64,000 bases of DNA from Alphaproteobacteria bacterium (lineage in GTDB: Bacteria > Pseudomonadota > Alphaproteobacteria > Acetobacterales > Acetobacteraceae). Of the stretch, positions 1 to 64,000 are shown one piece after another; positions within the stretch are counted from its first letter, which is position 1; each line of letters opens with the position of its first letter. The position numbers were made by a program, and so were the translations under genes. Where the stretch lies: the NCBI GenBank assembly GCA_026400815.1, contig JAPLOI010000006.1, forward strand, positions 38,133-102,132. The letters run 5' to 3'. The notes under the pieces were generated by a model. It did not search any database. It was given only the letters and a program-made list of their open reading frames with translations, and was not told the origin of the DNA.

Positions 1-502
1 CACCCTGCTGAGGGCGGTCGAGCCAGGCGGAGGCGTCGGCCTGCCAGGGGCGGGGCCAGATGCGGAAGCTGGTTTCGATCTCAAGCCGGAGTGGCGTGCC
101 GATGGAGGGCAGCCAGTCGCGCATGGTGGCGACGCCGAGGGAGGAGGCCATGGGGAAGTTGACGGCGGCGCGGGCGGTGGGGTTCGCGGCCAGGAAGGCC
201 TGGGCGGCGGGGACATCGACGGCCAGGGGCTTTTCGCAGAAGGCGGCTTTTCCAGCAGCCAGCGCGGCCTGGGCGTGGGGCAGGTGGGAGGCGGGCGGGG
301 AGGCGATGTAGATGCAGTCCGCGCTCGCGATCAGGGCCTCGGCACTGGCGGCGTGGGGGGCGGCGCTGCCGATGCGGGCCAGGGCGGTGGGGCTCGGGTC
401 CCAGATGGCGGCGACGCGCACCACGTCTGGCGCCTGGTCCAGGGCGGCGCGGAGCATGCGCTCGCCCATGATGCCGGCGCCGATGATGCCGAGAGAGATC
501 AT
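1..502 (-). CDS. Gfo/Idh/MocA family oxidoreductase (partial; the C-terminus lies outside the window)
   Basis: The reverse-complement ATG is at 502. My translation reads MISLGIIGAGIMGERMLRAALDQ...AAFCEKPLAV, which shows the Rossmann GxGxxG N-terminus and the EKP motif typical of this family. The frame stays open to the window edge. Confidence 0.7.
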   Translation of the reverse strand, partial: MISLGIIGAGIMGERMLRAALDQAPDVVRVAAIWDPSPTALARIGSAAPHAASAEALIASADCIYIASPPASHLPHAQAALAAGKAAFCEKPLAVDVPAAQAFLAANPTARAAVNFPMASSLGVATMRDWLPSIGTPLRLEIETSFRIWPRPWQADASAWLDRPQQG

Positions 503-544
503 GCGTGGGTCCCCGTGGATGAGCGCGGCCTGGATGCGGCGCTA

Positions 545-602
545 GGTCAGAACGTCTTTTTGCTTCTTTTTCTTCAGAAAAAGAAGGCGCTTGCTTGCTT
601 CC
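545..602. repeat. Solo right arm of the AT-rich palindromic repeat (family A)
   Basis: GGTCAGAACGTCTTTTTGCTTCTTTTTCTTCAGAAAAAGAAGGCGCTTGCTTGCTTCC is nearly identical to the right arms at 13575-13624 and 37711-37763. It sits in the divergent intergenic region between the oxidoreductase and rph. Confidence 0.6.
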
Positions 603-672
603 CCGCGCCGGGCTTGCGCCGCGGCGTCCGGACGGTCATGTGGTTCCCATCTCAAGAGATGGAGCCCCGACG

Positions 673-1392
673 ATGCGCCCTTCCGGCCGTGCCCTTGATG
701 CCTTGCGCGACGTGACGATCATTCCCGGGTTTTCCCATCATGCCGAGGGGTCGGTGCTGATCAAGATGGGCGGCACCGAGGTGCTGTGCGCGGCGAGCGT
801 GGAATCGCGGGTGCCGCCGTTCATGCGCAACCAGGGGCTGGGCTGGGTGACGGCGGAATACGGCATGCTGCCGCGGGCGACGCATACGCGCGGGGATCGC
901 GAGGCGGCGCGGGGCAAGCAGTCTGGCCGGACGCAGGAGATCCAGCGGCTGATCGGGCGTTCGCTGCGGGCGGTGGTGGACCGGGCGGCGCTGGGCGAGA
1001 TGACGATCACGCTGGATTGCGACGTGCTGAACGCGGATGGCGGGACGCGGTGCGCTTCGATCACCGGGGCGTGGGTGGCGTTGAACCTGGCGCTGAAGCA
1101 CCTGGTGCGGATGAATGTGCTGAAGAGTGTGCCGCTGGTGGGGCAGGTGGCGGCGGTGTCTTGCGGGTTGTACCAGGGCGAGCCGGTGCTGGACCTGGAT
1201 TATGCCGAGGACAGCGATGCCGATGCGGATGCGAATTTCGTGCTGACGGATGGCGGCGGGATCGTGGAGATCCAGGGCACGGCGGAGAAGGCGCCGTTCA
1301 GCGACGCGCAGTTCGCCGAGCTGATGCGGCTGGCGCGCGTGGGCACGGGGCGGCTGTTCGAGATGCAGCGCGCGGCGGTGGAGGCGGCCTGA
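673..1392 (+). CDS. rph: Ribonuclease PH
   Basis: The translation [44 protein letters not shown]...[19 protein letters not shown] matches RNase PH throughout. I chose the ATG at 673, inside the longer ORF that starts at 595. Confidence 0.95.
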
Positions 1393-1991
1393 TGCGGACG
1401 CTCGCCCCTGGTGCGAAGCTGGTTCTGGCCAGCCACAACCAGGGTAAGCTGCGCGAGATCGCGGAGCTGATGGAGCCTTTGGGCGTTGCCGTCGTCTCGG
1501 CAGGCTCGCTTGGCCTGCCGGAACCTGACGAGGGCGAGGAGAGCTTCGAGGCCAATGCGCGGATCAAGGCGCTGGCGGCGGCCACGGCTTCCGGGCTGCC
1601 GGCGCTTTCGGATGATTCCGGGTTCTGCGTGGGGGCGTTGGGCGGGGCGCCCGGCGTGGTTTCCGCGTTGTGGGCTGGGCCGGGGAAGGATTTCCGACCG
1701 GCGATGGAGCGGGTGCGGCGGGAGATGGGCGAGAGTGCCGATCGGCGCGCCTGGTTCATGTGCGTGCTGTGCCTGGCTTGGCCGGACGGGCATGCCGAGT
1801 GCTTCGCGGGGCGGGTGGATGGCAGCGTGGCATGGCCGCCGCGCGGGGCGAACGGGCATGGCTATGACCCGATGTTCGTGCCGGAGGGCGGCGCGCTCAC
1901 CTATGGCGAGATGGACCAGGGGGAGAAGCACGCCACCAGCCATCGGGCGCGGGCGTTTGCCCAGCTGGTGGCGGCCTGTTTTCCCCGGTGA
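1392..1991 (+). CDS. rdgB: Non-canonical purine NTP pyrophosphatase (RdgB/HAM1 family)
   Basis: The protein reads [19 protein letters not shown]...[17 protein letters not shown]...[10 protein letters not shown]...SHRARAF. Its ATG overlaps the rph stop codon (TGATG). The rph-rdgB-hemW order is conserved synteny. Confidence 0.9.
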
Positions 1992-3139
1992 TGGAGCCGC
2001 TTGCGCTCTACGTGCATTGGCCGTTCTGCCTGGCGAAGTGCCCGTATTGCGACTTCAACTCCCATGTGCGTGAGCGGATCGACCAGGCGCGGTTCGCGGC
2101 GGCGCTGCGGGCGGAGCTGGCGTGGGAGGCGGCGCGGTTGGGGCGTCGGCCGTTGGCCTCGATCTTCTTTGGGGGTGGGACGCCGAGCCTGATGGCGCCG
2201 GAGACGGTGGCGGTGCTGATCGCCGATGCGCGGCGGCTGTTCGATGCCGAGGGGGAGGTGGAGATCACGCTGGAGGCGAACCCGACCAGCGTGGAGGCGG
2301 GCAGGCTGGCGGCGTTCCGGGCGGCCGGGGTGAACCGGATCTCGATGGGCATCCAGAGCCTGCGCGAGGAACCGCTGCGGGCGCTGGGGCGGCAGCATTC
2401 GGGGGCGCAGGCGGTGGCGGCGCTGGAGACGGCGCGGCGTGTGTTTCCGCGTGTGTCGTTCGACCTGATCTACGCGCGACCGGGGCAGACGCTGGCGGAT
2501 TGGCGGGCGGAGCTGCGCGAGGCCCTGGCGCTGGCGCATGACCATTTGTCGCTCTACCAGCTGACGATCGAGCCCGGCACCGCCTATGAGGCGCTGCATC
2601 GGCGCGGCGAGCTGGTGCTGCCGGACCAGGAACTGGCCGCCGCGCTGTACGAGGCGACGGCGGAGGAGGCGGCGACGTTCGGGCTGCGGGGCTACGAGAT
2701 TTCCAACTACGCGGTCCCTGGCGGGGAGAGCCGGCACAATCTGGCCTATTGGCGTTATGGCGATTACGCGGGGATCGGTCCCGGCGCGCATGGGCGGGTG
2801 AGCGTGGGCGGGCAGTTGCTGGCCACGCGGCGGCACCGGGCGCCGGAGCCCTGGGCGGAGATGGTGGAGGCGCGCGGGCATGGCACCACGCGCGAAGACC
2901 CAGTGGCGCCGGTGGAGCGGGCGCGCGAGGCGCTGCTGATGGGGTTGCGGCTGGCCGAGGGGATCGACGAGGCGCGGTTCGCGCGGCGCACCGGCGTGGC
3001 GATGGACGATGCGGTGGACGGCGATGTGCTCGCGCAGGCGATTGAGGAAGGCTACGTGGCGCGGGACGGCGGTCGGCTGGTGGCGCTGGCCGAGGGGCGG
3101 CTGCGGCTGGATGCGTTGCTGGGGGCGCTGGTTTTGTGA
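1988..3139 (+). CDS. hemW: Radical SAM heme chaperone HemW (HemN-like)
   Basis: [19 protein letters not shown] contains the CxxxCxxC radical-SAM motif, and the protein is 383 aa. The start is either the GTG at 1988 or the ATG at 1991, both overlapping the rdgB stop. Confidence 0.9.
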
Positions 3140-4368
3140 GGGCGTGGCTGGCGCTGTGGCTGCTGCTGGCGGGGCCCGCCTTCGGGCAGGCGCTGCCGGT
3201 GTTCTCGATGGATGGTCACGATGCGGTGGCGCACGGGCTGGAGCGCGGCTACCCCGTGCCCGGCTCCGCCCCGCAGGCGCGGTCGCAGCCCTTCATGGTG
3301 GGGGGCTACAGCCATTTCGATGACCTGCTGCCCTCTCGCCGCGTGCCGCGGCCGGTGGTGGCGAGCGGGCTGGGGCGGGCGGCGCGGGAGATTTCGCTTT
3401 CGTATGCGCATCGCGGGCAGCAGCAGACGGTCGAGACCTATCTGGAGCGGCATCCGGCCACCGGGCTGCTGGTGATCCGCGACGGGGTGATCCTGCTGGA
3501 GCGCTACCGCTATGGGCGGCGGGATACGCATCGGTTCACCTCCCAATCCATGGCCAAGACGGTGACGGCGATGCTGGTGGGGATCGCGGTGGCCGAGGGG
3601 AAGATCCGCTCCATCGACGATCCCGCCGGGGCGTATGTGCGGGAGTTCGCCGGCACGGAGCTGGGGCGCACGCCGGTGCGGGCGCTGTTGCAGATGGCCA
3701 GCGGGTTGGCGTTCACCGAGACGTATGACGGCACGGACGACGCGGCGCGGATGAGCCGGGAGCTGTGGCGGCCGAATGGGCCCGGGACGGCGGCGGCGGT
3801 GGCGCAGTTCAGCCAGCGGGAGGCAGAGCCGGGCACGCGCTGGCTGTATGCCGGGCGCGATACGGCGGCGCTGGGCTTGGTGCTGCAGCGGGCGACGGGG
3901 AAATCGCTGGCAGAACTGTTGGCGGTGGGGATCTGGGGGAAGATCGGGGCGGAGGCGGATGCCGCCTGGGTGATGGATGCCTCCGGCCAGGAGGCGGCGC
4001 ATTGCTGCCTCTCTGCGGTGCTGCGCGACTGGGGGCGGCTGGGGCTGCTGCTGGCGCGGGATGGGGAATGGCAGGGACGGCAGGTGGTGCCGCGCGACTG
4101 GGTGCGGGCGGCAACGACGGCCACGCCGGGGAGCTTCCTGGCGCCGGGGGCGGGTGGGCGGTTCTACGGCTACGGCTTCCAGACCTGGCTGTTGCCGGGC
4201 ACGCGGCGGCAGTTCGCGCTGCTGGGTATCCATGGGCAGACGATGCTGGTGGACCCGCAGGCCAAGCTGGTGCTGGTGCATACCGCGGTGCGGGTGCGGC
4301 CCACCGGCGATCCGACGGCGGGTGAGTTGCTCAGCCTGTGGCGGGCGCTGGTGGCGCAGGAAGGCTAG
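3136..4368 (+). CDS. Secreted serine hydrolase, beta-lactamase (class C-like) family
   Basis: The signal-like N-terminus is [19 protein letters not shown]. An SxxK motif is present ([10 protein letters not shown]). The protein is 410 aa and its GTG start overlaps the hemW stop. Confidence 0.8.
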
Positions 4369-6389
4369 GCAGCCCGCGCCTGAGGCGATGCGGCGACGTG
4401 GGCGAGGAGGGTTTCGGCCAGGGCCAGGGTTTCCGGGTTCTGGCGGAAGGCGATGGCGATCTCGTCGGCGTCCAGGCGGGCGATGCGGCCGTGCAGGACG
4501 AGATCGGGGGTGACGGAGACCGAGACATCGTCGCCCAGGCGCAGGCCTTCGGGGTTGCAGCGCAGGGCGGTGCCACCGGGGGCGACATCGGCGATGCGGG
4601 CCGGGCGGGAGGCGGGTGCGCCGCGGCGCATGGCGGCGGGGCCGGCGGCGAGGGTGACAGGCAGGTTGTGGCCGGGCAGGCGTTCCCAGGCGCGGCGTTC
4701 GCCGCGGGTGGTGTGCATGGCGGCGAGGAACTCCTCCACCTCCCCGCCCAGCGTGCCGGCGGCGCTGTTCACCTCGCGGGCGGCGGCTTCCACCTCTGCG
4801 CCGGCCTGGGTGCCGGCGGCGGCGCCGGAGACGATCTCCTCCATGACGTGGGAGATGCGGCTGGCCATCTCGGCCACGCCGGTGACGCGGCTGGCGATTT
4901 CGGCGGTGGCGCTGCCCTGTTGCTCCACCGCGCCGGCGATGGAACTGGCCACGCCCTCCACATGGTGGTTGGCGGCGAGCACGGCGGTGGCGGCGGCGGC
5001 GGAGTCTCGCACCAGGGCGCGGATGGCATCGACCTGGCCGGCGATTTCCGCGGTGGCGTTGCTGGTTTGGGTGGCGAGCTGCTTCACCTCGCTGGCCACC
5101 ACGGCGAAGCCCTTGCCGGCGTCTCCGGCGCGGGCGGCCTCGATGGTGGCGTTGAGCGCCAGCAGGTTGGTGCGGCCGGCGATGGAGGTGATGAGATCCA
5201 CCACGGTGCCGACGCGGTCGGCGGCCTGGAGCAGGGATTGCATCTGCGCGCCGGCGCGGTCGGCGTGTTCCACCGCGGCGCGGGTGGCGCTGGCGGCCTC
5301 ACTTGCGCGGTCGGCGATGCCCAGGGCGCTGGCGGAGAGTTGTTCGGTGGCGGCGGTGACGGCACCGAGGTCGCCCATGGCGGCAATGGCCTCCGCGGCG
5401 CTGCGCTCGGCATGGGTTTGGCTGCCGGCGGCGATGCCGGCCATGCCCTGCGCCAGGGTTTGCATGCCGGCGGCGGATTCGGCGAGGGCGGTGAGCACGC
5501 CGGAGATCGACTGGCCGAAATCCTGGGTGTGGCGGTCCATCGCGGCCTGGCGCCGGTCGGCGGAGGCGCGGGTGGCGGCAACGGCTCCCTGCGCGGTTTC
5601 GGCCACGCGCAGGGCTTCGCGCAGCTGGTGCATGGCGGCGACGATCTGGCCGATTTCGCCGGTGGTGTTGGTCGGCAGGCGGGCTTCGTCCAGCCGGCCC
5701 TCGGCCATGGTGCCGATGGCGGCCGTGAGGGCGTGGACCGGGCGGGCGATGGTGCGGCGGACCATCCAGACGGCGAGCGCCAGCACCAGCAGCACGGCGG
5801 TGGCGGTGGCGGCGAGCAGCGTGTTGGCCAGCGCGTTGCTTTCGGCGGACTGGGCGGCCTTCATCGCGGCGAGGGTGGTGGCGAGTTCCTCGGCCAGGCG
5901 GTCCAGGCTGTTGCTGAAGGCGGTGCGGGCGGCGCGGTTGGCATCGTTGTTGCCCAGGCGGCCGGCGGCCTCGCGGCCCTGTTCCACGCCGACGCGGGCG
6001 AGTTCTGCGCGCAGGGTGAGGAAGGCCTGCAGCGGGGCCTCGGCCTTTTCCAGCGCAAGGCGGTGCGCTTCCGGCACGGCCTGGCGCAGTTCGGCGAAGC
6101 TGGCGCGGATGTCATCGAGCCCGCGCAGCAGGTTGCGGGCGAAGCCTTCGGCCTGCTTGCGGTCGGCGGCGAGGTAGAGGCCGCGGCTTTCCATGACGAC
6201 CTGGTAGATGCCGGCGCGCAGGCGCTCGATCAGCGGGCGGCTTTCGTCGGCGCGGTCGAGGGCGGCAAGGGTGGCTTCCTGGCGCTGGGCATAGGCGAAG
6301 GTGACCCCGGCGCCGGCCATGGCGACGGTGGCGAGCAGCAGCAGCAGCGCGATGACGCGCCCCCCGATGGTGGCGGGCAGACGAAGCAT
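4365..6389 (-). CDS. Methyl-accepting chemotaxis protein with a C-terminal PilZ-like domain
   Basis: The protein has two TM segments flanking a helical sensor region, a HAMP region and the MCP signalling domain ([31 protein letters not shown]). The C-terminal ~110 aa carry RRAWER (RRxxxR) and DVAPGG (DxSxxG-like). I preferred the ATG at 6389 over the TTG at 6410. Confidence 0.85.
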
Positions 6390-6483
6390 ATGGTGGCGCC
6401 CCCGTTGCAAAACATTGCGGCGGGCGTGGAGCTACCAGTGGAACGCTAATTCGGGGTGAATATGGGCGGTATAGACGGCAACG

Positions 6484-7386
6484 TTAATCTTCCCGGCCAG
6501 TGAGGGCCAGGGCGCGGGCATAGACCTGGCGGCGCGGCAGGCCGGTGGCGGCGGTGACCTGGGCGACGGCTTCCTTGAGGCTGTGCGACGTGAGTGCGGC
6601 GCTGAGCAGGGCGTCGAGGTCGGCTTCCGGCGTTTCCTGCTCCGGCGGCGGGCCGGCGAGGATGACGATCTCGCCGCGGGCGGCGTTGGTGGCGTAGTGG
6701 GCGGCCAGTTCCGGCAGGGTGCCGCGGCGCACTTCCTCGAAGCGCTTGGTGAGTTCGCGGGCGATGGCGGCCGGGCGGTCGCCGAGGCTCTGTGCGAGGT
6801 CGGCCAGGGTTTCCGCGAGGCGGTGGGGGGCTTCGTACCAGATGAGGGTCGCCGAGAGGCCGGCGCGTTCGGCGCCGCGCAGCGCGGTGAAGGCGGCCAG
6901 CCGGGCGGCCTGGCGCGGTGGCGGGAAGCCGAGGAACAGGAACGGGTGCGGCGGCAGGCCGGAGAGGGTGAGGGCCAGCAGGGCGGCGTTGGCGCCGGGG
7001 ATGCCGGAGACGGGCAGGCCCTCGGCGATGGCGGCGCGGACGAGGCGGTAGCCGGGGTCGCTGACCAGGGGCGTGCCGGCATCGGAGACCAGGGCGATGC
7101 GCTTGCCCTCCCGCAGCAGGGCGAGCACCTGGGTGGTGCGGCCATCCTCGTTGTGCTCGTGCAACGCCATGGTGCGGGCGGAGACGCCGTGGGCGGTGAG
7201 CAGGCGCGCGGTGGTGCGGGTATCCTCGCACAGCACGAGGTCGGCCGAGCGCAGGGCGCTGAGCGCGCGGGCGGAGATGTCGGCAAGGTTGCCGATCGGC
7301 GTCGAAACCAGCACAAGTCCGCGGGGCACGCCTGGGGCGGGCTCCGGCGTGGTATCGTCGTTGGTAGGTGGGCAGGAGGTGGGCAT
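6484..7386 (-). CDS. rsmI: 16S rRNA (cytidine1402-2'-O)-methyltransferase
   Basis: LVLVSTPIGNLADISARALSALRSADLVLCEDTR...VSDAGTPLVSDPGYRLV is the tetrapyrrole-methylase fold typical of RsmI. The start could instead be the in-frame GTG at 7329. Confidence 0.9.
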   Translation of the reverse strand: MPTSCPPTNDDTTPEPAPGVPRGLVLVSTPIGNLADISARALSALRSADLVLCEDTRTTARLLTAHGVSARTMALHEHNEDGRTTQVLALLREGKRIALVSDAGTPLVSDPGYRLVRAAIAEGLPVSGIPGANAALLALTLSGLPPHPFLFLGFPPPRQAARLAAFTALRGAERAGLSATLIWYEAPHRLAETLADLAQSLGDRPAAIARELTKRFEEVRRGTLPELAAHYATNAARGEIVILAGPPPEQETPEADLDALLSAALTSHSLKEAVAQVTAATGLPRRQVYARALALTGRED

Positions 7387-8644
7387 GTTTCGTCGTGCAT
7401 TCGCGCTGGCGCTTGGCACGCTAGCACTCGCGGCCTGCGCTGTATCGCCCGAGCCTGCATCGCAGCGGCCCGCGGCGGTGGTGCGGCCGGTGGTGCCGGT
7501 GGGCACGCCTTCCACGGTGGCCCCGCCGGGGCGTGCGGTGGCGCTGCTGGCGCCGCTGTCTGGCCCCAATGCGGAACGTGGCCGCGCGCTGGCACAGGCG
7601 GCGCAGCTGGCGCTTTCGGCGCCCGGCTCACCGCCGCTTGATGTGCGGGATACCGGCGGCACGGCGCAGGGGGCGGCCCAGGCGGCACAGGCGGCGCTGG
7701 CGGCCGGCGCCGGGATCATCCTGGGGCCGCTGACGGCGGCGGAAACCGCGGCGGTGGCGCCGGCGGCGCGGGCGGCGGGGGTGGCGGTGCTGGCCTTCAC
7801 CACCGATCCCGCGCAGTCGCAGCAGGGCGTGTGGGTGCTGGGCATCACGCCGGCGCAGCAGGTGCGGCGCCTGGTGGCAGCGGCCTCTGCGCAGGGCAAG
7901 ACGAAGTTCGCGGCCGTGCTGCCGGAAGGCGATTTCGGCAAGGCCATGGCCGATGCGCTCGCGGGCGCCGTGTCCTCCGCCGGGCTGGCGGCGCCGGACA
8001 TCAGGTTCCATGACGGCACCACGGCTTCCATCAACACGACGATGCGCGAGGTGGCCAATTACGGCGCGCGGCGCGGGCCGGTGGATGCGCAGATCCGCGC
8101 GGCCCGGGCCACGCGCACGGCCGAGGGGCGCAAGAAGGCCGAGGAGCTCGGCCGCACGCCGATCCCGCCGGCGCCGATGGACGCGCTGCTGCTGGCCGAT
8201 GTCGGCGAGAAGCTGGGCACGATCGCGAGCCTGCTGCCGTACTACGACCTTGATCCGCCGGCGGTGCGGGTGATGGGCCCGGCGCTGTGGGCGGCACCGG
8301 CCTCGCGGTCTGACGCGGAGATGCCGGGGGCGTGGTTCGCCGCGCCGGATCCCGGGGCGCGCGAGGTGTTCGACGGGCAATACAAGGCGCAGTCCGGGTC
8401 GCCGGCGCCGGGGTTGGCAGATTTCGCCTATGATGCCGCTTCCATCGCGCGGGTGCTGGCGGCCGAGGGCGGGTATTCCGCCGCGGCGCTGACGCGGCCG
8501 GAGGGGTTTGCGGGGGTGAACGGCGTGCTGGCGCTGCAGCCGGATGGCACGGTGCGGCGCGGGCTGGCGTTGTTCGAGATTCGCCGCGGCGGGGCCGAAA
8601 TCGTGGAGCCGGCCCCGGCCGCGGTGGGGACGCCGGGCACCTGA
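7385..8644 (+). CDS. Lipoprotein of the periplasmic-binding-protein fold, LpoA/LppC-like penicillin-binding protein activator
   Basis: The N-terminus is a lipoprotein signal (MFRRAFALALGTLALAAC). The body resembles type-I periplasmic binding proteins. The gene is divergent from rsmI, as yraL/yraM (rsmI/lpoA) are in E. coli. Confidence 0.75.
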   Translation: MFRRAFALALGTLALAACAVSPEPASQRPAAVVRPVVPVGTPSTVAPPGRAVALLAPLSGPNAERGRALAQAAQLALSAPGSPPLDVRDTGGTAQGAAQAAQAALAAGAGIILGPLTAAETAAVAPAARAAGVAVLAFTTDPAQSQQGVWVLGITPAQQVRRLVAAASAQGKTKFAAVLPEGDFGKAMADALAGAVSSAGLAAPDIRFHDGTTASINTTMREVANYGARRGPVDAQIRAARATRTAEGRKKAEELGRTPIPPAPMDALLLADVGEKLGTIASLLPYYDLDPPAVRVMGPALWAAPASRSDAEMPGAWFAAPDPGAREVFDGQYKAQSGSPAPGLADFAYDAASIARVLAAEGGYSAAALTRPEGFAGVNGVLALQPDGTVRRGLALFEIRRGGAEIVEPAPAAVGTPGT

Positions 8645-8663
8645 CCCCCCGGGATCGCACGGC

Positions 8664-9995
8664 ATGACCGGCATGGCCTGGCTGGCGGCGAGCGCCGTGC
8701 TGGCGGTGGTGCCGGTGGGCGTTCTGGCCGTACTGGTCCTGGGCGGCGCGCTCGCGCTGCTGCCGGCGGTGGCAGGCGGGCTGGTGGTGGTGGCTGCTGC
8801 GATGGTGGCGGCTGCCTTGGTGCAACGCGATCTGGGCCGGCTGCACGCGGCGCTGGACCAGGTGGAGGCGAGCGGGCAGGGCGACGGGGCCGATCCGCGC
8901 CTTCTGCCGCTCGCCGCCCTGTCGCGGCGGATTGCGCGGATTGCGCGGGCGCGCACGCGGCGGGCGGAGGAGCTTTCGGCCGCGCTGGGCGCCAGCGAGG
9001 CGATCATCGAGCGGCTGCCGGACCCGTTGATCGCGCTGGATGCCGCGCGTGCGGCCGGGCGGGCCAATGCGGCGGCGCGGGCGGCGTTCGGCGCCGATGT
9101 GCCGGCGGTGCTGCGCCACCCCTTGCTGCGCGAGGCGATCGACGCCGCGTGGCGCGAGCGCGTGGCGCAGACCGCGGAACTGAAGCTGGCGGTGCCGGTG
9201 GCGCGTGAGCTGCATGCCACCGTGATCCCGTTCGAAACGCGGCTGCCGGACGGGACGCAGGCGCTTGTGGTGCTGTCCGACCGCACGCGGGAGCGCGCAG
9301 TGGAGCAGATGCGGGCGGATTTCGTGACCAATGCCAGCCACGAGCTGCGCACGCCGCTGGCCAGCCTGATGGGCTTCGTGGAGACGCTGCGCGGCCCGGC
9401 GGCGGATGATCCGCCGGCGCAGCAACGCTTCCTGGGGATCATGGCCGAGCAGGCGGCGCGGATGGCCCGGCTGATCGACGACCTGCTGAGCCTGTCGCGC
9501 ATCGAACTGACCGAGCACTCCCCGCCGGCGGAGCGGATCGACCTCAGCGCGCTGATGGGGCGGGCGCTGGCGGCGTTTGAAGTGCGGCTGGCGGAGCGGC
9601 GGCAGCGCCTGGCGGTGGAGATCGCGCCCGGGCTGCCGGCGGTGGTGGCGGATGCCGACCAGATGGCGCAGGTGCTGACCAATTTGGTGGACAACGCGAT
9701 GAAATACGGCCGTGAGGGCAGCACGGTTTCGGTTTCGCTGCAGCCGGCGGCCAACGGCGTGGTGCTTTCGGTGCGCGATGACGGGCCCGGGATTGCGCGC
9801 ATTCACCTGCCGCGGCTGACCGAGCGGTTCTACCGCGTGGACAAGGCACGCAGCCGCGGGGCCGGCGGCACCGGGCTGGGGCTGGCCATCGTGAAGCACA
9901 TCGTGAACCGGCATCGTGGCCGGCTGTTGATCGAGAGCGATGAGGGGCAGGGGGCGGTGTTCTCCGTGTTCCTGCCTGCCTCGCAGGATGCCTGA
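8664..9995 (+). CDS. phoR: Sensor histidine kinase, PhoR-like
   Basis: The protein has N-terminal TM segments, the H-box FVTNASHELRTPLASLMGFVETLRG, the segment FLGIMAEQAARMARLIDDLLSLSRIE, and N/G boxes (NLVDNAMKYG, GTGLGLAIVKH). No response regulator gene is adjacent. Confidence 0.7.
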   Translation: MTGMAWLAASAVLAVVPVGVLAVLVLGGALALLPAVAGGLVVVAAAMVAAALVQRDLGRLHAALDQVEASGQGDGADPRLLPLAALSRRIARIARARTRRAEELSAALGASEAIIERLPDPLIALDAARAAGRANAAARAAFGADVPAVLRHPLLREAIDAAWRERVAQTAELKLAVPVARELHATVIPFETRLPDGTQALVVLSDRTRERAVEQMRADFVTNASHELRTPLASLMGFVETLRGPAADDPPAQQRFLGIMAEQAARMARLIDDLLSLSRIELTEHSPPAERIDLSALMGRALAAFEVRLAERRQRLAVEIAPGLPAVVADADQMAQVLTNLVDNAMKYGREGSTVSVSLQPAANGVVLSVRDDGPGIARIHLPRLTERFYRVDKARSRGAGGTGLGLAIVKHIVNRHRGRLLIESDEGQGAVFSVFLPASQDA

Positions 9996-10004
9996 GGAGC
10001 GGAC

Positions 10005-12605
10005 ATGACCGAACCCAATGGGACCGAGCCCACAGCCGTGCTGCGCAGCGCCTATCTTCCTTATGCCTTCCGGGTGGAGGAGGTGGATCTGCGATTCGAG
10101 CTGGACCCGAAGGCCACGCGGGTTTGCGCCCGCCTGGTGCTGAAGCGCGACCCGGCGCAGCCCCACGGGACGCTGGTGCTGGATGGGGAGGCGCTGGAGC
10201 TGGTGTCGCTGCGGCTGAACGGCGAGGCGCTGGGGGAGAACCGGTTCCGCCGCCTGCCCTCCGGCGGGCTGGAGATCGATGGCGTGCCGGATGAGGCGGT
10301 GCTGGAGGTGGAAACGCGGGTCGATCCCGATGCCAACAGCGAGCTTTCCGGGCTCTACACCTCCGGCGGGGCGTTCTTCACCCAGTGCGAGGCGGAGGGG
10401 TTCCGGCGCATCACCTTCTTTCCGGACCGGCCGGACGTGATGGCGCGCTACACCACCACCATCGTGGCGGACCGGGCGGCGGTGCCGGTGCTGCTGGGCA
10501 ATGGCAACCCGACCGCCAGCGGCGTGGAGGGCGGGCGGCACTGGGCGACCTGGACCGATCCGCACCCGAAGCCGAGCTACCTGTTCGCGCTGGTGGCCGG
10601 CGACCTGGTGGCTGTGCGGGACAGCTTCACCACGCGGTCTGGCCGGAAGGTCGATCTGGCGATCTGGGTGCGGCGCGGGCACGAGGATGCCTGCGGGCAC
10701 GCGATGGATTCGCTGAAGCGCTCCATGACCTGGGACGAGGAGGTGTATGGGCTGGAATACGACCTCGACGTGTTCAACATCGCCGCCGTTTCCGACTTCA
10801 ATATGGGGGCGATGGAGAACAAGGGGCTCAACGTCTTCAACACCAAATACGTCCTGGCGCGGCCGGAGACGGCCACCGATGCCGACTACCAGGGCATCGA
10901 GGCGGTGATCGCGCATGAGTATTTCCACAACTGGACCGGCAACCGCGTGACCTGCCGGGACTGGTTCCAGCTTTCGTTGAAGGAAGGGCTCACGGTGTTC
11001 CGTGACCAGCAGTTCAGCGCGGACATGGGCAGCCCGGCGGTGAAGCGGCTGGGCGATGTGCGCGGGCTGCGGGCGGGGCAGTTCCGCGAGGATGCCGGGC
11101 CGCTGGCGCACCCGGTGCGACCGGAGAGCTACATCGCGATCGATAATTTCTATACCGCCACGATCTACAACAAGGGCGCGGAGGTGGTGCGGATGCTGCA
11201 CCGCCTGGCCGGGGTGGAGGGATTCCGGCGGGGGATGGACCTGTACATCGCGCGGCACGACAACCAGGCGGTGACGATCGAGGATTTCGTCGCCGCGATC
11301 GGGGATGGGGCGGGGATCGACCTGTCGCCGTTCATGGCATGGTACGACCAGGCGGGCACGCCGGAGCTGTCCTTTGCCGAAACGTATGATGCCGCCGCGC
11401 GGCGCTACGTGCTGACACTGCGGCAGGAGACCAGGCCGACGCCGGGGCAGCCGGAGAAGCAGCCATTGCCGATCCCGGTGGCGATGGGTCTGCTGGGGCC
11501 GGATGGCGCGCAGGTGGCGGAGCGGCTGCTGCTGCTGGACGAGGCATCCCAGGATTTCGTGTTCGAGGATGTGGCGGCGAGGCCGGTGCCCTCGCTGCTG
11601 CGCGGGTTCTCGGCACCGGTGAAGCTGGTGGGGATGGACCGGGCGCGGCTGCGCTTCCTGGCCGCGCACGATACCGACCCGTTCGTGCGCTGGGATTCGC
11701 TGCAGGGCTATGCCACCGAGCTGATGCTGGAGCGGATCGCGGATGGTTCGCGCGGCGTGGATGAGGGGCTGCTGGAAGCCTTCACCGCCACGCTGGCGTG
11801 TGCCGAGGCCGACCCGGCCTTCGCCGCCGCGTGCCTGGCGCTGCCGGCGGAGGCGACGGTGGCGGACCGGATGGCGGTGGTGGATGTGGCGGCGATCCAC
11901 GCCGTGCTGCAGGATCTGCGGCGGGCCCTGGGGGCGGCGCTGGCCGGGCGGCTGCGCGCCACCTACGACGCGCTGGCCGATGCCGGGCCATACAGCATCG
12001 ATGGGCGCGCGATCGGGCGGCGTTCGCTGCGCAATGCGTGCCTCGCCTACCTCGCCGCCGCCGGGGCCGAAGGTGTGGCGCTGGCGCAGGCGCAGTACCG
12101 GGCGGCGGGGAACATGACCGACCAGCTCGCGGCGCTGGATGTGCTGGCGGCGAGCGATGGCCCGGCGCGGGAGGAGGTGCTGGCGGATTTCCATTCGCGC
12201 TGGCGGCATGAGGAGCTGGTGCTGGACAAGTGGTTCATGCTCCAGGCGCTCTCCCCGCGCACCGATACGCTGGCGCGGGTGGAAGCGCTGGCGAAGCATC
12301 CGGATTTCGATCTGCGCAACCCGAACCGCGCGCGGTCCCTGCTGGCGGTGTTCCCCGCCAACCAGGTGCGGTTCCACGATGCCGGCGGCGGGGGCTACCG
12401 GTTCCTGGCCGATGCCGTGATCGCGCTCGATCCCGCCAACAGCCAGACGGCGGCGCGGCTGGTGGCGCCGCTGGGGCAGTGGCGGCGGCAGGATGCCGGA
12501 CGGCAGGCGCTGATGCGCGCGGAACTGCGGCGCATCCTGGCGTTGCCCGGGCTGAGCCGCGGCACGTTCGAACAGGCCTCCCGCGCGCTGGGGGAGACGG
12601 GCTGA
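10005..12605 (+). CDS. pepN: Aminopeptidase N (M1 family)
   Basis: GAMENKGLN, HEYFHNWTGNRVTCRDWFQLSLKEGLTVF (HExxH plus E) are present. The protein is 866 aa. GAGGAG lies upstream of the ATG. Confidence 0.95.
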   Translation: MTEPNGTEPTAVLRSAYLPYAFRVEEVDLRFELDPKATRVCARLVLKRDPAQPHGTLVLDGEALELVSLRLNGEALGENRFRRLPSGGLEIDGVPDEAVLEVETRVDPDANSELSGLYTSGGAFFTQCEAEGFRRITFFPDRPDVMARYTTTIVADRAAVPVLLGNGNPTASGVEGGRHWATWTDPHPKPSYLFALVAGDLVAVRDSFTTRSGRKVDLAIWVRRGHEDACGHAMDSLKRSMTWDEEVYGLEYDLDVFNIAAVSDFNMGAMENKGLNVFNTKYVLARPETATDADYQGIEAVIAHEYFHNWTGNRVTCRDWFQLSLKEGLTVFRDQQFSADMGSPAVKRLGDVRGLRAGQFREDAGPLAHPVRPESYIAIDNFYTATIYNKGAEVVRMLHRLAGVEGFRRGMDLYIARHDNQAVTIEDFVAAIGDGAGIDLSPFMAWYDQAGTPELSFAETYDAAARRYVLTLRQETRPTPGQPEKQPLPIPVAMGLLGPDGAQVAERLLLLDEASQDFVFEDVAARPVPSLLRGFSAPVKLVGMDRARLRFLAAHDTDPFVRWDSLQGYATELMLERIADGSRGVDEGLLEAFTATLACAEADPAFAAACLALPAEATVADRMAVVDVAAIHAVLQDLRRALGAALAGRLRATYDALADAGPYSIDGRAIGRRSLRNACLAYLAAAGAEGVALAQAQYRAAGNMTDQLAALDVLAASDGPAREEVLADFHSRWRHEELVLDKWFMLQALSPRTDTLARVEALAKHPDFDLRNPNRARSLLAVFPANQVRFHDAGGGGYRFLADAVIALDPANSQTAARLVAPLGQWRRQDAGRQALMRAELRRILALPGLSRGTFEQASRALGETG

Positions 12606-12648
12606 CTGCTTCGCGCTACCATCGCTGCAACGAAGCGGAGGGACGGCG

Positions 12649-13491
12649 ATGGACGCGCAGCAGATGATGGTGATGCCGGTTTCCGGCGCCGTGGGGGCCG
12701 AGGTGCGGGGCATCGATATCTCCCGCCCGCTGCCGGCGGTAACGGTGGCGACCCTGCGCGCGGCGCTGGGGGAGCACGGGGTGCTGTTCTTCCGCGACCA
12801 GGCGCTGACCGAGGCGCAGCACATCGCCTTTGCCGAGCAGTTCGCCAAGATCAACATCAACCGCTTCTTCCGCGCAGTGGAGGGCTGGCCGCAGATCGCC
12901 GAGGTGCGCAAGGAGCCGGAGCAGACCAAGAATATCGGCGGCGGCTGGCATACCGACCACAGCTACGACCAGATCCCGGCCCTCGGCTCCCTGCTCTATG
13001 CCCGCGAAGTGCCGCCCTCCGGCGGTGATACGATCTTCGCCAGCATGTTCGCCGCCTACGACGCGCTGTCGGACGGGCTGAAGCGCACGCTGGAAGGGCT
13101 GCGCGCCGTCCATTCCAGCCGCCACGTGTTCGGCACCCAGGCCAAGCGCGGCGATGACCTGAAGGACCGGCTGGGCAACGCCGAAGCCGCCACGCAGGAC
13201 GCGGTGCACCCGATGGTGATCACCCACCCGATCAGCGGCAAGAAGGCGCTGTACGTGAACCGCGGCTTCACCACCCATATCGAGGGCTGGACGGTGGAAG
13301 AGTCCAAGCCGCTGCTGGAATACCTCTACCAGCATGGGGCGCGGCCGGAGTTCAGCTGCCGGTTCAACTGGGCGCCGGGCTCGATGGCGTTCTGGGACAA
13401 CCGGGCGACGTGGCACCTGGCGGTGAACGATTATCAGGGGCATCGGCGGTTGATGCACCGGATTACGCTGGAAGGTGTGGCGATTTCTTAA
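12649..13491 (+). CDS. tauD: TauD/TfdA family Fe(II)/2-oxoglutarate dioxygenase (taurine dioxygenase-like)
   Basis: WHTDHSYDQIPALGSLLYAREVPPSGGDTIFASM and ATWHLAVNDY match the family. The protein is 280 aa. Confidence 0.8.
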   Translation: MDAQQMMVMPVSGAVGAEVRGIDISRPLPAVTVATLRAALGEHGVLFFRDQALTEAQHIAFAEQFAKININRFFRAVEGWPQIAEVRKEPEQTKNIGGGWHTDHSYDQIPALGSLLYAREVPPSGGDTIFASMFAAYDALSDGLKRTLEGLRAVHSSRHVFGTQAKRGDDLKDRLGNAEAATQDAVHPMVITHPISGKKALYVNRGFTTHIEGWTVEESKPLLEYLYQHGARPEFSCRFNWAPGSMAFWDNRATWHLAVNDYQGHRRLMHRITLEGVAIS

Positions 13492-13493
13492 GG

Positions 13494-13624
13494 AAGCAAG
13501 CGCGTTCTTTTTTGAAAAAAAGAACCAAAAAACTTTTGTGACTTTGCGCCGAGGCTAGCCCCGGCGCAAAGTCAGGAAGTCTTTTTTGCTTCTTTTTTCT
13601 TCAGAAAAAAGAAGACTCTTGCTT
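13494..13624. repeat. Full-length AT-rich palindromic MITE-like element (family A)
   Basis: The left arm is AAGCAAGCGCGTTCTTTTTTGAAAAAAAGAACCAAAAAACTTTT. The central hairpin is GACTTTGCGCCG...CGGCGCAAAGTC. The right arm is the inverse, AAGTCTTTTTTGCTTCTTTTTTCTTCAGAAAAAAGAAGACTCTTGCTT. The element fills the entire gap between the convergent tauD and sseA stop codons. Confidence 0.75.
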
Positions 13625-14492
13625 ATCCTGCCTCCATCGGCAGCGACGGGTCCTTCACCCACTCACTGAGCGAGGCATCGTAGAGCTTCACGTCCTTGTG
13701 CCCGAGCATCGTTAGCACCAGCGCGTCCGCGCTCGCAGCGATGCCGCCGCCGCAATAGGTGATCACGCTGCGGTCCATCGCGCCCACGGCTTCGAACTTC
13801 GCACGCAGTTCCTCGGCCGGCAGGAATTCGTTGGTGGCGGGATCCAGCAGGTTGGTCGCGGCGACGTTGACGCTGCCAGCGATGCGGCCGGGGCGGCCGT
13901 AATGCACGCCGCCGGTGCCGGTGTGCTGTTCCGGGCGGAGGGCGTTGATGGTGCAGATGCTGCCGCTGTTGATGGCGGCGAGCACCTCGTTCTTGTCGGC
14001 CATCAGCGGGCGCAGGGCGCGGGCGGTGAAGTGGGCCGGTGTGCGGGGCGTGCCGGCCCCGGTTTCCACCGGGCGCTGCTCGGCGGACCATTTCTGGAAG
14101 CCGCCATCGAGCACGGCGGCATTGTCGTGGCCGAACACGCGCAGCAGCCACCAGACGCGGCTGGCCCACCACACATTGGCGGTGCTGTAGAGGATCACGC
14201 GCGTGGCATCGCCCACGCCCAGACGGGCCATGCTGGCGGCGAAGCGCTGGGCGCTGGGCAGCATGAAGCGGAATTCATGGCCGGGCTCGGACAGGTCGGC
14301 CTGGAGGTCCACGAACTGGGCGCCGGGGATGTGGCCCTGTTCGAAATCGGCGCGGCCGGGCTTCGCCGTGTAGCCGGCGCCTGGCTCGGGGATCAGGTGG
14401 GTGGTGGCATCCAGCACGACCACGCCGGGATCATCCAGGTGCGCGGCGAGCCAGGCGGTGTCGACGAGATATTCGGGATGGGCGAAGGCCAT
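13623..14492 (-). CDS. sseA: Sulfurtransferase (tandem rhodanese; 3-mercaptopyruvate/thiosulfate sulfurtransferase)
   Basis: The protein has two rhodanese domains and the active-site loop ITYCGGGIAAS. It is 289 aa. Confidence 0.85.
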   Translation of the reverse strand: MAFAHPEYLVDTAWLAAHLDDPGVVVLDATTHLIPEPGAGYTAKPGRADFEQGHIPGAQFVDLQADLSEPGHEFRFMLPSAQRFAASMARLGVGDATRVILYSTANVWWASRVWWLLRVFGHDNAAVLDGGFQKWSAEQRPVETGAGTPRTPAHFTARALRPLMADKNEVLAAINSGSICTINALRPEQHTGTGGVHYGRPGRIAGSVNVAATNLLDPATNEFLPAEELRAKFEAVGAMDRSVITYCGGGIAASADALVLTMLGHKDVKLYDASLSEWVKDPSLPMEAG

Positions 14493-14540
14493 GGCGCGGT
14501 TTCCCCTGTGTTGCCGGCAGGAGTACCGCGCGGCGCCGGC

Positions 14541-14578
14541 AAAGAAAAGCCCCGCGCCGGGGGAGCCGGGGCGGGGCT
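14541..14578 (-). terminator. Rho-independent terminator downstream of argF
   Basis: On the minus strand, GCCCCGC...GCGGGGC forms a 7-bp GC stem and is followed by TTTTCTTT. Confidence 0.55.
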
Positions 14579-14601
14579 GTTCACGGTGCGGCGATGGGCG
14601 G

Positions 14602-15573
14602 CTAGCTGGCGGCGCCCAACGCCCAGGCCAGCACGCCCTTCTGCGCGTGCAGGCGGTTCTCGGCCTCGTCGAACACCACGCTCTGCGGGCCGTCGATCAC
14701 TTCGTCCGTCACTTCCTCGCCGCGATGGGCGGGCAGGCAATGCATGAAGATGGCGTCCGACGCCGCCTTGGCCATCAGCTCCTGCGTGACGCGGTAGGGG
14801 GCAAGCAGGTTGTGGCGGGCCGATTGCGGGTCGTCGCCCATGCTCACCCAGGTGTCGGTCACCACGCAGCGGGCGCCGCGCACGGCTTCGGCGGGGTCTT
14901 CCAGCAATTCGATCCTGGCGCCCTGGGCCAGGGCCCATTCCACCACGTCGGCGGGGGGCTGCAACTCTTTCGGCGTGGCGAGGCGCAGAGTGAAACCAAA
15001 GCGCACCGCGCTTTCGATCCAGGTGCGCGCGACGTTGTTGCCATCGCCGCACCAGGCGACGACCTGGCCGGCGATCGGGCCGCGATGTTCCTCGAAGGTC
15101 ATCACATCGGCCATCAGCTGCACGGAGTGGCTGCTGTCGGTGAGGCCGTTGATCACGGGAACGGTGGCGTAGCGGGCGAATTCCTGCAGCCGGGCATGCG
15201 CGAAGGTGCGTAGCATCACCGCATCGACATAGCGGGAGAGCACGCGGGCGGTATCGGCGATGGTTTCGCCGCGGCCCATCTGCATGTCGTTGGAGGTGAG
15301 GTTGATCACGTCGCCGCCGAGCTGGCGCATGCCAACCTCGAAGCTCACGCGGGTGCGCGTGGAGGGCTTCTCGAAGATCAGCGCCAGCACCTTGCCGGCG
15401 AGCGGCTTGGGTGTAACCGCGCCGGATTTGAGAGCGCGCTTGTAGCCGGCCGCCACCTCCAGCATGCGGCGCAGCGTGGCGCCGTCGTGGTCGCGGATGT
15501 CGATGAAGTGGCGGGGAGAATCGCTCTCCCCGCCCTCCATGGAGGACTCGCGCCGCAATGCGGCGCCGCTCAC
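14602..15573 (-). CDS. argF: Ornithine carbamoyltransferase
   Basis: [14 protein letters not shown] and [11 protein letters not shown] motifs are present. The GTG start at 15573 has GGGAG 8 nt upstream. An alternative ATG lies at 15540. Confidence 0.9.
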
Positions 15574-15587
15574 GGTGGCGCTCCCGA

Positions 15588-16781
15588 TTACTGCGCCGCG
15601 GCCTTGGAGGCCGTGGCGAGATCGGAGGCGGCGCGGCGCATCATGCCCAGCGCCTCGGCGATGTCGGCTTCGGTCGTCACCAGCGGCGGCACGAGGCGAA
15701 CCACGTTCTCACCGGCGGTCACGGTCATGAGGCCGGCGCCGGTGAAGGCCACCTGCACCTGGCCGGCGGGGATCACGCACTTAATGCCCTGCATCAGCCC
15801 GCGGCCACGGCTTTCGGCGAAGATGCCGGGGAATTCGGCGATCAGCTTCTCCACGCCCGCCTTCAGCAACTCGCCCTTGGTGATCACGCCATCGAGGAAG
15901 CCCGGGGCCATCAGCACATCGAGCACCGCGTTGCCCGCGGTGCAGGCCAGCGGGTTGCCGCCGTAGGTGGTGCCGTGGGTGCCGGGCACGAGGTGCTTGC
16001 CCACCCATTCCTTCGCCAGCACGGCGCCGAGCGGGAAGCCGCCGCCGATGCCCTTGGCGGCCGAGATCACGTCCGGCTCGATGCCGGCCCATTCATGGGC
16101 GAACAGCTTGCCGGTGCGGCCCATGCCGCACTGCACTTCGTCCAGCGCCATGATCAGGCCGAACTCGTCGCACATGGCGCGCAGGTCGCGCATGAACTGG
16201 ATGTCGGCCGAGCGCATGCCGCCCTCGCCCTGCACCGGCTCCACCATCACGGCGGCAGTGTTGCCGTCGATCGCATCGCGCACCGCGTTCATGTTGTTCA
16301 GCGGCACGTGCTTGAAGCCTTCCACCTTCGGGCCGAAGCCTTCCAGGTAGTGGCTGTTGCCGGTGGCGGCGAGCGTGGCGAGCGTGCGGCCGTGGAACGC
16401 GCCCTCAAAGCAGATGATGCCGTACTTCTCCGGCTTGCCGGTGCTGGCCATGGTCTTGCGGACCATCTTGATCATGCCCTCGTTCGCCTCGGCGCCCGAG
16501 TTGCAGAAGAAGACGGTGTCCGCGAACGTGGCATCCACCAGCCGTGCGGCGAGCTGCTCGGCCTGCGGGATGCGGTACAGGTTGGAAACGTGCATCACCT
16601 TGTGCGCCTGCGCCGAGATGGCGTCGGCCAGGTGCTTGTTGCCGTGCCCGAGGGAGGCGGTGGCGATGCCCGACCCGAAATCGAGGAATCGTCGCCCGTC
16701 CGTCGTCCACAGCCATGCACCCTCGCCCCGCTCGAAGGCGAGGTCGGCGCGGTTGTAGTTCGGCAGCAGGGCGGAAATCAT
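15588..16781 (-). CDS. argD: Acetylornithine (succinyl-diaminopimelate) aminotransferase
   Basis: The N-terminus is [35 protein letters not shown]. Class-III aminotransferase motifs are present ([24 protein letters not shown]). The gene lies upstream of argF on the same strand. Confidence 0.9.
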
Positions 16782-16966
16782 ATCCGGGTGACCCTCATTG
16801 GTCCCTCGTGCTGGGGACGTTTGTTCCCACGGGCTTGCGGCCACCGGCACCCTGTGCGCCGGCGGTTCCGGGGAAGCGGGAACAATGGGGGGGCGGCGGC
16901 GCCGGTGTCAAATGGCGGGAATGTTGCGCATGGCGCCCATGCGTCGGCCGTGGCAGGAATCGCCGC

Positions 16967-17545
16967 ATGGCTCGCTCTCCTGGCCCCCCTGGCCCTGCCC
17001 CCGACGAACCCGCGTTGCGCGAGGCGGCGCTGACCCATCTTGCCCGCTACGCCACCACGCGGGCGGGGCTGGTGGCGGTGCTCGATCGCCGCATCCTGCG
17101 CTGGCTGCGTGCCTCCGAGGGTAACGAGGCGGCCCCGGCGCAGGCCGCGGCGGCGCGCGAGGCGGCGCGGCGTGTGGCCGACCGGCTGGTGCAGCTTGGC
17201 GCGCTGAACGACGCGGTGTTCGCCGAGTCGCGCGCCCGCAGCCTCAACCGTGCCGGCCGTTCCCGCCGCGCCGTGGCCGCCCATCTCGCGGCGAAGGGGG
17301 TAGATGCGGAAACCGCCCAATCCGCCCTGCCGGACGACCCCGAGGCCGAACTCGCAGCTGCCGTGGCCCATGCCCGCCGCCGGCGCCTCGGCCCGTTCCG
17401 TACCGTGGCCGCCGATCCCGCGCGGGTACAGAAGGAACTGGCCGGCTTTGCCCGTGCCGGATTCAGCCGCGATGTGGCCCTGCGCGCCCTGCGCATGGAC
17501 CCGCAGGACGCGGAGGACCTGCTGCGCGCCGCGCGCGAGGCATAG
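16967..17545 (+). CDS. recX: RecX family regulatory protein
   Basis: The protein has Ala/Arg-rich helical repeats (ALTHLARYATTRAGL..., FAESRARSLNRAGRSRRAVAAHLAAKGV) and is 192 aa. I chose the ATG at 16967 inside the longer ORF. Confidence 0.75.
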   Translation: MARSPGPPGPAPDEPALREAALTHLARYATTRAGLVAVLDRRILRWLRASEGNEAAPAQAAAAREAARRVADRLVQLGALNDAVFAESRARSLNRAGRSRRAVAAHLAAKGVDAETAQSALPDDPEAELAAAVAHARRRRLGPFRTVAADPARVQKELAGFARAGFSRDVALRALRMDPQDAEDLLRAAREA

Positions 17546-17597
17546 TCGGCGCAACCGTCGGAGGGCGCGGCGCGGAAACCTGCTCTATGCAGGCGGC

Positions 17598-18518
17598 ATG
17601 ACCCGCCCCGCACCCCCGCCCGCTCCCACCATGGACAGCACCGGCTGGGCGCTGCTGATGGTGCTCTCCGTCCTCTGGGGCAGCTCCTTCCTGTTCTTCG
17701 CGCTGCTGGTGGTGGAATTGCCGCCGCTGACCATCGTGCTCGGCCGCGTCGGCCTGGCGGCGCTGATGTTGCACCTGCTGTTGCTGCTGCGCCGCATGCC
17801 GGTGCATGCGGGCCTGCCGTGGCGGGAATTCGCGGTGATGGGCCTGCTGAACAACATCATCCCGTTCGTGCTCATCACCCTCGGCGTGGCGCGCATCCCC
17901 AGCGGGCTCGCCGCCATCCTCAATGCCACCACGCCGATCTTCACCGTGCTGGCGGCCCATTGGCTCACCGCCGACGAACGCTTCTCCCCGGCCAAGGCGG
18001 CCGGCGTGGCGCTGGGTTTCGCGGGCGTGGCGGTGCTGGTGGGGCCCGGCCTGCTGGGCGGGATCGGGCAGGCGGACCTGATCGGCCAGCTCTGCTGCCT
18101 CGGCGCCGCGGTCAGCTACGCCTTCGCCGGTATCTACGGCCGCCGCTTCCGCGCCATCCCGCCACTGCACGTCGCCACCGGGCAGGTGACGGCGAGTGCT
18201 GCGATGCTGCTGCCGCTGGCGCTGCTGCTGGAACGCAGCTGGACCCTGCCCATGCCCAGCGCCACCGCCTGGGCGGCCTGGTTCGGCATCGCGCTGCTCT
18301 GCACCGCCATGGGCTACGTGCTCTACTTCGTCATCCTGGCGCGGGTGGGGGCCACCAACCTGCTGCTGGTGACCTTCCTGCTGCCGGCCAGCGCGCTGCT
18401 GCTCGGCGCGCTCGTGCTCGGCGAGGCGATCAGCCCGCGCGCCCTGGCCGGCATGGCGCTGATCGGCGCGGGCCTCGCCGCGATCGACGGGCGGCTGCTG
18501 CGCGCGCTGCGGCGCTGA
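17598..18518 (+). CDS. DMT superfamily (EamA-like) transporter
   Basis: The hydrophobicity pattern indicates ten TM segments and two EamA repeats (LLMVLSVLWGSSFLFF...). Confidence 0.85.
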   Translation: MTRPAPPPAPTMDSTGWALLMVLSVLWGSSFLFFALLVVELPPLTIVLGRVGLAALMLHLLLLLRRMPVHAGLPWREFAVMGLLNNIIPFVLITLGVARIPSGLAAILNATTPIFTVLAAHWLTADERFSPAKAAGVALGFAGVAVLVGPGLLGGIGQADLIGQLCCLGAAVSYAFAGIYGRRFRAIPPLHVATGQVTASAAMLLPLALLLERSWTLPMPSATAWAAWFGIALLCTAMGYVLYFVILARVGATNLLLVTFLLPASALLLGALVLGEAISPRALAGMALIGAGLAAIDGRLLRALRR

Positions 18519-18570
18519 CTTCCCACGCCCCGCCGCCGTGCTAGCCTCCCGCCAACACGGGGGACGATCC

Positions 18571-19512
18571 ATGGCGCGCATCAACCGCTGCATCGAGCTG
18601 CTGCAACAGGATATCGGCGTGTACTACACCGGCCACCACACCGGGCACGTGCTGACCTACGAGCAAGGCCGCGAAGACGCCGGCACCTGGGCCGACTACA
18701 TCAACATCGGCATGGAACACGGCGCCTTCGACATGGGCGGGCTCGCCGCCTACATGCGCGGCCTCGTCGATGGCGGGCCCACCCGCTCTGGCCACCGCAC
18801 CCCCACCGTGGTGGTGGAAGCGCCCGTCAACGGCACCTCCGAAGCCAACGTGCTGCATAATGCCTGGCAGTTCCGCCAGATCCTGGGCCGCGGCGTGCAC
18901 GGCATCATCCTCTGCCAGGCCGAAACGCCGGAAGCCGTGCGCGCCTTCGTGGAATCCTGCCGCTACCCGATCGGCGCCCAAGGCCTGGACCCCGCCATGC
19001 CCACGCCGCTGGAACGCATGGCCGGCAAGAAGAAGGTCACCCCCAAGCCCGGCACGCTCGGCGTCGGCACCCGCGGCCAAGGCTCCGAGCCCGACGCCGC
19101 CCATGTCTGGGGCATCGAGCAGATCGACTACAAGCAACGCTGTGACCCCTGGCCGCTGAACCCCAAGGGCGAACTCATGCTTGGCGTGAAGCTGGAAAGC
19201 CCCGAAGGCGTGGCGCGCTGCGAGGAAATCCTGGCCGTGCCCGGCCTCGCCTACGCCGAAATCGGGCCAGGCGACCTCGGCTTCTCGCTGGGCTACCTCA
19301 CCATGCGCAACAACCCCTACCCGCCGGAACTGCAAACCGCGCGCGACCGCATCCTGCGCGCCTGCCACCGCAATGGGCTCGCCTTCCTGGAAGCCTGCTG
19401 GCCGGAAAACATCAAGCAACGCATCGATGACGGCGTGCGCGTGCTGGCCGGCGGCCGGGAAGACGCAGCCACCATCGGCCGGGCCTACCAGGGGCGGACG
19501 ATGCCGGTGTGA
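18571..19512 (+). CDS. HpcH/HpaI aldolase / citrate-lyase beta-like family protein
   Basis: IGMEHGAFD, GIILCQAETPEAVRAFVESCRYP and KLESPEGV...AEIGPGDLGFSLG follow the HpcH/HpaI pattern. GGGGGA lies upstream of the ATG at 18571. Confidence 0.75.
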   Translation: MARINRCIELLQQDIGVYYTGHHTGHVLTYEQGREDAGTWADYINIGMEHGAFDMGGLAAYMRGLVDGGPTRSGHRTPTVVVEAPVNGTSEANVLHNAWQFRQILGRGVHGIILCQAETPEAVRAFVESCRYPIGAQGLDPAMPTPLERMAGKKKVTPKPGTLGVGTRGQGSEPDAAHVWGIEQIDYKQRCDPWPLNPKGELMLGVKLESPEGVARCEEILAVPGLAYAEIGPGDLGFSLGYLTMRNNPYPPELQTARDRILRACHRNGLAFLEACWPENIKQRIDDGVRVLAGGREDAATIGRAYQGRTMPV

Positions 19513-19725
19513 GGGGAGGGAAGGCGAGGGGCTCTGCCCCTCGACCCCGCTGGGGCCTTAGGCCCCAGACCCCTCGACCTTTTTCCGCCTTCGGCGGGGA
19601 GGGGCCGTCGAGGCGGTGGAGAGACCCGGGCGGCCCCTCCCCGCCGAAGGCGGAAAATCATGTGGGTCCAGGGACCTCAGGTCCCTGGCGGGTCCAGGGC
19701 AGAGCCCTGGCCTTCCTTTCCCTTC
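19513..19725. repeat. GC-rich nested-palindrome element (family B), copy 1
   Basis: Outer arms GGAAGGCGAGGGGCTCTGCCCCTCGACCCCGCTGGGGCCTTAGGCCCCAGACCCC and GGGTCCAGGGACCTCAGGTCCCTGGCGGGTCCAGGGCAGAGCCCTGGCCTTCC are present. The inner palindrome is TTCCGCCTTCGGCGGGGAGGGGCCG...CGGCCCCTCCCCGCCGAAGGCGGAA. The element fills the gap between convergent stop codons at 19512 and 19728. Confidence 0.75.
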
Positions 19726-19727
19726 AC

Positions 19728-20627
19728 TCAGTCATCGAGCCACACCGGGTTGCTCCAGGCCCGGCGGCCGGCTTCGTCCACCACCACCACGCGCAGCCAG
19801 CCGCCTTTGCGGAACTTGTCCAGCGGCAGGCGGGCGGTGCGCTGGCCGGGGCCGGTGCTGAACGCGCCGGCGGAGCCGCGGCCGAGGGCGATGATGGAGG
19901 AGGCGGGCGAGCATTCCACGATCACCTCGGTGGAAGAGACCTGCAGTGCGTGGATCTCGGGGCCTTGGGAGGAATAGAAGCGCCCGGCCTTGAGGGCTTC
20001 GACCAGGGCTTCGGGCTCCAGCGTTTCGGATTTCACCATCACCCAGCCGCCGAACCAGTCGTTGCGCTTGAAGTGGGCGTCATCGGTGGCGCAGCCCCAG
20101 ATGCGGCGGCCGCGGGAGAGCAGGGTGTCCAGCATCACGGTGCCGTCGCCGCGGTCTTCCTCCACGTGGCTGGTGTGGTTGTAGAGCTCCACGGCGTGGG
20201 CGCAGGGGATTGCATCCGCGTCGCCCACCGTCATGCCGTTCCAGGCCGGGTGCGGCAGCGCCACAAAGGCTCCGGCGGCAACGCAGCGCGCGGCCAGTTC
20301 GGGGCCGGTTTCGGCGGCCGTGGTGGGTTCGAAATCCAGCGGCAGGCCCACGGAGAGGATGTGCCACATCTCCCCCAGCTCGGTGCTCGGCGCATGCACC
20401 TCCGCCCCCAGGATGGTGGTGAAGCGGTTGGTGCGGAAATCCCGCGTGTCCGCGATCGGGAAGCCGTATTTCGGCAGGAAGTGGTCGGTCAGCGAGATGA
20501 AGTCGTAGCCGCCGTCGCGATACAGCGCGCACACGTCTTCCGGCGAGCGGATCGCGTCGGACAGGGTGGAGTGGGTGTGCAGGTTGCCCCGGAAGAAGCG
20601 GCCGGGGCCGGAGAGCGGTTCCTGCAT
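19728..20627 (-). CDS. PHP-domain metallohydrolase (CehA/McbA-like)
   Basis: FFRGNLHTHSTLSDAIRSPEDVCALYRDGGYDFISLTDH shows the PHP HxH motif. The protein is 299 aa. Confidence 0.75.
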   Translation of the reverse strand: MQEPLSGPGRFFRGNLHTHSTLSDAIRSPEDVCALYRDGGYDFISLTDHFLPKYGFPIADTRDFRTNRFTTILGAEVHAPSTELGEMWHILSVGLPLDFEPTTAAETGPELAARCVAAGAFVALPHPAWNGMTVGDADAIPCAHAVELYNHTSHVEEDRGDGTVMLDTLLSRGRRIWGCATDDAHFKRNDWFGGWVMVKSETLEPEALVEALKAGRFYSSQGPEIHALQVSSTEVIVECSPASSIIALGRGSAGAFSTGPGQRTARLPLDKFRKGGWLRVVVVDEAGRRAWSNPVWLDD

Positions 20628-20698
20628 GGGTACGGTCCTTGCGCTGGCAATCCCGGCAGCGTGGCATAAGCTGGCCTGGTTCGACAGGGAGGAAAGCG

Positions 20699-21451
20699 AT
20701 GGAACTCAGGGGCATGGTGGCGCTGGTCACCGGCGGCAATGGCGGGCTTGGGCAGCGCATCTGCCACGCGCTGGCCAAGGAAGGGGCCCATATCGCCGTG
20801 ATGTACGCGCAAAGCCGCGAGCAGGGCGAGGCGGTGGCGCGCGAACTGGCCGCAACCTACCAGGTGAACGCCGCGGCCTTTGGCTGCGACATCACGGACC
20901 AGGCCCAGGTGGAGGGGCTGGTGGCCGCGGTGCAGAAGCATTTCGGCCGCATCGATATCCTGGTGAACGACGCCGCCTTCAACAAATCCGTGCCGTTCCC
21001 GGACCTCGACTCCATGTCGATGGAGCTGTGGGACAAGATCATGGCGGTGAACCTCACCGGCCCGATGCGGCTCACCAAGGTGGTGGCGCCGATCATGAAG
21101 GCGCAGGGGGCCGGGCGGATGGTGAACATCTCGTCGGTCGCCGGCCTCACCCCCAGCGGCTCCTCGATCGCCTATGCCATCTCCAAGGCCGGGCTGATCC
21201 ACCTCACCCGCTGCATGGCCGTAGCGCTGGCGCCAGAGGTGCTGGTGAACTGCGTGGCGCCGGGCCTGCTGGAAGGCACCCGCGCCACCGCCAATCTGCG
21301 GCCGGAACAGGTGACCAACTCGGCCTCCTCCTCGCTGCTCAAGAAGGCCGCGGACAAGGACGACTGCGCAGACATGGTGGTCACGATGTGCCGCACGGAA
21401 ACCATGACCGGGCAGACCATCGTGATCGACGCCGGGCGCGTCTTTCACTGA
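20699..21451 (+). CDS. SDR family oxidoreductase
   Basis: TGGNGGLG (cofactor-binding motif), NDAA, and the S...YAISK catalytic motif are present. GGGAGGAAAG lies upstream of the ATG at 20699. Confidence 0.85.
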   Translation: MELRGMVALVTGGNGGLGQRICHALAKEGAHIAVMYAQSREQGEAVARELAATYQVNAAAFGCDITDQAQVEGLVAAVQKHFGRIDILVNDAAFNKSVPFPDLDSMSMELWDKIMAVNLTGPMRLTKVVAPIMKAQGAGRMVNISSVAGLTPSGSSIAYAISKAGLIHLTRCMAVALAPEVLVNCVAPGLLEGTRATANLRPEQVTNSASSSLLKKAADKDDCADMVVTMCRTETMTGQTIVIDAGRVFH

Positions 21452-21503
21452 ACAACGGAACGCCGGCAGCCATGCGGCTGCCGGCGTTCATCGGCAAGAA
21501 CGG

Positions 21504-22013
21504 TCAGGCGACGGCTGCGTCGTCGCGGCGGTCGCGCACCTTCACGTAGGCCAGTGCGGCATGTTCCTGGCAGTAGGGCTTGCCGGTCGACGCCTCGGAA
21601 TCGCAGAACCGGAAGCTTTTGGTCCCCGGCTCGCCGATCGGCCAGCAGCAGGTCTGCGGCCGGATCGCACGGAAGGTGGTGCTGGCCGGGCGCGACGCCA
21701 CCACGCGCGGCACGGAGGCCGGCGGGGCAGGGGGCTGCGAAATCGGGGCCGCGACCACCTGCGGTGCCGGGGCGCTGGCAGCGGCCAGCGGCGGCAGCGT
21801 CGGCCCGGTCACGCGGCGCGGCGTGGCCGGGCGCGGGGCCGCACCCGTGGCATCGCGCCGGATCGGCGAGGGCCGTGCCGGCAGGTTCAGCCGGTGCGCC
21901 TTGCCCACCACGGCGTTCTTGGAAATGGCCATACGCCGGCCAATCTCCGCGGTGGAGAGGCCCTCAGCCCAGAGCGCGCGCAACCGCGCGATCGTCTCCT
22001 CATTCCACTCCAT
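21504..22013 (-). CDS. gcrA: Cell-cycle transcriptional regulator GcrA
   Basis: The N-terminus is MEWNEETIARLRALWAEGLSTAEIGRRMAISKNAVVGKAHRLNL, and the C-terminus is CCWPIGEPGTKSFRFCDSEASTGKPYCQEHAALAY. Confidence 0.9.
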   Translation of the reverse strand: MEWNEETIARLRALWAEGLSTAEIGRRMAISKNAVVGKAHRLNLPARPSPIRRDATGAAPRPATPRRVTGPTLPPLAAASAPAPQVVAAPISQPPAPPASVPRVVASRPASTTFRAIRPQTCCWPIGEPGTKSFRFCDSEASTGKPYCQEHAALAYVKVRDRRDDAAVA

Positions 22014-22078
22014 ATCGTGGCTCCTTGCCGCTACCGACACAACATACGGTAGCCCGATCGGCTCCCGGGTCAACGTTG

Positions 22079-22144
22079 GAATCGGGGTTCAAGCGCAGAA
22101 TCCTGTGGACAACCTTGCACCCGACCCCAACATCTTGTGGAGAA
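22079..22144 (-). promoter_or_regulatory. Candidate gcrA control region with two DnaA-box-like 9-mers and GANTC sites
   Basis: TGTGGACAA (22104-22112) matches TGTGGATAA at 8 of 9 positions, and TGTGGAGAA (22136-22144) at 7 of 9. GAATC occurs at 22079 and 22098, and GATTC at 22201. Confidence 0.3.
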
Positions 22145-22209
22145 AGGGCATTCTGCCGTCAGACCCGGTCCGCTTCCGATCTTATCGCCTGCCCCCTTCC
22201 GATTCGCAG

Positions 22210-23163
22210 CTAGAAAAGCAGCCCCTTCTTCAGCAGCCCGTGCACGCCCTTCTCCCCGTTCACCGTCTGGGTCACATGGAAATCCACCGCCAGGGAGCAG
22301 AACTGGTAGGCCTGCTCGCGTGACAGATTGGAGCGGCTACAGATGAAGGCGATCATCTCCCGCAGTGCCGTCTTCATCGCCTGGTCCAAATCCTCGTTCA
22401 TCCCCATGCTGATGAAATGCGTCGCCGTCTCCGCGCGGGGATAGCGCAGCATCGGCTCAGCGCCGGCCGCCTTGTGCAGCACCAGGGTGAACGTGCCGGT
22501 CAGGCAGATCTCCAGCGCGTTGATGCACACCTCGCCATCGCCCTGCACGCCATGCCCATCCCCGGCCGAGAACAGCGCCCCCGGCGCCAGCACCGGCAGG
22601 AACAGCGTGCTGCCCTGGGTCAGCTCCTTGTTGTCCAGATTGCCGCCATGCTGCCGGGGCTGGATGGTGGAAATCGTGCCGTAGCCCGGCGGCGGTGCCA
22701 CCCCCATCACGCCAAAGAACGGCGCCAGCTTCAGCTCCACCCCATAGGGCAGGCGGCATGTCATCGCCGCCCGGTCCACCGGGATATGCGTCAGGAATCG
22801 CTCGTGAAAATCCTCCGGCAGCGTGCCGGCCAAGGGCCGAAACCCGCAGAACCCCCAGTCATTCCCCAACTCGATCCGGTCGATCCGAACCTCCAGCATG
22901 TCGCCCGGCATCGCACCCGCCACCGCCACCGGCCCGGTGATGATGTGCCCGCCCGCGCGCGGAATGTCCGACGCATGAATGGCCGCCAACGCCGGCGGCA
23001 CCCGAAACCCACTCCCCGGCGGCGGCATCACGTCCGGCCCGCCCGACACGCACTCCAACACCACCGTGTCCCCGGATTGAACCGTCACCACCGGCGGAAT
23101 CGACGCGTCAAATACCCCCCACCGCACCGTCTTGGGCGTCGCTGCCACCTGGTGAACCGCCAT
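22210..23163 (-). CDS. Acetamidase/formamidase family protein
   Basis: GGNLDNKELTQGSTLFLPVLAPGALFSAGDGHGVQGDGEVCINALE is the FmdA/AmdA signature. I chose the ATG at 23163; the longer ORF extends to 23223. Confidence 0.85.
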   Translation of the reverse strand: MAVHQVAATPKTVRWGVFDASIPPVVTVQSGDTVVLECVSGGPDVMPPPGSGFRVPPALAAIHASDIPRAGGHIITGPVAVAGAMPGDMLEVRIDRIELGNDWGFCGFRPLAGTLPEDFHERFLTHIPVDRAAMTCRLPYGVELKLAPFFGVMGVAPPPGYGTISTIQPRQHGGNLDNKELTQGSTLFLPVLAPGALFSAGDGHGVQGDGEVCINALEICLTGTFTLVLHKAAGAEPMLRYPRAETATHFISMGMNEDLDQAMKTALREMIAFICSRSNLSREQAYQFCSLAVDFHVTQTVNGEKGVHGLLKKGLLF

Positions 23164-23232
23164 CCCACACCCCCGAGTCGCTACCCCACCATCGTCACCC
23201 ATCGCGCGGCAGCAGGCCAGCACGGGGTGTGG

Positions 23233-23440
23233 CGGGAGGGAGAGGGAAGGCGAGGGGCTCTGCCCCTCGACCCCGCTGGGGCCTTAGGCCCCAGACCCCT
23301 TTATCTTTTCCGCCTTCGGCGGGAGGGGCCGTCTCGGCGCGCGAAACAGACCGGGTCGGCCCCTCCCGCCGAAGGCGGAACTCATGTGGGTCCAGAGACC
23401 TCAGGTCCCTGGCGGGTCCAGGGCAGAGCCCTGGCCTTCC
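23233..23440. repeat. GC-rich nested-palindrome element (family B), copy 2
   Basis: This copy is colinear with 19513-19725 apart from the central loop. It abuts the mtnC stop codon at 23441. Confidence 0.75.
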
Positions 23441-24133
23441 TCACCCCACCCGCGGCAACCCGAGCAGGCTGGCGGCCTCGACGAAGGTGGCGGCGGTGGG
23501 GTGGCGGTCGGAGGGTGGGGTTGCGGTGCCCGGGCGCACGATGTGGCAGGCGCGCATGCCAGCGGTGGTGGCGGCGTCCAGTTCGGATTCGTTGTCCGAC
23601 AGGAAGGCCACGGCGGAGGGCGGCACGTTCATGCCGATCGCCAGGCGCACGTAGCTGTCCGGGTCGCGCTTGGCGCCGATGCGGGTATCGAAGAACCCGG
23701 CGATCACGGCCGAGAGGTCACCGGCGGTGGAGTGGCCGAAGATCAGCTTCTGCGCCGGGATGGAGCCGGAGGTGTAGGTGAAGATGCGAATGCCCCTGGT
23801 GGCCCAGGCGTGCAGATGCGGCGGCACGTCGGGATAGAGTTCCCCGCGCAGCTCGCCCTCGGCGTAGCCTTGTTCCCAGATCATGCCCTGCAGGCGCTGC
23901 AACGGCGCGAGCTTGAGGTCGCGGTCCGTCCAGTGCTGCAGCGTGGTGAGTTCCGACTGGTCCGGCACCATGCGCCGGATTTCCGCCAGGATGGTGGCAA
24001 CTTCCGGCAGGTCGATGCGGCCGGCCCAATCGGGCAGGGCACGGCGCGCATAGGGCAGGAGCACGCCGTGGATGAACACGGCGGGCGTGGTCGTGCCCTC
24101 GATATCGGTCAGAACGGCCGAAGGGGCGCGCAC
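23441..24133 (-). CDS. mtnC: Enolase-phosphatase E1 / acireductone synthase (HAD family)
   Basis: VLTDIEGTTTP is the HAD motif I, and FLSDNESELDAA is also present. I chose the GTG start at 24133 because the longer ORF would overlap tatA. Confidence 0.75.
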   Translation of the reverse strand: MRAPSAVLTDIEGTTTPAVFIHGVLLPYARRALPDWAGRIDLPEVATILAEIRRMVPDQSELTTLQHWTDRDLKLAPLQRLQGMIWEQGYAEGELRGELYPDVPPHLHAWATRGIRIFTYTSGSIPAQKLIFGHSTAGDLSAVIAGFFDTRIGAKRDPDSYVRLAIGMNVPPSAVAFLSDNESELDAATTAGMRACHIVRPGTATPPSDRHPTAATFVEAASLLGLPRVG

Positions 24134-24170
24134 GGCGTGGGTCCGGGTGCGGGGCGCGCTCCCTGCCGGC

Positions 24171-24419
24171 TTAGCCCTGGCGGGCGGCGGTGGACTGGTT
24201 CGCGTTCGGGGTCCCGGCGTTCGGGCCCGGGATGGTGCCGGCCGGCTGCTTGTCGGTGGCGCTGGCCTCCATGGAGGCGTCGTCCTCGGCCATGTTCTTC
24301 TTGAACGACTTGATGCCCTTGGCAAAGTCGCCCATCAGGCCGCTGATCTTGCCGCTGCCGAACAGCAGCAGCACAACGGCAAGAACAATCAGCCAATGCC
24401 AGATGCTGAAGCTACCCAT
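24171..24419 (-). CDS. tatA: Twin-arginine translocase subunit TatA/E
   Basis: The protein begins [47 protein letters not shown] lies upstream of the ATG at 24419. Confidence 0.85.
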
Positions 24420-24538
24420 GACATCCTCCAGGCGGGGCGTTCCCCGGTAATAGGGCGCTTCCCTCGTCGCCATCACATGGCCCGCCACATCGCCCGATGC
24501 AAGCGATGATTGGATTCTTTCGCTGGCGCAGCCGATGC

Positions 24539-25135
24539 CTACCCGTCAATGCGCGCGCGCGGCGCCGGGCGGCCGCGTGTATCCAGCGCGTAGCGGGCCG
24601 CGATCGGTGTGGCGCGGGTGAGTTCGGCATAGGTGGCCGGGCGGCGCGGATGAATGAAGCCGTGCGCGGGGTAGGCGTGGGTGCCGAGCGTGTTGCTGGG
24701 CGGGTACCACACCCGCACCTCGCTCCAGTCGTTGCCCGAAGAGACATCTACCACCAGCTGGTCCTCATCCACCTGGCCCGGCACCCAGTTGGCCTGGGTC
24801 ACCAGCACCTGGCGCGGGCTGACCACGCGGGTCACGACGGAGACATGGCCGGAGCGCAGGCGGCTGGAGCGGCGGAACACCAGCACGCTGCCGGTGGCCG
24901 GCTGCTCGTTGCGGGTGTAGCGGCCGGCGGCGGTGTGCCACCAGCTCTCCGCCTCGCCATACAGCGCGATGCCGGAAAGCTCGCGCGCGAAGGGGGCGCA
25001 GTTGATGCCGGGCACCCGCAGGCTGGCGCCGGAGGAGGAGGACGGCGCGCGCGAGGAAGACCCGCAGGCGGCCAGCAGGCTCGCCGCCGCCAGGGTGGGA
25101 AACAGGTGGCCGAACAGCTTCCTTCGGGGCGTCAT
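24539..25135 (-). CDS. CHAP-domain lipoprotein (peptidoglycan amidase/peptidase-like)
   Basis: A lipobox is present (LLAACGSS). The CHAP-like core is [13 protein letters not shown]...[22 protein letters not shown]. Confidence 0.75.
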
Positions 25136-25212
25136 GACCCCAGTATAGCAGATCGCAACGACAACGCACGGATTTCGCACGCTTATGCCGTGCGAAGGGC
25201 CACACACAAGGG

Positions 25213-26418
25213 CTAGCGTCCGCCCCCCAGCACTGTCCCCAATACGTAGTCGGTATGCGCACCCAGCGCCGGCCCGGTCCAGCCGATGGTCGCCTCCGGG
25301 GCCGCGCCGTCGAAGCGGATGGTGGGGCCGAAATGCAGCGTGCGGCCGATCAGCGGGTCCTCCACCTCCAGCACCGCCCCGCGGGCGCGGTTGTGCGCGT
25401 CGGCGGCGATGTCGGCGATGTCGAACAGGCGGCAGCACGGCACGTCCGCGTCTTCAAGGCGCTGTTCCGCCTCGCTGGCCGGCAGCGTGCGCGTCCAGGC
25501 CGCGATGGCGGCATCCAGCTCGCCGGCGGCGGCGCAGCGCAGCGCGTTGGTGGCGAAGCGCGGCTCCGCAGCCAGCTCCGGCCGCCCGATCGCGGCCATC
25601 AGCCGGGCGAAGATCAGGTCGGAATTACCCGCCACGCACAGCCACTTGCCGTCGGCACATGGGTAGGTGTTGGTGGGCGCGGCGGTCGGGATCGCGGCCC
25701 CGGCGGGCTGCCGGATGCGGCCATCCATCGCGTATTCCGGCAGCATGCCTTCCATCAGGCTCACGATGGAATCCACCAGGTTCACATCGATGATCCGCCC
25801 CTTCCCCGTCCCGGTCACATCGCGCTCATACACGGCGGAAAGCAGCCCGATCGCGGCATACAGCCCGGCGAGATCATCGCCGATCGAGATCCCGCAGCGC
25901 GGCGGCGGCAAGTCGCTGGCGCCCGAGGGATGGCCGGTGAGGTGGCGGATGCCGCCCATCGCTTCCCCGATTGCCCCGAAGGCCGGCTTGTCGCGATACG
26001 GCCCGCTCTGCCCGTAGCCAGACACGCGCGCGATCACCAGGCGCGGGTTCTCGGCATGCAGCACATCGGGGCCAAGCCCGAGCTTTTCCAACTGCCCGGG
26101 CCGGTAGTTCTCCACCAGCACATCCGCGCGGCGGGCCAGCGCGAGCGCCTTCTCGCGGTCCTTCTTCAAATCCAGCACCACGGAAAGCTTGTTGCGGCCA
26201 TGGATGCTGAACCACACCGGGTGGCCCTTCACGGTCGCGCCCCAGCCGCGCACCGGATCGCCCGCCGGCGGCTCCACCTTGATCACCTCGGCGCCGAGAT
26301 CCGCCAGCACCCGGGTGCAGAAAGGCCCCGCGATATAATGGCCCAGTTCCAGCACCTTGAGGCCCACCAGGGGGCCGGTGCGCGGCGGCGGCCCCATCTT
26401 TTCTGATGAAGCGGTCAT
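25213..26418 (-). CDS. CaiB/BaiF family (type III) CoA-transferase
   Basis: GPLVGLKVLELGHYIAGPFCTRVLADLGAEVIKVEPPAGDPVR matches the family. GGGAGA lies upstream of the ATG at 26418. Confidence 0.85.
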   Translation of the reverse strand: MTASSEKMGPPPRTGPLVGLKVLELGHYIAGPFCTRVLADLGAEVIKVEPPAGDPVRGWGATVKGHPVWFSIHGRNKLSVVLDLKKDREKALALARRADVLVENYRPGQLEKLGLGPDVLHAENPRLVIARVSGYGQSGPYRDKPAFGAIGEAMGGIRHLTGHPSGASDLPPPRCGISIGDDLAGLYAAIGLLSAVYERDVTGTGKGRIIDVNLVDSIVSLMEGMLPEYAMDGRIRQPAGAAIPTAAPTNTYPCADGKWLCVAGNSDLIFARLMAAIGRPELAAEPRFATNALRCAAAGELDAAIAAWTRTLPASEAEQRLEDADVPCCRLFDIADIAADAHNRARGAVLEVEDPLIGRTLHFGPTIRFDGAAPEATIGWTGPALGAHTDYVLGTVLGGGR

Positions 26419-26702
26419 GGGCACGTCTCCCGATGCGGCAATGATCACCGAACGCATCACATGAACACGTTGTCCGGCGATCTTAATCATTCGTTAGTCA
26501 TTTCAGGGGCATAGTAACACCCGTGGCCGCGATGGCCACTCGCATTGTTCTGGACTCCTCCCCTACGCGCTGGCCATGGAGCCGGCGCCACCTTATGGGC
26601 GGCACGACCTGGTCGTGCCGCCCGTTTTTTTTGCCGCGTCCCCCTTGGCCCGCGCCCGCCCACGCCGCACCATCGCGGGATCGGAGCGAAAGGGGTTCCA
26701 CT

Positions 26703-26885
26703 ATGGACAAGCTGTTGATCGAGGCACTGGCCCGCCAGGCAGGGCTGGACCGCGCCCTGGCCGAGTTCCCGGACTGCGTGCTGGCCGCCGCCAAGCAGGC
26801 CATTGGTCGCAGCAGCGAGATCAACACCCCCACCAGCCCCGCCGTGGAACCCTGGCCGCCGATGAAGGTGGGAGCGGGCGCATGA
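26703..26885 (+). CDS. 60-aa protein translationally coupled to the amidase (possible GatC/AtzG-like partner)
   Basis: The ATG is at 26703, and the stop TGA overlaps the amidase ATG (ATGA at 26882-26885). The sequence IEALARQAGL...SSEINTPTSPAVEPWPP loosely resembles the GatC C-terminal region. Confidence 0.5.
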   Translation: MDKLLIEALARQAGLDRALAEFPDCVLAAAKQAIGRSSEINTPTSPAVEPWPPMKVGAGA

Positions 26886-28279
26886 GCGACGATCTCGCCT
26901 GGCTCACCGCCACGCAGGCCAGCCGCGCCTTCGCCGCCCGCAAGCTCTCCCCCACCGAGCTCGTCCGCGCCCTGCTCGCCCGCATCGAGCGGCTGGACCC
27001 CAAGCTGAACGCCTTCATCCGCCTGGATGCCGAAACGGCCCTGGCCGCCGCCGCCACCGCCGAGGCGGAAATCGCCGCCGGGCGCCATCGCGGCCCGCTG
27101 CACGGCGTGCCCGTGGGCATCAAGGACATCATCGACGTGGTGGGCCTGCCTACCACCTGCCATTCCAAGGTGATGCCCAACACCCCCGCCACCGCCGATG
27201 CCGTGGTGGTCGGCAAGCTGCGCCAGGCCGGCGCGGTGATCATGGGCAAGCTTTCCACCCATGAATTCGCCATCGGCGGGCCGAGCTTCGACCTGCCCTG
27301 GCCCCCCGCCCGCAATCCCTGGAACCGCGACCACCACCCCGGCGGCTCCTCCTCCGGCTCCGGCGTCGGCCTCGGCGCCGGGTTCTTCCCGCTGGCGCTG
27401 GGCACGGATACCGGCGGTTCCGTGCGCAACCCGGCCAGCGCCTGCGGCATCGTTGGCCTCAAGCCCACCTACGGCCTCGTCTCCCGCCGCGGCGTCTTCC
27501 CGCTCGCCTTCTCGCTCGACCATGTCGGGCCCATGACCCGCGACGTGGCCGACAACGCCCTGCTGCTGGATGCCATCGCCGGCCACGACCCGCACGACCC
27601 CGGCAGCGCCGCCTCGTCCAGCCGGGATTTCGCCCGCGGCCTGGAACGCGGCGTGCGCGGCCTCCGCATCGGCTATGTCCGCCACTTCCACGAGCAGGAC
27701 ATGCCCGCCCACCCCGAAGTCGCCGCCGGCCTCGATGCGGTCGCCCGCACCCTGGCCGGGGAGGGTGCCATCCTCAGCGACATCACTCTGCCGAGCCTCG
27801 GCGAGTTTGCCGCCGTCAACCGCGTGATCCTGAACGCCGAGGCCTGGACCATCCACGCCCCCTGGCTGCGCGAACGCCCCGGCGACTACGGCCAGCTCGC
27901 CCGCCGCCGGCTGATGCCCGGCGCCTTCCTCACCGCCGGCGACCTGCTCGCCGCCCAACGCCGCCGCGCCGAGATGATCGCGGCAGTGGACGCGGCGCTG
28001 GAGGAGGTGGACGTGCTGCTCTGCGCCAGCTCCATGGACCCGGCCAGCCGCATCGAGGACGCCGACGAAACCGCTCGCACCTATCCCCGCCAGGCCCGCG
28101 CCCCGTTCAACACCACCGGCCACCCGGCGCTGGCCATGATGGCCGGCCTCTCCCGCGACGGGTTGCCGCTCTCGGTGCAGTTCGTCGCCCGCCACTTCGC
28201 CGACGCCACGCTGTTCCAGGTGGCCCGCGCCTGGGAGCGTGCCTCGGGCGTGGACCGCCTGCATCCAGACCTGTCCTGA
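26882..28279 (+). CDS. Amidase-signature family amidohydrolase (GatA/AtzE-like)
   Basis: The amidase signature is GGSSSGSGVGLGAGFFPLALGTDTGGSVRNPASACGIVGLKPTYG, and PVGIKD contains the catalytic Lys context. Confidence 0.9.
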   Translation: MSDDLAWLTATQASRAFAARKLSPTELVRALLARIERLDPKLNAFIRLDAETALAAAATAEAEIAAGRHRGPLHGVPVGIKDIIDVVGLPTTCHSKVMPNTPATADAVVVGKLRQAGAVIMGKLSTHEFAIGGPSFDLPWPPARNPWNRDHHPGGSSSGSGVGLGAGFFPLALGTDTGGSVRNPASACGIVGLKPTYGLVSRRGVFPLAFSLDHVGPMTRDVADNALLLDAIAGHDPHDPGSAASSSRDFARGLERGVRGLRIGYVRHFHEQDMPAHPEVAAGLDAVARTLAGEGAILSDITLPSLGEFAAVNRVILNAEAWTIHAPWLRERPGDYGQLARRRLMPGAFLTAGDLLAAQRRRAEMIAAVDAALEEVDVLLCASSMDPASRIEDADETARTYPRQARAPFNTTGHPALAMMAGLSRDGLPLSVQFVARHFADATLFQVARAWERASGVDRLHPDLS

Positions 28280-28570
28280 CCGGCCCGACATAGGTTGCAT
28301 CAGCCAACATCACGAATTCGAGAGGATGGATCGTTCCGCGCCCCGCCGCGTTAAGCTGGTGCATGGCCCCCGGCATGCGCTGCGGCAGGAAGCCCCTGCC
28401 CGGCGCCCGGAGGCAGTGCGACTGCAAGCACGAGGGCGTCCCCCAGCCCGCGCCGACACCGCCGAGCCGACCCGAAGGTGAAGACCCGCAAGGTGTAGAC
28501 CCGACAGTCAGCCCATCGGCCGCCGGTCCGATGTCCGGGACGGACGCCCCACATCAAGGGGCGGAAGCCG

Positions 28571-28777
28571 ATGCCGAAGGGTACTGTGAAGTGGTTCAAC
28601 CCAACCAAGGGGTATGGCTTCGTCGCCCCCGATACGGGGGACAAGGACGTGTTCGTGCACATCAGCGCGGTCCAGAAAGCCGGGCTGCGCACGCTGAACG
28701 AGGGCCAGAAGCTCACTTTCGACGTTGAGCAGCAGCCGAACGGGCGTGCGGCGGCGGTGAACCTCGCGGCTGACTGA
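28571..28777 (+). CDS. cspA: Cold-shock protein (CspA family)
   Basis: GTVKWFNPTKGYGFVAPD and DVFVHISA are the RNP1 and RNP2 motifs. The protein is 68 aa. The upstream untranslated gap is about 290 nt. Confidence 0.95.
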   Translation: MPKGTVKWFNPTKGYGFVAPDTGDKDVFVHISAVQKAGLRTLNEGQKLTFDVEQQPNGRAAAVNLAAD

Positions 28778-28940
28778 TTCCGGGGCAACCGATCCCGGCG
28801 ATGATGCCTTCCGGAGTGACACCACACCGCGGACGGCGCGCGGGCCAGGGCAGACTCCCCTGTCCCGCGCGTGCGTGCTAAGTGTTCCTGCCGAATCGGG
28901 CTTCCGGCCCGGTCGTGCCCCCGGAGGGACGAGCCAGACC

Positions 28941-29600
28941 ATGAGCCAAATCTCCCGACCGCAATCGGTCGGGCCCCACTCCGCGCTGGATGCAGATGCC
29001 GTTCGCGCCGCCTATCGTCGATGGGCCGGCGTGTACGACTTGGTGTTCGGTGGCGTGTCCGGCTGGGGCCGACGCCTCGCGGCGGCAGAGGTCAACCGCC
29101 TCCCCGGCACGCGCGTGCTGGAAGTGGGCGTGGGCACGGGCCTCGCCCTGCCGCGCTACCGCCGCGACAAGCGCATCACCGGCATCGACCTCTCTGCCGA
29201 GATGCTGGAACGGGCCCGCGCCCGCGTCGCATCGGAGAACCTCTCCCATGTCGAGGCCCTGCTGGAGCTGGATGCCGAGTCCACCGGCTTCGAGGATGGC
29301 GAGTTCGACATCGCCGTGGCGATGTTTGTCGCCTCCGTGGTGCCGAATCCGCGCCAGTTGATGGCCGAGCTGCGCCGAGTGGTGCGGCCGGGCGGCCACA
29401 TCCTGTTCGTGAACCACTTCGCCGCCGAAGGCGGGCTGCGCTGGTGGGCCGAGCGCACCCTCGCGCCGGCCTCGCGCGCGCTGGGCTGGCATCCCGATTT
29501 CGCGGTGGACGCGCTGTTCAACCCGGAGGAGCGTGCGTGCGCCCGCTTCACCCCGGTGCCGCCCTTTGGCCTGTTCACCCTCGCCCAATTCGGCAACTGA
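28941..29600 (+). CDS. Class I SAM-dependent methyltransferase, phospholipid N-methyltransferase (PmtA)-like
   Basis: YRRWAGVYDLVFGGV precedes the SAM motif VLEVGVGTGLAL, and RPGGHILFVNH is also present. The protein is 219 aa. Confidence 0.7.
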   Translation: MSQISRPQSVGPHSALDADAVRAAYRRWAGVYDLVFGGVSGWGRRLAAAEVNRLPGTRVLEVGVGTGLALPRYRRDKRITGIDLSAEMLERARARVASENLSHVEALLELDAESTGFEDGEFDIAVAMFVASVVPNPRQLMAELRRVVRPGGHILFVNHFAAEGGLRWWAERTLAPASRALGWHPDFAVDALFNPEERACARFTPVPPFGLFTLAQFGN

Positions 29601-29826
29601 GCCGGTTGGGCAGCTGGGCCGGCCACAAGCCGGCGGCAGGACTTGCAGCAAGGTCTGCCCGCTTTTCTGCCGCGTTCTTGCGCGGCTGCAACGCTGGCCG
29701 ACGAAACCCTGTGGCGCTTCCGCAAAACCCGCCTATTTTGGGTCACGGGCCTTGATCTCCGTCCTGCGCCGGAGTAGCCCAAATCCTTGCATGGCCCGGC
29801 GTGCAGTGCCGGTGCGTCTCATCGGG

Positions 29827-30756
29827 ATGGATCATACGATGCCACTTCTCCGGCGACTGGTTGCCGCCGCCTTCCTCGCCACTCTTGGCACCGCGCTCCT
29901 CGCCATGGCGTTCGCGGAACCCGCGCTCGCCGACCTGCCGCGCAACTGGCAGATGGGCATGCAGCCGGCCGCAAGCCCGGTCCAGCGGGACATCCACAGC
30001 CTGCACCACCTCGTGCTGGTGATCATCACTGTGATCACCATCTTCGTGGGCGCGCTGCTGGCCTACGTGATCTGGCGCTTCAGCGCCGACAAGAACCCGA
30101 ACCCCAGCCAAACCAGCCACAATACCGTGCTGGAAGTGGCCTGGACCGTGATCCCGGTGCTGATCCTCGTGGTGATCGCCATCCCCAGCTTCCGCCTGGT
30201 CTATTTCCAGGACCGCACCCAGGAAGCCGACATGACCCTGAAGGTCACCGGCCACCAGTGGTACTGGGAATACACCTACACCGACGCGGAAGGCCTGAAC
30301 TTCGGCAGCCGCCCGCTCGATTCCAAGAACACCCGTTGGCAGCAGGGCATCCGCCTGCTGGACGTGGACGAGCCGCTGGTGCTGCCCGTCGGCAAGAACA
30401 TCCGCATCCTGACCACCAGCGCCGATGTGATCCACAGCTTCTTCGTGCCCTCCCTCGGCGTGCAGCGCTACGCCATCCCCGGCCGCACCATCGAGACCTG
30501 GGTGCGTATCGACCGCCCCGGCACGTTCTACGGCCAGTGCAACCAGATCTGCGGCGAGGACCACTCGAACATGCCGATCTCCGTGCGCGCGCTGCCGGAA
30601 GCCGAGTTCACCGCTTGGCTGGCGGAGGCGAAGAAGAAGTTCGCCACCAATGAGACCCCCACGATCCGCGAAGTGGCCGCCCCGGCACCCGCCCAGGAAT
30701 CCGTCCCCCAGGGATCCCTCCACGGTGGTGCCGTGCTCGCCGCGGTACGTCAGTAG
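29827..30756 (+). CDS. coxB: Cytochrome c oxidase subunit II
   Basis: [24 protein letters not shown] and the CuA site [16 protein letters not shown] are present. Confidence 0.9.
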
Positions 30757-30779
30757 AACAGGGCAGCAGGAGCAGAGTC

Positions 30780-32393
30780 ATGAGCGCACAAGATCACGCT
30801 GCCGGCCATGGTCACGGCCACGACGACCATCACCACCACGCTGAGCTCAGCTTCGCCCAACGCTGGCTGTTCAGCACCAACCATAAAGACATCGGCACGC
30901 TCTACATCATCTTCGGGCTGATCGGTGGCATCTGCGGCCTGATCATCTCCGTGCTGATGCGCATGGAGCTGCAGTCCCCGGGCATGCAAATCTTCTCCTC
31001 GGGCCAGGCCTGGAACGCGGCCATTACCTCGCACGGCCTGCTGATGATCTTCTTCTCGGTCATGCCCGTGCTGATCGGCGGCTTCGGCAACTGGTTCATC
31101 CCGCTGATGATCGGCGCGCCGGACATGGCCTTCCCGCGCCTCAACAACATCAGCTTCTGGCTGCTGGTGCCGGCCTTCGCCCTGATCCTGGCCGGCCAGT
31201 TCGTCGGCTCCGGCGCCGGCCCGGGCTGGACGCTGTATCCGCCGCTGTCCAATGCCACCTACCAGTCCGGCCCCGCGCTCGATTTCGTGCTGTTCGCGCT
31301 GCATCTCGCCGGCATCTCCTCGCTGCTCGGCGCGATCAACTTCATCACCACCATCTTCAACATGCGCGCCCCGGGCATGACGCTGCACAAGATGCCGCTG
31401 TTCATCTGGGCGATGCTGGTCACCGCCTTCCTGCTGCTGCTCGCCGTGCCGGTGCTCGCGGGCGCCATCACCATGCTGATCACCGACCGCAACTTCGGCA
31501 CCGCCTTCTTCGAGCCTTCGGGCGGCGGCGACCCGGTCCTGTTCCAGCACCTGTTCTGGTTCTTCGGCCACCCCGAAGTGTACATCATGATCCTGCCGGC
31601 CTTCGGCGTGATCAGCCACATCATCTCCACCTTCAGCCGCAAGCCGATCTTCGGTTATCTCGGCATGGCCTATGCCATGGTGGCCATCGGCGTGGTCGGC
31701 TTCGTCGTCTGGGCCCACCACATGTTCATCTCGGGCATGGACGTGGACACCCGCGCCTACTTCATGGCCGCCACGATGATCATCGCCGTGCCCACGGGCA
31801 TCAAGATCTTCTCCTGGATCGCCACCATGTGGGGCGGCTCCATCGAGATGAAGACACCCATGCTCTGGGCCGTCGGCTTCATCTTCGTGTTCACCCTGGG
31901 CGGCGTCACCGGCGTGGTCCTCGCCAATGCCGGCATCGACCAATACGTGCACAACACCTACTACGTGATCGCGCACTTCCACTACGTGCTCTCGCTCGGC
32001 GCCGTGTTCGGCATCTTCGCCGGCTTCTACTACTGGATCGGCAAGATGAGCGGCCGGCAGTATCCGGAGCAGCTGGGCAAGCTGCACTTCTGGATGACCT
32101 TCGTCGGCGTGAACCTCACCTTCTTCCCGATGCACTTCCTCGGCCTGGCCGGCATGCCGCGCCGCTACGTGGACTACCCCGACGCCTTCGTCGGCTGGAA
32201 CATGGTTGCCTCGATCGGTGCCTATATCGGCGCTGCCTCCATGGTCCTGTTCCTCTATGTCATCTACCGCACCTTCACCTCCAAGGAGCGGCTGGCCGAC
32301 AACTACTGGGGCGAAGGTGCGACGACGCTGGAGTGGACCCAGTCCTCCCCGCCGGCGTTCCACACCTACGAGGTCCTGCCCCGTATCCGGTGA
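30780..32393 (+). CDS. ctaD: Cytochrome c oxidase subunit I
   Basis: [24 protein letters not shown] and HFHYVLS are present. The protein is 537 aa. Confidence 0.97.
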
Positions 32394-32397
32394 ACCG

Positions 32398-33390
32398 ATG
32401 AACGAGATCGCCAGCCAGGCACTGGCCGAGACAGGGGGGCGCAACGCCCCCCTCCTTGACGGTGCCGCCCCCCACGCCCCCGACCTTCTGAGCGCCACGA
32501 CGCCGAGCTCCTCGGTGTCCGACTGGATCGCGCTGCTCAAGCCGCGCGTGGTCATGCTGGTGGTTTTCACCGGCTGGATCGGCATGGTGATCGCGCCCGG
32601 CCACCTGCACCCGGTGCTCGCCGCCACCGCAATCCTCTGCATCACCGTCGCTGCCGGCGCCGCCGGTGCCATCAACATGTGGTACGACCGCGACATCGAT
32701 ATCCTGATGCGCCGCACCCGCAACCGGCCCATCCCCGCCGGCCGCATCGCACCCGGGGAAGCACTCGGCTTCGGCGTCTTCCTCGCCGTCGCCTCCGTGC
32801 TGGTCATGGCGCTGGCCACCAACGTTGTCGCCGCCCTGGTGTTGGCCGCCTCGATCGGCTTCTACGTCTTCATCTACACGATGTGGCTGAAGCGCCGCAC
32901 CGCGCAGAACATCGTCATCGGCGGTGCCGCCGGCGCCTTCCCGCCCGTCATCGGCTGGGCCGCCGTCACCGGCGGGCTCGATGTGTTGCCGCTGCTGATG
33001 TTCGCCATCGTCTTCTTCTGGACACCGCCGCATTTCTGGGCGCTGTCGCTCTGGGCCCATGCCGACTACGCCCGCGCCGGCGTGCCGATGCTGCCCGTGG
33101 TGGCCGGCGCGCGCGAAACACGCCGCCAGATCTTCCTCTACACCCTGGTGCTGCTCGCCGTGTCCCTCGCCCCCTGGGCGCTTGGCCTGGTCGGCCTGAT
33201 CTATGGGGCCGTCGCCCTGGCCCTCGGCCTCGGCTTCGTGGCCTGCTCCTGGCGCGTGCTGCGCGATGAGCAGGACGCAACCGGCGTCTCCCGCACCAAC
33301 GACGCCCCGGCCCGCGCCGCCTTCAAGTTCTCCATCGCCTATCTGTTCATCCTCTTTGCCGCCGTGGCGGCAGACCGGTTGGTGGGCTGA
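32398..33390 (+). CDS. ctaB: Heme o synthase (protoheme IX farnesyltransferase)
   Basis: The protein is a UbiA-family membrane protein with [23 protein letters not shown]. It occupies the usual position after ctaD. Confidence 0.9.
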
Positions 33391-33393
33391 TCC

Positions 33394-33558
33394 ATGTCAG
33401 ACCAGATCCCCCCTCCAATGTCGCCGGAGGTTGCCGCGGAGTTCCGCCGCCGCCGCCGTGGCCGCAACATCGCCATGCTGGTGGTGCTGCTCGCCCTGTC
33501 CGGCCTGTTCTACGCCATCGCGGTGGTGAAGATGTTCAAGCCCGGCGTGGCAGGCTGA
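33394..33558 (+). CDS. 54-aa single-TM protein between ctaB and ctaG (not in the supplied ORF track)
   Basis: My translation is MSDQIPPPMSPEVAAEFRRRRRGRNIAMLVVLLALSGLFYAIAVVKMFKPGVAG*. Third codon positions are GC-rich. The ORF starts 4 nt after the ctaB stop, and its stop lies 1 nt before the ctaG ATG. Confidence 0.5.
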   Translation: MSDQIPPPMSPEVAAEFRRRRRGRNIAMLVVLLALSGLFYAIAVVKMFKPGVAG

Positions 33559-33559
33559 G

Positions 33560-34153
33560 ATGGCGCCTGCGCCGCGCACGGGAAACAACAAGCTCGTCGC
33601 CTTCACGCTGCTCGGCGTGATCGGCGGCATGCTCGGCCTGTCCTTTGCCGCTGTGCCGCTCTATCGCATCTTCTGCCAGATCACTGGCTATGGCGGCACG
33701 CCGCGCATCGATGCCGGCGCCAGCCCGGGCGTGGTCGATCGCACCATCACCATCCGCTTCAACGCGGATGTGTATTCCGGCATGCCCTGGAAGTTCGCCC
33801 CGGCCCAGAAACAGGTCACGTTGCGCTTGGGCGAGGAGGCGGTGGCCTTCTACACCGCCCGCAACCCCACCGACCTCCCGATCATCGGCGTCTCCACCTA
33901 CAACGTCACGCCCGACAAGGCCGGCCGCTACTTCCACAAGACCGCCTGCTTCTGCTTCGACGAACAGACGCTGACGCCCGGCCAGGAAATGTCCTTCCCG
34001 CTCAGCTTCTGGGTTGACCCCGCGATCCTGAACGACCCGGATACGCGCAACCTGCGCACCATCACCCTGTCCTACACCTTCTTCCGCAGCCTCGACGACG
34101 CCTCCATGGCCAATGCCGGCCCGCATGTCGGCCGCAAGCAGGCCACGCCATGA
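33560..34153 (+). CDS. ctaG: Cytochrome c oxidase assembly protein CtaG/Cox11
   Basis: VPLYRIFCQITGYGGT and CFCFDEQTL are Cox11 signatures. Confidence 0.9.
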   Translation: MAPAPRTGNNKLVAFTLLGVIGGMLGLSFAAVPLYRIFCQITGYGGTPRIDAGASPGVVDRTITIRFNADVYSGMPWKFAPAQKQVTLRLGEEAVAFYTARNPTDLPIIGVSTYNVTPDKAGRYFHKTACFCFDEQTLTPGQEMSFPLSFWVDPAILNDPDTRNLRTITLSYTFFRSLDDASMANAGPHVGRKQATP

Positions 34154-34259
34154 GGCGGCAACAACTCCCTCTTTCGAACCGACACAGCCGCGCCGCTTTC
34201 CCGCTTGCCGCGGGACGCGTTTTGACGATGATGCGGCCACCACACGGGACACGCATGGC

Positions 34260-35111
34260 ATGAGCAGCGACTCGCACGGCGCCACCTCCATCACCAGCTC
34301 CGGCCTGAAGCAGCCGTACCATCTGGTCGACCCCTCGCCGTGGCCGATCATCGGCGCCTTCACCGGCGGTGCCACCCTCACCGGCATTGTGCTGGTCGCG
34401 CACTACCATAGCTGGTGGATGCTCATCCTCGGCCTGATCGGCACCCTGGTGGTGATGTACGGCTGGTGGCGCGACGTGCTGAAGGAAAGCAGCACGCCTG
34501 GCATGCACAGCACCATCGTCCGCCTCGGGCTGCGCTACGGCGTCATCATGTTCATCGCCTCCGAGGTGATGTTCTTCGTTGGCTTCTTCTGGGCCTTCTT
34601 CCACTTCGCGCTCTATCCGGAGCACGTGCTGGGCGTCGTGAACCCCACCTGGCCGCCGCCGGGCGTGCTCACCTTCGATCCCTGGGGCCTGCCCTTCCTC
34701 AACACCATGATCCTGCTGCTCTCCGGCACCACGGTCACCTGGGCGCACCACGGTATCCTGCACAACGACCGCAAGGCGCTGATCCAGGGTCTCACCATCA
34801 CGGTGGTGCTCGGCCTGCTCTTCACCTGCCTGCAGGCCTGGGAATACTCGCTCGCCCCGTTCAAGTTCTTCGGCGGCGGCGTCTACCCGGCGGTATTCTT
34901 CCTCGCCACCGGCTTCCACGGCTTCCATGTGATCATCGGCACCATCTTCCTGGCGGTCTGCCTGCTGCGCGCCAGGAAGGGCCACTTCACCGCCGAGCGC
35001 CATTTCGGCTTCGAGGCCGCGGCCTGGTACTGGCATTTCGTGGACGTGGTGTGGCTGTTCCTGTTCATCTGCGTCTACTGGTGGGGCGCCGGCGAGATCG
35101 CCCACCACTGA
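34260..35111 (+). CDS. ctaE: Cytochrome c oxidase subunit III
   Basis: PYHLVDPSPWP, GFHGFHVIIGT and WYWHFVDVVWLFLF are present. Confidence 0.92.
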   Translation: MSSDSHGATSITSSGLKQPYHLVDPSPWPIIGAFTGGATLTGIVLVAHYHSWWMLILGLIGTLVVMYGWWRDVLKESSTPGMHSTIVRLGLRYGVIMFIASEVMFFVGFFWAFFHFALYPEHVLGVVNPTWPPPGVLTFDPWGLPFLNTMILLLSGTTVTWAHHGILHNDRKALIQGLTITVVLGLLFTCLQAWEYSLAPFKFFGGGVYPAVFFLATGFHGFHVIIGTIFLAVCLLRARKGHFTAERHFGFEAAAWYWHFVDVVWLFLFICVYWWGAGEIAHH

Positions 35112-35467
35112 TGCCCACCCCTCCGCCGTGGTGGCAGTCGGCGCTGCTGTGCCGCTGCCCCCGCTGCGGGAAGGGGCCGCTCTATGATGGCGTGCTGGCC
35201 ATCCATCCGGCCTGCACCGTCTGCGGCCTGGACCTTCGGGGCCACGATACCGGCGATGGCGCCGCAGCCATCGTCATCCTCTTCCTCGGCTTCATTGTGG
35301 TCGGCCTCGCCTTCTGGGTGGAGTTCCGCTTCATGCCGCCACTTTGGCTGCACGCCCTGCTGTGGCCCGTGGTCACCCTGGCCCTCGCCCTGCCGATGAT
35401 CCGCACCTTCAAGGCCGCGCTCGTCGCCATGCAGTTCCGCCACCGCGCCAGCGAGATGGGGCAGTGA
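35111..35467 (+). CDS. DUF983 domain membrane protein (zinc-ribbon plus 2 TM)
   Basis: CPRCGKGPLY...CTVCGL is followed by two TM helices. The ATG shares one nucleotide with the coxC stop. Confidence 0.8.
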   Translation: MPTPPPWWQSALLCRCPRCGKGPLYDGVLAIHPACTVCGLDLRGHDTGDGAAAIVILFLGFIVVGLAFWVEFRFMPPLWLHALLWPVVTLALALPMIRTFKAALVAMQFRHRASEMGQ

Positions 35468-36122
35468 CAACAGGAGTCGCCCGCCGCCTCCTGCTCCCCG
35501 GCCTGATGACCCTGGTCATGCTGGCCACCCTTCTGGCCCTCGGCACCTGGCAGGTCAGCCGCCTGCTCTGGAAGCGCGACCTCCTCGCCGCCATCGCCGC
35601 CAGTGAGCAACGCCCCGCCCTCCCGCTCGGCCCCAGCCCCCCCGCCTTCGCCCGCGTCCGCGCCGAAGGCCGGTTCGAGCCGATCACCGCCTTCTACGGC
35701 GCCGAGGTCCGGGGCGAGGCCGGCGGCGCCCGCCTCCTGGGCATTCTCCGCCGCGAAGGCGCCCCCCCGCTGCTGGTGGAGCGCGGCTGGGTCCCCGTCC
35801 CCCCGCCGGCCATCGCCTCCGGCCCCGCCGCCGTGGAAGGCTATATCCGCCCCGCCGACGCGCCCGGCTGGTTCAGTGCCACCGATGACCTCGCCGGCCG
35901 CCGCTTCTTCACGCTGAACCCCGCAGCGATCGGCCAAGCCCTCGGCGTGCCAGACCTCGCCCCCTACACCCTCGTGGCCATGGGCCCCCCCGGCATGCCA
36001 GACCCGGCCCGCACGCTGCCGCGCCCGCCCAACAACCACCTGCCCTACGCCATCACCTGGTATGGCCTGGCCATCGCCCTGCTCGTCATCTTCGCCCTCT
36101 ACGCCCGCAAGGTCGTCCGCCC

Positions 36123-36126
<4 letters not shown>
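35464..36126 (+). CDS. SURF1 family cytochrome oxidase biogenesis protein
   Basis: LGTWQVSRLLWKRDLL, ERGWVP and NNHLPYAITWYGLA are present. The GTG start overlaps the DUF983 stop (GTGA). Confidence 0.8.
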
Positions 36127-37625
<1,499 letters not shown>

Positions 37626-37763
37626 GAAGCAAGCATGTTCTTTTTTGAAAAAAAGAACCAAAAAACTTTTATCCGCTTGCGCCGGTCCCTCCACGGAACC
37701 TCGGCACCAGGTCAGAAAAGTCTTTTTGCTTCTTTTTCTTCAGAAAAAGAAGAGTCTTCCTTC
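37626..37763. repeat. Full-length AT-rich palindromic MITE-like element (family A)
   Basis: GGAAGCAAGCATGTTCTTTTTTGAAAAAAAGAACCAAAAAACTTTT ... AAAGTCTTTTTGCTTCTTTTTCTTCAGAAAAAGAAGAGTCTTCC starts 1 nt after the M32 stop and ends 2 nt before the next ATG. Confidence 0.75.
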
Positions 37764-37765
37764 CT

Positions 37766-38824
37766 ATGACCGCCCGCCACCGCGCCCAGGCCTTCTGCAC
37801 CCGCTTCGGCCTGGCCACCCCCATCCTCATGGCCCCCATGGCCGGCGCCTGCCCGCCCGCCCTCGCCGCTGCCGTCGCCAACGCGGGCGGCATGGGCGCG
37901 ATGGGCGCCCTCACCTCCGACCCCGCCGCCATCGCCGCCTGGGCCGCCACCTTCCGCGCCCACTCCAACGGTGCCTTCCAGATCAACCTCTGGATCCCCG
38001 ACGCCCCAACCACCCGCGACCCCGCCGCCGAAGCCCGGGTCCGCGCCCTGCTCTCGCGCTTCGGCCCGGAGCCCCCGCCCGAAGCCGGGGATACCCCCCT
38101 GCAGGATTTCCAGGCCCAGCTCGCCGCCCTCCTCGCCGCCCGCCCGCAGGCTGTCTCCTCCATCATGGGCCTCTACCCGCCGGAAGCGGTGGCGGAGATG
38201 AAGCGCCGGGGCATTGCCTGGTTCGCCTGCGCCACCACCCTGGCCGAAGCCCGCGCCGCCGAGGCCGCGGGAGCCGACGCCATCGTCGCCCAGGGCGTTG
38301 AAGCCGGCGGCCATCGCGGCAGCTTCACCCCGGAAGCCGCAGATACCCAGCTCGTCGGCCTCATGGCCCTCCTGCCGCGCCTCGCGGACCACCTCTCGGT
38401 CCCCATCATCGCCACCGGTGGCATCGCGGATGCCCGCACCATCGCTGCCGCCCTCACGCTGGGCGCCAGCGCCGTGCAGATCGGCACCGCCCTGCTGCGC
38501 ACCCCGGAAGCCGCCACCCACCCGGCCTGGACCGCGGCGCTGGAGAACCTGGAACCCGAAGCCACCATGCCCACGCGCTGGTTCTCCGGCCGCCTCGGCC
38601 GCGCGGTCGCCACCACCTACGTCCGCGCAACCTCGGGCCACCCCGCCGCCCCCTACCCGGTGCAACGCGGCCTCACCACCCCCATGCGAGACGCCGCCGC
38701 GAAGGCCAACAACGCCCAGGCCATGCAGCTCTGGGCCGGCCAATCCGCCGCCCTTGCTCGCCCAGCCCCCGCCGCCGACCTCATCCGCGGCTGGTGGGCC
38801 GAAGCCCAAACCCTCCTGCCCTGA
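37766..38824 (+). CDS. Nitronate monooxygenase (NMO / 2-nitropropane dioxygenase family)
   Basis: [31 protein letters not shown] and [12 protein letters not shown] match the family. Confidence 0.85.
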
Positions 38825-38832
38825 GGCCCGCC

Positions 38833-39078
38833 ATGCTCGAACTTCGCCCCTGCTGCGAATGCTGCGGCACCGACCTCCCGCCCGAAAGCCAGCAGGCGCG
38901 GATCTGCTCCTTCGAGTGCACCTTCTGCGCCACCTGCACGGATGGCACCCTGCGCGGCCTCTGCCCCAATTGCGGCGGCGAGCTTCTCCGCCGCCCCATC
39001 CGCCCAGCCGACAAGCTGTCGAAATTCCCCGCCAGCACCACCCGCAAGGTCAAATCGCTCGGCTGCGCGCCGCGTTAA
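38833..39078 (+). CDS. DUF1272 domain (Cys-rich zinc-ribbon) protein
   Basis: MLELRPCCECCGTDLPPES...CSFECTFCATC...CPNCGGELLRRP matches the DUF1272 pattern. Confidence 0.75.
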   Translation: MLELRPCCECCGTDLPPESQQARICSFECTFCATCTDGTLRGLCPNCGGELLRRPIRPADKLSKFPASTTRKVKSLGCAPR

Positions 39079-39188
39079 CAACTCCTAGCTGAAACATCCG
39101 TAATGCTGTCGCATTTGATGCCCCGGCCGGCTTGAATGCAGCCCCGGGCAGGTCATCTGTGACAGCCTAGTACTGCTGTCCTTTTTGT

Positions 39189-40205
39189 ATGGAGACCTCG
39201 CGCATGGAATGGCTGTTCCTGGAGTGGATCGGCAAACCGATCTGGATGTGGACGGCCTTTCTCGCAATCGTCGCAGCCCTCCTCGCCTTCGACCTCGGCG
39301 TGCTCAACAAGACAGACAAGGAACTCGGCATCGCCGAGAGCCTGCGCCTGTCGGCCTTCTACATCGGTATCGCCATGCTCTACGGCGGCGCCATATGGTG
39401 GGCGTTCGAGGCCGGGCAGATCACCACGTCGGATGGCACCCACGCCGGCCTCACCTACTTCACCGGCTTCTTCATCGAGAAGGCGCTGTCGATCGACAAC
39501 GTCTTCGTCATCAGCCTCATCTTCACCTTCTTCGCCATCCCGCGCGCCTACCAGTACCGCGCCCTGGTCTGGGGCATCGTGGCCGTCATCGTCCTGCGCG
39601 GCATCATGATCGCCGTCGGCGCGGCGCTGGTGCAGGAATACGAATGGGTGCTCTACATCTTCGGCGCCTTCCTGATCGCCACCGGCGTCAAGATGCTGGT
39701 GGTGCCGGAAAGCGACCCGGACGTGTCCAAGAACCCGGTGGTCAAGTTCATGCGCGCCCGCATGCGCGTTACGGATCAGCTGCACGCCCAGAGGTTCTTC
39801 GTCCGCCAGCCGGACCCCACCACCGGAAAGATGGTCATCTGGGCGACCCCGCTGTTCCTCGCCCTGGTCATCATCAACTCCGCCGACCTCATCTTCGCGG
39901 TCGACAGCGTGCCGGCGATCTTCGCCATCACCACCGATACCTTCATCATCTACACCGCGAACATCATGGCCATCCTCGGCCTGCGCGCCCTCTACTTCGC
40001 GCTCGCGGCGATGGTGCACCGCTTCCACTACCTGAAGTATGCCCTCGCCTTGGTCCTGGTCTTCATCGGCGGCAAGATCTTCTGGAACCAGATCTTCGGC
40101 AAGGTGAACCCGGCGATCTCCCTCGGCGTCACCCTGGCCTTGATCGCCGGCGGCATCTTCTACTCGCTATGGAAAACCCGCCAGCAGGCCACCCCCGCGG
40201 CCTAG
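39189..40205 (+). CDS. TerC family integral membrane protein (Alx/YkoY-like)
   Basis: EKALSIDNVFVI and FAVDSVPAIFAIT are the TerC repeats. The start could be the ATG at 39204. Confidence 0.85.
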   Translation: METSRMEWLFLEWIGKPIWMWTAFLAIVAALLAFDLGVLNKTDKELGIAESLRLSAFYIGIAMLYGGAIWWAFEAGQITTSDGTHAGLTYFTGFFIEKALSIDNVFVISLIFTFFAIPRAYQYRALVWGIVAVIVLRGIMIAVGAALVQEYEWVLYIFGAFLIATGVKMLVVPESDPDVSKNPVVKFMRARMRVTDQLHAQRFFVRQPDPTTGKMVIWATPLFLALVIINSADLIFAVDSVPAIFAITTDTFIIYTANIMAILGLRALYFALAAMVHRFHYLKYALALVLVFIGGKIFWNQIFGKVNPAISLGVTLALIAGGIFYSLWKTRQQATPAA

Positions 40206-40214
40206 CGCAACGCC

Positions 40215-40247
40215 CATCAGGGAAGGCGCAACCCGCCTTCCCTGATG
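40215..40247. terminator. Perfect 14-bp hairpin between the convergent TerC and FkbM genes
   Basis: CATCAGGGAAGGCG-CAACC-CGCCTTCCCTGATG has no U-tract on either strand. It overlaps the last codons of the FkbM-family gene. Confidence 0.4.
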
Positions 40248-40933
40248 CCTTCCTCCGGCAGGAAGGCAAACACGAACACATACGGGTCCGAAGCCTCGAA
40301 GCTGGCCGGGGACACCGAGGCCACCTGCATCGTCGCGGGATCGAATTCCTCGATCCCCCGCCACGCGCCATCAAGCTCAAAAAACCCGCGATACCCCAGC
40401 CCGGCCAGGAACGCCGGCACCGCCACCGTGCTGCCCGCCCGGTGCCGCTCCTCGATCTCCACCGTCAGCACCGGCCGGCAGCGCCGCAACGTCGCCTCCG
40501 CCCCGCGCAGCACCTCCTCCTCCGCCCCCTCCGCATCCAGCTTCATCGCCGTCACGTCGGAAAGCCCGAGCGAGTCGAGCGCGATCACCTCCACCTCCCA
40601 GCGCTCGATCCGCTCCACCCTGGGATCGGCCGCCGCGATCGCCGCATAATCCTTCGCCACCGAAGCCCATTGCTCGCGCAGGATCCCCCCGATCACCGGC
40701 GCCTCCAGCCAAAGCCTGCCAGGCCCCACCCCCAGCGCCTGCGGCCGCAGCTCCACGGCAAGCCCGGCCACCGCCGCCCGCAGCCGCGCAAAGGCCGGCG
40801 GTAGCGGCTCGAACGCCACCACCCGCGCCCCCGGCAACCCAGCCAGCGGCACCGTGAGCGCGCCATCATGCGCGCCCACATCCACGATCACCCCGGGCCG
40901 GTGCAGCGCCCGCAGAACCGCCAGCTCGTCCAT
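40217..40933 (-). CDS. FkbM family methyltransferase
   Basis: VIVDVGAHDGALTVPLA, VVAFEPLPPAF and MKLDAEGAEEEVLRGA are present. The ATG shares one nucleotide with the upstream CinA stop. Confidence 0.8.
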   Translation of the reverse strand: MDELAVLRALHRPGVIVDVGAHDGALTVPLAGLPGARVVAFEPLPPAFARLRAAVAGLAVELRPQALGVGPGRLWLEAPVIGGILREQWASVAKDYAAIAAADPRVERIERWEVEVIALDSLGLSDVTAMKLDAEGAEEEVLRGAEATLRRCRPVLTVEIEERHRAGSTVAVPAFLAGLGYRGFFELDGAWRGIEEFDPATMQVASVSPASFEASDPYVFVFAFLPEEGIREGGLRLP

Positions 40934-41415
40934 CAGCCTTTGAGCGCCTCTTCGAACATCAAAAGCGCCCGGTCGGCGAACACCCACATGTTCTCCGCCC
41001 GGTCATCCAGCCCCGTGTCGATCTGCAGGGAAAGCGGCATCGCGCCGGCCACCGCGAAGCACGCCCGCCCCGAAGGGTGCCCATACCGGTTCCCGCCCGG
41101 CCCCGCCGCGCCCGTCTCCGCCAGGGCCCAGGTGGCGCCGAACTTCTCCTTCATCGCCCCGGCCATCAGCGCCGCCATCTGCACCGAATTCGGCGGCACG
41201 CTCGCCAACTCCCGGTCGCTCAGCTCCAACAGCAGATTGCGCGACAGCCGCGTGTAAACCACCACCCCGCCGAGGTAGTAGGCAGAGGCCCCGGGCACCG
41301 CGAGCAACGCGGCCGAGATCAGCCCGCCCGCCGAACTCTCCGCCACCGCCACCTTGTCGCCGCGCTGCTTCAACAGCGCACCTACCCGTTCAGCCACCGG
41401 CATCAAGCGTTCCAT
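40933..41415 (-). CDS. CinA-family protein (PncC-type nicotinamide-nucleotide amidohydrolase domain)
   Basis: VAVAESSAGGLISAALLAVPGASAYYLGGVVVYT matches the CinA domain. GAGGGAGG lies upstream of the ATG at 41415. Confidence 0.85.
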   Translation of the reverse strand: MERLMPVAERVGALLKQRGDKVAVAESSAGGLISAALLAVPGASAYYLGGVVVYTRLSRNLLLELSDRELASVPPNSVQMAALMAGAMKEKFGATWALAETGAAGPGGNRYGHPSGRACFAVAGAMPLSLQIDTGLDDRAENMWVFADRALLMFEEALKG

Positions 41416-41432
41416 GTCATCCTCCCTCAAGT

Positions 41433-41519
41433 AAGCAAGCATGTTCTTTTTTGAAAAAAGAACCAAAAAACTTTTGTCTATTTGGGCCTGGGCGCAGACG
41501 GACGAAGTCCTTTTTCTTC
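41433..41519. repeat. Family A element with an intact left arm and a degenerate right arm
   Basis: AAGCAAGCATGTTCTTTTTTGAAAAAAGAACCAAAAAACTTTTG...GAAGTCCTTTTTCTTCC lies between the marR stop (41520) and the cinA RBS. Confidence 0.6.
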
Positions 41520-42032
41520 CTAAGGCTCAGGCGGGGCAGGGGCCTCCCCCTCGCCTTCCGCCGCATCCAGAACCCTCGCATGCGCCGCCAGCCGCGCCAA
41601 TGCGCCCTGCAGCGCCGCCAACTCCATCGCATCCATCCCCGCTGCCAAGTCCCCCGCCAGCGTGCGCGCCCGCGCCACGATCGCCCGGTGCACCGCCTCC
41701 CCTTGCCCGGTCAGCCTCAGCAGCCGCGCCCGCCCATCCGCCGGGTCCGGCGCCTGCTCCAGCAGCCCCGCCGCCAGCAACCCGCCAGCCGCCCGGCTCA
41801 CCTTCACCTTGTCCATCTCGGTGCGCTCGCCCACCACGCTCGCCGTGATCGCCCCGAACCGCCCCACCACCGCCATCACCCGCCATTCCGCGATGGAAAG
41901 CCCGAACTCGCGCGAGTAACGCCGCGCGAACAGCCGCGAAATCCGGTTCGCCGCCACCGAAAGCTGATACGGCAGGAACGCCTCCAGCAGGAACGGCCCC
42001 TCCTCCACCTCCACGCTTGCCATCCGTTCCAT
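41520..42032 (-). CDS. MarR family transcriptional regulator
   Basis: A winged-helix core is present: LSIAEWRVMAVVGRFGAITASVVGERTEMDKVKVSRAAGGLLAAGLLE...DGRARLLRLT. Confidence 0.85.
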   Translation of the reverse strand: MERMASVEVEEGPFLLEAFLPYQLSVAANRISRLFARRYSREFGLSIAEWRVMAVVGRFGAITASVVGERTEMDKVKVSRAAGGLLAAGLLEQAPDPADGRARLLRLTGQGEAVHRAIVARARTLAGDLAAGMDAMELAALQGALARLAAHARVLDAAEGEGEAPAPPEP

Positions 42033-42104
42033 TTGAAACTATCGCCCAAGACAGCCTACGCCGGTTCGTGCATCCTGCGAACCAGCCGCCAGGGAGGGCA
42101 CAGA

Positions 42105-43082
42105 ATGTCCGGTTTCGCCTCCACCAACGACATGGCCGAAAAGAAGGTCTCCTTCGACGAACTCGGCCGCGGCCTCTACGCCTACACGGCAGAAGGCGAC
42201 CCCAACTCCGGCATCATCGTCGGCCCCGACGGCGTGGTCGTCGTCGATGCCCAGGCCACCCCCCTGATGGCGCAAGACGTCCAGGCCAAGATCGCCACGG
42301 TCACCGACCGCAAGGTGAACCAGATCGTCCTCTCCCACTACCACGCCGTCCGCGTCCTCGGCGCCACCGGCTACCCCGCCCACAGCATCATCGCGTCAGA
42401 CGTCTGCCGCAGCATGATCGTCGAGCGCGGCCAGCAGGATATGGACAGCGAGATCGGCCGCTTCCCCCGCCTCTTCCGCGGCAAGGAAAGCATCCCCGGC
42501 CTCACCTGGCCCACCCAGACCTTCCACGGCCGCATGACCCTCTGGCTCGGCGACCGCGAGGCGCAAATCATCCATATCGGCCGCGCCCACACTGCCGGGG
42601 ACACCATCGTCTGGCTCCCCAAGGAAAAGGTCCTCTTTGCCGGCGACACCGTGGAATTCGGCGCCACCCCCTATTGCGGCGACGCCCATTTCACCGACTG
42701 GCCCAGCACCATCCGCAAGCTGCGCGAGCTCGGCGCCGAAAAGATGGTCCCCGGCCGCGGCCGCGCCCTGATGAACGCCGCCGAAGTGAAGGAAGCGCTG
42801 GACGGCACCGAAGCCTTCACCAGCAAGCTCTTCGCCATCGTCAAACAAGCCGCCGCCAAGGGCGCCGACCTCCGCACCATCTACGCCGAGGCCATGGACA
42901 AGATGCGCCCAGAGTTCGGCCACTGGGTCATCTTCGACCACTGCATGCCCTTCAACGTCAGCCGCGCCTTCGACGAAGCCCAGGGCATCGACACCCCCCG
43001 CATCTGGACCGCCGAACGCGACATCGACATGTGGAAAGCCTTGGAAAACAAATCCGCCCAGGACGGCGAAATCAAGCGCTGA
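42105..43082 (+). CDS. MBL-fold metallo-hydrolase
   Basis: VVVDAQATP, IVLSHYHAVRVLG (a degenerate HxHxD position) and HTAGDTIVWLP...FAGD are present. AGGGAGGG lies upstream of the ATG. The gene is divergent from marR. Confidence 0.8.
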   Translation: MSGFASTNDMAEKKVSFDELGRGLYAYTAEGDPNSGIIVGPDGVVVVDAQATPLMAQDVQAKIATVTDRKVNQIVLSHYHAVRVLGATGYPAHSIIASDVCRSMIVERGQQDMDSEIGRFPRLFRGKESIPGLTWPTQTFHGRMTLWLGDREAQIIHIGRAHTAGDTIVWLPKEKVLFAGDTVEFGATPYCGDAHFTDWPSTIRKLRELGAEKMVPGRGRALMNAAEVKEALDGTEAFTSKLFAIVKQAAAKGADLRTIYAEAMDKMRPEFGHWVIFDHCMPFNVSRAFDEAQGIDTPRIWTAERDIDMWKALENKSAQDGEIKR

Positions 43083-43096
43083 GAAAGCAAGAAAGT

Positions 43097-43193
43097 GGCC
43101 ACAAAGACACTAAGACACAAAGAAAAGCAGGAAGAAGGCCACGGGCACCTTCCCGCTTCCTTAGTGTCTTTGTGTCTTAGTGGCCGCTTTTTT
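43097..43193 (+). terminator. Long hairpin terminator built from (A/T)AAGACAC octamers
   Basis: The arms GGCCACAAAGACACTAAGACACAAAG (43097-43122) and CTTAGTGTCTTTGTGTCTTAGTGGCC (43160-43185) pair at 23 of 26 positions. The hairpin is followed by GC and TTTTTT. Confidence 0.6.
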
Positions 43194-43230
43194 CCTTAAC
43201 CACACTCCGCCTCCCCCAGCGCCAAACCCC

Positions 43231-44763
43231 ATGCCCTACCACCCCCCCCGCTACCCGCACCACCCCCCCACCGACCACGGCGCCCGCCACCCTGTGATCA
43301 TCGTCGGCGGCGGCATGGTCGGCCTCGCCACCGCTCTCGACCTCGCCCAACGCAATATCCCCGTCGTCCTGCTCGACGACGACGACACCGTCTCCATCGG
43401 CTCCCGCGCCATCTGCCACGCCAAGCGCAGCCTGGAATACCTCTCCCGCCTCGGCCTCGGCGACGCCCTGCTGGCGAAAGGCGTCACCTGGAACACCGGC
43501 CGCGTCTTCGCCGGCGAAAACCAGGTCTTCGCCTTCGACCTCCAGCAGGAAGCCGGCCACGAATTCCCCGCCTTCATCAACCTCCAGCAATACCACCTGG
43601 AAGAGCTCCTCGTGCAGGCCTGCCAAAGCGCCGGCGTCGACCTCCGCTGGAAGCACCGCGTCACCCACGCCACCCCCGACGGCACCCTCACCATCGAAAC
43701 CCCGCACGGCCCCACCACCCTCCACGCCGACTGGCTCCTCGCCGCAGACGGCGCCCGCAGCGAAATCCGCCGCAGCCTCAACCTCCCCTTCGTCGGCAAG
43801 GTCTTCCAGGACCGCTTCCTCATCGCCGACGTCACCATGCAGGCCCCCTTCCCCGCCGAGCGCTGGTTCTGGTTCGACCCGCCCTTCCACCCAGGCGGCT
43901 CCGTCCTCCTCCACCGCCAGGCCGACAATGTCTGGCGCATCGATTTCCAACTCGGCTGGAACGCCGACCCCGAAGAAGAAAAGCGCCCCGAAAACGTCCG
44001 CCCCCGCGTCCAGGCCATGCTCGGCCCCAACACCGCATTCGAACTCGAATGGGTCAGCGTCTACACCTTCCGCTGCCGCCGCCTCGAAAACTTCCGCCAC
44101 AACCGCATCCTCTTCCTCGGCGACGCCGCCCACCAGGTCAGCCCCTTCGGTGCCCGCGGCGGCAATGGCGGCCTGCAGGATGCCGACAACCTCGCCTGGA
44201 AACTCGCCGCCGTGCTCAACGGCAACGCCCCCGAAACCCTCCTCGACACCTACGACGCCGAACGCATTCCCGCCGCCGACGAAAACATCCTCAACTCCAC
44301 CCGCAGCACCGATTTCATCACCCCCAAAAACGAAGCCGCCCACGCCTACCGCGCCGCCATCCTGGAACTCGCCGCCCACCACCCCTTCGCCCGCCCCCTG
44401 GTGAACTCCGGCCGCCTCTCCCGCCCCGCCACCTACCTCAACTCCCCCCTCAACACCCCGGATGACGCAACCTGGCAAGCCGGCCCACCCCCCGGCACCC
44501 CCGCGCCAGACGCCCCAACGGATGAAGGCTGGCTCCTCCGCCGCCTCCCCCCCACCTTCTGCGCCCTCAGCTTCGGCCCCGCCCCCGCACTCGGCCTCCC
44601 CACCCTCACCCTTCCCCCGCAAGGCCCAGCCGCCACCCGCTACGGCGCCTCTGCCGGAGACCTCTATTTCCTCCGCCCAGACCACCACATCGCCGCCCGC
44701 TGGCACCGCCCCACCCCAGCCCAAGTCGCCGCCGCCCACCGGAGAGCCCTGTGCCAGAGCTGA
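43231..44763 (+). CDS. FAD-dependent aromatic-ring hydroxylase (MhpA/PheA/MhaA-like)
   Basis: VIIVGGGMVGLATALDLA (the dinucleotide-binding GxGxxG) and GDAAHQVSPFGARGGNGGLQDADNLAWKL are present. Confidence 0.85.
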   Translation: MPYHPPRYPHHPPTDHGARHPVIIVGGGMVGLATALDLAQRNIPVVLLDDDDTVSIGSRAICHAKRSLEYLSRLGLGDALLAKGVTWNTGRVFAGENQVFAFDLQQEAGHEFPAFINLQQYHLEELLVQACQSAGVDLRWKHRVTHATPDGTLTIETPHGPTTLHADWLLAADGARSEIRRSLNLPFVGKVFQDRFLIADVTMQAPFPAERWFWFDPPFHPGGSVLLHRQADNVWRIDFQLGWNADPEEEKRPENVRPRVQAMLGPNTAFELEWVSVYTFRCRRLENFRHNRILFLGDAAHQVSPFGARGGNGGLQDADNLAWKLAAVLNGNAPETLLDTYDAERIPAADENILNSTRSTDFITPKNEAAHAYRAAILELAAHHPFARPLVNSGRLSRPATYLNSPLNTPDDATWQAGPPPGTPAPDAPTDEGWLLRRLPPTFCALSFGPAPALGLPTLTLPPQGPAATRYGASAGDLYFLRPDHHIAARWHRPTPAQVAAAHRRALCQS

Positions 44764-44945
44764 TCCTCACCCCCCACCTGGCCGACCCCGACGGCGTCTT
44801 CGAAGCCCTGATGAACGCCCACCGCGATCTCCCCCCGGACGCCTCCCGCCGGCTCGATGCCAAGCTCGTCCTCCTCCTGGCCAACCACATCGGCGACGCA
44901 GAAATCGTGAAACAGGCCATCGCCCTGGCCAGCGCCCCGGCCTGA
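44751..44945 (+). CDS. DUF2783 small protein (possible hydroxylase coupling subunit)
   Basis: The 64-aa protein has a GTG start that overlaps the monooxygenase 3' end by 13 nt. The sequence includes [15 protein letters not shown]...[13 protein letters not shown]. Confidence 0.65.
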
Positions 44946-45000
44946 CCCTTCCAAAAAGTTTCAAACGAAACTATCGTCCGCCCAACCAGGGAGGCCCGCC

Positions 45001-46284
45001 ATGGAACTGCAATCCGGCTTCGGCAACGAATTCGCCACCGAGGCCCTCCCCGGCACGCTCCCGCAAGGCCGCAACTCCCCCCAACGCCCGGCCCACGGCC
45101 TCTATGCGGAGCAATTCTCCGCCACCCCCTTCACCGTCCCCCGCAGCGAAGCCCGCCGCACCTGGCTCTACCGCATCCGCCCCTCCGCCAATCACCCGCC
45201 CTACGCCCCCATCGCCCACCCCACCCTGGCCACCCCGCTCACCCCCCCGAACCCCAACCGCCTGCGCTGGAGCCCCCTCCCGCTCCCCGAAGCCCCCACC
45301 GATTTCCTCGCCGGCCTCACCACCATGTTCGCAACCGCGGAGGGCGCCCACGACCACGGCGTCTCCATCCACCTCTACGCCGCCAACCGCTCCATGGAGC
45401 GCATCTTCTGGAACGCGGATGGCGAGTTCCTCCTCGTCCCCGAACACGGCGCCCTGCGCCTCGAAACCGAACTCGGCCGCCTCACCATCGCCCCCGGCGA
45501 GATCGCCATCCTCCCCCGCGGCATCCGCTTCCGCGTCATCCTGCTGAACCCCACCGCCCGCGGCTACATCGCCGAAAACCACGGCGCCCCCCTGCGCCTG
45601 CCCGATCTCGGCCCCATCGGCGCCAACGGCCTCGCCAACCCGCGCGACTTCCTCACCCCCACCGCCTGGTTCGAAGACCGCTCTGAGCCCACCGAGATCG
45701 TCCAGAAATACCTCGGCACCCTCTGGACCACGACGCTGGATCACTCCCCGCTCGATGTCGTCGCCTGGCACGGCAACTGCGCCCCCTGCAAATACGACCT
45801 TTCCACCTTCAACACGATCGGCACGATCAGCTTCGATCACCCGGATCCGTCGATCTTCACCGTCCTCACCTCCCCCACCGAAACGCCAGGCCGCGCCAAC
45901 CTCGATTTCGTCATCTTCCCACCGCGCTGGCTGGTGGCCGAGAACACGTTCCGCCCCCCCTGGTTCCACCGCAACGTCATGAACGAATGCATGGGCCTCA
46001 TCACCGGCGTCTACGACGGCAAGGCCGAAGGCTTCGCCCCCGGCGGCTTCAGCCTCCACCCCATGATGTCCGCCCATGGCCCCGATCTCGCCACCACCCA
46101 ACGCGCCCAAGCCGCCGAGCTCACCCCCCACAAGATCGACGGCACCCTCGCCTTCATGTTCGAAACCTCCGGCGCCCTCCGCCCCACGGCCCACGCCATG
46201 GCCTCCCCCCACCGCCAGCCTGCCTACGACCAGGTCTGGACCGGCCTCGACAGGCGCTTCACCCCCAAGGGGATCCAGCCATGA
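45001..46284 (+). CDS. hmgA: Homogentisate 1,2-dioxygenase
   Basis: [24 protein letters not shown] and [16 protein letters not shown] match HmgA. The protein is 427 aa. Confidence 0.95.
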
Positions 46285-47561
46285 ACACCCACGATCCCGC
46301 CGCCCGCTCCTGGCTCCCCAGCGCCAACGGCCACGCCGACTTCCCGCTGCAGAACCTCCCCCTCGGCATCTTCTCCACCGCAGACGGCAATAAGCGCCCC
46401 GGCACCGCCATCGGTGACTCCATCCTCGATCTCAAGGCCGCCCTCGCAGCCCGCCTCCTCACCGGCGAAGCCGCGAACGCCATCGAAGCCTGCGCCGAAA
46501 CCCTCAACCCCCTCTTCGCCCTCGGCGCCCCCGCCCGCCAGGCCCTGCGCACCCAACTCTTCGCCTTGCTGCACGAATCCAGCCCCGCCCGCCCCGAACT
46601 CCTCTACCCCGCCAGCGCCTGCACCCTCCACGTCCCGGCGCAGATCGGCGACTACACGGATTTCTACGCCGGCATCCACCACGCCAGGAACGGCGGCCTG
46701 CTCTTCCGGCCAGACAACCCCCTGATGCCAAACTACAAATACGTCCCCGTCGCCTATCACGGCCGCGCCTCCTCCGTGCGCCCCTCGCCCTCCGCGCTGC
46801 GCCGCCCGCAAGGCCAGCGCAAACTCCCGGAAGAACAAGCCCCCACCTACGGCCCCTGCCGCAACCTCGATTACGAGCTCGAAATGGGCATCTGGATCGG
46901 CCCCGGCAACCAACCCGGCACCCCCATCCCCATCGCCAAAGCCGCCGACCACATCGCCGGCTTCTGCCTCCTCAACGACTGGTCGGCCCGCGACATCCAG
47001 TCCTGGGAATCCCAACCCCTCGGCCCCTTCCTGGCCAAGAATTTCCAAACCTCCATCTCCCCCTGGGTCATCACCCCCGAAGCCCTCGCCCCCTTCAGAA
47101 GCGCCCAACCCCCGCGCCCCAACGGCGACCCCGCCCCACTCCCCCACCTCTTCGACACCGCCGACCAGTCAAACGGCGCCCTCGACCTCACCCTCGAAGT
47201 CACCATCCACACCGCCCAAATGCGCGCCAACAACCAACCCCCCGCCCGCCTCTCCATCGGCAACGCACTGAACCTCTACTGGACCCCCGCCCAAATGGTC
47301 GCCCACCACGCCAGCAACGGCTGCGACCTCCACCCCGGCGACCTCTTCGGCACCGGAACCATCTCCAGCCCCGAACCCACCGGCTGGGGCGCCCTGATGG
47401 AAATCACCCGCGGCGGCCGCGAACCCCTCACCCTGCCCAACGGCGAAACCCGCAAATTCCTCGAAGACGGCGACGAAATCACCCTCCACGCCCGCGCCCA
47501 CCGCCCCGGCCACGCCAGCATCGGCTTCGGCCCTTGCCGCGGGCTGGTGCTGCCATCATGA
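46281..47561 (+). CDS. fahA: Fumarylacetoacetase
   Basis: [32 protein letters not shown] and [10 protein letters not shown] are present. The ATG overlaps the hmgA stop (ATGA). Confidence 0.95.
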
Positions 47562-47682
47562 AAGAAAGCAAGCACGTTCTTTTCTGAAGAAAAGAACCAA
47601 AAGACTTTCACTCATTTGCCAATGGCGCCCGTTGTGCAAAACAACCAAACACCCCGTCATTGCGAACGAAGTGAAGCAAGCC
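47511..47682 (+). repeat. Direct repeat DR1: the last 17 codons of fahA (stop included) plus a family-A-variant element
   Basis: DR1 aligns colinearly with 48741-48912 at a constant offset of 1230 bp. Confidence 0.8.
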
Positions 47683-47811
47683 AGCGCTTTGTTCTCCGGC
47701 GGCCGTCCGCGCGTGTGACTCCCCAGGCATCCCAATGAAAACGGCCCGCCCCTGGTGCAAGGGCGGGCCGCAATCCCGGTCGCAGCCCCCGCAAGCAGGG
47801 GCATCCAAGCG

Positions 47812-48558
47812 TCAGCGGCGGCGTCTCGCCGCGCCCAGCCCAACCAACCCCGCCGCCAGCAGAACCAGGGAGGCTGGCTCCGGCGTCGATGTGGGCAGCG
47901 GATCGCCGCCGATGGTGTTGTATCGCAGGTTGTCGAACCCAATACCCGCACCGTCGTTGTTGGTGATCGTGATGCCAGCGATATCGGCAACGTTGCCGTC
48001 GCGCGTGAACGCATATGCCTGGTCAGACAACCCCGAGAGGTTGATGCTGTCGATCAGCGACCCATCGATCGCGTAGAAATTGACCTCGGCCGTGCCGCCA
48101 CCGCCGCCGACCAGTTCGAAACCGAATTGCGATTGCGGCAGGCCAAACCGCAGCGCAATCGCTCCTTCACCAATGGCGTCGAAATCCGGGAACCCCGTCG
48201 GACCCAGCCCGGTCAGCACCTGGGTGCTGAAGGTGAAGATGTTGAGGTTCTGGTCGGTCGCGCCAGTGAGCAAAGTGAGCCCGGCCGTGGGCGCGCCAGT
48301 CAACGTGTCGAAGGTTCCGCTGGGAACCAGGGTTTGGCCCTGGAAACGCTCCCCGAAAGCCACGTTGCCCGATACGAACAGCGCATTGTAGTTCGTGCCC
48401 GGCGCAGCGCCCCCGGCAACGTCATCGAACGTCACGAGCCCGGTGGCACTCAGGCTTCCTGGCGAGACCTGCGTCACCTGCGCCATCGCCGGGCTTGCCA
48501 TCGCCACGGCAAGGCCCCCGAGCAACGCTCCCGCGAACATTCCACCAATCCCTGTCAT
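47812..48558 (-). CDS. PEP-CTERM sorting-domain secreted protein
   Basis: A signal peptide is present (MTGIGGMFAGALLGGLAVAMASPAMAQ). The C-terminus is PEPASLVLLAAGLVGLGAARRRR, that is PEP, a TM segment and an Arg cluster. I chose the ATG at 48558. Confidence 0.85.
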   Translation of the reverse strand: MTGIGGMFAGALLGGLAVAMASPAMAQVTQVSPGSLSATGLVTFDDVAGGAAPGTNYNALFVSGNVAFGERFQGQTLVPSGTFDTLTGAPTAGLTLLTGATDQNLNIFTFSTQVLTGLGPTGFPDFDAIGEGAIALRFGLPQSQFGFELVGGGGGTAEVNFYAIDGSLIDSINLSGLSDQAYAFTRDGNVADIAGITITNNDGAGIGFDNLRYNTIGGDPLPTSTPEPASLVLLAAGLVGLGAARRRR

Positions 48559-48700
48559 CGTAATGCTCCATGTATGCGTCAATTCATATGCAAGAATAAT
48601 ACCATACATAAATATCTCGCGAATATAATGACTTCCCAGACGGTATAACGTTCCGAAAAGCAAATATGTAAAAAAATCCGACATGACTGGCGGTTGCAAT
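48559..48700 (-). promoter_or_regulatory. Strikingly AT-rich upstream region of the PEP-CTERM gene
   Basis: This ~140-bp stretch is rich in A and T (for example CATACATAAATATCTCGCGAATATAATGA and ATATGTAAAAAAATCC) in an otherwise GC-rich genome. It is the only such block in the window. Confidence 0.35.
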
Positions 48701-48740
48701 GGGTTGTCCCGTCGGCACCCTCGTCCTGCGCATTCCCCAC

Positions 48741-48791
48741 CACGCCAGTATCGGCTTCGGCCCCTGCCGCGGGCTCGTCCTGCCATCATGA
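48741..48791 (+). pseudogene. Orphan fahA 3'-end fragment (16 codons plus stop)
   Basis: The fragment encodes [16 protein letters not shown], identical to the fahA C-terminus. It has four nucleotide differences, all synonymous. No fahA body lies upstream. Confidence 0.7.
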
Positions 48792-48912
48792 ATGGAAGCA
48801 AGCGCGTTCTTTTCTGAAGAAAAGAACCAAAAGACTTTCATCCCTTTGCCAATGGCACCCGCCGGGTGGACCATCCAAACACCTCGTCATTGCGAACGAA
48901 GTGAAGCAATCC
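48741..48912 (+). repeat. Direct repeat DR2 (partner of 47511-47682)
   Basis: The order of segments matches DR1: fahA tail, AAGCAAGC..GTTCTTTTCTGAAGAAAAGAACCAAAAGACTTTCA, then CGTCATTGCGAACGAAGTGAAGCAA. Confidence 0.8.
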
Positions 48913-49237
48913 AGGCCTTCGTCCCCACAACAGTCCGCATCGGATCAAGAGAACGCGCCCGCCACATGCTCAATGGCCCTGCCGTGGCAGCGTTACGTCA
49001 TGCCCACCCCGTACCGGTTGGAACGTCATCGATACCACGGGCATCTCTGCGACACGTAGCCCGCATCTTGATGCGGGCCGGCACAGTCCCATGCGCGCCA
49101 GAGAACGCCACAAGCCCCTTCTCCGTGCCCTCTGTGGACCTCCGTGCTCTCTGTGTCCCCTTCCTTCCCACCCACCCAACCCCACCTAAAAAATTTCCTA
49201 TGAACGGCAACAAGTCTCTTCCCTTCGCCGCTCAATC

Positions 49238-49624
49238 ATGCAAACTAACCGTATGTCATCACACCCCCTCTCCCTCGGCGACCAATTCGCCACGCTGCGC
49301 GCCAGCCTCCAGGCGGAATCCGCCTTCAATCGCCCGCACGCCCAAGCTGCGCTCAGCGCCGTGATGACTGCCTTGCTCATTCGCCTGCTCACGGAACTGG
49401 AAAACCTCTTCCGCCGCTGGCAGTCCCACCCCACCACCTATCCCGCCACCACCCGCGCCACCCGCATCGCCGGCCTGGCCTTCATCCCGCGCGCCCTCCG
49501 CCAGCCCCCGCTGCCCACCTGGCTCATCCGCCTGGCACCCGCATTGGGCCTGCGCCCGGCCCCCGCCCCGCGCCCGCAATCCCGCGCCACCCGCGCGCAC
49601 CCGATCCGCAACGCCCCGCACTGA
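49238..49624 (+). CDS. Hypothetical protein (128 aa)
   Basis: This is the only sizeable ORF in the gap. The N-terminal half looks helical (ALSAVMTALLIRLLTELENLFRRWQS) and the C-terminal half is Pro/Arg/Ala-rich. I recognise no family. Confidence 0.35.
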   Translation: MQTNRMSSHPLSLGDQFATLRASLQAESAFNRPHAQAALSAVMTALLIRLLTELENLFRRWQSHPTTYPATTRATRIAGLAFIPRALRQPPLPTWLIRLAPALGLRPAPAPRPQSRATRAHPIRNAPH

Positions 49625-49785
49625 TCCCAGCGCACAAGCCGCCGCCACCCTCCACATTTTTTCTCAACCCAAAGGGGCAGGGACCCCAATCACGCCCTAA
49701 ACATTCCGAAAACAAAACAAATACCGCCCCTTGCCACCACTCCAGAACCCGGGAACCCTCCAGCCCAGACCCAGGAAGCTTCCCA

Positions 49786-51264
49786 ATGCCCCGCATCCTC
49801 GTCGCCTCCATCTTCCACGAGGCCCATTCCTTCTCCCCCCTCCTCACCTTCGAAAGCAGCTTCGTCGTCATGCGCGGCGCCGCCCTGCTCAAGAAGGCCG
49901 AAACCTCCGCCTCCGGCCTCGGCGGCGCCGTCCGCCGCCTCATCGCCATGGGCGCCACCCCCATCCCCGTCCTCTCCGCCGTCGCCCCACCCGGCGGCCT
50001 GATCGAGAACGGCATCTACGAAGCCTTTCGCGCCGAAATCCTCGCAGCCGCCCTCGCCGAGAAGCCAGACGGCATCTACCTCGACCTCCACGGCGCCATC
50101 GCCAGCCAGTCGATCGACGATTGCGAAGGTGACCTCATCGCCACCCTCTGCGCCGCCCTCCCCGCAACCCCCATCGCCGCCAGCTTCGACCTGCACGGCA
50201 ACATGACCCCCCGCCTGCTCGAAGCCGCCACCATTGCCGTCGCCTGCAAGCACAACCCGCATATCGATTACGACCAGGCCGGAGACCGCGCCGCCGAGCT
50301 CCTCATCCGCACCATCCGCGGCGAAATCCACCCCGTCATGGCCGCCGCCTGGGTCCCCATGCGCATGCTGGGCAAGGGCGCCACCGCCTCCGGCCCGCTC
50401 CGCCGCCTGCACGATCAGCGCGAATCCCTCGTCGCCGCCGATCCCGCCCTCTTGGATATGTCGCTGTTCAACGCCCAGGGCCCGCTCGATTCCGCCCCCT
50501 CCGGCCACTGCGTCATCGCGATAACCAACGCCAACCCCGAAGCCGCGCAACACGCCGCCGCCACCCTCGCCCACGCCACATGGAACGCGAAAGCCGAGTT
50601 CACGGCCGACTACCCGCCCCTCGCCCACGCCATCGCCGCCCGCACTCCCGGCCGCCCGCTCATCCTCGGCGACAACGGCGATCGCGTCCTCGCCGGCACC
50701 CCGGGGGACGGAACCCATATGCTGCATGAAATCGCCAAACACTGGCCGCACCTGAAATCGGCCATCCCGGTCACAGACCCGGCTGCCGCATCGGCCGCCC
50801 ACCGCGCCGGCCTCGGCGCAAAACTCCGCCTGTCCCTCGGCGGCACCTGGACCAGAACCGAACACCCCTTCGAGGCCACGTTCGAAGTGGTCCATCTCAG
50901 CGAGGGTGAATTCGTCCAGCGCGGCCCCTATTTGGCCGGCGAAACCGCCGACGTTGGCCCAACCGCCACGCTCAGAACCGGCAACATCACCATCATCGCC
51001 ACCACCCGCCCCGCCTGGTCGCAGGATCCGGAGCAGTTCGCCAGCGCCGGCATCGATCCCGCCACGCAGGATCTGGTGGTGGCAAAGTCAGGCTTCCACT
51101 TCCATTTGTCCTTCGCCCGCATCGGCGATTGTGTCTCGGTGGAAACCCCGGGCCTCTCCGGCACCGCTTCCGATGCCGGGGTCTTCCCGTTCCAACGCCG
51201 CCCAACCCTCTGGCCAGACGACCCCGGCCTGGTGCCCGATCTCGCCGCCCGCCTGTTCAGCTGA
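49786..51264 (+). CDS. M81 family metallopeptidase (MlrC/microcystinase C-like)
   Basis: MPRILVASIFHEAHSFSP is the N-terminus typical of MlrC-family proteins. The protein is 492 aa. Confidence 0.85.
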   Translation: MPRILVASIFHEAHSFSPLLTFESSFVVMRGAALLKKAETSASGLGGAVRRLIAMGATPIPVLSAVAPPGGLIENGIYEAFRAEILAAALAEKPDGIYLDLHGAIASQSIDDCEGDLIATLCAALPATPIAASFDLHGNMTPRLLEAATIAVACKHNPHIDYDQAGDRAAELLIRTIRGEIHPVMAAAWVPMRMLGKGATASGPLRRLHDQRESLVAADPALLDMSLFNAQGPLDSAPSGHCVIAITNANPEAAQHAAATLAHATWNAKAEFTADYPPLAHAIAARTPGRPLILGDNGDRVLAGTPGDGTHMLHEIAKHWPHLKSAIPVTDPAAASAAHRAGLGAKLRLSLGGTWTRTEHPFEATFEVVHLSEGEFVQRGPYLAGETADVGPTATLRTGNITIIATTRPAWSQDPEQFASAGIDPATQDLVVAKSGFHFHLSFARIGDCVSVETPGLSGTASDAGVFPFQRRPTLWPDDPGLVPDLAARLFS

Positions 51265-51532
51265 AGGCGAGCACCGCCTCGCGGAACTGCACCGTCGCCC
51301 CGTCCGGCAGCGTCATTACCGCCTCGCCCATCGGGGCATCGTCGGCCGTGAGGAAGGCCAGCCCGGCCATCCCCGGCCAGTCGCTGCGCATCGCAAAATC
51401 CACCACGCGGAACCCGCCGCCCGCCGTCACCGCGGCACCCATGGCCGGCAGCGTGGCCGTGCCCGCCATGCCGATCACGCCCTGAACCGTAGCCGTCTGA
51501 AGCGTGGCAATCCGAACCGATGAACCCGCCAT
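51257..51532 (-). CDS. Hypothetical 91-aa protein, last gene of the RraA/amidohydrolase operon
   Basis: The ATG at 51532 is preceded by GGGGAGG. Third codon positions are GC-rich. I recognise no family. The 3' end overlaps the convergent M81 gene by 8 nt. Confidence 0.55.
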   Translation of the reverse strand: MAGSSVRIATLQTATVQGVIGMAGTATLPAMGAAVTAGGGFRVVDFAMRSDWPGMAGLAFLTADDAPMGEAVMTLPDGATVQFREAVLAFS

Positions 51533-51608
51533 CCTGGCCTCCCCGTGCTGCACGGGCCGTGTGCCCGCACCACGATCCTGGGGGAAACCCGTTACCGATT
51601 TCCTAACG

Positions 51609-52469
51609 CTAGACCTGCAGCCCGCCATGCCACCAATGTTCGAAGGGATTGCTGTGGATGATAGAATCGATCGTCACCTGCGCAATACGCGGCAAATTGG
51701 TCCCCTCCACCAAATGGTTGATCCCGCGCAGCCCCGCCAGGGATTCCTCCACCTCCGCATACGGGAAGTCGGTGCCCCAGAAGATCTTGTTGCGGTCATG
51801 TATGGTGTATTCCTGCGCTGCCATCAGGATATTGTAGAACTGCCACGGCCGGTAGTGCAGCGCGGAGACCTCGCAATACACATTCGGCTGCTTGCGGGCG
51901 ATCACCACGCATTCCTCGTACCAGGGGTGCCCCATATGGGCCATCACCATCTTCAGGTCCGGGTAGCGCAGCGCCACCTCTTCCACATGGATCGGCCGCC
52001 CATAATCCGCCGGCGCATTGCGGGCATAGGTGGTGCCCATATGCATCGTCAGCGGCAGGTTGTGCTTCACCAGGAACCGGTAGAACGGATCCAGCCGCGG
52101 GTCCTGCAACGAAACCCCGTTGTAGATCGGCCCGAACTTCACGCCCTTCAGCTTCAGATCCAGGATCGCATGTTCCAGCAACTCCATGGCATCAGCCCGC
52201 CTTGGATCCAGCGCCGCGAACCCCACGAACTTGTCCGGATACTTTGCCACCGCCGCCGCGGTCACTTCATCATCCCCGTCCACGCCGGTGGAATCCGCAT
52301 ACCGCAACGAAAAGATGATCGCCTTGTCCACGCCCTTCATCGCCGCATACAGCGTGTCGGCATCCGCTTTGTAGCCAATGGAACCCGGCCGCGCGAACTG
52401 CGTCTGCTCCCGCATCAGCGGCGTCACATGCCGGTCCTCGAAGATGTTCACATGGCAATCGACGATCAC
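51609..52469 (-). CDS. Amidohydrolase-2 (ACMSD/LigI-like metal-dependent hydrolase/decarboxylase) family protein
   Basis: IVDCHVNIF (the HxH metal site near the N-terminus), MHMG, MAHMGHPW and WGTDFPY are present. I chose the GTG start at 52469, which has ACGGAG upstream. Confidence 0.85.
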   Translation of the reverse strand: MIVDCHVNIFEDRHVTPLMREQTQFARPGSIGYKADADTLYAAMKGVDKAIIFSLRYADSTGVDGDDEVTAAAVAKYPDKFVGFAALDPRRADAMELLEHAILDLKLKGVKFGPIYNGVSLQDPRLDPFYRFLVKHNLPLTMHMGTTYARNAPADYGRPIHVEEVALRYPDLKMVMAHMGHPWYEECVVIARKQPNVYCEVSALHYRPWQFYNILMAAQEYTIHDRNKIFWGTDFPYAEVEESLAGLRGINHLVEGTNLPRIAQVTIDSIIHSNPFEHWWHGGLQV

Positions 52470-52536
52470 TGCTTTGCACTCCGTGCGAGCGAGCGATTCA
52501 CGCCCTCCGACCTTCGGCCTCCGGGCGATCGCACGC

Positions 52537-53190
52537 TCAGAGAACTCCGTACTTCGCGAACACATCCCCAAGCTTCATCCCCGCCTGCAGGTCGGCCAGC
52601 GTGGAATGCTCGCCCTTCAGCTTCTCGAATGCCGCTGCGATCACCTCCTTCTCGATCGCCTGCGGCACCACCACCACGCCATCGGCATCGCCGAACACCA
52701 GATCGCCGGTCGTCACCTTCACGCCCGCGATTTCCACCGGCACATCCAGCGAGATGATCTTGCCCCGCCCCCTGCTGTCCAGCGGCCCGATCCCGCCGGC
52801 GAACACCGGAAACTGCATCGCCCGGATCGCCCTTATGTCCCGCGTCAGCCCATCCATCAGCGCGCCAGCCGCCCCGCGCGCCTTCGAAGCCGTGCTGAGC
52901 AACTCGCCCCACGGCGCAATGCGGCCCGTGGCGCCGCAGGAGAAGCACGGGATTTCGCCGGGCTTCAGGCTGTCGATCAGCTGGATCTCCAGCTCATACG
53001 GATTCTCATCCTCCTTCACGTGGTACTGGTCCGCGAACAGTGCCGTCCGCGCCCGCCCCACCATCACCAGGCTCTCGTCCAGCGGCCGGATGCGCGGCGG
53101 CATCGCCTGGTGCCAGGTGCCCAGCGCGTCCATCACGTCGGACAGCAGCGAGCAGAACAACGTGTCCTTGATCTTGGCGAGGTCGGTCAT
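52537..53190 (-). CDS. RraA family protein (HMG/CHA aldolase-like)
   Basis: LLSDVMDALG, GELLSTASKARGAAGALMDGLTRD and GDLVFGDADGVVVVP match the family. Confidence 0.85.
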   Translation of the reverse strand: MTDLAKIKDTLFCSLLSDVMDALGTWHQAMPPRIRPLDESLVMVGRARTALFADQYHVKEDENPYELEIQLIDSLKPGEIPCFSCGATGRIAPWGELLSTASKARGAAGALMDGLTRDIRAIRAMQFPVFAGGIGPLDSRGRGKIISLDVPVEIAGVKVTTGDLVFGDADGVVVVPQAIEKEVIAAAFEKLKGEHSTLADLQAGMKLGDVFAKYGVL

Positions 53191-53287
53191 GGCCGCATTC
53201 CCTTGCGTTTCCCGCGATGATGCGGCGCCCCCCGGTTGACGCGCAAGCCGTGCCAGCCTCCGATGCGGGGGCAACGGAGCATTCGAC

Positions 53288-54289
53288 ATGGCAGTGATGG
53301 TCACCGGCGGCACTGGCTTCGTCGGCCTCAACCTCGTCCACGCCCTGCTCGAACGCGGCGAGCACGTGGTAGTCGCGGCCCTCGATGACATCCCCGCCCC
53401 CGCCCAACGCGCCTTCGCCAGGCTGCCGGGGAAAGTGGAAGCGATCCGCGCCGACATCCGCAACATCACCGCCGACCCCGATGCCTTCGCCGGCGTCATG
53501 AAGCGCCACGGCGTCGACCGCCTGTTCCCCTTCGCCGCCATCACCTCCGGCCCGGCGCGGGAGGCGGAGGTGCCGGAGCTGGTGATCCAGGTGAACCTCC
53601 TCGGCTTCATCGCCCAGCTCCGCGCCGCCCGCGCGGCGGGCGTGAAGCGCATCATCGCCCCCAGCTCCGCCTCCGCCTATGGCGACGCCTTCTTCGCCCA
53701 CGCTTTGCTGAACGAGACAGATACACCCACCATCCCGAACGGCGTCTATGGCGTCACCAAATACGCCGTGGAACGCAGCGGCCTGCGCCTGGGCGAATTG
53801 TGGGAGCTGGACGTGATCGCCGCCCGCATCGGCAGCGTCTTCGGCCCGTGGGAACGCGACACCGGCCTGCGCGACATGATCGGCCCGCACCACTACCTCG
53901 CCCGCCTCGCCGTCGCCGGGCAGGAGGCCGTGCTGCCGGCCGCACTCCCCGTCCAGGCCTGGGTCTACGGCCCCGATGTCGCCAGCGGCCTGCTGCATTT
54001 GCTGGACATGAAGGCGCCGCCGCACCGCGTCTTCAACATCTGCTCCGGCGAGATGTGGGGCGAAGTGATGCTGCGCTGGGCCGAAACCCTGGCCGCCCGC
54101 CACCCCGCCTTCCGCTGGCGTCGCTCGGCCAATGAGGCAGAGGTCAACGTGCGCTTCCCCGAACGCCGCCCGCGCGGCCGGATGGATATCGCCCGCATCC
54201 AGTCCACCGGCTGGCAGCCAGACTACGGCCCCGAAGCCGCCTACGCCCACTACGCCGACTGGCTCAGCGCCTACCCGGACGCCCTGTAG
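53288..54289 (+). CDS. NAD-dependent epimerase/dehydratase family protein
   Basis: MVTGGTGFVGLNLVHALLERG and the YGVTK catalytic motif (YxxxK) are present. Confidence 0.85.
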   Translation: MAVMVTGGTGFVGLNLVHALLERGEHVVVAALDDIPAPAQRAFARLPGKVEAIRADIRNITADPDAFAGVMKRHGVDRLFPFAAITSGPAREAEVPELVIQVNLLGFIAQLRAARAAGVKRIIAPSSASAYGDAFFAHALLNETDTPTIPNGVYGVTKYAVERSGLRLGELWELDVIAARIGSVFGPWERDTGLRDMIGPHHYLARLAVAGQEAVLPAALPVQAWVYGPDVASGLLHLLDMKAPPHRVFNICSGEMWGEVMLRWAETLAARHPAFRWRRSANEAEVNVRFPERRPRGRMDIARIQSTGWQPDYGPEAAYAHYADWLSAYPDAL

Positions 54290-55532
54290 CCCAGGGCCGC
54301 AGCAGCGCCAGCCCCGGTGCGCTGCGCAGCTGGGCGAGCACGAGCACGACCAGCACCGCGACAAGCCACCACCATGCCAGCTGCTGCACGCCCCAGAGCA
54401 GCAGGCGCGGGGCCGATGGGTGGTCCAGCGTATCCGGGGCGAGGTTCGCCACCAGCCGGCGTAGCGCCGGCTCCCACATCAGCAGGGCGGCGATCCATCC
54501 GGCGTGGCGTGCGGCGGGCAGGGCGAGCAGGCCGGGGAGTGCGGGCAGCAGCAGGATAGCGCGATAATCGATGTTCTCGCCGGCCAGGAAGCACGCGGCC
54601 ACCAGCAGCCCCGCCACCAGCAGGAGAGTCTTCGTTTCGTCAGGCAGCATGGCGAGAGCGGCGCGGAGCCCGGGCATGCGGGCCAGCCGCCATGCCGCAA
54701 GGGCGGCTACGGCAAGCCCTGCCCCCAGCGCCAGCCCCGCCAGGAGCGGCGAGGCGGTGAGCTGCATCACGCCGCGCGGCAGATTGTGGGCGGCAAAGCT
54801 GCCCCAGAACACCGCCTGGATGGGGATGTTGGAGATGGCCTGCCGCGTCTCATCGCCGAAGGTGCCCAGGGTAGCGCGCAGGATAGCGGCAGCGACGAGC
54901 ACCAGCGCGAACAGCACGTGCGGCCGTTCGCGCAGCAGCAGCGCCAGCAGGGCCAACGGGTAGAACTTCAACAGCCCGCCCACCAGGAACAGCCCATGCC
55001 CCACGAAACGCAAGGCCGAGGTGCGAGCCAGCAACATCGCGCCCGGCACGACCAGCAGGAAGATCAGCAGGTCCAGATTGGCACGCTCCAGTGCGAAGGC
55101 CGTCACGGGCGAGACCACCGCCAGCAGCATCGCTGCCTCTGACCGGCCACGCGGTGCTGCGGGCAGCCAGAACAGGGCGAGGGCGAAGGACAGTGCCAAG
55201 CCCAGGCCGAAGACCGGGAGCAGCGCCGGGTCGCTGAACAGGGTCGGCAGGCGTAGCCAGAGCGGGGAGTAGATGTGCCGGCGGCCATACTCGTCGCAGG
55301 GGTTGGTGACATACACATCGACGCCGCGATGCGCGCATTCGATGGCGGACATCACTGCGTGCAGGTCGAGGAACGGCGTGTAGGGCTTCATCCCGGCCGC
55401 CACGCGCAGGCGGAAATAGGCGTCACCGCCGAAGGCTACCAGTGCCGCCACCGCCCCGATCGCAGCGAGTACGGCCAGGGCCGGGGCCGCGCCTCGCAGC
55501 CGCGAGAGAGGGGGCAGGGCGCCCTGCCTCAT
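54264..55532 (-). CDS. Polytopic membrane protein, possibly a GT-C-like (DUF2029-type) glycosyltransferase
   Basis: The 422-aa protein has roughly 10-12 hydrophobic segments. Its ATG overlaps the prpE stop (ATGA). The family assignment is tentative. Confidence 0.6.
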   Translation of the reverse strand: MRQGALPPLSRLRGAAPALAVLAAIGAVAALVAFGGDAYFRLRVAAGMKPYTPFLDLHAVMSAIECAHRGVDVYVTNPCDEYGRRHIYSPLWLRLPTLFSDPALLPVFGLGLALSFALALFWLPAAPRGRSEAAMLLAVVSPVTAFALERANLDLLIFLLVVPGAMLLARTSALRFVGHGLFLVGGLLKFYPLALLALLLRERPHVLFALVLVAAAILRATLGTFGDETRQAISNIPIQAVFWGSFAAHNLPRGVMQLTASPLLAGLALGAGLAVAALAAWRLARMPGLRAALAMLPDETKTLLLVAGLLVAACFLAGENIDYRAILLLPALPGLLALPAARHAGWIAALLMWEPALRRLVANLAPDTLDHPSAPRLLLWGVQQLAWWWLVAVLVVLVLAQLRSAPGLALLRPWATGRPGRR

Positions 55533-57421
55533 GCGGCGGGCTTGCCCAGGGCGGCCCCGATCTCGTCCAGGATCGCGGGGTCGTCGATCGTGGCCGGCGC
55601 ATTGGCCGGCTGCCCATCGGCGATGCGGCGGATGGAGGCGCGCAGGATCTTGCCGGACCGCGTCTTGGGCAGGCGCTTGACCACGCGGGCATCCTTGAAG
55701 GCGGCCACGGGGCCGATCCGGTCGCGCACCAGGGCGACGAGCTCGCGCAGGATCACCGCCTCATCCGTGTTCACGCCGGCCTTGAGCACAACAAGGCCGA
55801 GCGGCACCTGGCCCTTGAGATCATCGGCGGCACCGACCACGGCGCATTCGGCCACGGCGGGGTGGGCGGCCAGCACCTCCTCCATCGCACCGGTGGAAAG
55901 GCGGTGGCCGGCGACGTTGATGATGTCGTCGGTGCGGCCCATCACCCACACGTCGCCGTCTTCGTCGATCACGCCGGCATCGCCGGTGCGGTACCAGCCC
56001 GCGTAGTCCGACAGGTAGGAGGTGCGGTAGCCGTCGTCGTTGTTCCACAACGTGGGCGCGGCGCCGGGGGGCATGGGCAGCCTCACCACCAGATTGCCGG
56101 CGGTGCCGCGCGGCAGCAGCTTGCCGTCATCATCCAGCGCCTGCACGTCGTAGCCCGGGGAGGGGCGGCCGCCGGCGCCGGGCTTGGCGGGGAACAGGCC
56201 GAGGCCGCGGAAGCCGGCGGTGATGGCCCAGCCGGTTTCGGTCTGCCACCAGTGATCGACCACGGGGATCTGCAGTTGCTCGGCGGCCCAGATCGCCGTC
56301 GGCGGATCGCAGCGCTCGCCGGCGAGGTAGAGGGCTTCCAGCTTCGACAGGTCGTATGTCTGGCGCAGCTTGCCCTCGGGGTCCTGCTGCTTGATGGCGC
56401 GCAGCGCGGTGGGGGCGGTGAACAGCACGCGCACGCCGTGCTGGGCGCACACGCGCCAGAAAGCGCCGGCATCGGGCGTGCCGACCGGCTTGCCCTCGTA
56501 CATCACGGAGGTGCAGCCGGCGAGGAGCGGGGCGTAGATGATGTAGGAATGACCCACCACCCAGCCCACGTCGCTGGCGGACCAGTACACATCGCCGGGC
56601 TCCACGCCGTAGATCATGCGCATGGAATGGAGCAGCGCCACGGCGTGGCCGCCGGTGTCGCGCACCACGCCCTTGGGCTTTCCGGTCGTGCCGGAGGTGT
56701 AGAGGATGTAGAGCGGATCGGTGGCCCGCACCGGCACGGGATCGGCGGGTGAAGCGGCGGCCTCGGCGGCGGCAAAATCGTGGTCGCGGCCTGGGGTGAG
56801 GGCGGCCGCGGCCTGCTGGCGTTGGAACACCAGGCAGGCCTGCGGCTTGTGGGTGCTGAACTCGATCGCCTGGTCGACCATCGGCTTGTAGGCCACCACG
56901 CGCCCGGGCTCGAGCCCGCAGGAGGCGCAGACGATCAGCTTGGGCTCTGCGTCCTCGATGCGCTTGGCCAGTTCCGCCGCGGCGAAACCGCCGAACACCA
57001 CGGAGTGGATGGCGCCGAGGCGGGCGCAGGCGAGCATGGTGATGGCGGCCTCGGGGATCATCGGCATGTAGATCACCACGCGGTCGCCTTTCTGCACGCC
57101 CAGGGCACGCAGGGCGCCGGCCACCTTCGCGGTGCGGTCGCGCAGCTGTTCGTAGGTGAAGGTTTCGACCACGCCCGTCATCGCGCTGTCCCAGATCAGC
57201 GCGGGCTGGTTGCCGCGGCCGGCGGCGACGTGGCGGTCGAGCGCGTTGGCGCAGGTGTTCAACTCGCCGCCGGCGAACCACTGGCCGTAGGGGCCCATCG
57301 CGGGATCGAACACGCGATCCCACGGGCGGGTCCAATCGAGGCTCTGGGCGGCCTCGGCCCAGAAAGCCTGCGGATCGCGCTGCCAGTCGGCGATGGTCTG
57401 GTCATAGGATTTCTGGGGCAT
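55529..57421 (-). CDS. prpE: Propionate--CoA ligase (acyl-CoA synthetase, Acs/PrpE family)
   Basis: DPQAFWAEAAQSLDWTRPW, YTSGTTGKPKGV and the C-terminal KTRSGKILR are present. The protein is 630 aa from the ATG at 57421. Confidence 0.8.
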   Translation of the reverse strand: MPQKSYDQTIADWQRDPQAFWAEAAQSLDWTRPWDRVFDPAMGPYGQWFAGGELNTCANALDRHVAAGRGNQPALIWDSAMTGVVETFTYEQLRDRTAKVAGALRALGVQKGDRVVIYMPMIPEAAITMLACARLGAIHSVVFGGFAAAELAKRIEDAEPKLIVCASCGLEPGRVVAYKPMVDQAIEFSTHKPQACLVFQRQQAAAALTPGRDHDFAAAEAAASPADPVPVRATDPLYILYTSGTTGKPKGVVRDTGGHAVALLHSMRMIYGVEPGDVYWSASDVGWVVGHSYIIYAPLLAGCTSVMYEGKPVGTPDAGAFWRVCAQHGVRVLFTAPTALRAIKQQDPEGKLRQTYDLSKLEALYLAGERCDPPTAIWAAEQLQIPVVDHWWQTETGWAITAGFRGLGLFPAKPGAGGRPSPGYDVQALDDDGKLLPRGTAGNLVVRLPMPPGAAPTLWNNDDGYRTSYLSDYAGWYRTGDAGVIDEDGDVWVMGRTDDIINVAGHRLSTGAMEEVLAAHPAVAECAVVGAADDLKGQVPLGLVVLKAGVNTDEAVILRELVALVRDRIGPVAAFKDARVVKRLPKTRSGKILRASIRRIADGQPANAPATIDDPAILDEIGAALGKPAA

Positions 57422-57539
57422 GGCGTCCTCCGGCGTTGCATCATTTTGCCACGCGGGGGGGGCGGGCGGCAAACCGGGCCACGAAAAAGCGCCGGGGGTT
57501 GCCCCCCGGCGCCGTTCAGGCTTCGCGATGCAGCAGGGC

Positions 57540-59219
57540 TCAGGCCCGGCCGTCTTCGAAGATGTCGCGGTCCTTGGTTTCCGGCACGAAGAACAGGCCA
57601 ATCACCACCGTGGCGAGGGCGATCACGATCGGGTACCAAAGCCCGTAGTACACGTCGCCGGTTTGCGCGATCATGGCGAACGCGGTGGCCGGCATCAGCC
57701 CGCCGAACCAGCCATTGCCGATGTGGTAGGGCAGCGACATGGAGGTGTAGCGGATGCGGGTGGGGAACATCTCCACCAGCGCCGCGGCGATCGGGCCGTA
57801 GACCATGGTGACGTAGATCACCAGGATGGTGAGGATGCCGATCAGCACCGCCGGCTGTTCGCGGAAGATGTCGAACGCGCCGGACATCTTCACCACCGAC
57901 GGGTTGGACGCCGCGGGGTAGCCGGCCTTGGTGATCGCGGCGCCGAGCACGGCGGGGAAGTTCGCGATGTTGCCGGCGATCGGGGCCTCGTTCCCAATCT
58001 TCACCGAGGCGACGGTGCCGGCGGGTGCCGGATCGACCTTATAATTCACCGAGAGGCGGGCGAGGTTGGCCTTCACGATGTCGCAGGGCTCGGTGAACTT
58101 CGCCGTGCCGACCGGGTTGAACTGGAAGGAGCAGGTGGCGGGATCTGCCAGCACGCGCACGGTGATGGTTTCGTGCGCCTTGGTCAGCGCCGGGTTGGCC
58201 TCTGCCGACATCAGCTTGAACAGCGGGAAGTAGGTGAGGGCGGCGAGCAGGCAGCCGCCGAGGATGATCGGCTTGCGGCCGATCTTGTCGGACAGCCAGC
58301 CGAACAGCACGAAGCCGCCGGAGCCGAGGACCAGCGAATAGGCGATCAGCAGGTTGGTGGTGAAGACATCGACCTTCAGCACCGAGCCGAGGAAGAACAG
58401 GGCGTAGAACTGCCCGGTGTACCACACCACGGCCTGGCCCATGACCATGCCGAGCAGGGCGAACAGCGCGATCTTGGCATTCTTCCACTGGCCGAAGGCT
58501 TCGCTGAGCGGCGCCTTGGAGTGGGTGCCTTCCTCCTTCATCTTCTGGAAGGCCGGGCTTTCCTGCATCTGCATGCGGATCCAGACCGAGATGACCAGCA
58601 GCACGGCGGAGAGCAGGAAGGGAACGCGCCAACCCCAGTCGGCAAAGTCCTTCTCGCCCAGGGCCACGCGGGTGCTGAGAATGACGATGAGCGACAGGAA
58701 CAGTCCGGCGGTGGCCGTGATCTGGATGAAGCTGGTGTAGAAGCCGCGCCGGTTGTTGGGCGCGTGCTCGGCCACGTAGGTGGCGGCACCGCCGTATTCG
58801 CCGCCGAGGGCCAGGCCCTGGAGCATGCGCAGCACGATGAGCGCGATCGGCGCAAGGATGCCGATCTGGTCGGAGGTGGGCAGGATGCCGACCACGAAGG
58901 TGGAGGCGCCCATGATCAGGATTGTGACGAGGAAGGTGTATTTGCGGCCCACGAGGTCACCCAGGCGGCCGAACACCAGCGCGCCGAAGGGGCGCACCAG
59001 GAAGCCGGCGGCGAAGGCGAGCAGGGCGAAGATGTTGCGGGTGGTCTCATCGAACTGGCTGAAGAACTTCACCGCGATCACGGCCGCGAGCGACCCGTAG
59101 AGGTAGAAGTCGTACCATTCGAAGACGGTGCCGAGCGAGGAGGCCACGATGACCTTTCGTTCCTCCTTGCTCATGGGCCTGATCGCGTGCGATCCGGCCG
59201 TGGTCGTGGACTGGGACAT
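57540..59219 (-). CDS. MFS transporter, metabolite:H+ symporter (MHS) family, with a ~118-aa soluble insertion
   Basis: GTVFEWYDFYLYG, GRLGDLVGRK and GGEYGGAATYVAEHAP match MHS transporters. A non-hydrophobic insert spans about aa 338-455. Confidence 0.9.
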   Translation of the reverse strand: MSQSTTTAGSHAIRPMSKEERKVIVASSLGTVFEWYDFYLYGSLAAVIAVKFFSQFDETTRNIFALLAFAAGFLVRPFGALVFGRLGDLVGRKYTFLVTILIMGASTFVVGILPTSDQIGILAPIALIVLRMLQGLALGGEYGGAATYVAEHAPNNRRGFYTSFIQITATAGLFLSLIVILSTRVALGEKDFADWGWRVPFLLSAVLLVISVWIRMQMQESPAFQKMKEEGTHSKAPLSEAFGQWKNAKIALFALLGMVMGQAVVWYTGQFYALFFLGSVLKVDVFTTNLLIAYSLVLGSGGFVLFGWLSDKIGRKPIILGGCLLAALTYFPLFKLMSAEANPALTKAHETITVRVLADPATCSFQFNPVGTAKFTEPCDIVKANLARLSVNYKVDPAPAGTVASVKIGNEAPIAGNIANFPAVLGAAITKAGYPAASNPSVVKMSGAFDIFREQPAVLIGILTILVIYVTMVYGPIAAALVEMFPTRIRYTSMSLPYHIGNGWFGGLMPATAFAMIAQTGDVYYGLWYPIVIALATVVIGLFFVPETKDRDIFEDGRA

Positions 59220-59494
59220 CTGTGGGTGCCGCTCCTCGCTGAGGCCATTGTGTCGGCCGCATTACCTACAATTCACGCTCTTGTGAGTTATTTCGATGTT
59301 TTGCAACTCAAATCTCAATTCGTGGCACCGGCGGCGCGAAGGCCGCGGGCGGCCGGGTTGGCGCGGGGGAAGCCGCATGACGGAAGGTTAATCCAATGCC
59401 GCAACAGCGCCATGGTTGCGCCGTTTGGCCGCCATTGGCGGGGCGCCTTATCGCGTTGTCAGGCAATCCTGCCGACACCCGGAGAGACCACAAG

Positions 59495-59785
59495 ATGCGT
59501 AGCATCCTCGCCTCCACCTTCGCCGTTCTGCTGAGCGCCGCCGTCGTGCTGCCCGCGATGGCCCAGGGTGGTGGCATCCAGGGCGGCGCTGCGACCCCGG
59601 CCGCGCCTGCCGCCGCGGCGGCCGCCACCCCCGCCAAGCCGGCCGAGACCGCCAAGGCGGCCGAGACGGCGAAACCCGGTGCCCCGGCCCGCGCCGGCGC
59701 CGTGGTGCATAAGGACAAGGCGGCCACCCCGGTTGCCGCCACCCCGGCCACCCCGGCCAAGCCGGTGGCCCCCAAGACGAACTGA
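59495..59785 (+). CDS. Small secreted Ala/Pro/Lys-rich low-complexity protein
   Basis: GGAGAG lies upstream of the ATG. A signal peptide is present (MRSILASTFAVLLSAAVVLPAMAQ). The gene is followed by a strong terminator. Confidence 0.55.
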   Translation: MRSILASTFAVLLSAAVVLPAMAQGGGIQGGAATPAAPAAAAAATPAKPAETAKAAETAKPGAPARAGAVVHKDKAATPVAATPATPAKPVAPKTN

Positions 59786-59817
59786 ACCCCCGCCCCTCCA
59801 CAAAGGGCTGCACAACG

Positions 59818-59853
59818 CGAGGACCGGGCATGCGCCCGGTCCTCGTTCGTTTG
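59818..59853 (+). terminator. Rho-independent terminator
   Basis: CGAGGACCGGGC-ATGC-GCCCGGTCCTCG forms a 12-bp stem and is followed by TTCGTTTGT. Confidence 0.65.
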
Positions 59854-59869
59854 TGGCCCGATCGTTTGC

Positions 59870-60430
59870 GTGCGAACGACCGAGTGCCTATATTTGGGTG
59901 ATCCGAAGCTGCCTGCAAAAACGCCGGAGACGACGGTGCCCACCGATCTCATCCCTGCCCTTGCCGCGGCCCCGCCGGGCGATGCGGTCCGCAGTTGCCC
60001 CCTCGATGGCTACACGGTCGAATCCCAGGCCGGGTTCCTGCTGCGCCGCGCCCACCAGCGCCAGACCGCCGTCTGGCAGGCCTGCATGGCCGAGGGGATC
60101 GGCGAGAAGGAACTCACGCCACGCCAGTTTTCCGCGCTGGTGAAGGTGGTGCTGCATGGCCGCGTGACGCAGAACCAGCTGGGCCGCATGGCCGCGATGG
60201 ACCCCGCCACGATCCAGGGCGTGGTGCGCCGGCTGATCGCGCGCGGCCTGGTGGATCGCGCGCTGGACCCGATGGACCGGCGCACGGCGGTGCTGACGGC
60301 CACGCCGGCCGGTGTGGCACTGGCCAGCCGCGGCGTGGCCCATGCGCGCCGCGCCACCGAAAAGACCCTCGCACCGCTCTCCGCTGCGGAGCGGCGCACC
60401 CTGCTTGACCTTCTCGCCAGGATCGCCTGA
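59870..60430 (+). CDS. MarR family transcriptional regulator
   Basis: LTPRQFSALVKVVLHGRVTQNQLGRMAAMDPATIQGVVRRLIARGLVDRALDPMDRRTAVLTAT matches the family. The GTG start is uncertain. Confidence 0.8.
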   Translation: MRTTECLYLGDPKLPAKTPETTVPTDLIPALAAAPPGDAVRSCPLDGYTVESQAGFLLRRAHQRQTAVWQACMAEGIGEKELTPRQFSALVKVVLHGRVTQNQLGRMAAMDPATIQGVVRRLIARGLVDRALDPMDRRTAVLTATPAGVALASRGVAHARRATEKTLAPLSAAERRTLLDLLARIA

Positions 60431-60434
60431 CGCC

Positions 60435-63400
60435 ATGACGCTCGGTTTCGGACTGGACTTTGCCCGGATGGCCACCCGCGACGGGCTGGTGGCGCTCGAC
60501 AAGCTGTTCCTGGAACGGCTGTCCGGAGACGAGGCGCTGTATCGGCGCCTGCTGGCGGCACGGGCCGAGCCGGACAGCCTGGATGCCAAGGCGGAAGGCG
60601 AGTTGGTGATCGCGCTGGGCGAGGCGCTGGAGCCGTTCCTGGGCGAGCTGTTCGGCATCGCGGCCGAGCTGGATGCGGCGGCGGCGGAGACGGCGGCGCT
60701 GGACCCGATCCACAGCGTGAAGCGGCTGTTCGTGCAGCGCCAGGCGGTGAAGAAATATGCCGATGCATCGGGCTTCGACGGCGCGGCGCTGCGGGCGGCG
60801 CTGGAAGCGCGGATGGGGGCGGCGCTGGATGAGCGCGGCTTCGCCGTGCAGGTGCAGCTTTGGGAGAAGAACGAAGTTGCCGACGCGCTGGACGAGGCAA
60901 TGCGCTACGCCGCCTGGGCGACGCTGACGCCGGCGGGGCGCGAGGCGCATGCCGGGGGCACGCTGTTCCGGGTGCCGGCGCGCATCGACACCAACAAGCT
61001 GGTGCCGGTGGAGACGATCGAGCGCGATGGCGTGACCATGCTGCGGCTGCCGGAGCACGCCCCGCTTGGATTTCATCACCGCGCGCGCGATGGCTTCGCG
61101 TTGACCGACCCCGGCATGGGCACGCAGCAGGCGCTGGACCAGGCGAATTACTGCATCTGGTGCCACGTGCAGGGCAAGGATTCCTGCAGCAAGGGATTGA
61201 AGGATCGCAAGACCGGCGAATTCCAGAAATCCCCCTTCGGCGTGACGCTGGCCGGGTGCCCGCTGGATGAGAAGATCAGCGAGATGCACACGCTGCGGGC
61301 GCAGGGGCATCTGCTCGGCGCCTTCGCCACCATCACGGTGGACAACCCGATGATGGCCGCCACCGGGCATCGTATCTGCAACGACTGCATGAAGGCCTGC
61401 ATCTACCAGAAGCAGGAGCCGGTCGATATTCCGCAGGCGGAGACGCATATCCTGCGCCAGGTGCTCGGCCTGCCCTGGGGGTTCGAGATCTATTCGCTGC
61501 TGACGCGCTGGAACCCGTTGAACATCCGCCGCCCGCTGCCGGCGAGCGACACCGGGCGCAAGGTGCTGGTGGTGGGGCTTGGCCCGGCCGGGTTCACTCT
61601 GGCGCATCACCTGATGAACGATGGCCACACCGTGGTGGCGGTGGATGGGCTGAAGATCGAGCCGCTGGGCATCGACGTGCTGGCACCGGTGCGCGACGTG
61701 GAGACGTTGTTCGAAAACCTGGACGACCGGGTGATGGCCGGGTTCGGCGGCGTGGCCGAGTACGGGATCACGGTCCGTTGGAACAAGAACTACCTGAAGC
61801 TGGTGCGGCTGCTGCTGGAACGGCGCGCGCAGTTCGCGCTGTTCGGCGGCGTGCGCTTCGGCGGCGGCGCCACGATGGGCATCGACGATGCCTGGGCAAT
61901 GGGGTTCGACCACATCGCGCTGTGCATGGGGGCGGGCCGGCCGACGGTGATCGACATGCCCGGCGGGTTGGCGCGCGGCGTGCGGCAGGCGAGCGACTTC
62001 CTGATGGCGTTGCAGCTGACGGGGGCGGCCAAGATGTCGTCCGTGGCCAATCTGCAGTTGCGCCTGCCGGTGGTGGTGATCGGCGGCGGGCTGACGGCGA
62101 TCGATACCGCCACCGAGGCGCTGGCGTATTACGTGCGCCAGGTGGAGAAATTCGCGCTGCGCCATCGCGTGCTGGTGGCCGAGCGTGGCGAAGCGGCGGT
62201 GCGGCGCGGCTGGAGTGCCGAGGAGGCGGAGATTGCCGCCGAGTTCCTGGCGCATGCCGAGCCGATCGCGGCCGAGCGCGCGGCGGCCGCGCGGGCCGGC
62301 CGGGCGCCGCATTTCGCGCCGTTGCTGGAGCAGTGGGGCGGGGCGACGCTGGCCTATCGCCGGCGCCTGCTGGATGCGCCGAGCTACACGCTGAACCATG
62401 AGGAAGTGGCCAAGGCGATGGAGGAAGGCGTGCGCTTCGCCGAGGGGCTGACGCCCGTGGCGGTGGAAACGGATGCGCATGGCCACGCCGCCGGGCTGCG
62501 CGTGACGCGCGCAGATGGCAGCGAGGCGGTGCTGCCGGCGCGCGCGGTGATCGTGGCCGCCGGCACCCAGCCCAACACCGTGCTGGCGCGCGAGGACGGG
62601 CGCATCAAGCTGGACGGCAAGTATTTCGAGGCGATCGACCTCTCCGGCGCCCGCGTGGCGCCGCAGCGCAGCCTTTCGAAGCCGGAACGGGCCGATGTGC
62701 TGATGCACCGGGCAGAAGACGGGCGCTTCATCTCCTTCTTCGGTGACCTGCATCCGAGCTTCTTCGGCAACGTGGTGAAGGCCATGGGCGGGGCCAAGCG
62801 CGGCTACCCCGTGGTGAGCAACGTGCTGGCCGCTCACGCGCCCACGCCGGTTTCCGGGGCGGAGCTGATTGCCGCCAGCCGCGCGGCGCTCTCCGCCACC
62901 GTGCACCAGGTGAACCGCCTGACGCCGACCATCGTGGAGGTGGTGCTGCATGCCCCCGCCGCCGCCCGCGCCTTCCAGCCCGGTCAGTTCTACCGGCTGC
63001 AGAACTACGAAATGCGCGCCAAGCGGCTGGATGAGCCGGGCATCGGCGCCACGCTGCTGGCGATGGAAGGCCTGGCGATGACCGGGGCCTGGACCGACCC
63101 GGAGCGTGGCCTGGTCTCGGTGATCGCGCTGGAGATGGGCGGCAGCTCCGACCTCTGTGCCTCCCTGCCCGTGGGTGAGCCCGTGGTGCTGATGGGGCCG
63201 ACCGGCACGGCCACCGAGATCCATGCCAACACAACGGTCGCCCTGGTGGGCGGCGGGCTGGGCAATGCGGTGCTGTTCTCCATCGGGGCGGCCACCCGCG
63301 TGGCGGGATCGAAGGTGATCTACTTCGCCGGCTACAAGGCGTTGCGCGATCGCTACAAGGTGGAGGAGATCGAGCGCGCGGCGGACGTGATCGTGTGGTG

Positions 63401-63887
63401 CTGCGATGAGGCGCCGGGCTTCCCGCCCACCCGCCCGCAGGACCGCACCTTCGTGGGCAACATCGTGCAGGCCATGGCGGCCTATGGCTCCGGCCAGCTC
63501 GGCGCACAGGCGGTGCCGCTGGCCGACGCCGAGCACATGATCGTCATCGGCTCCGACCGGATGATGGCGGCGGTGGGGGCCGCGCGGCATGGCGTGCTGC
63601 AGCCCCTCCTCAAGCCCGGCCATTCCGCCATCGGCTCCATCAACTCGCCGATGCAGTGCATGATGAAGGAGGTCTGCGCCCAGTGCCTCCAGCCGCACAC
63701 CGATCCGGTGACCGGGGTGCGAACCATCGTCTTCTCCTGCTTCAACCAGGACCAGGCGCTGGACCGGGTGGACTTCCCGGCGCTCAACGAGCGGCTGCGG
63801 CAGAACGGGCTGGTGGAGAAGATCACCGCGCAATGGATCGACCGCGCGCTGCGCAAGCTGGACGCCAGGCCCCTGGCGGCGGGTTAG
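60435..63887 (+). CDS. 1150-aa multidomain iron-sulfur flavoprotein: N-terminal domain of unknown function, a GltD/NfnB-like module and a PyrK/NfnA-like module
   Basis: Cys clusters are present (CIWCHVQGKDSC, GCP, CNDCMKAC). Rossmann motifs are VLVVGLGPAGFTLA and VVVIGGGLTAIDTA. A ferredoxin-reductase-like module (FQPGQFYRL, ALVGGGLGNAVL) and a C-terminal CMMKEVCAQC motif are also present. Confidence 0.8.
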   Translation: MTLGFGLDFARMATRDGLVALDKLFLERLSGDEALYRRLLAARAEPDSLDAKAEGELVIALGEALEPFLGELFGIAAELDAAAAETAALDPIHSVKRLFVQRQAVKKYADASGFDGAALRAALEARMGAALDERGFAVQVQLWEKNEVADALDEAMRYAAWATLTPAGREAHAGGTLFRVPARIDTNKLVPVETIERDGVTMLRLPEHAPLGFHHRARDGFALTDPGMGTQQALDQANYCIWCHVQGKDSCSKGLKDRKTGEFQKSPFGVTLAGCPLDEKISEMHTLRAQGHLLGAFATITVDNPMMAATGHRICNDCMKACIYQKQEPVDIPQAETHILRQVLGLPWGFEIYSLLTRWNPLNIRRPLPASDTGRKVLVVGLGPAGFTLAHHLMNDGHTVVAVDGLKIEPLGIDVLAPVRDVETLFENLDDRVMAGFGGVAEYGITVRWNKNYLKLVRLLLERRAQFALFGGVRFGGGATMGIDDAWAMGFDHIALCMGAGRPTVIDMPGGLARGVRQASDFLMALQLTGAAKMSSVANLQLRLPVVVIGGGLTAIDTATEALAYYVRQVEKFALRHRVLVAERGEAAVRRGWSAEEAEIAAEFLAHAEPIAAERAAAARAGRAPHFAPLLEQWGGATLAYRRRLLDAPSYTLNHEEVAKAMEEGVRFAEGLTPVAVETDAHGHAAGLRVTRADGSEAVLPARAVIVAAGTQPNTVLAREDGRIKLDGKYFEAIDLSGARVAPQRSLSKPERADVLMHRAEDGRFISFFGDLHPSFFGNVVKAMGGAKRGYPVVSNVLAAHAPTPVSGAELIAASRAALSATVHQVNRLTPTIVEVVLHAPAAARAFQPGQFYRLQNYEMRAKRLDEPGIGATLLAMEGLAMTGAWTDPERGLVSVIALEMGGSSDLCASLPVGEPVVLMGPTGTATEIHANTTVALVGGGLGNAVLFSIGAATRVAGSKVIYFAGYKALRDRYKVEEIERAADVIVWCCDEAPGFPPTRPQDRTFVGNIVQAMAAYGSGQLGAQAVPLADAEHMIVIGSDRMMAAVGAARHGVLQPLLKPGHSAIGSINSPMQCMMKEVCAQCLQPHTDPVTGVRTIVFSCFNQDQALDRVDFPALNERLRQNGLVEKITAQWIDRALRKLDARPLAAG

Positions 63888-63892
63888 CCCCT

Positions 63893-64000
63893 ATGACTAC
63901 AGTAAACGATCGCCTCGCCGTCTTCACCACCGGCTCGTGCAACCGCATGGGCATGGCGCGGGCGCTGATGGCCACGGTGCAGCATTGGTATCCGGAGGCC
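63893..64000 (+). CDS. Hypothetical protein (5' fragment; continues beyond the window)
   Basis: The ATG lies 6 nt after the preceding stop. The 36 visible codons read MTTVNDRLAVFTTGSCNRMGMARALMATVQHWYPEA. Confidence 0.3.
   Translation, partial: MTTVNDRLAVFTTGSCNRMGMARALMATVQHWYPEA

Follow-up and report, generated by a model that had tools for sequence, protein, structure and literature searches.

Introduction

REP and BIME sequences and the REPIN doublets of E. coli, Pseudomonas and Stenotrophomonas are high-copy extragenic palindromes found within operons and at the 3′ ends of genes; the functions proposed for REP/BIME are in supercoiling, in termination and in the stability of mRNA, and the BIMEs of E. 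coli are bound by gyrase and IHF. Bacterial MITEs (Correia/NEMIS of Neisseria, ERIC, RUP and Nezha) are 100–160 bp long, end in terminal inverted repeats, reach hundreds of copies, give rise to long hairpin transcripts and have effects at gene boundaries. Bidirectional intrinsic terminators are found after stop codons between convergent genes and consist of a GC-rich stem-loop set between an A-rich and a T-rich tract; in GC-rich bacteria, ordinary U-tract terminators are scarce. MIRUs (mycobacterial interspersed repetitive units) are tandem direct repeats with small coupled ORFs and are not palindromes. A 2013 survey of GTAG- and CGTC-tagged REPs reported that REP termini often supply the TAG stop codon of flanking ORFs, and described CGTC repeats as absent from Acetobacteraceae (PMC3733652).

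The sequence analyzed here (the window) is a stretch of 64,000 nucleotides from an Acetobacteraceae genome (G000; 5,111,241 bases, 89 contigs, 68.7% GC), in which it occupies C80:38133-102132. From the letters of the window, an AT-rich, palindromic, MITE-like repeat, here called family A, had been predicted in six copies or fragments, with either recent mobility or a selected role suggested for it. Our analysis identifies family A as an old, non-autonomous palindromic intergenic repeat of Acetobacteraceae that is REP/BIME-like in its lifestyle and has no tie to RAYT.

Results

Copies in the genome and the window

A profile HMM was seeded with the two full copies of the window, rebuilt from 238 full genome copies and used in nhmmer searches, in which non-overlapping hits with E<1e-3 were retained. 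In the 5.11-Mb genome the profile recovered 368 copies (~370), of which 247 are full-length (median 137 nt) and 84 consist of a single arm (21 left arm only, 63 right arm only). The resulting density of 1 copy per 14 kb is close to the roughly one per 10 kb estimated from the window. Copies are scattered over the 89 contigs and both strands (122 plus, 117 minus), and only 7 hits lie near contig ends; the family is therefore not an assembly artefact. Searches for the A/T hairpin motif gave 556 genome matches, 552 inside family-A hits and 4 outside. The pattern is far beyond chance in this genome, and the original prediction of a dispersed palindromic repeat without an ORF of its own holds.

All six predicted copies or fragments are present in the window and were recovered by the profile (536-598, 13488-13632, 37620-37772, 41427-41502, 47563-47619 and 48794-48849); a repeat finder also connected them. 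The full copy at 13490..13624 exactly fills the gap between two convergent genes: its left tip (AAGGAAGCAAGC, 13490-13501) overlaps the TAA stop codon (13489-13491) of ORF 12649..13491(+), and its right tip (ACTCTTGCTT, 13615-13624) overlaps the stop codon, seen as TTA at 13623-13625, of ORF 13623..14492(-). Between the tips lie hairpin 1 (GTTCTTTTTTGAAAAAAAGAAC, 13504-13525), the left spacer (CAAAAAACTTTT, 13526-13537), a central GC hairpin (13538-13576), the right spacer (AAGTCTTTTTTG, 13577-13588) and hairpin 2 (13589-13614). The inverted termini (AAGCAAG.../...CTTGCTT), the two A/T hairpins and the spacer CAAAAAACTTTT are as they had been described, and so is the GC hairpin at the center of this copy, where GACTTTGCGCCG pairs with CGGCGCAAAGTC.

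The second full copy (37626..37765, plus strand) separates a tandem gene pair, beginning directly after the TAG stop codon (37623-37625) of ORF 36123..37625(+) and ending at the ATG (37766) of ORF 37766..38824(+); an orthologous copy is present in the close relative G002. At 536..602 (plus strand, profile positions 83-148) only the right arm is present, flanked by a minus-strand ORF that starts at 502 and by a plus-strand gene; G002 has an orthologous half copy. The copy at 41427..41519 (plus strand) retains the left arm and a decayed right side and is flanked by the stop codon, CTA at 41520-41522, of ORF 41520..42032(-) and by the start region of the next gene on the minus strand, with its Shine-Dalgarno sequence and its start codon (CAT, ~41414-41416). 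The remaining two (47563..47619 and 48794..48849, both plus strand) share a left arm, at 47563 with the variant hairpin GTTCTTTTCTGAAGAAAAGAAC and directly after a TGA stop codon. For these two copies a left arm fused to a different tail had been proposed; the arm and the different tail were confirmed, and the tail, CGTCATTGCGAACGAAGTGAAGCAA, proved to be a separate CGTC-tagged REP (47656-47680 and 48886-48910).

The two loci form a 188-nt direct repeat (47505-47692 and 48735-48922, 86% identical) that spans the 3′ end of a gene together with the left arm of family A and the CGTC REP; the arm therefore predates that duplication. The CGTC-tagged REP (CGTCATTGCGAGCGAAGCGAAGCAATCC type) has 31-35 copies in G000, contrary to the statement in PMC3733652 for Acetobacteraceae.

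Sequence and predicted folding

Genome copies give the consensus AAGGAAGCG-GTTCTTTTTTGAAAAAAAGAAC-CAAAAAACTTTT-[center]-AAAGTCTTTTTG-CTTCTTTTTCTTCAGAAAAAGAAG-ACTCTTCCTT. Over ~130 bases, an (AAGN)n tip, an A/T hairpin and an A6CT4 spacer lead to a variable GC hairpin, after which the same parts follow in mirror image; the arms are 30% GC and the center is 60% GC. The ends have a 4-nt period, the left one as (AAGN)n and the right one as (NCTT)n, with a variable number of units and with conservation fading outward, and the boundaries given here are fuzzy by one or two 4-nt units.

RNA folds of family A had energies of -49 to -65 kcal/mol (z = -5.2 to -8.0 compared with shuffles) and gave a long branched hairpin on either strand. 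The centers, which form sequence subfamilies (nearest-neighbor identity median 76%, maximum 95%, zero identical copies), had a mean MFE of -17.9 kcal/mol compared with -9.3 kcal/mol when shuffled. RNAalifold returned no structure for 190 copies because the centers do not align, and structure was assessed by per-copy and per-pair counts. The apex pair of the A/T hairpin was T.A in 459 cases, C.G in 287 and G.C in 62, with 10 of 818 unpaired, and pair 124-131 of hairpin 2 in a 12-sequence cross-genus alignment was UA in five, CG in five and GC in two: the hairpin pairs covary. Like an intrinsic terminator, family A has a GC-rich stem-loop downstream of the stop codon; the U-rich runs CUUCUUUUUCUUC and GUUCUUUUUUUC come after the extended stem and not directly after the GC core, and a simple consensus terminator scan flagged only hairpin 2.

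Two other candidate signals in the element were rejected. The CcrM methylation site GANTC occurs in 144 of 247 right tips, where all four central bases are represented and where it sits within an 11-nt palindrome, GAAGANTCTTC (in the window at 13612-13616, GACTC), and in 4 of 247 left tips; as only 58% of right tips have it and the Gluconacetobacter copies do not keep it, it is not a defining feature. A promoter inside the arms was dismissed as well: TTGAAA-N17-TTTATT points inward and fails the -10 rule, and the promoter scan was empty.

Gene context

For flanking genes we relied on our own crude calls, with coding strand and frame taken from a codon-usage score. By these calls, full copies with both flanks coding numbered 48 between convergent genes, 77 between tandem genes and 1 between divergent genes, compared with 355, 1417 and 362 of all adjacent gene pairs (chi2 p = 1e-11); family A is enriched between convergent genes and almost never lies between divergent ones. 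Orientation relative to the upstream gene was random (90 vs 70). The element fills the whole spacer, from one stop codon to the stop codon or Shine-Dalgarno sequence of the next gene, and the downstream Shine-Dalgarno sequence and start codon usually lie 0-25 nt past it. At ~94% of 256 gene-facing ends, the first in-frame stop codon fell within -7..+10 nt of the profile start, with peaks at -2, +2 and +6, and the stop codon was TAA in 62%, compared with 16% genome-wide (p = 1e-52). From the 4-nt spacing of the peaks and the excess of TAA, it follows that the stop codon normally lies within a TAAG-type unit of the tip. One relative has a copy inside etfB-etfA, where G000 has only TGAgaATG.

The tips are shared with other repeats. 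Among 2062 gene ends without family A, AAGNAAG was present at ≤14 nt after the stop codon in 31, the antisense control, CTTNCTT, over this same interval in 0, and AAGNAAG at 41-59 nt in 6. Nearly all of the 31 run into other palindromic repeat families, at least four of which in G000 have the order stop codon, AAG-rich tip, palindrome, CTT-rich tip and then a stop codon or the next gene. Three such palindromes are in the window, at 19511-19727, 23240-23445 and 43081-43200. The first two are a GC-rich multi-hairpin palindromic repeat of ~215 nt (GGCGAGGGGCTCTGCCCCTCGACCCCGCTGGGGCCTTAGGCCCC...) with the ends GGGAAGG and CCTTCC, which at 19511-19727 directly adjoin two stop codons (TGA and TCA); another ~12 gene ends in G000 lead into this repeat. 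The third has octamer-repeat arms (CACAAAGACACTAAGACACAAAG) and lies between a TGA stop codon followed by GAAAGCAAGAAAG and CTTTTTTCCTTAA, and the related CACAGAG and CACGGAGG families follow other stop codons.

Occurrence among genera

Among one genome for each of 60 Acetobacteraceae genera, family A was detected in 16, about a quarter: 13 had 26-388 candidate copies, and G050, G067 and G081 had a single match each. In the genus of the window, it was carried by all 14 other genomes, with 371 copies counted in G000 and 569 in G005; the genome-wide and cross-genus counts proposed as a check on the prediction thus show that the copies are not only local. An exact 30-mer core searched against named genome records matched chiefly Acetobacteraceae metagenome bins, and also Gluconacetobacter liquefaciens, G. 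tumulicola, Roseomonas sp. GC11 and Acidiphilium sp. PA; copies were also found on two replicons of Pseudoroseomonas cervicalis. Across Gluconacetobacter, Acidiphilium, Roseomonas and Pseudoroseomonas, the arms are near-identical, including the loops and the A6CT4 spacers, the centers are unrelated and the tips differ. Such conservation of loop and spacer sequence exceeds what a plain RNA stem would need, and may reflect a sequence-specific partner or gene conversion among copies.

Microviridae sp. MG945182.1 (L209:640-830; record marked UNVERIFIED, 38% GC) also contains an exact left arm of family A and, after it, a GC-rich hairpin, both within a GC-rich intergenic patch of ~190 nt. Acquisition of host DNA or chimeric assembly of the record may explain this.

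Turnover and substitution rates

Turnover was followed by comparison with 1.2 Mb of G002, in which flanks are ~95% identical to those of G000. Of the family-A sites for which both flanks were found (60 in G002, 65 in G000), ~95% were occupied in both genomes, and half copies were shared as half copies. Only two clear presence/absence differences were seen (C24:13952-14094 and C39:56902-57028), together with some internal deletions, and no clean empty site was present among the ~125 sites compared. These two element-free alleles and four from other relatives have an unrelated spacer in place of family A, in one case a GTAG REP and in another a different palindromic family, and their stop codons and last few codons also differ. 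With so many sites shared between species, the divergence of the centers and the lack of identical copies, recent mobility, one of the two suggestions made for the family, is not supported: family A is old and most copies are vertically inherited.

Decay by internal deletion was observed in G000 at C55:111737-111782 and C8:131374-131464 compared with G002. One case is a 44-nt solo hairpin in which half of hairpin 2 is fused to half of hairpin 1, and another is a half copy that is further shortened in the relative. Solo hairpins as an ancestral short form were rejected, since there are only four of them, one being plainly derived by deletion.

Substitutions were counted in 20 independent orthologous full copies of this one species pair, G000 and G002. 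Differences amounted to 2.1%, 1.1% and 12.1% at codon positions 1, 2 and 3, and to 9.0% in the tips, 2.8% in the left arm, 4.8% in the right arm and 17.2% in the center. With both arms pooled, 62 of 1602 positions differed (3.9% vs 12.1% at codon position 3; odds ratio 0.29, p = 4e-22), and the center exceeded codon position 3 (odds ratio 1.5, p = 4e-4). The arms are thus constrained in place, which fits function or persistent homogenization and not a decaying transposon relic. Since at orthologous sites the arms change ~3x more slowly than codon position 3, the other suggestion, a selected role indicated by conserved arms, agrees with the data, and bidirectional termination, named there as one such role, is plausible.

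In 160 copies with a single transcription direction, sense and antisense folds differed by a mean of 0.26 kcal/mol (p = 0.76) and their G.U pairs by 0.09 (p = 0.48). This strand test for selection at the RNA level was negative for both fold energy and G.U content. As the constraint is strand-symmetric, a two-way RNA signal and a DNA-level palindrome both fit, and RNA is not singled out.

Database matches and associated genes

In the window, no Rfam family matched at its gathering threshold; the only matches were to generic long-hairpin models at ≤30 bits, compared with cut-offs of 48-245. Literature searches on the hairpin sequence and on MITEs or REPs of Acetobacteraceae gave no description of the family, in line with the remark in the prediction that it was not recognizable as a named repeat, although searchable full text is incomplete and "undescribed" is provisional. 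Integron attC sites (RYYYAAC...GTTRRRY) were rejected, since family A ends in AAGNAAG/CTTNCTT and is dispersed on both strands.

An intact ORF family of ~121 aa has 39 copies in G000 (for example C43:33849-34211, C18:102293-102655 and C31:119032-119394), with the N-terminus MPHQPAAPSEADAPRPWARAILHARIPAALKLLLLALLAAFS, many copies ending in ARAPP, and GC3 > GC1 > GC2. No match to it was found in Pfam, NCBIfam or PHROG. For 19 of 30 copies a family-A arm was present within ~360 nt, and three copies lie between split left and right arms. The ORF family is found in 9 of 15 genomes of the genus (17-46 copies in six, G000 included, and 2-4 in three) and in 0 of 60 other genera. As a mobilizer of family A it was rejected, since it is absent from those 60 genera, 15 carriers of family A among them, and from six genomes of the same genus.

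The only Y1_Tnp gene of G000 (C53:15927-16463, within C53:14478-17813) is RAYT-like and is flanked by GTAGCCCGCATCTTGATGCGGGC REPs, of which the genome has 7. Another GTAG REP (GTAGGGCGGGTC...) has ~24 copies in G000.

Discussion

Our preferred reading, to which we assign a probability of about 50%, is that family A is a domesticated, REP/BIME-like hairpin module of gene ends, which would function in both directions as a terminator or attenuator and would protect 3′ ends, with probable read-through in operons. A transcript entering from either side would contain the purine-rich tip first, then a long stem in which the A/U arms close over the GC core, and the U/C-rich run last. RNA folded in this way could terminate or attenuate transcription in both directions and form a barrier to 3′ exonucleases, with partial read-through in operons, as with intercistronic REPs. 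Spread of the element would be rare, would leave no target duplication and would replace the entire spacer. The two 45-nt arms are near-constant at orthologous sites and across genera, and the GC-rich center drifts yet stays hairpin-forming. Several observations speak against a gene-end module: the U-rich run is separated from the GC core, the terminator scan flagged only hairpin 2, one relative has its copy inside etfB-etfA, the strand-symmetric constraint could act on DNA and not on RNA, loops and spacers are more conserved than a stem requires, and in the 77 tandem contexts the next start codon is within ~25 nt, so that a strong terminator would silence the downstream gene. No outward promoter was found in family A in these tandem contexts.

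The element could instead owe its abundance to a described kind of transposition. A classic MITE, which is an insertion sequence with an internal deletion that a DDE transposase moves by recognizing the terminal inverted repeats, would explain the inverted termini, the small size (under 300 bp), the lack of an ORF, the high copy number, the sequence subfamilies and the patchy occurrence among genera. The MITE-like label of the original prediction is nevertheless not sustained, and such an origin is improbable. In junction windows of 246 copies, the longest direct match equaled the partner-shuffled null and no duplication of ≥4 nt was detected, a 2-3-nt duplication being below the resolution of this comparison because the ends of family A are fuzzy. 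Among left and right arm pairs up to 4 kb apart in G000, none enclosed a transposase; five split copies (419-702 nt) hold unrelated small genes, namely a GNAT gene, a small membrane-protein ORF and members of the 121-aa ORF family. The element-free alleles are not clean empty sites, and turnover is very low. A REPIN, in which two inverted REP units are mobilized in trans by a RAYT (Y1/HUH) transposase, also fits the form of family A: the element is an inverted doublet in which each hairpin unit follows a short conserved head, it is extragenic, at 3′ ends and without target duplication, and its tips provide stop codons, a property also reported for GTAG REPs (PMC3733652). For the known RAYTs, this explanation is largely refuted and we regard it as similarly improbable. 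The heads of family A are (AAGN)n followed by CGG, CATG or CGCG, and not GTAG or CGTC; the sole Y1_Tnp gene of G000 is flanked by its own GC-rich GTAG REP (GTAGCCCGCATC..GATGCGGGC) and not by family A; and Y1_Tnp matches were present in 6 of 61 genomes and in none of the carriers with 569, 388, 269 and 208 copies. RAYT was rejected as the mobilizer for these reasons.

The arms might instead be DNA-level binding sites for a sequence-specific protein, either a nucleoid or topology factor at gene ends, comparable to gyrase and IHF on BIMEs, or, through biased replacement, an uptake or recombination signal, with the hairpins as palindromic dimer sites. This would agree with the strand symmetry of the constraint, with loops and spacers that are conserved in sequence beyond pairing within and between genera, with polymorphic sites that resemble whole-spacer allele replacement, with the patchy occurrence among genera and with the enrichment between convergent genes. 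We find it rather doubtful all the same: the hairpin apex accepts three Watson-Crick pairs, so pairing is favored over base-specific contacts, and the binding protein is hypothetical. Two further points count against an uptake signal in particular, namely that natural competence is, to our knowledge, not established for Acetobacteraceae and that arms of 45 nt far exceed the length of known uptake signals. Somewhat less credible still is a selfish palindrome with no host function, its arms kept uniform by short-patch gene conversion or by copying of intact arms only, and gene ends being places where insertion is tolerated. Identical arms of 45 nt are long enough for homologous exchange, the centers drift freely, orientation is unbiased, and decay products (single arms, the 44-nt solo hairpin and internal deletions) are present, all as expected of such an element. 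What makes it unlikely is that distant genera keep the same arm sequence despite different centers, where conversion within genomes alone would yield genus-specific variants, that AT-rich arms persist in 69% GC genomes, and that the element fits the space from the stop codon to the next signal more tightly than tolerance alone predicts.

The tips may extend the gene-end reading beyond family A. The layout of the families that share them (stop codon, AAG tip, palindrome, CTT tip) fits tips that serve as the A-tract and U-tract of two-way terminators in a GC-rich lineage; a common targeting or spreading mechanism is the other possibility. More tentatively, family A could be the most abundant member of a class of stop-codon-anchored palindromic modules, with at least five unrelated interiors between (AAGN)n/(NCTT)n tips, which might spread without duplication by swapping whole spacers and whose arms, in the case of family A, might be recognized by a dedicated partner, either protein or RNA, that is conserved across Acetobacteraceae. 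We give this broader version a fairly low probability.

About 8% of the genes of G000 end in family A, and many other Acetobacteraceae are alike in this, including cultured Gluconacetobacter and Pseudoroseomonas. Gene callers will misplace stop and start codons at these copies, and assemblers and comparative pipelines will treat them as repeats. Family A is a dispersed repeat with arms more constrained than silent sites and without the transposase that explains REPs elsewhere, which makes it a tractable system for studying how palindromes are maintained and spread and how gene ends function in GC-rich bacteria. That several unrelated repeat families have such tips as well suggests that gene ends in this lineage are built by a shared rule.

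In comparison with described systems, family A is closest to REP/BIME sequences and REPINs, with which it shares high copy number, an extragenic position at gene 3′ ends and inside operons, the inverted doublet, the lack of target duplication and termini able to supply the flanking stop codon. It differs from these in that its arms consist almost entirely of A/T within a genome of 69% GC, its unit is a three-hairpin composite of ~130 nt, its head is (AAGN)n and not GTAG/CGTC, and it has no link to RAYT. It is like bacterial MITEs in size, terminal inverted repeats, long hairpin, hundreds of copies and position at gene boundaries, and unlike them in having neither target-site duplication nor parent IS, in its very low turnover and in arms that are under purifying selection at fixed sites. 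As in bidirectional intrinsic terminators, a flanked GC stem-loop lies just past the stop codons of convergent genes; the stem of family A is far longer (~55 bp if the arms pair), its U-run is apart from the GC core, its copies are a dispersed homologous family and not independently evolved hairpins, and many of them lie in tandem pairs with no room for a downstream promoter. With MIRUs it has in common an intercistronic position and ends that overlap the upstream stop codon and the downstream start region; MIRUs are tandem direct repeats carrying ORFs, whereas family A is palindromic.

Follow-up and report, generated by a model that had tools for sequence, protein, structure and literature searches.

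In the 64-kb stretch of alphaproteobacterial DNA analysed here (the window), the fumarylacetoacetase gene fahA is followed by a gene for a PEP-CTERM secreted protein on the opposite strand, and this gene stands between two direct repeats that each open with the last 51 nt of fahA. How did the end of one gene come to lie on both sides of another, and was the gene in between carried there by a mobile element? A sequence-only reading of the locus had suggested integration or replacement by homologous recombination at the fahA 3' end, or capture of a circular cassette. Comparison with related genomes, referred to below by L numbers, leads us to the view that the PEP-CTERM unit is, on balance, probably a strain-variable module of 1.05 kb, with the repeats of ~190 bp being the scar of two diverged alleles recombining and not attachment sites. 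The type of event is already known, and no new mechanism is revealed.

Table 1. Features of the fahA locus, in window coordinates
Feature	Position	Strand	Description
hmgA, homogentisate 1,2-dioxygenase	45001..46284	+	Upstream partner of fahA; Pfam HgmA_N E = 9e-114, HgmA_C E = 4e-72
fahA, fumarylacetoacetase	46281..47561	+	426 aa, intact; Pfam FAA_hydrolase_N, FAA_hydrolase
Direct repeat copy 1	47510-47700	+	True fahA tail 47511-47561, then E1, 47562-~47700
Perfect palindrome GTTCTTTTCTGAAGAAAAGAAC	47576..47597		22 nt; left terminal module of the dispersed MITE-like element
Intrinsic terminator	47771->47741	-	14-bp stem with 11 GC pairs, then TTTCATT
PEP-CTERM gene	47812-48558	-	248 aa; PF07589, TIGR02595; C-terminal end PEPASLVLLAAGLVGLGAARRRR
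AT-rich regulatory region	48559..48690	-	TTTACA ~115 nt 5' of ATG
Sigma-54-type -24/-12 element TGGTATTATTCTTGCA	48589..48604	-	31-46 nt 5' of ATG
Segment J	48691..48746		Native PEP-CTERM upstream sequence; homologous to L084 up to 48746
Illegitimate junction CCACGCC	48740..48746		Common to J (CCACACC in L084) and fahA 47510-47516
Direct repeat copy 2	48740-48930	+	Orphan fahA tail to 48791, including stop codon, then E2; part past the junction, 48747..48930
Flank F with small ORF (49253-49624)	48931..49720	+	With E2 forms haplotype 2, shared with L003

The repeats and the sequence between them

A repeat search pairs 47505-47692 with 48735-48922 (188 nt, spacing 1230, 86% identity), and with copy 1 as the query BLASTN recovers copy 2 from the window at E = 7.6e-61. 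The direct repeats, each holding the fahA end and an adjoining element (E), are thus real. Aligned without gaps at an offset of 1230, the copies agree at 47 of 51 positions in the fahA tail (47511-47561), 46 of 49 in the left part of E (47562-47610), 31 of 44 in its middle and 29 of 32 on its right; the likeness fades beyond ~47700 and to the left of 47505. The 51 nt are the genuine end of fahA, and the four differences between the tails (AGC/AGT, CCT/CCC, CTG/CTC and GTG/GTC) are all synonymous, just as the sequence-only reading had stated.

Element E is part of a dispersed, MITE-like element, further copies of which lie at 13490, 37624, 41429 and, on the reverse strand, 550-600. These four carry no cargo and match positions 58-115 of the repeat only, which places the 51-nt tail outside the dispersed element; each repeat copy holds just the left half of the MITE. 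In its right part E1 is the most divergent copy of E, with 17-24 differences in 90 nt from every relative. The figure for E2 is 5/90 against the single E of L003, and 23/90 against E1. A metagenome search with a DNA pattern across E gave no matches.

Between the repeats lie only the PEP-CTERM gene and its AT-rich upstream region, as first described, together with a terminator belonging to the unit. The further claim that this is the only AT-rich block in the window did not hold: 48521-48710 is the most AT-rich block, with a minimum GC of 0.32, but four other blocks fall below 45% GC, each of them a copy of the dispersed palindromic element.

The PEP-CTERM transcription unit

The C-terminal sorting region of the 248-aa protein (residues 224-248), with its PEP motif, hydrophobic helix and basic cluster, is recognized by both PF07589 (25.3 bits, cutoff 20.7) and TIGR02595 (22.1 bits, cutoff 16). 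Its N-terminus, MTGIGGMFAGALLGGLAVAMASPAMA/QV, combines a hydrophobic core with an AxA site and, by inspection alone, looks like a signal peptide. The floc PepA model NF033554 matches weakly over the full length (25 bits over residues 10-248, under the cutoff of 80), and the protein reaches the cutoff of none of the named PEP-CTERM subfamilies. Only relatives of at most 57% identity, uninformative for the locus, were found when metagenomes were scanned with the protein.

The unit resembles the PrsR/sigma-54 PEP-CTERM single-gene operons (PMC1569441; Aquincola pepA, PMC9850573), with which it shares the PEP-CTERM domain, a large AT-rich upstream region, GG-N10-GC, TTTACA and a stem-loop terminator. 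Ahead of the single gene, the -24 GG/-12 GC element TGGTATTATTCTTGCA and the enhancer-like TTTACA upstream of it correspond to motif 2 and motif 1, respectively, of Haft et al. 2006 (PMC1569441). GG-N10-GC is kept at an equal distance in L083 and L084 and lies at -74 in L085; TTTACA or TTACA is kept in all three, and L085 also has a hairpin equivalent to the terminator. Sigma-54-type matches number 26 in the whole window against 32 expected, so that a single match is not above chance and the weight of this one comes from its position and conservation. A sigma-70 promoter scan found none. These features predict a gene that depends on sigma-54, with a transcription start near 48578, and on an exosortase; no exosortase is encoded by the ~35 ORFs scanned within the 64-kb window.

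The third-position composition of the gene is atypical for its surroundings (skew3 ~0, versus -0.72 in fahA; T3 0.14). E1 and the gene also differ by 9-19% from their nearest relatives, compared with a genome background of 5-6%, and this divergence, taken with the missing strand skew, suggests a history unlike that of their neighbours. The atypical composition is common to all homologs and could reflect constraint instead of recent arrival.

The fahA tails

FahA proteins of the relatives are 92-95% identical to that of the window, and an exact look-up of the window protein matched no record. Tail 1 is nearest to the corresponding sequence of L087, with 2 differences in 51. Tail 2 is nearest to L094, with 3 in 51, and carries variant bases that occur as standing synonymous polymorphisms in intact fahA genes: CTC and GTC in L089, and CCC, GTC and CCA in L094. 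The proposal that tail 2 came from a different, functional fahA allele is supported by these shared bases (CCC, CTC, GTC, CCA). The argument that had been built on purely synonymous divergence keeps its pattern but loses some of its weight: outgroups assign no more than two of the four changes to the dead copy, so that p is ~0.02-0.08 instead of 0.007, and with just those two securely placed the pattern is marginal (p ~0.08). The L003 tail and tail 2 disagree at 8 of 51 sites, too many for L003 to be a simple parent or pop-out product.

In E-bearing alleles the stop codon is supplied by the MITE-derived element, whereas alleles without E terminate in LPAA*, LPAVPTA* or IPARTV*. The resulting junction, ...CC/ATCATGA, is specific to E-bearing alleles, and tail 2 has the same one, so tail 2 and E2 must have come as one copied piece from a locus with fahA and E. 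Independent insertion of the element as E1 and E2, followed by gene conversion that would have supplied the tail, is rejected in the same way, since tail 2 has the fahA/E-specific ...CCATCATGA that is missing from E-less alleles. As a point against an exchange between alleles, a sliding comparison of divergence from L003 revealed no clear foreign tract towards the end of fahA. With tails of just 51 nt and pervasive recombination, every inference drawn from them is blurred.

Forms of the locus in related genomes

The empty site that had been predicted exists. In L003, L087 and L088, all ~94% identical to the window, fahA is followed by a single tail and E and then by the sequence that flanks the window's repeats near 49 kb. 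Homologs of the PEP-CTERM gene are found in L083 (94%), L084 (88%) and L085 (80%). The L083 homolog is accompanied by E1 and has no second repeat copy; in L085, a more distant relative, the gene is convergent to fahA and has neither repeats nor E, which tells against a free-standing cassette newly captured at this site. Presence of the gene may possibly be ancestral, since it adjoins fahA in L085 and L083, and the empty sites would then be losses. The predicted donor, with fahA, E1, the gene, J and the L084-like DNA beyond it on one contig, was not recovered, the L083 and L084 contigs being too short.

Other contents are seen as well. L090 has an unrelated 562-aa PEP-CTERM gene in the slot downstream of fahA, and L092 has an IS3-like remnant there. 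The 562-aa protein was considered as a homolog of the 248-aa protein and rejected, as there is no likeness beyond the sorting motif. All PEP genes found in the slot are without local strand skew. Occupied, empty and re-occupied forms coexist among genomes that are 91-95% identical, and the region downstream of fahA is a hypervariable slot.

At the right-hand end of the arrangement, haplotype 2 (E2, flank F and the small ORF) is 17-18% different from the allele of L087 and L088, with L087 82.6% identical to the window over 900 nt. Three-taxon site counts in the flank group the window with L003 at 102 sites, versus 16 and 13 for the other two groupings. Two independent pop-outs from a two-repeat ancestor at different crossover points, one giving L003 and one L087, can be rejected for L087, where flank F and the small ORF belong to the haplotype that is 17-18% divergent. 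For L003, pop-out deletion from such an ancestor is possible.

The start of copy 2

Where copy 2 begins can be read from a three-way view of L084, J and fahA. The alignment with L084 covers window positions 47734-48746, and the homology runs to CCCCACCAC(G/A)CC. From there on the window continues as fahA from codon 410, and L084 as unrelated DNA. The microhomology at the junction is 4-7 nt (CCACGCC, matched at 6 of 7 positions in L084), which marks an illegitimate join. Homologous recombination at the fahA 3' end, as first suggested, thus fits one of the exchanges but not the other, the start of copy 2.

Origin of the arrangement

We propose that two alleles were involved. The occupied one would have read fahA, tail, E1, terminator, PEP gene, promoter, J; the empty one, similar to L003, would have read fahA, tail, E2, F, small ORF. 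A single illegitimate join, of J to fahA codon 410 at CCACGCC, and one homologous exchange inside the fahA 3' end and E would then suffice. Two documented routes would yield this product. In one, a fragment from fahA codon 410 to J would be circularized by illegitimate end-joining, and one crossover within the homologous tail and E (~190 bp) of an empty chromosome would integrate it. In the other, a linear fragment would enter by homology-facilitated illegitimate recombination (HFIR) with fahA as the anchor. Either route would use host recombination functions only, and in both the purely synonymous differences between the tails would follow from the descent of either tail from a fahA allele that was functional.

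The copies are reciprocally chimeric: tail 1 is near L087 but is joined to the most divergent E, and tail 2 is variant but is joined to an E2 and flank near L003. An exchange close to the end of the fahA reading frame would produce such copies, and the pattern fits a crossover at most 3 nt past the stop codon. Given tails of 51 nt and so much recombination in the population, it would suit either route. From these patterns we infer in what order and direction the events took place, and a circular or linear intermediate; that a chromosome with an empty haplotype-2 site acquired the module seems to us the likelier direction, which is a judgement and not a proof. Compared with the sequence-only reading, the empty site, the functional-allele tail and the lack of mobility genes stand, while the new free cassette and the purely homologous event do not.

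The direction could also be the reverse, with the PEP-CTERM gene inherited vertically beside fahA and its upstream region replaced by DNA from an empty strain. In that case the imported DNA would begin on the left with tail 2, joined illegitimately at CCACGCC, and its right-hand exchange would be homologous. Such a history would need a single linear HFIR event, would again give tail 2 a functional-allele origin, and agrees with the gene being convergent to fahA in L085 and accompanied by E1 in L083, as well as with the E2-F-ORF block being a distinct haplotype common to L003. We nevertheless regard it as unlikely: E1 and the gene diverge from all relatives more than the surrounding genome does, the lack of local strand skew in the gene is easier to understand if the gene, and not the flank, was what arrived, and the right-hand crossover cannot be located. 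There is a small though appreciable chance that the repeats arose locally, by a microhomology-mediated tandem duplication or a template switch that copied the tail and E (or the whole 1.23-kb unit), followed by divergence, gene conversion or partial replacement, with no second allele at the outset. Tandem duplications classically leave a new junction at a short microhomology, as seen here, the copies differ at just 4/51 positions in the tail and 3/49 in the left part of E, and the G-to-C changes at third positions, on a C-rich strand, could come from mutation bias. Set against this, the distance between the two copies in the rest of E, compared with that between E2 and L003, means that the copies predate the divergence of the genomes or have separate origins. 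A second copy of the gene has left no trace, none of the four tail differences alters the peptide and all are matched in alleles of intact genes, and at least one extra replacement event would be required.

A mobile element in its own right, be it a cassette of the integron type, a composite transposon flanked by MITEs or an island that integrates site-specifically at E, might be suspected from the palindromic ancestry of E, the unrelated PEP-CTERM gene filling the slot in L090 and the IS3-like remnant 3' of fahA in L092. The idea is largely refuted, and we consider it very improbable. As the sequence-only reading had noted, no integrase, transposase, tRNA or exosortase is nearby: none appears among the ORFs scanned, ARAGORN finds no tRNA or tmRNA gene in 64 kb, and the Pfam-annotated syntenic stretch of L087 has no integrase, transposase or exosortase. 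Rfam families have no match in the window, and neither DNA nor protein searches link it to a plasmid. The bounding repeats are direct, ~190 nt long and 86% identical and include 51 nt of host coding sequence, which is not the pattern of inverted ends with a short target duplication expected of a transposon or MITE-mobilized unit; the right repeat begins at the microhomology junction and not at an element end, and the other copies of the element are free of cargo. An integron gene cassette is rejected for want of intI, attI or an attC-type end and by the unit's own promoter-like region and terminator, and a tRNA-linked genomic island by the lack of both tRNA and integrase. Finally, a chimeric assembly of two co-occurring strain haplotypes is barely conceivable, even with occupied-like and empty-like alleles both present in related samples. 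The junction shares 7 nt, far under any assembler k-mer length, and two Logan contigs from separate runs (SRR20698643 and ERR15302219), 100% identical to 47581-48834 and 47650-48823, respectively, cross it; the arrangement is therefore no assembly artefact.

Relation to known systems

The recombination between alleles that we favour has its closest counterparts in HFIR and in single crossovers of circularized fragments. Shared features are a homologous anchor (here the fahA 3' end and E, with the uninterrupted site represented by L003, L087 and L088), a microhomology junction, no dedicated recombinase, and a duplication of a few hundred bp that brackets the insert. Among 60 integrants of this kind from E. 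coli conjugation, 56 had arisen by single crossover of a circularized fragment, with 109-950 bp of the homologous locus duplicated (PMC3240628). Those systems are experimental, whereas here the event is read from natural variation and donor and recipient are alleles of one locus, with no foreign DNA involved. HFIR (de Vries & Wackernagel 2002, Prudhomme et al. 2002 and Meier & Wackernagel 2003, as cited in PMC5361080) has also been proposed to account for 3' gene ends that lie displaced in rhs and T6SS loci (PMC5361080).

The passages of that paper on rhs, CDI and T6SS effector-immunity loci describe C-terminal displacement and orphan 3' fragments (PMC5361080; Jackson et al. 2009, cited there). 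As in those loci, the incoming module would bring its own copy of the 3' end of the upstream gene and the resident end would become a downstream orphan, here tail 2 with its synonymous differences only. In contrast, fahA encodes a housekeeping catabolic enzyme, both tails encode the same peptide and fahA is not diversified; the cargo is unrelated and convergent, and there is one orphan and no array. With integron cassettes the locus has in common a small single-gene unit, presence or absence at a fixed site and an adjoining imperfect palindrome; it differs in the unit's own promoter, in the host coding sequence held by the repeats and in the absence of intI, attI and attC.

The locus shows, in natural sequence, how a whole accessory gene unit can come into or drop out of a core locus without mobile-element machinery. 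What the event leaves behind, an orphaned tail of a gene and a junction at a microhomology, can be read from sequence, and direct repeats that contain a gene 3' end can be the mark of recombination between alleles and are not necessarily att sites. In this Acetobacteraceae lineage, the region downstream of fahA serves as a variable slot for surface proteins. One may speculate further that the fahA 3' end and its stop-supplying, MITE-derived element form a recurrent landing pad at which self-contained, single-gene PEP-CTERM modules driven by sigma-54 are swapped between strains by nothing but host recombination. The 562-aa PEP gene in the slot of L090, the coexistence of occupied, empty and re-occupied forms and the absence of skew in the slot PEP genes leave room for such a pad, which we think distinctly improbable; if real, it would amount to recombinase-free, cassette-like variation of exosortase-sorted surface proteins. 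As for the window itself, the two repeats hold a 35-nt core that is identical in both copies, and so a further exchange, this time from one repeat to the other, could remove the PEP-CTERM module once more.

Structure of the repeats

A repeat search of the window returns a direct repeat of 188 nt (47505-47692 and 48735-48922, spacing 1230, 86% identity; BLASTN E = 7.6e-61 between the copies). Its first portion is the true 3' end of fahA (46281-47561). In this tail (47511-47561), 47 of 51 positions are identical between the copies, and all four differences are synonymous third-base changes, as a sequence-only reading had claimed. The entire post-stop part of each copy is termed E (E1 and E2). 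It starts with a module (AAGCAAGC.CGTTCTTTTCTGAAGAAAAGAACCAAAAGACTTT) from the left terminus of a dispersed, MITE-like element and continues for ~90 nt more, ending with CGTCATTGCGAACGAAGTGAAGCAATCCAG. Identity is 46/49 in E-left, 31/44 in E-mid and 29/32 in E-right, and the likeness peters out near 47700. A 35-nt core is identical in both repeats, so module loss through recombination between them would be possible.

The dispersed element is ~135 nt long, with long terminal inverted repeats and a palindrome inside each, and matches no Rfam family. In its four further copies in the window the match is restricted to the left module, and fahA sequence is absent from all of them; the 51-nt tail is thus not a part of the dispersed element itself. 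Alleles of fahA with E end in ...LPS*, and those without it in LPAA*, LPAVPTA* or IPARTV*. From these endings, insertion of the element seems to have replaced the final fahA codons and supplied the stop codon. The last tail bases (…CC|ATCATGA) are therefore specific to the fahA-E junction, and since tail 2 has them, it came together with E2 as one copy of a fahA-E locus.

Table. Features of the locus and of related loci (window positions unless an L handle is given)
Feature	Location	Strand	Remarks
Strong terminator	47771->47741	-	between repeat copies
PEP-CTERM gene, 248 aa	47812-48558	-	between repeat copies
Most AT-rich stretch of window	48521-48710		minimum GC 0.32; between repeat copies
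Dispersed-element copy	~550-600	-
Dispersed-element copy	13490-13625		begins 0-3 nt past stop of tauD-like gene (TAA 13489-13491)
Dispersed-element copy	37624-37766		begins 0-3 nt past stop of M32 peptidase gene (TAG 37623-37625)
Dispersed-element copy	41429-~41520
Dispersed-element copy	47562-47610		begins 0-3 nt past fahA stop (TGA 47559-47561)
Dispersed-element copy	48792-48840		within copy 2
Empty site	L003		Acetobacteraceae MAG JAIXTK010000082; ~93-95% nt identity
Empty sites	L087, L088		L087 is GCA_947460455.1
Occupied, no second repeat	L083		PEP protein 94% identical; E1-terminator-gene, then unrelated upstream DNA
Occupied, no second repeat	L085		80% identical; hmgA-fahA-> <-PEP, 134-nt spacer, without E or repeats
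Other slot content	L090:9409-11097		unrelated 562-aa PEP-CTERM gene immediately downstream of fahA
Other slot content	L091:2447-6640		1397-aa protein immediately downstream of fahA
Other slot content	L092:4150-4353		IS3-like transposase remnant (…WRHDYNTVRPHSKLGGKTPAE…) immediately downstream of fahA
Other slot content	L089:2369-2611		another gene immediately downstream of fahA
CTCCGTGCCCTC(C/T)GTGG-type motif	49115-49155
CTCCGTGCCCTC(C/T)GTGG-type motif	L083:~1195-1235	reverse complement
CTCCGTGCCCTC(C/T)GTGG-type motif	L084:~1125-1164	reverse complement

The slot downstream of fahA in relatives

The locus was found in many relatives by a FahA scan of species-representative genomes and protein look-ups. 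The predicted empty site is present in three of them (L003, L087 and L088), where fahA is followed by a single tail and E and then by the right flank of the window from 48.9 kb on. With its other contents (Table), the slot 3' of fahA is hypervariable. Capture of a circular cassette had been one of the readings offered for the PEP-CTERM gene; with its presence in L083 and L085 without a second repeat, it is instead a long-standing slot occupant in part of the clade, not a recent capture from elsewhere.

Homology between the window and the related locus L084 (88% protein identity) runs from 47734, inside the terminator region, to 48746, spanning gene and promoter. It ends with ...GCACCCTCGTCCTGCGC..CCCCACCAC[A/G]CC; beyond this point L084 consists of unrelated DNA, and the window reads AGTATCGGCTTC..., the sequence of fahA onward from codon 410. 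CCACGCC also precedes the codon-410 point within fahA itself (47510-47516). Given this shared heptamer and the divergence of L084 at 48746, copy 2 begins at an illegitimate join, where the microhomology is 4-7 nt long, and the event was not one of homologous recombination alone.

Affinities of the two copies

Over the remaining 90 nt of E, 5 sites separate E2 from L003 and 23 separate it from E1; E1 in turn is 17 sites away from L087 and L083, its closest relatives. E2 continues into its right flank (F) and a small ORF, to ~49720; here 102 sites unite the window with L003, the two alternative groupings have 16 and 13, and L087 is 17-18% divergent, so that this block exists as two deep haplotypes. 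The tails show the reverse: tail 1 is nearest to L087 (2/51 differences), and the variants of tail 2 (CCC/CTC/GTC/CCA) are found in intact fahA of L094 (3/51 differences) and L089. Copy 1 is thus an ordinary tail with a divergent, cassette-linked E, and copy 2 a variant tail with resident-type E and flank. Such a reciprocal pattern would be expected if a crossover had fallen only a few bases from the stop codon; a clean donor copy plus a clean recipient copy, under linear homology-facilitated illegitimate recombination (HFIR), would fit equally.

A single-base change in the tail can take 144 forms, of which 41 are synonymous (0.285), and p = 0.0066 if all four changes fell on a dead copy. With outgroups, CTC and GTC alone are assigned to tail 2 and CCT to the live copy, and p is only ~0.02-0.08. 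The synonymous pattern and the match to functional alleles favour, short of proof, the proposal that a working fahA allele was the source of tail 2.

The haplotypes of F and the 123-128-aa ORF (window 48923-49720, L087:9415-10100, L003:1372-2200) are 17-18% apart in genomes otherwise ~94-95% identical; the ORF has no Pfam or NCBIfam match. Upstream of it, several relatives share a short motif amid otherwise unrelated sequences (Table), which may be another small dispersed repeat. In the Logan contigs L094 and L095, whose fahA is identical, the sole difference lies in a hairpin downstream of the element linked to fahA, where the loop of one is inverted relative to the other (CCTCGGTCAGGAAGACCGAGG at L094:1545-1575, CCTCGGTCTTCCTGACCGAGG at L095:1545-1572). 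This could reflect true inversion of the loop, or else the way the assembly graph resolved a palindrome.

Mechanism and alternatives

In the simplest account, an occupied allele would have recombined with an empty allele of the same locus carrying E2, F and the small ORF type of L003. One join would be illegitimate, between the native sequence upstream of the PEP-CTERM gene and fahA codon 410, and the other exchange, within the fahA 3' end and E, would be homologous. Either the fragment circularised and a single crossover duplicated the homologous segment, or linear HFIR left the displaced resident 3' end downstream; both known routes fit the structure. Circularisation followed by a single crossover accounted for 56/60 events in E. 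coli conjugation, with duplications of 109-950 bp (PMC3240628), and linear HFIR with a displaced 3' end downstream has been proposed for T6SS and rhs loci (PMC5361080). The scar would be a new instance of an already known kind of event. Of the earlier interpretation, recombination between alleles at the fahA 3' end, with empty sites and no recombinase, stands; the illegitimate step and the residence of the gene in the slot depart from it.

Which way the event went is unsettled: we lean towards an empty-site chromosome having gained the module, and regard the reverse as improbable. Local duplication of the fahA end with later replacement is unlikely. A dedicated mobile element is essentially excluded; as the sequence-only reading had noted, machinery is missing, with no integrase, transposase or exosortase among ~35 window ORFs scanned with Pfam (core metabolism, including rph, hemN-like, MCP, pepN, tauD, argF, argD, the cox operon, M32 peptidase and acs), the same result in the syntenic stretch of L087, and no tRNA, Rfam family or plasmid match in the window. 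An assembly artefact is likewise essentially excluded, since window 47581-48834 recurs at 100% identity in two Logan contigs that stem from independent runs.

The PEP-CTERM gene and its setting

The gene is organised as a canonical proteobacterial PEP-CTERM single-gene unit. A predicted sigma-54-type element (TGGTATTATTCTTGCA) lies at -46; L083 and L084 keep its GG-N10-GC at an equal distance, and L085 has it at -74 (TGGCGCGGTTATTGCA). A TTTACA motif at ~-115 is conserved in all four loci. These elements agree with motifs 2 and 1, respectively, of Haft et al. 2006 (PMC1569441), and the upstream motifs also with RpoN-dependent pepA (PMC9850573). Because the junction at 48746 is upstream of both, the bracketed 1.05 kb forms a complete predicted expression unit.

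Third-position GC skew (+ strand) is very strong over 26-54 kb regardless of gene orientation (in fahA, C3 0.76 and G3 0.12). The PEP-CTERM gene is a local exception (skew3 ~0, T3 0.14), as are its homologs in L083-L085. The missing skew hints at short residence of these genes in their present strand context; alternatively, it could stem from constraint on the gene. Across the window, and independent of orientation, the skew is +0.2 to +0.5 in 1-16 kb, -0.3 to -0.74 in 26-54 kb and positive again past ~55 kb. A core part of the chromosome (cox operon, argF/argD, rph) thus holds two polarity switches, near 17-25 kb and 54-55 kb, with ~32 kb between them. The right-hand one is also kept in L087; an inversion or unusual replication architecture could lie behind the two.

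The 248-aa protein falls below the cutoff of every named NCBIfam subfamily and weakly resembles floc PepA over its full length. Its family (homologs P0004-P0120), whose members are of similar length, retains 50-63% identity between distant phyla, with Microcystis, Accumulibacter and Candidatus Desantisbacteria among the source names; most members are on contigs of 1-5 kb.
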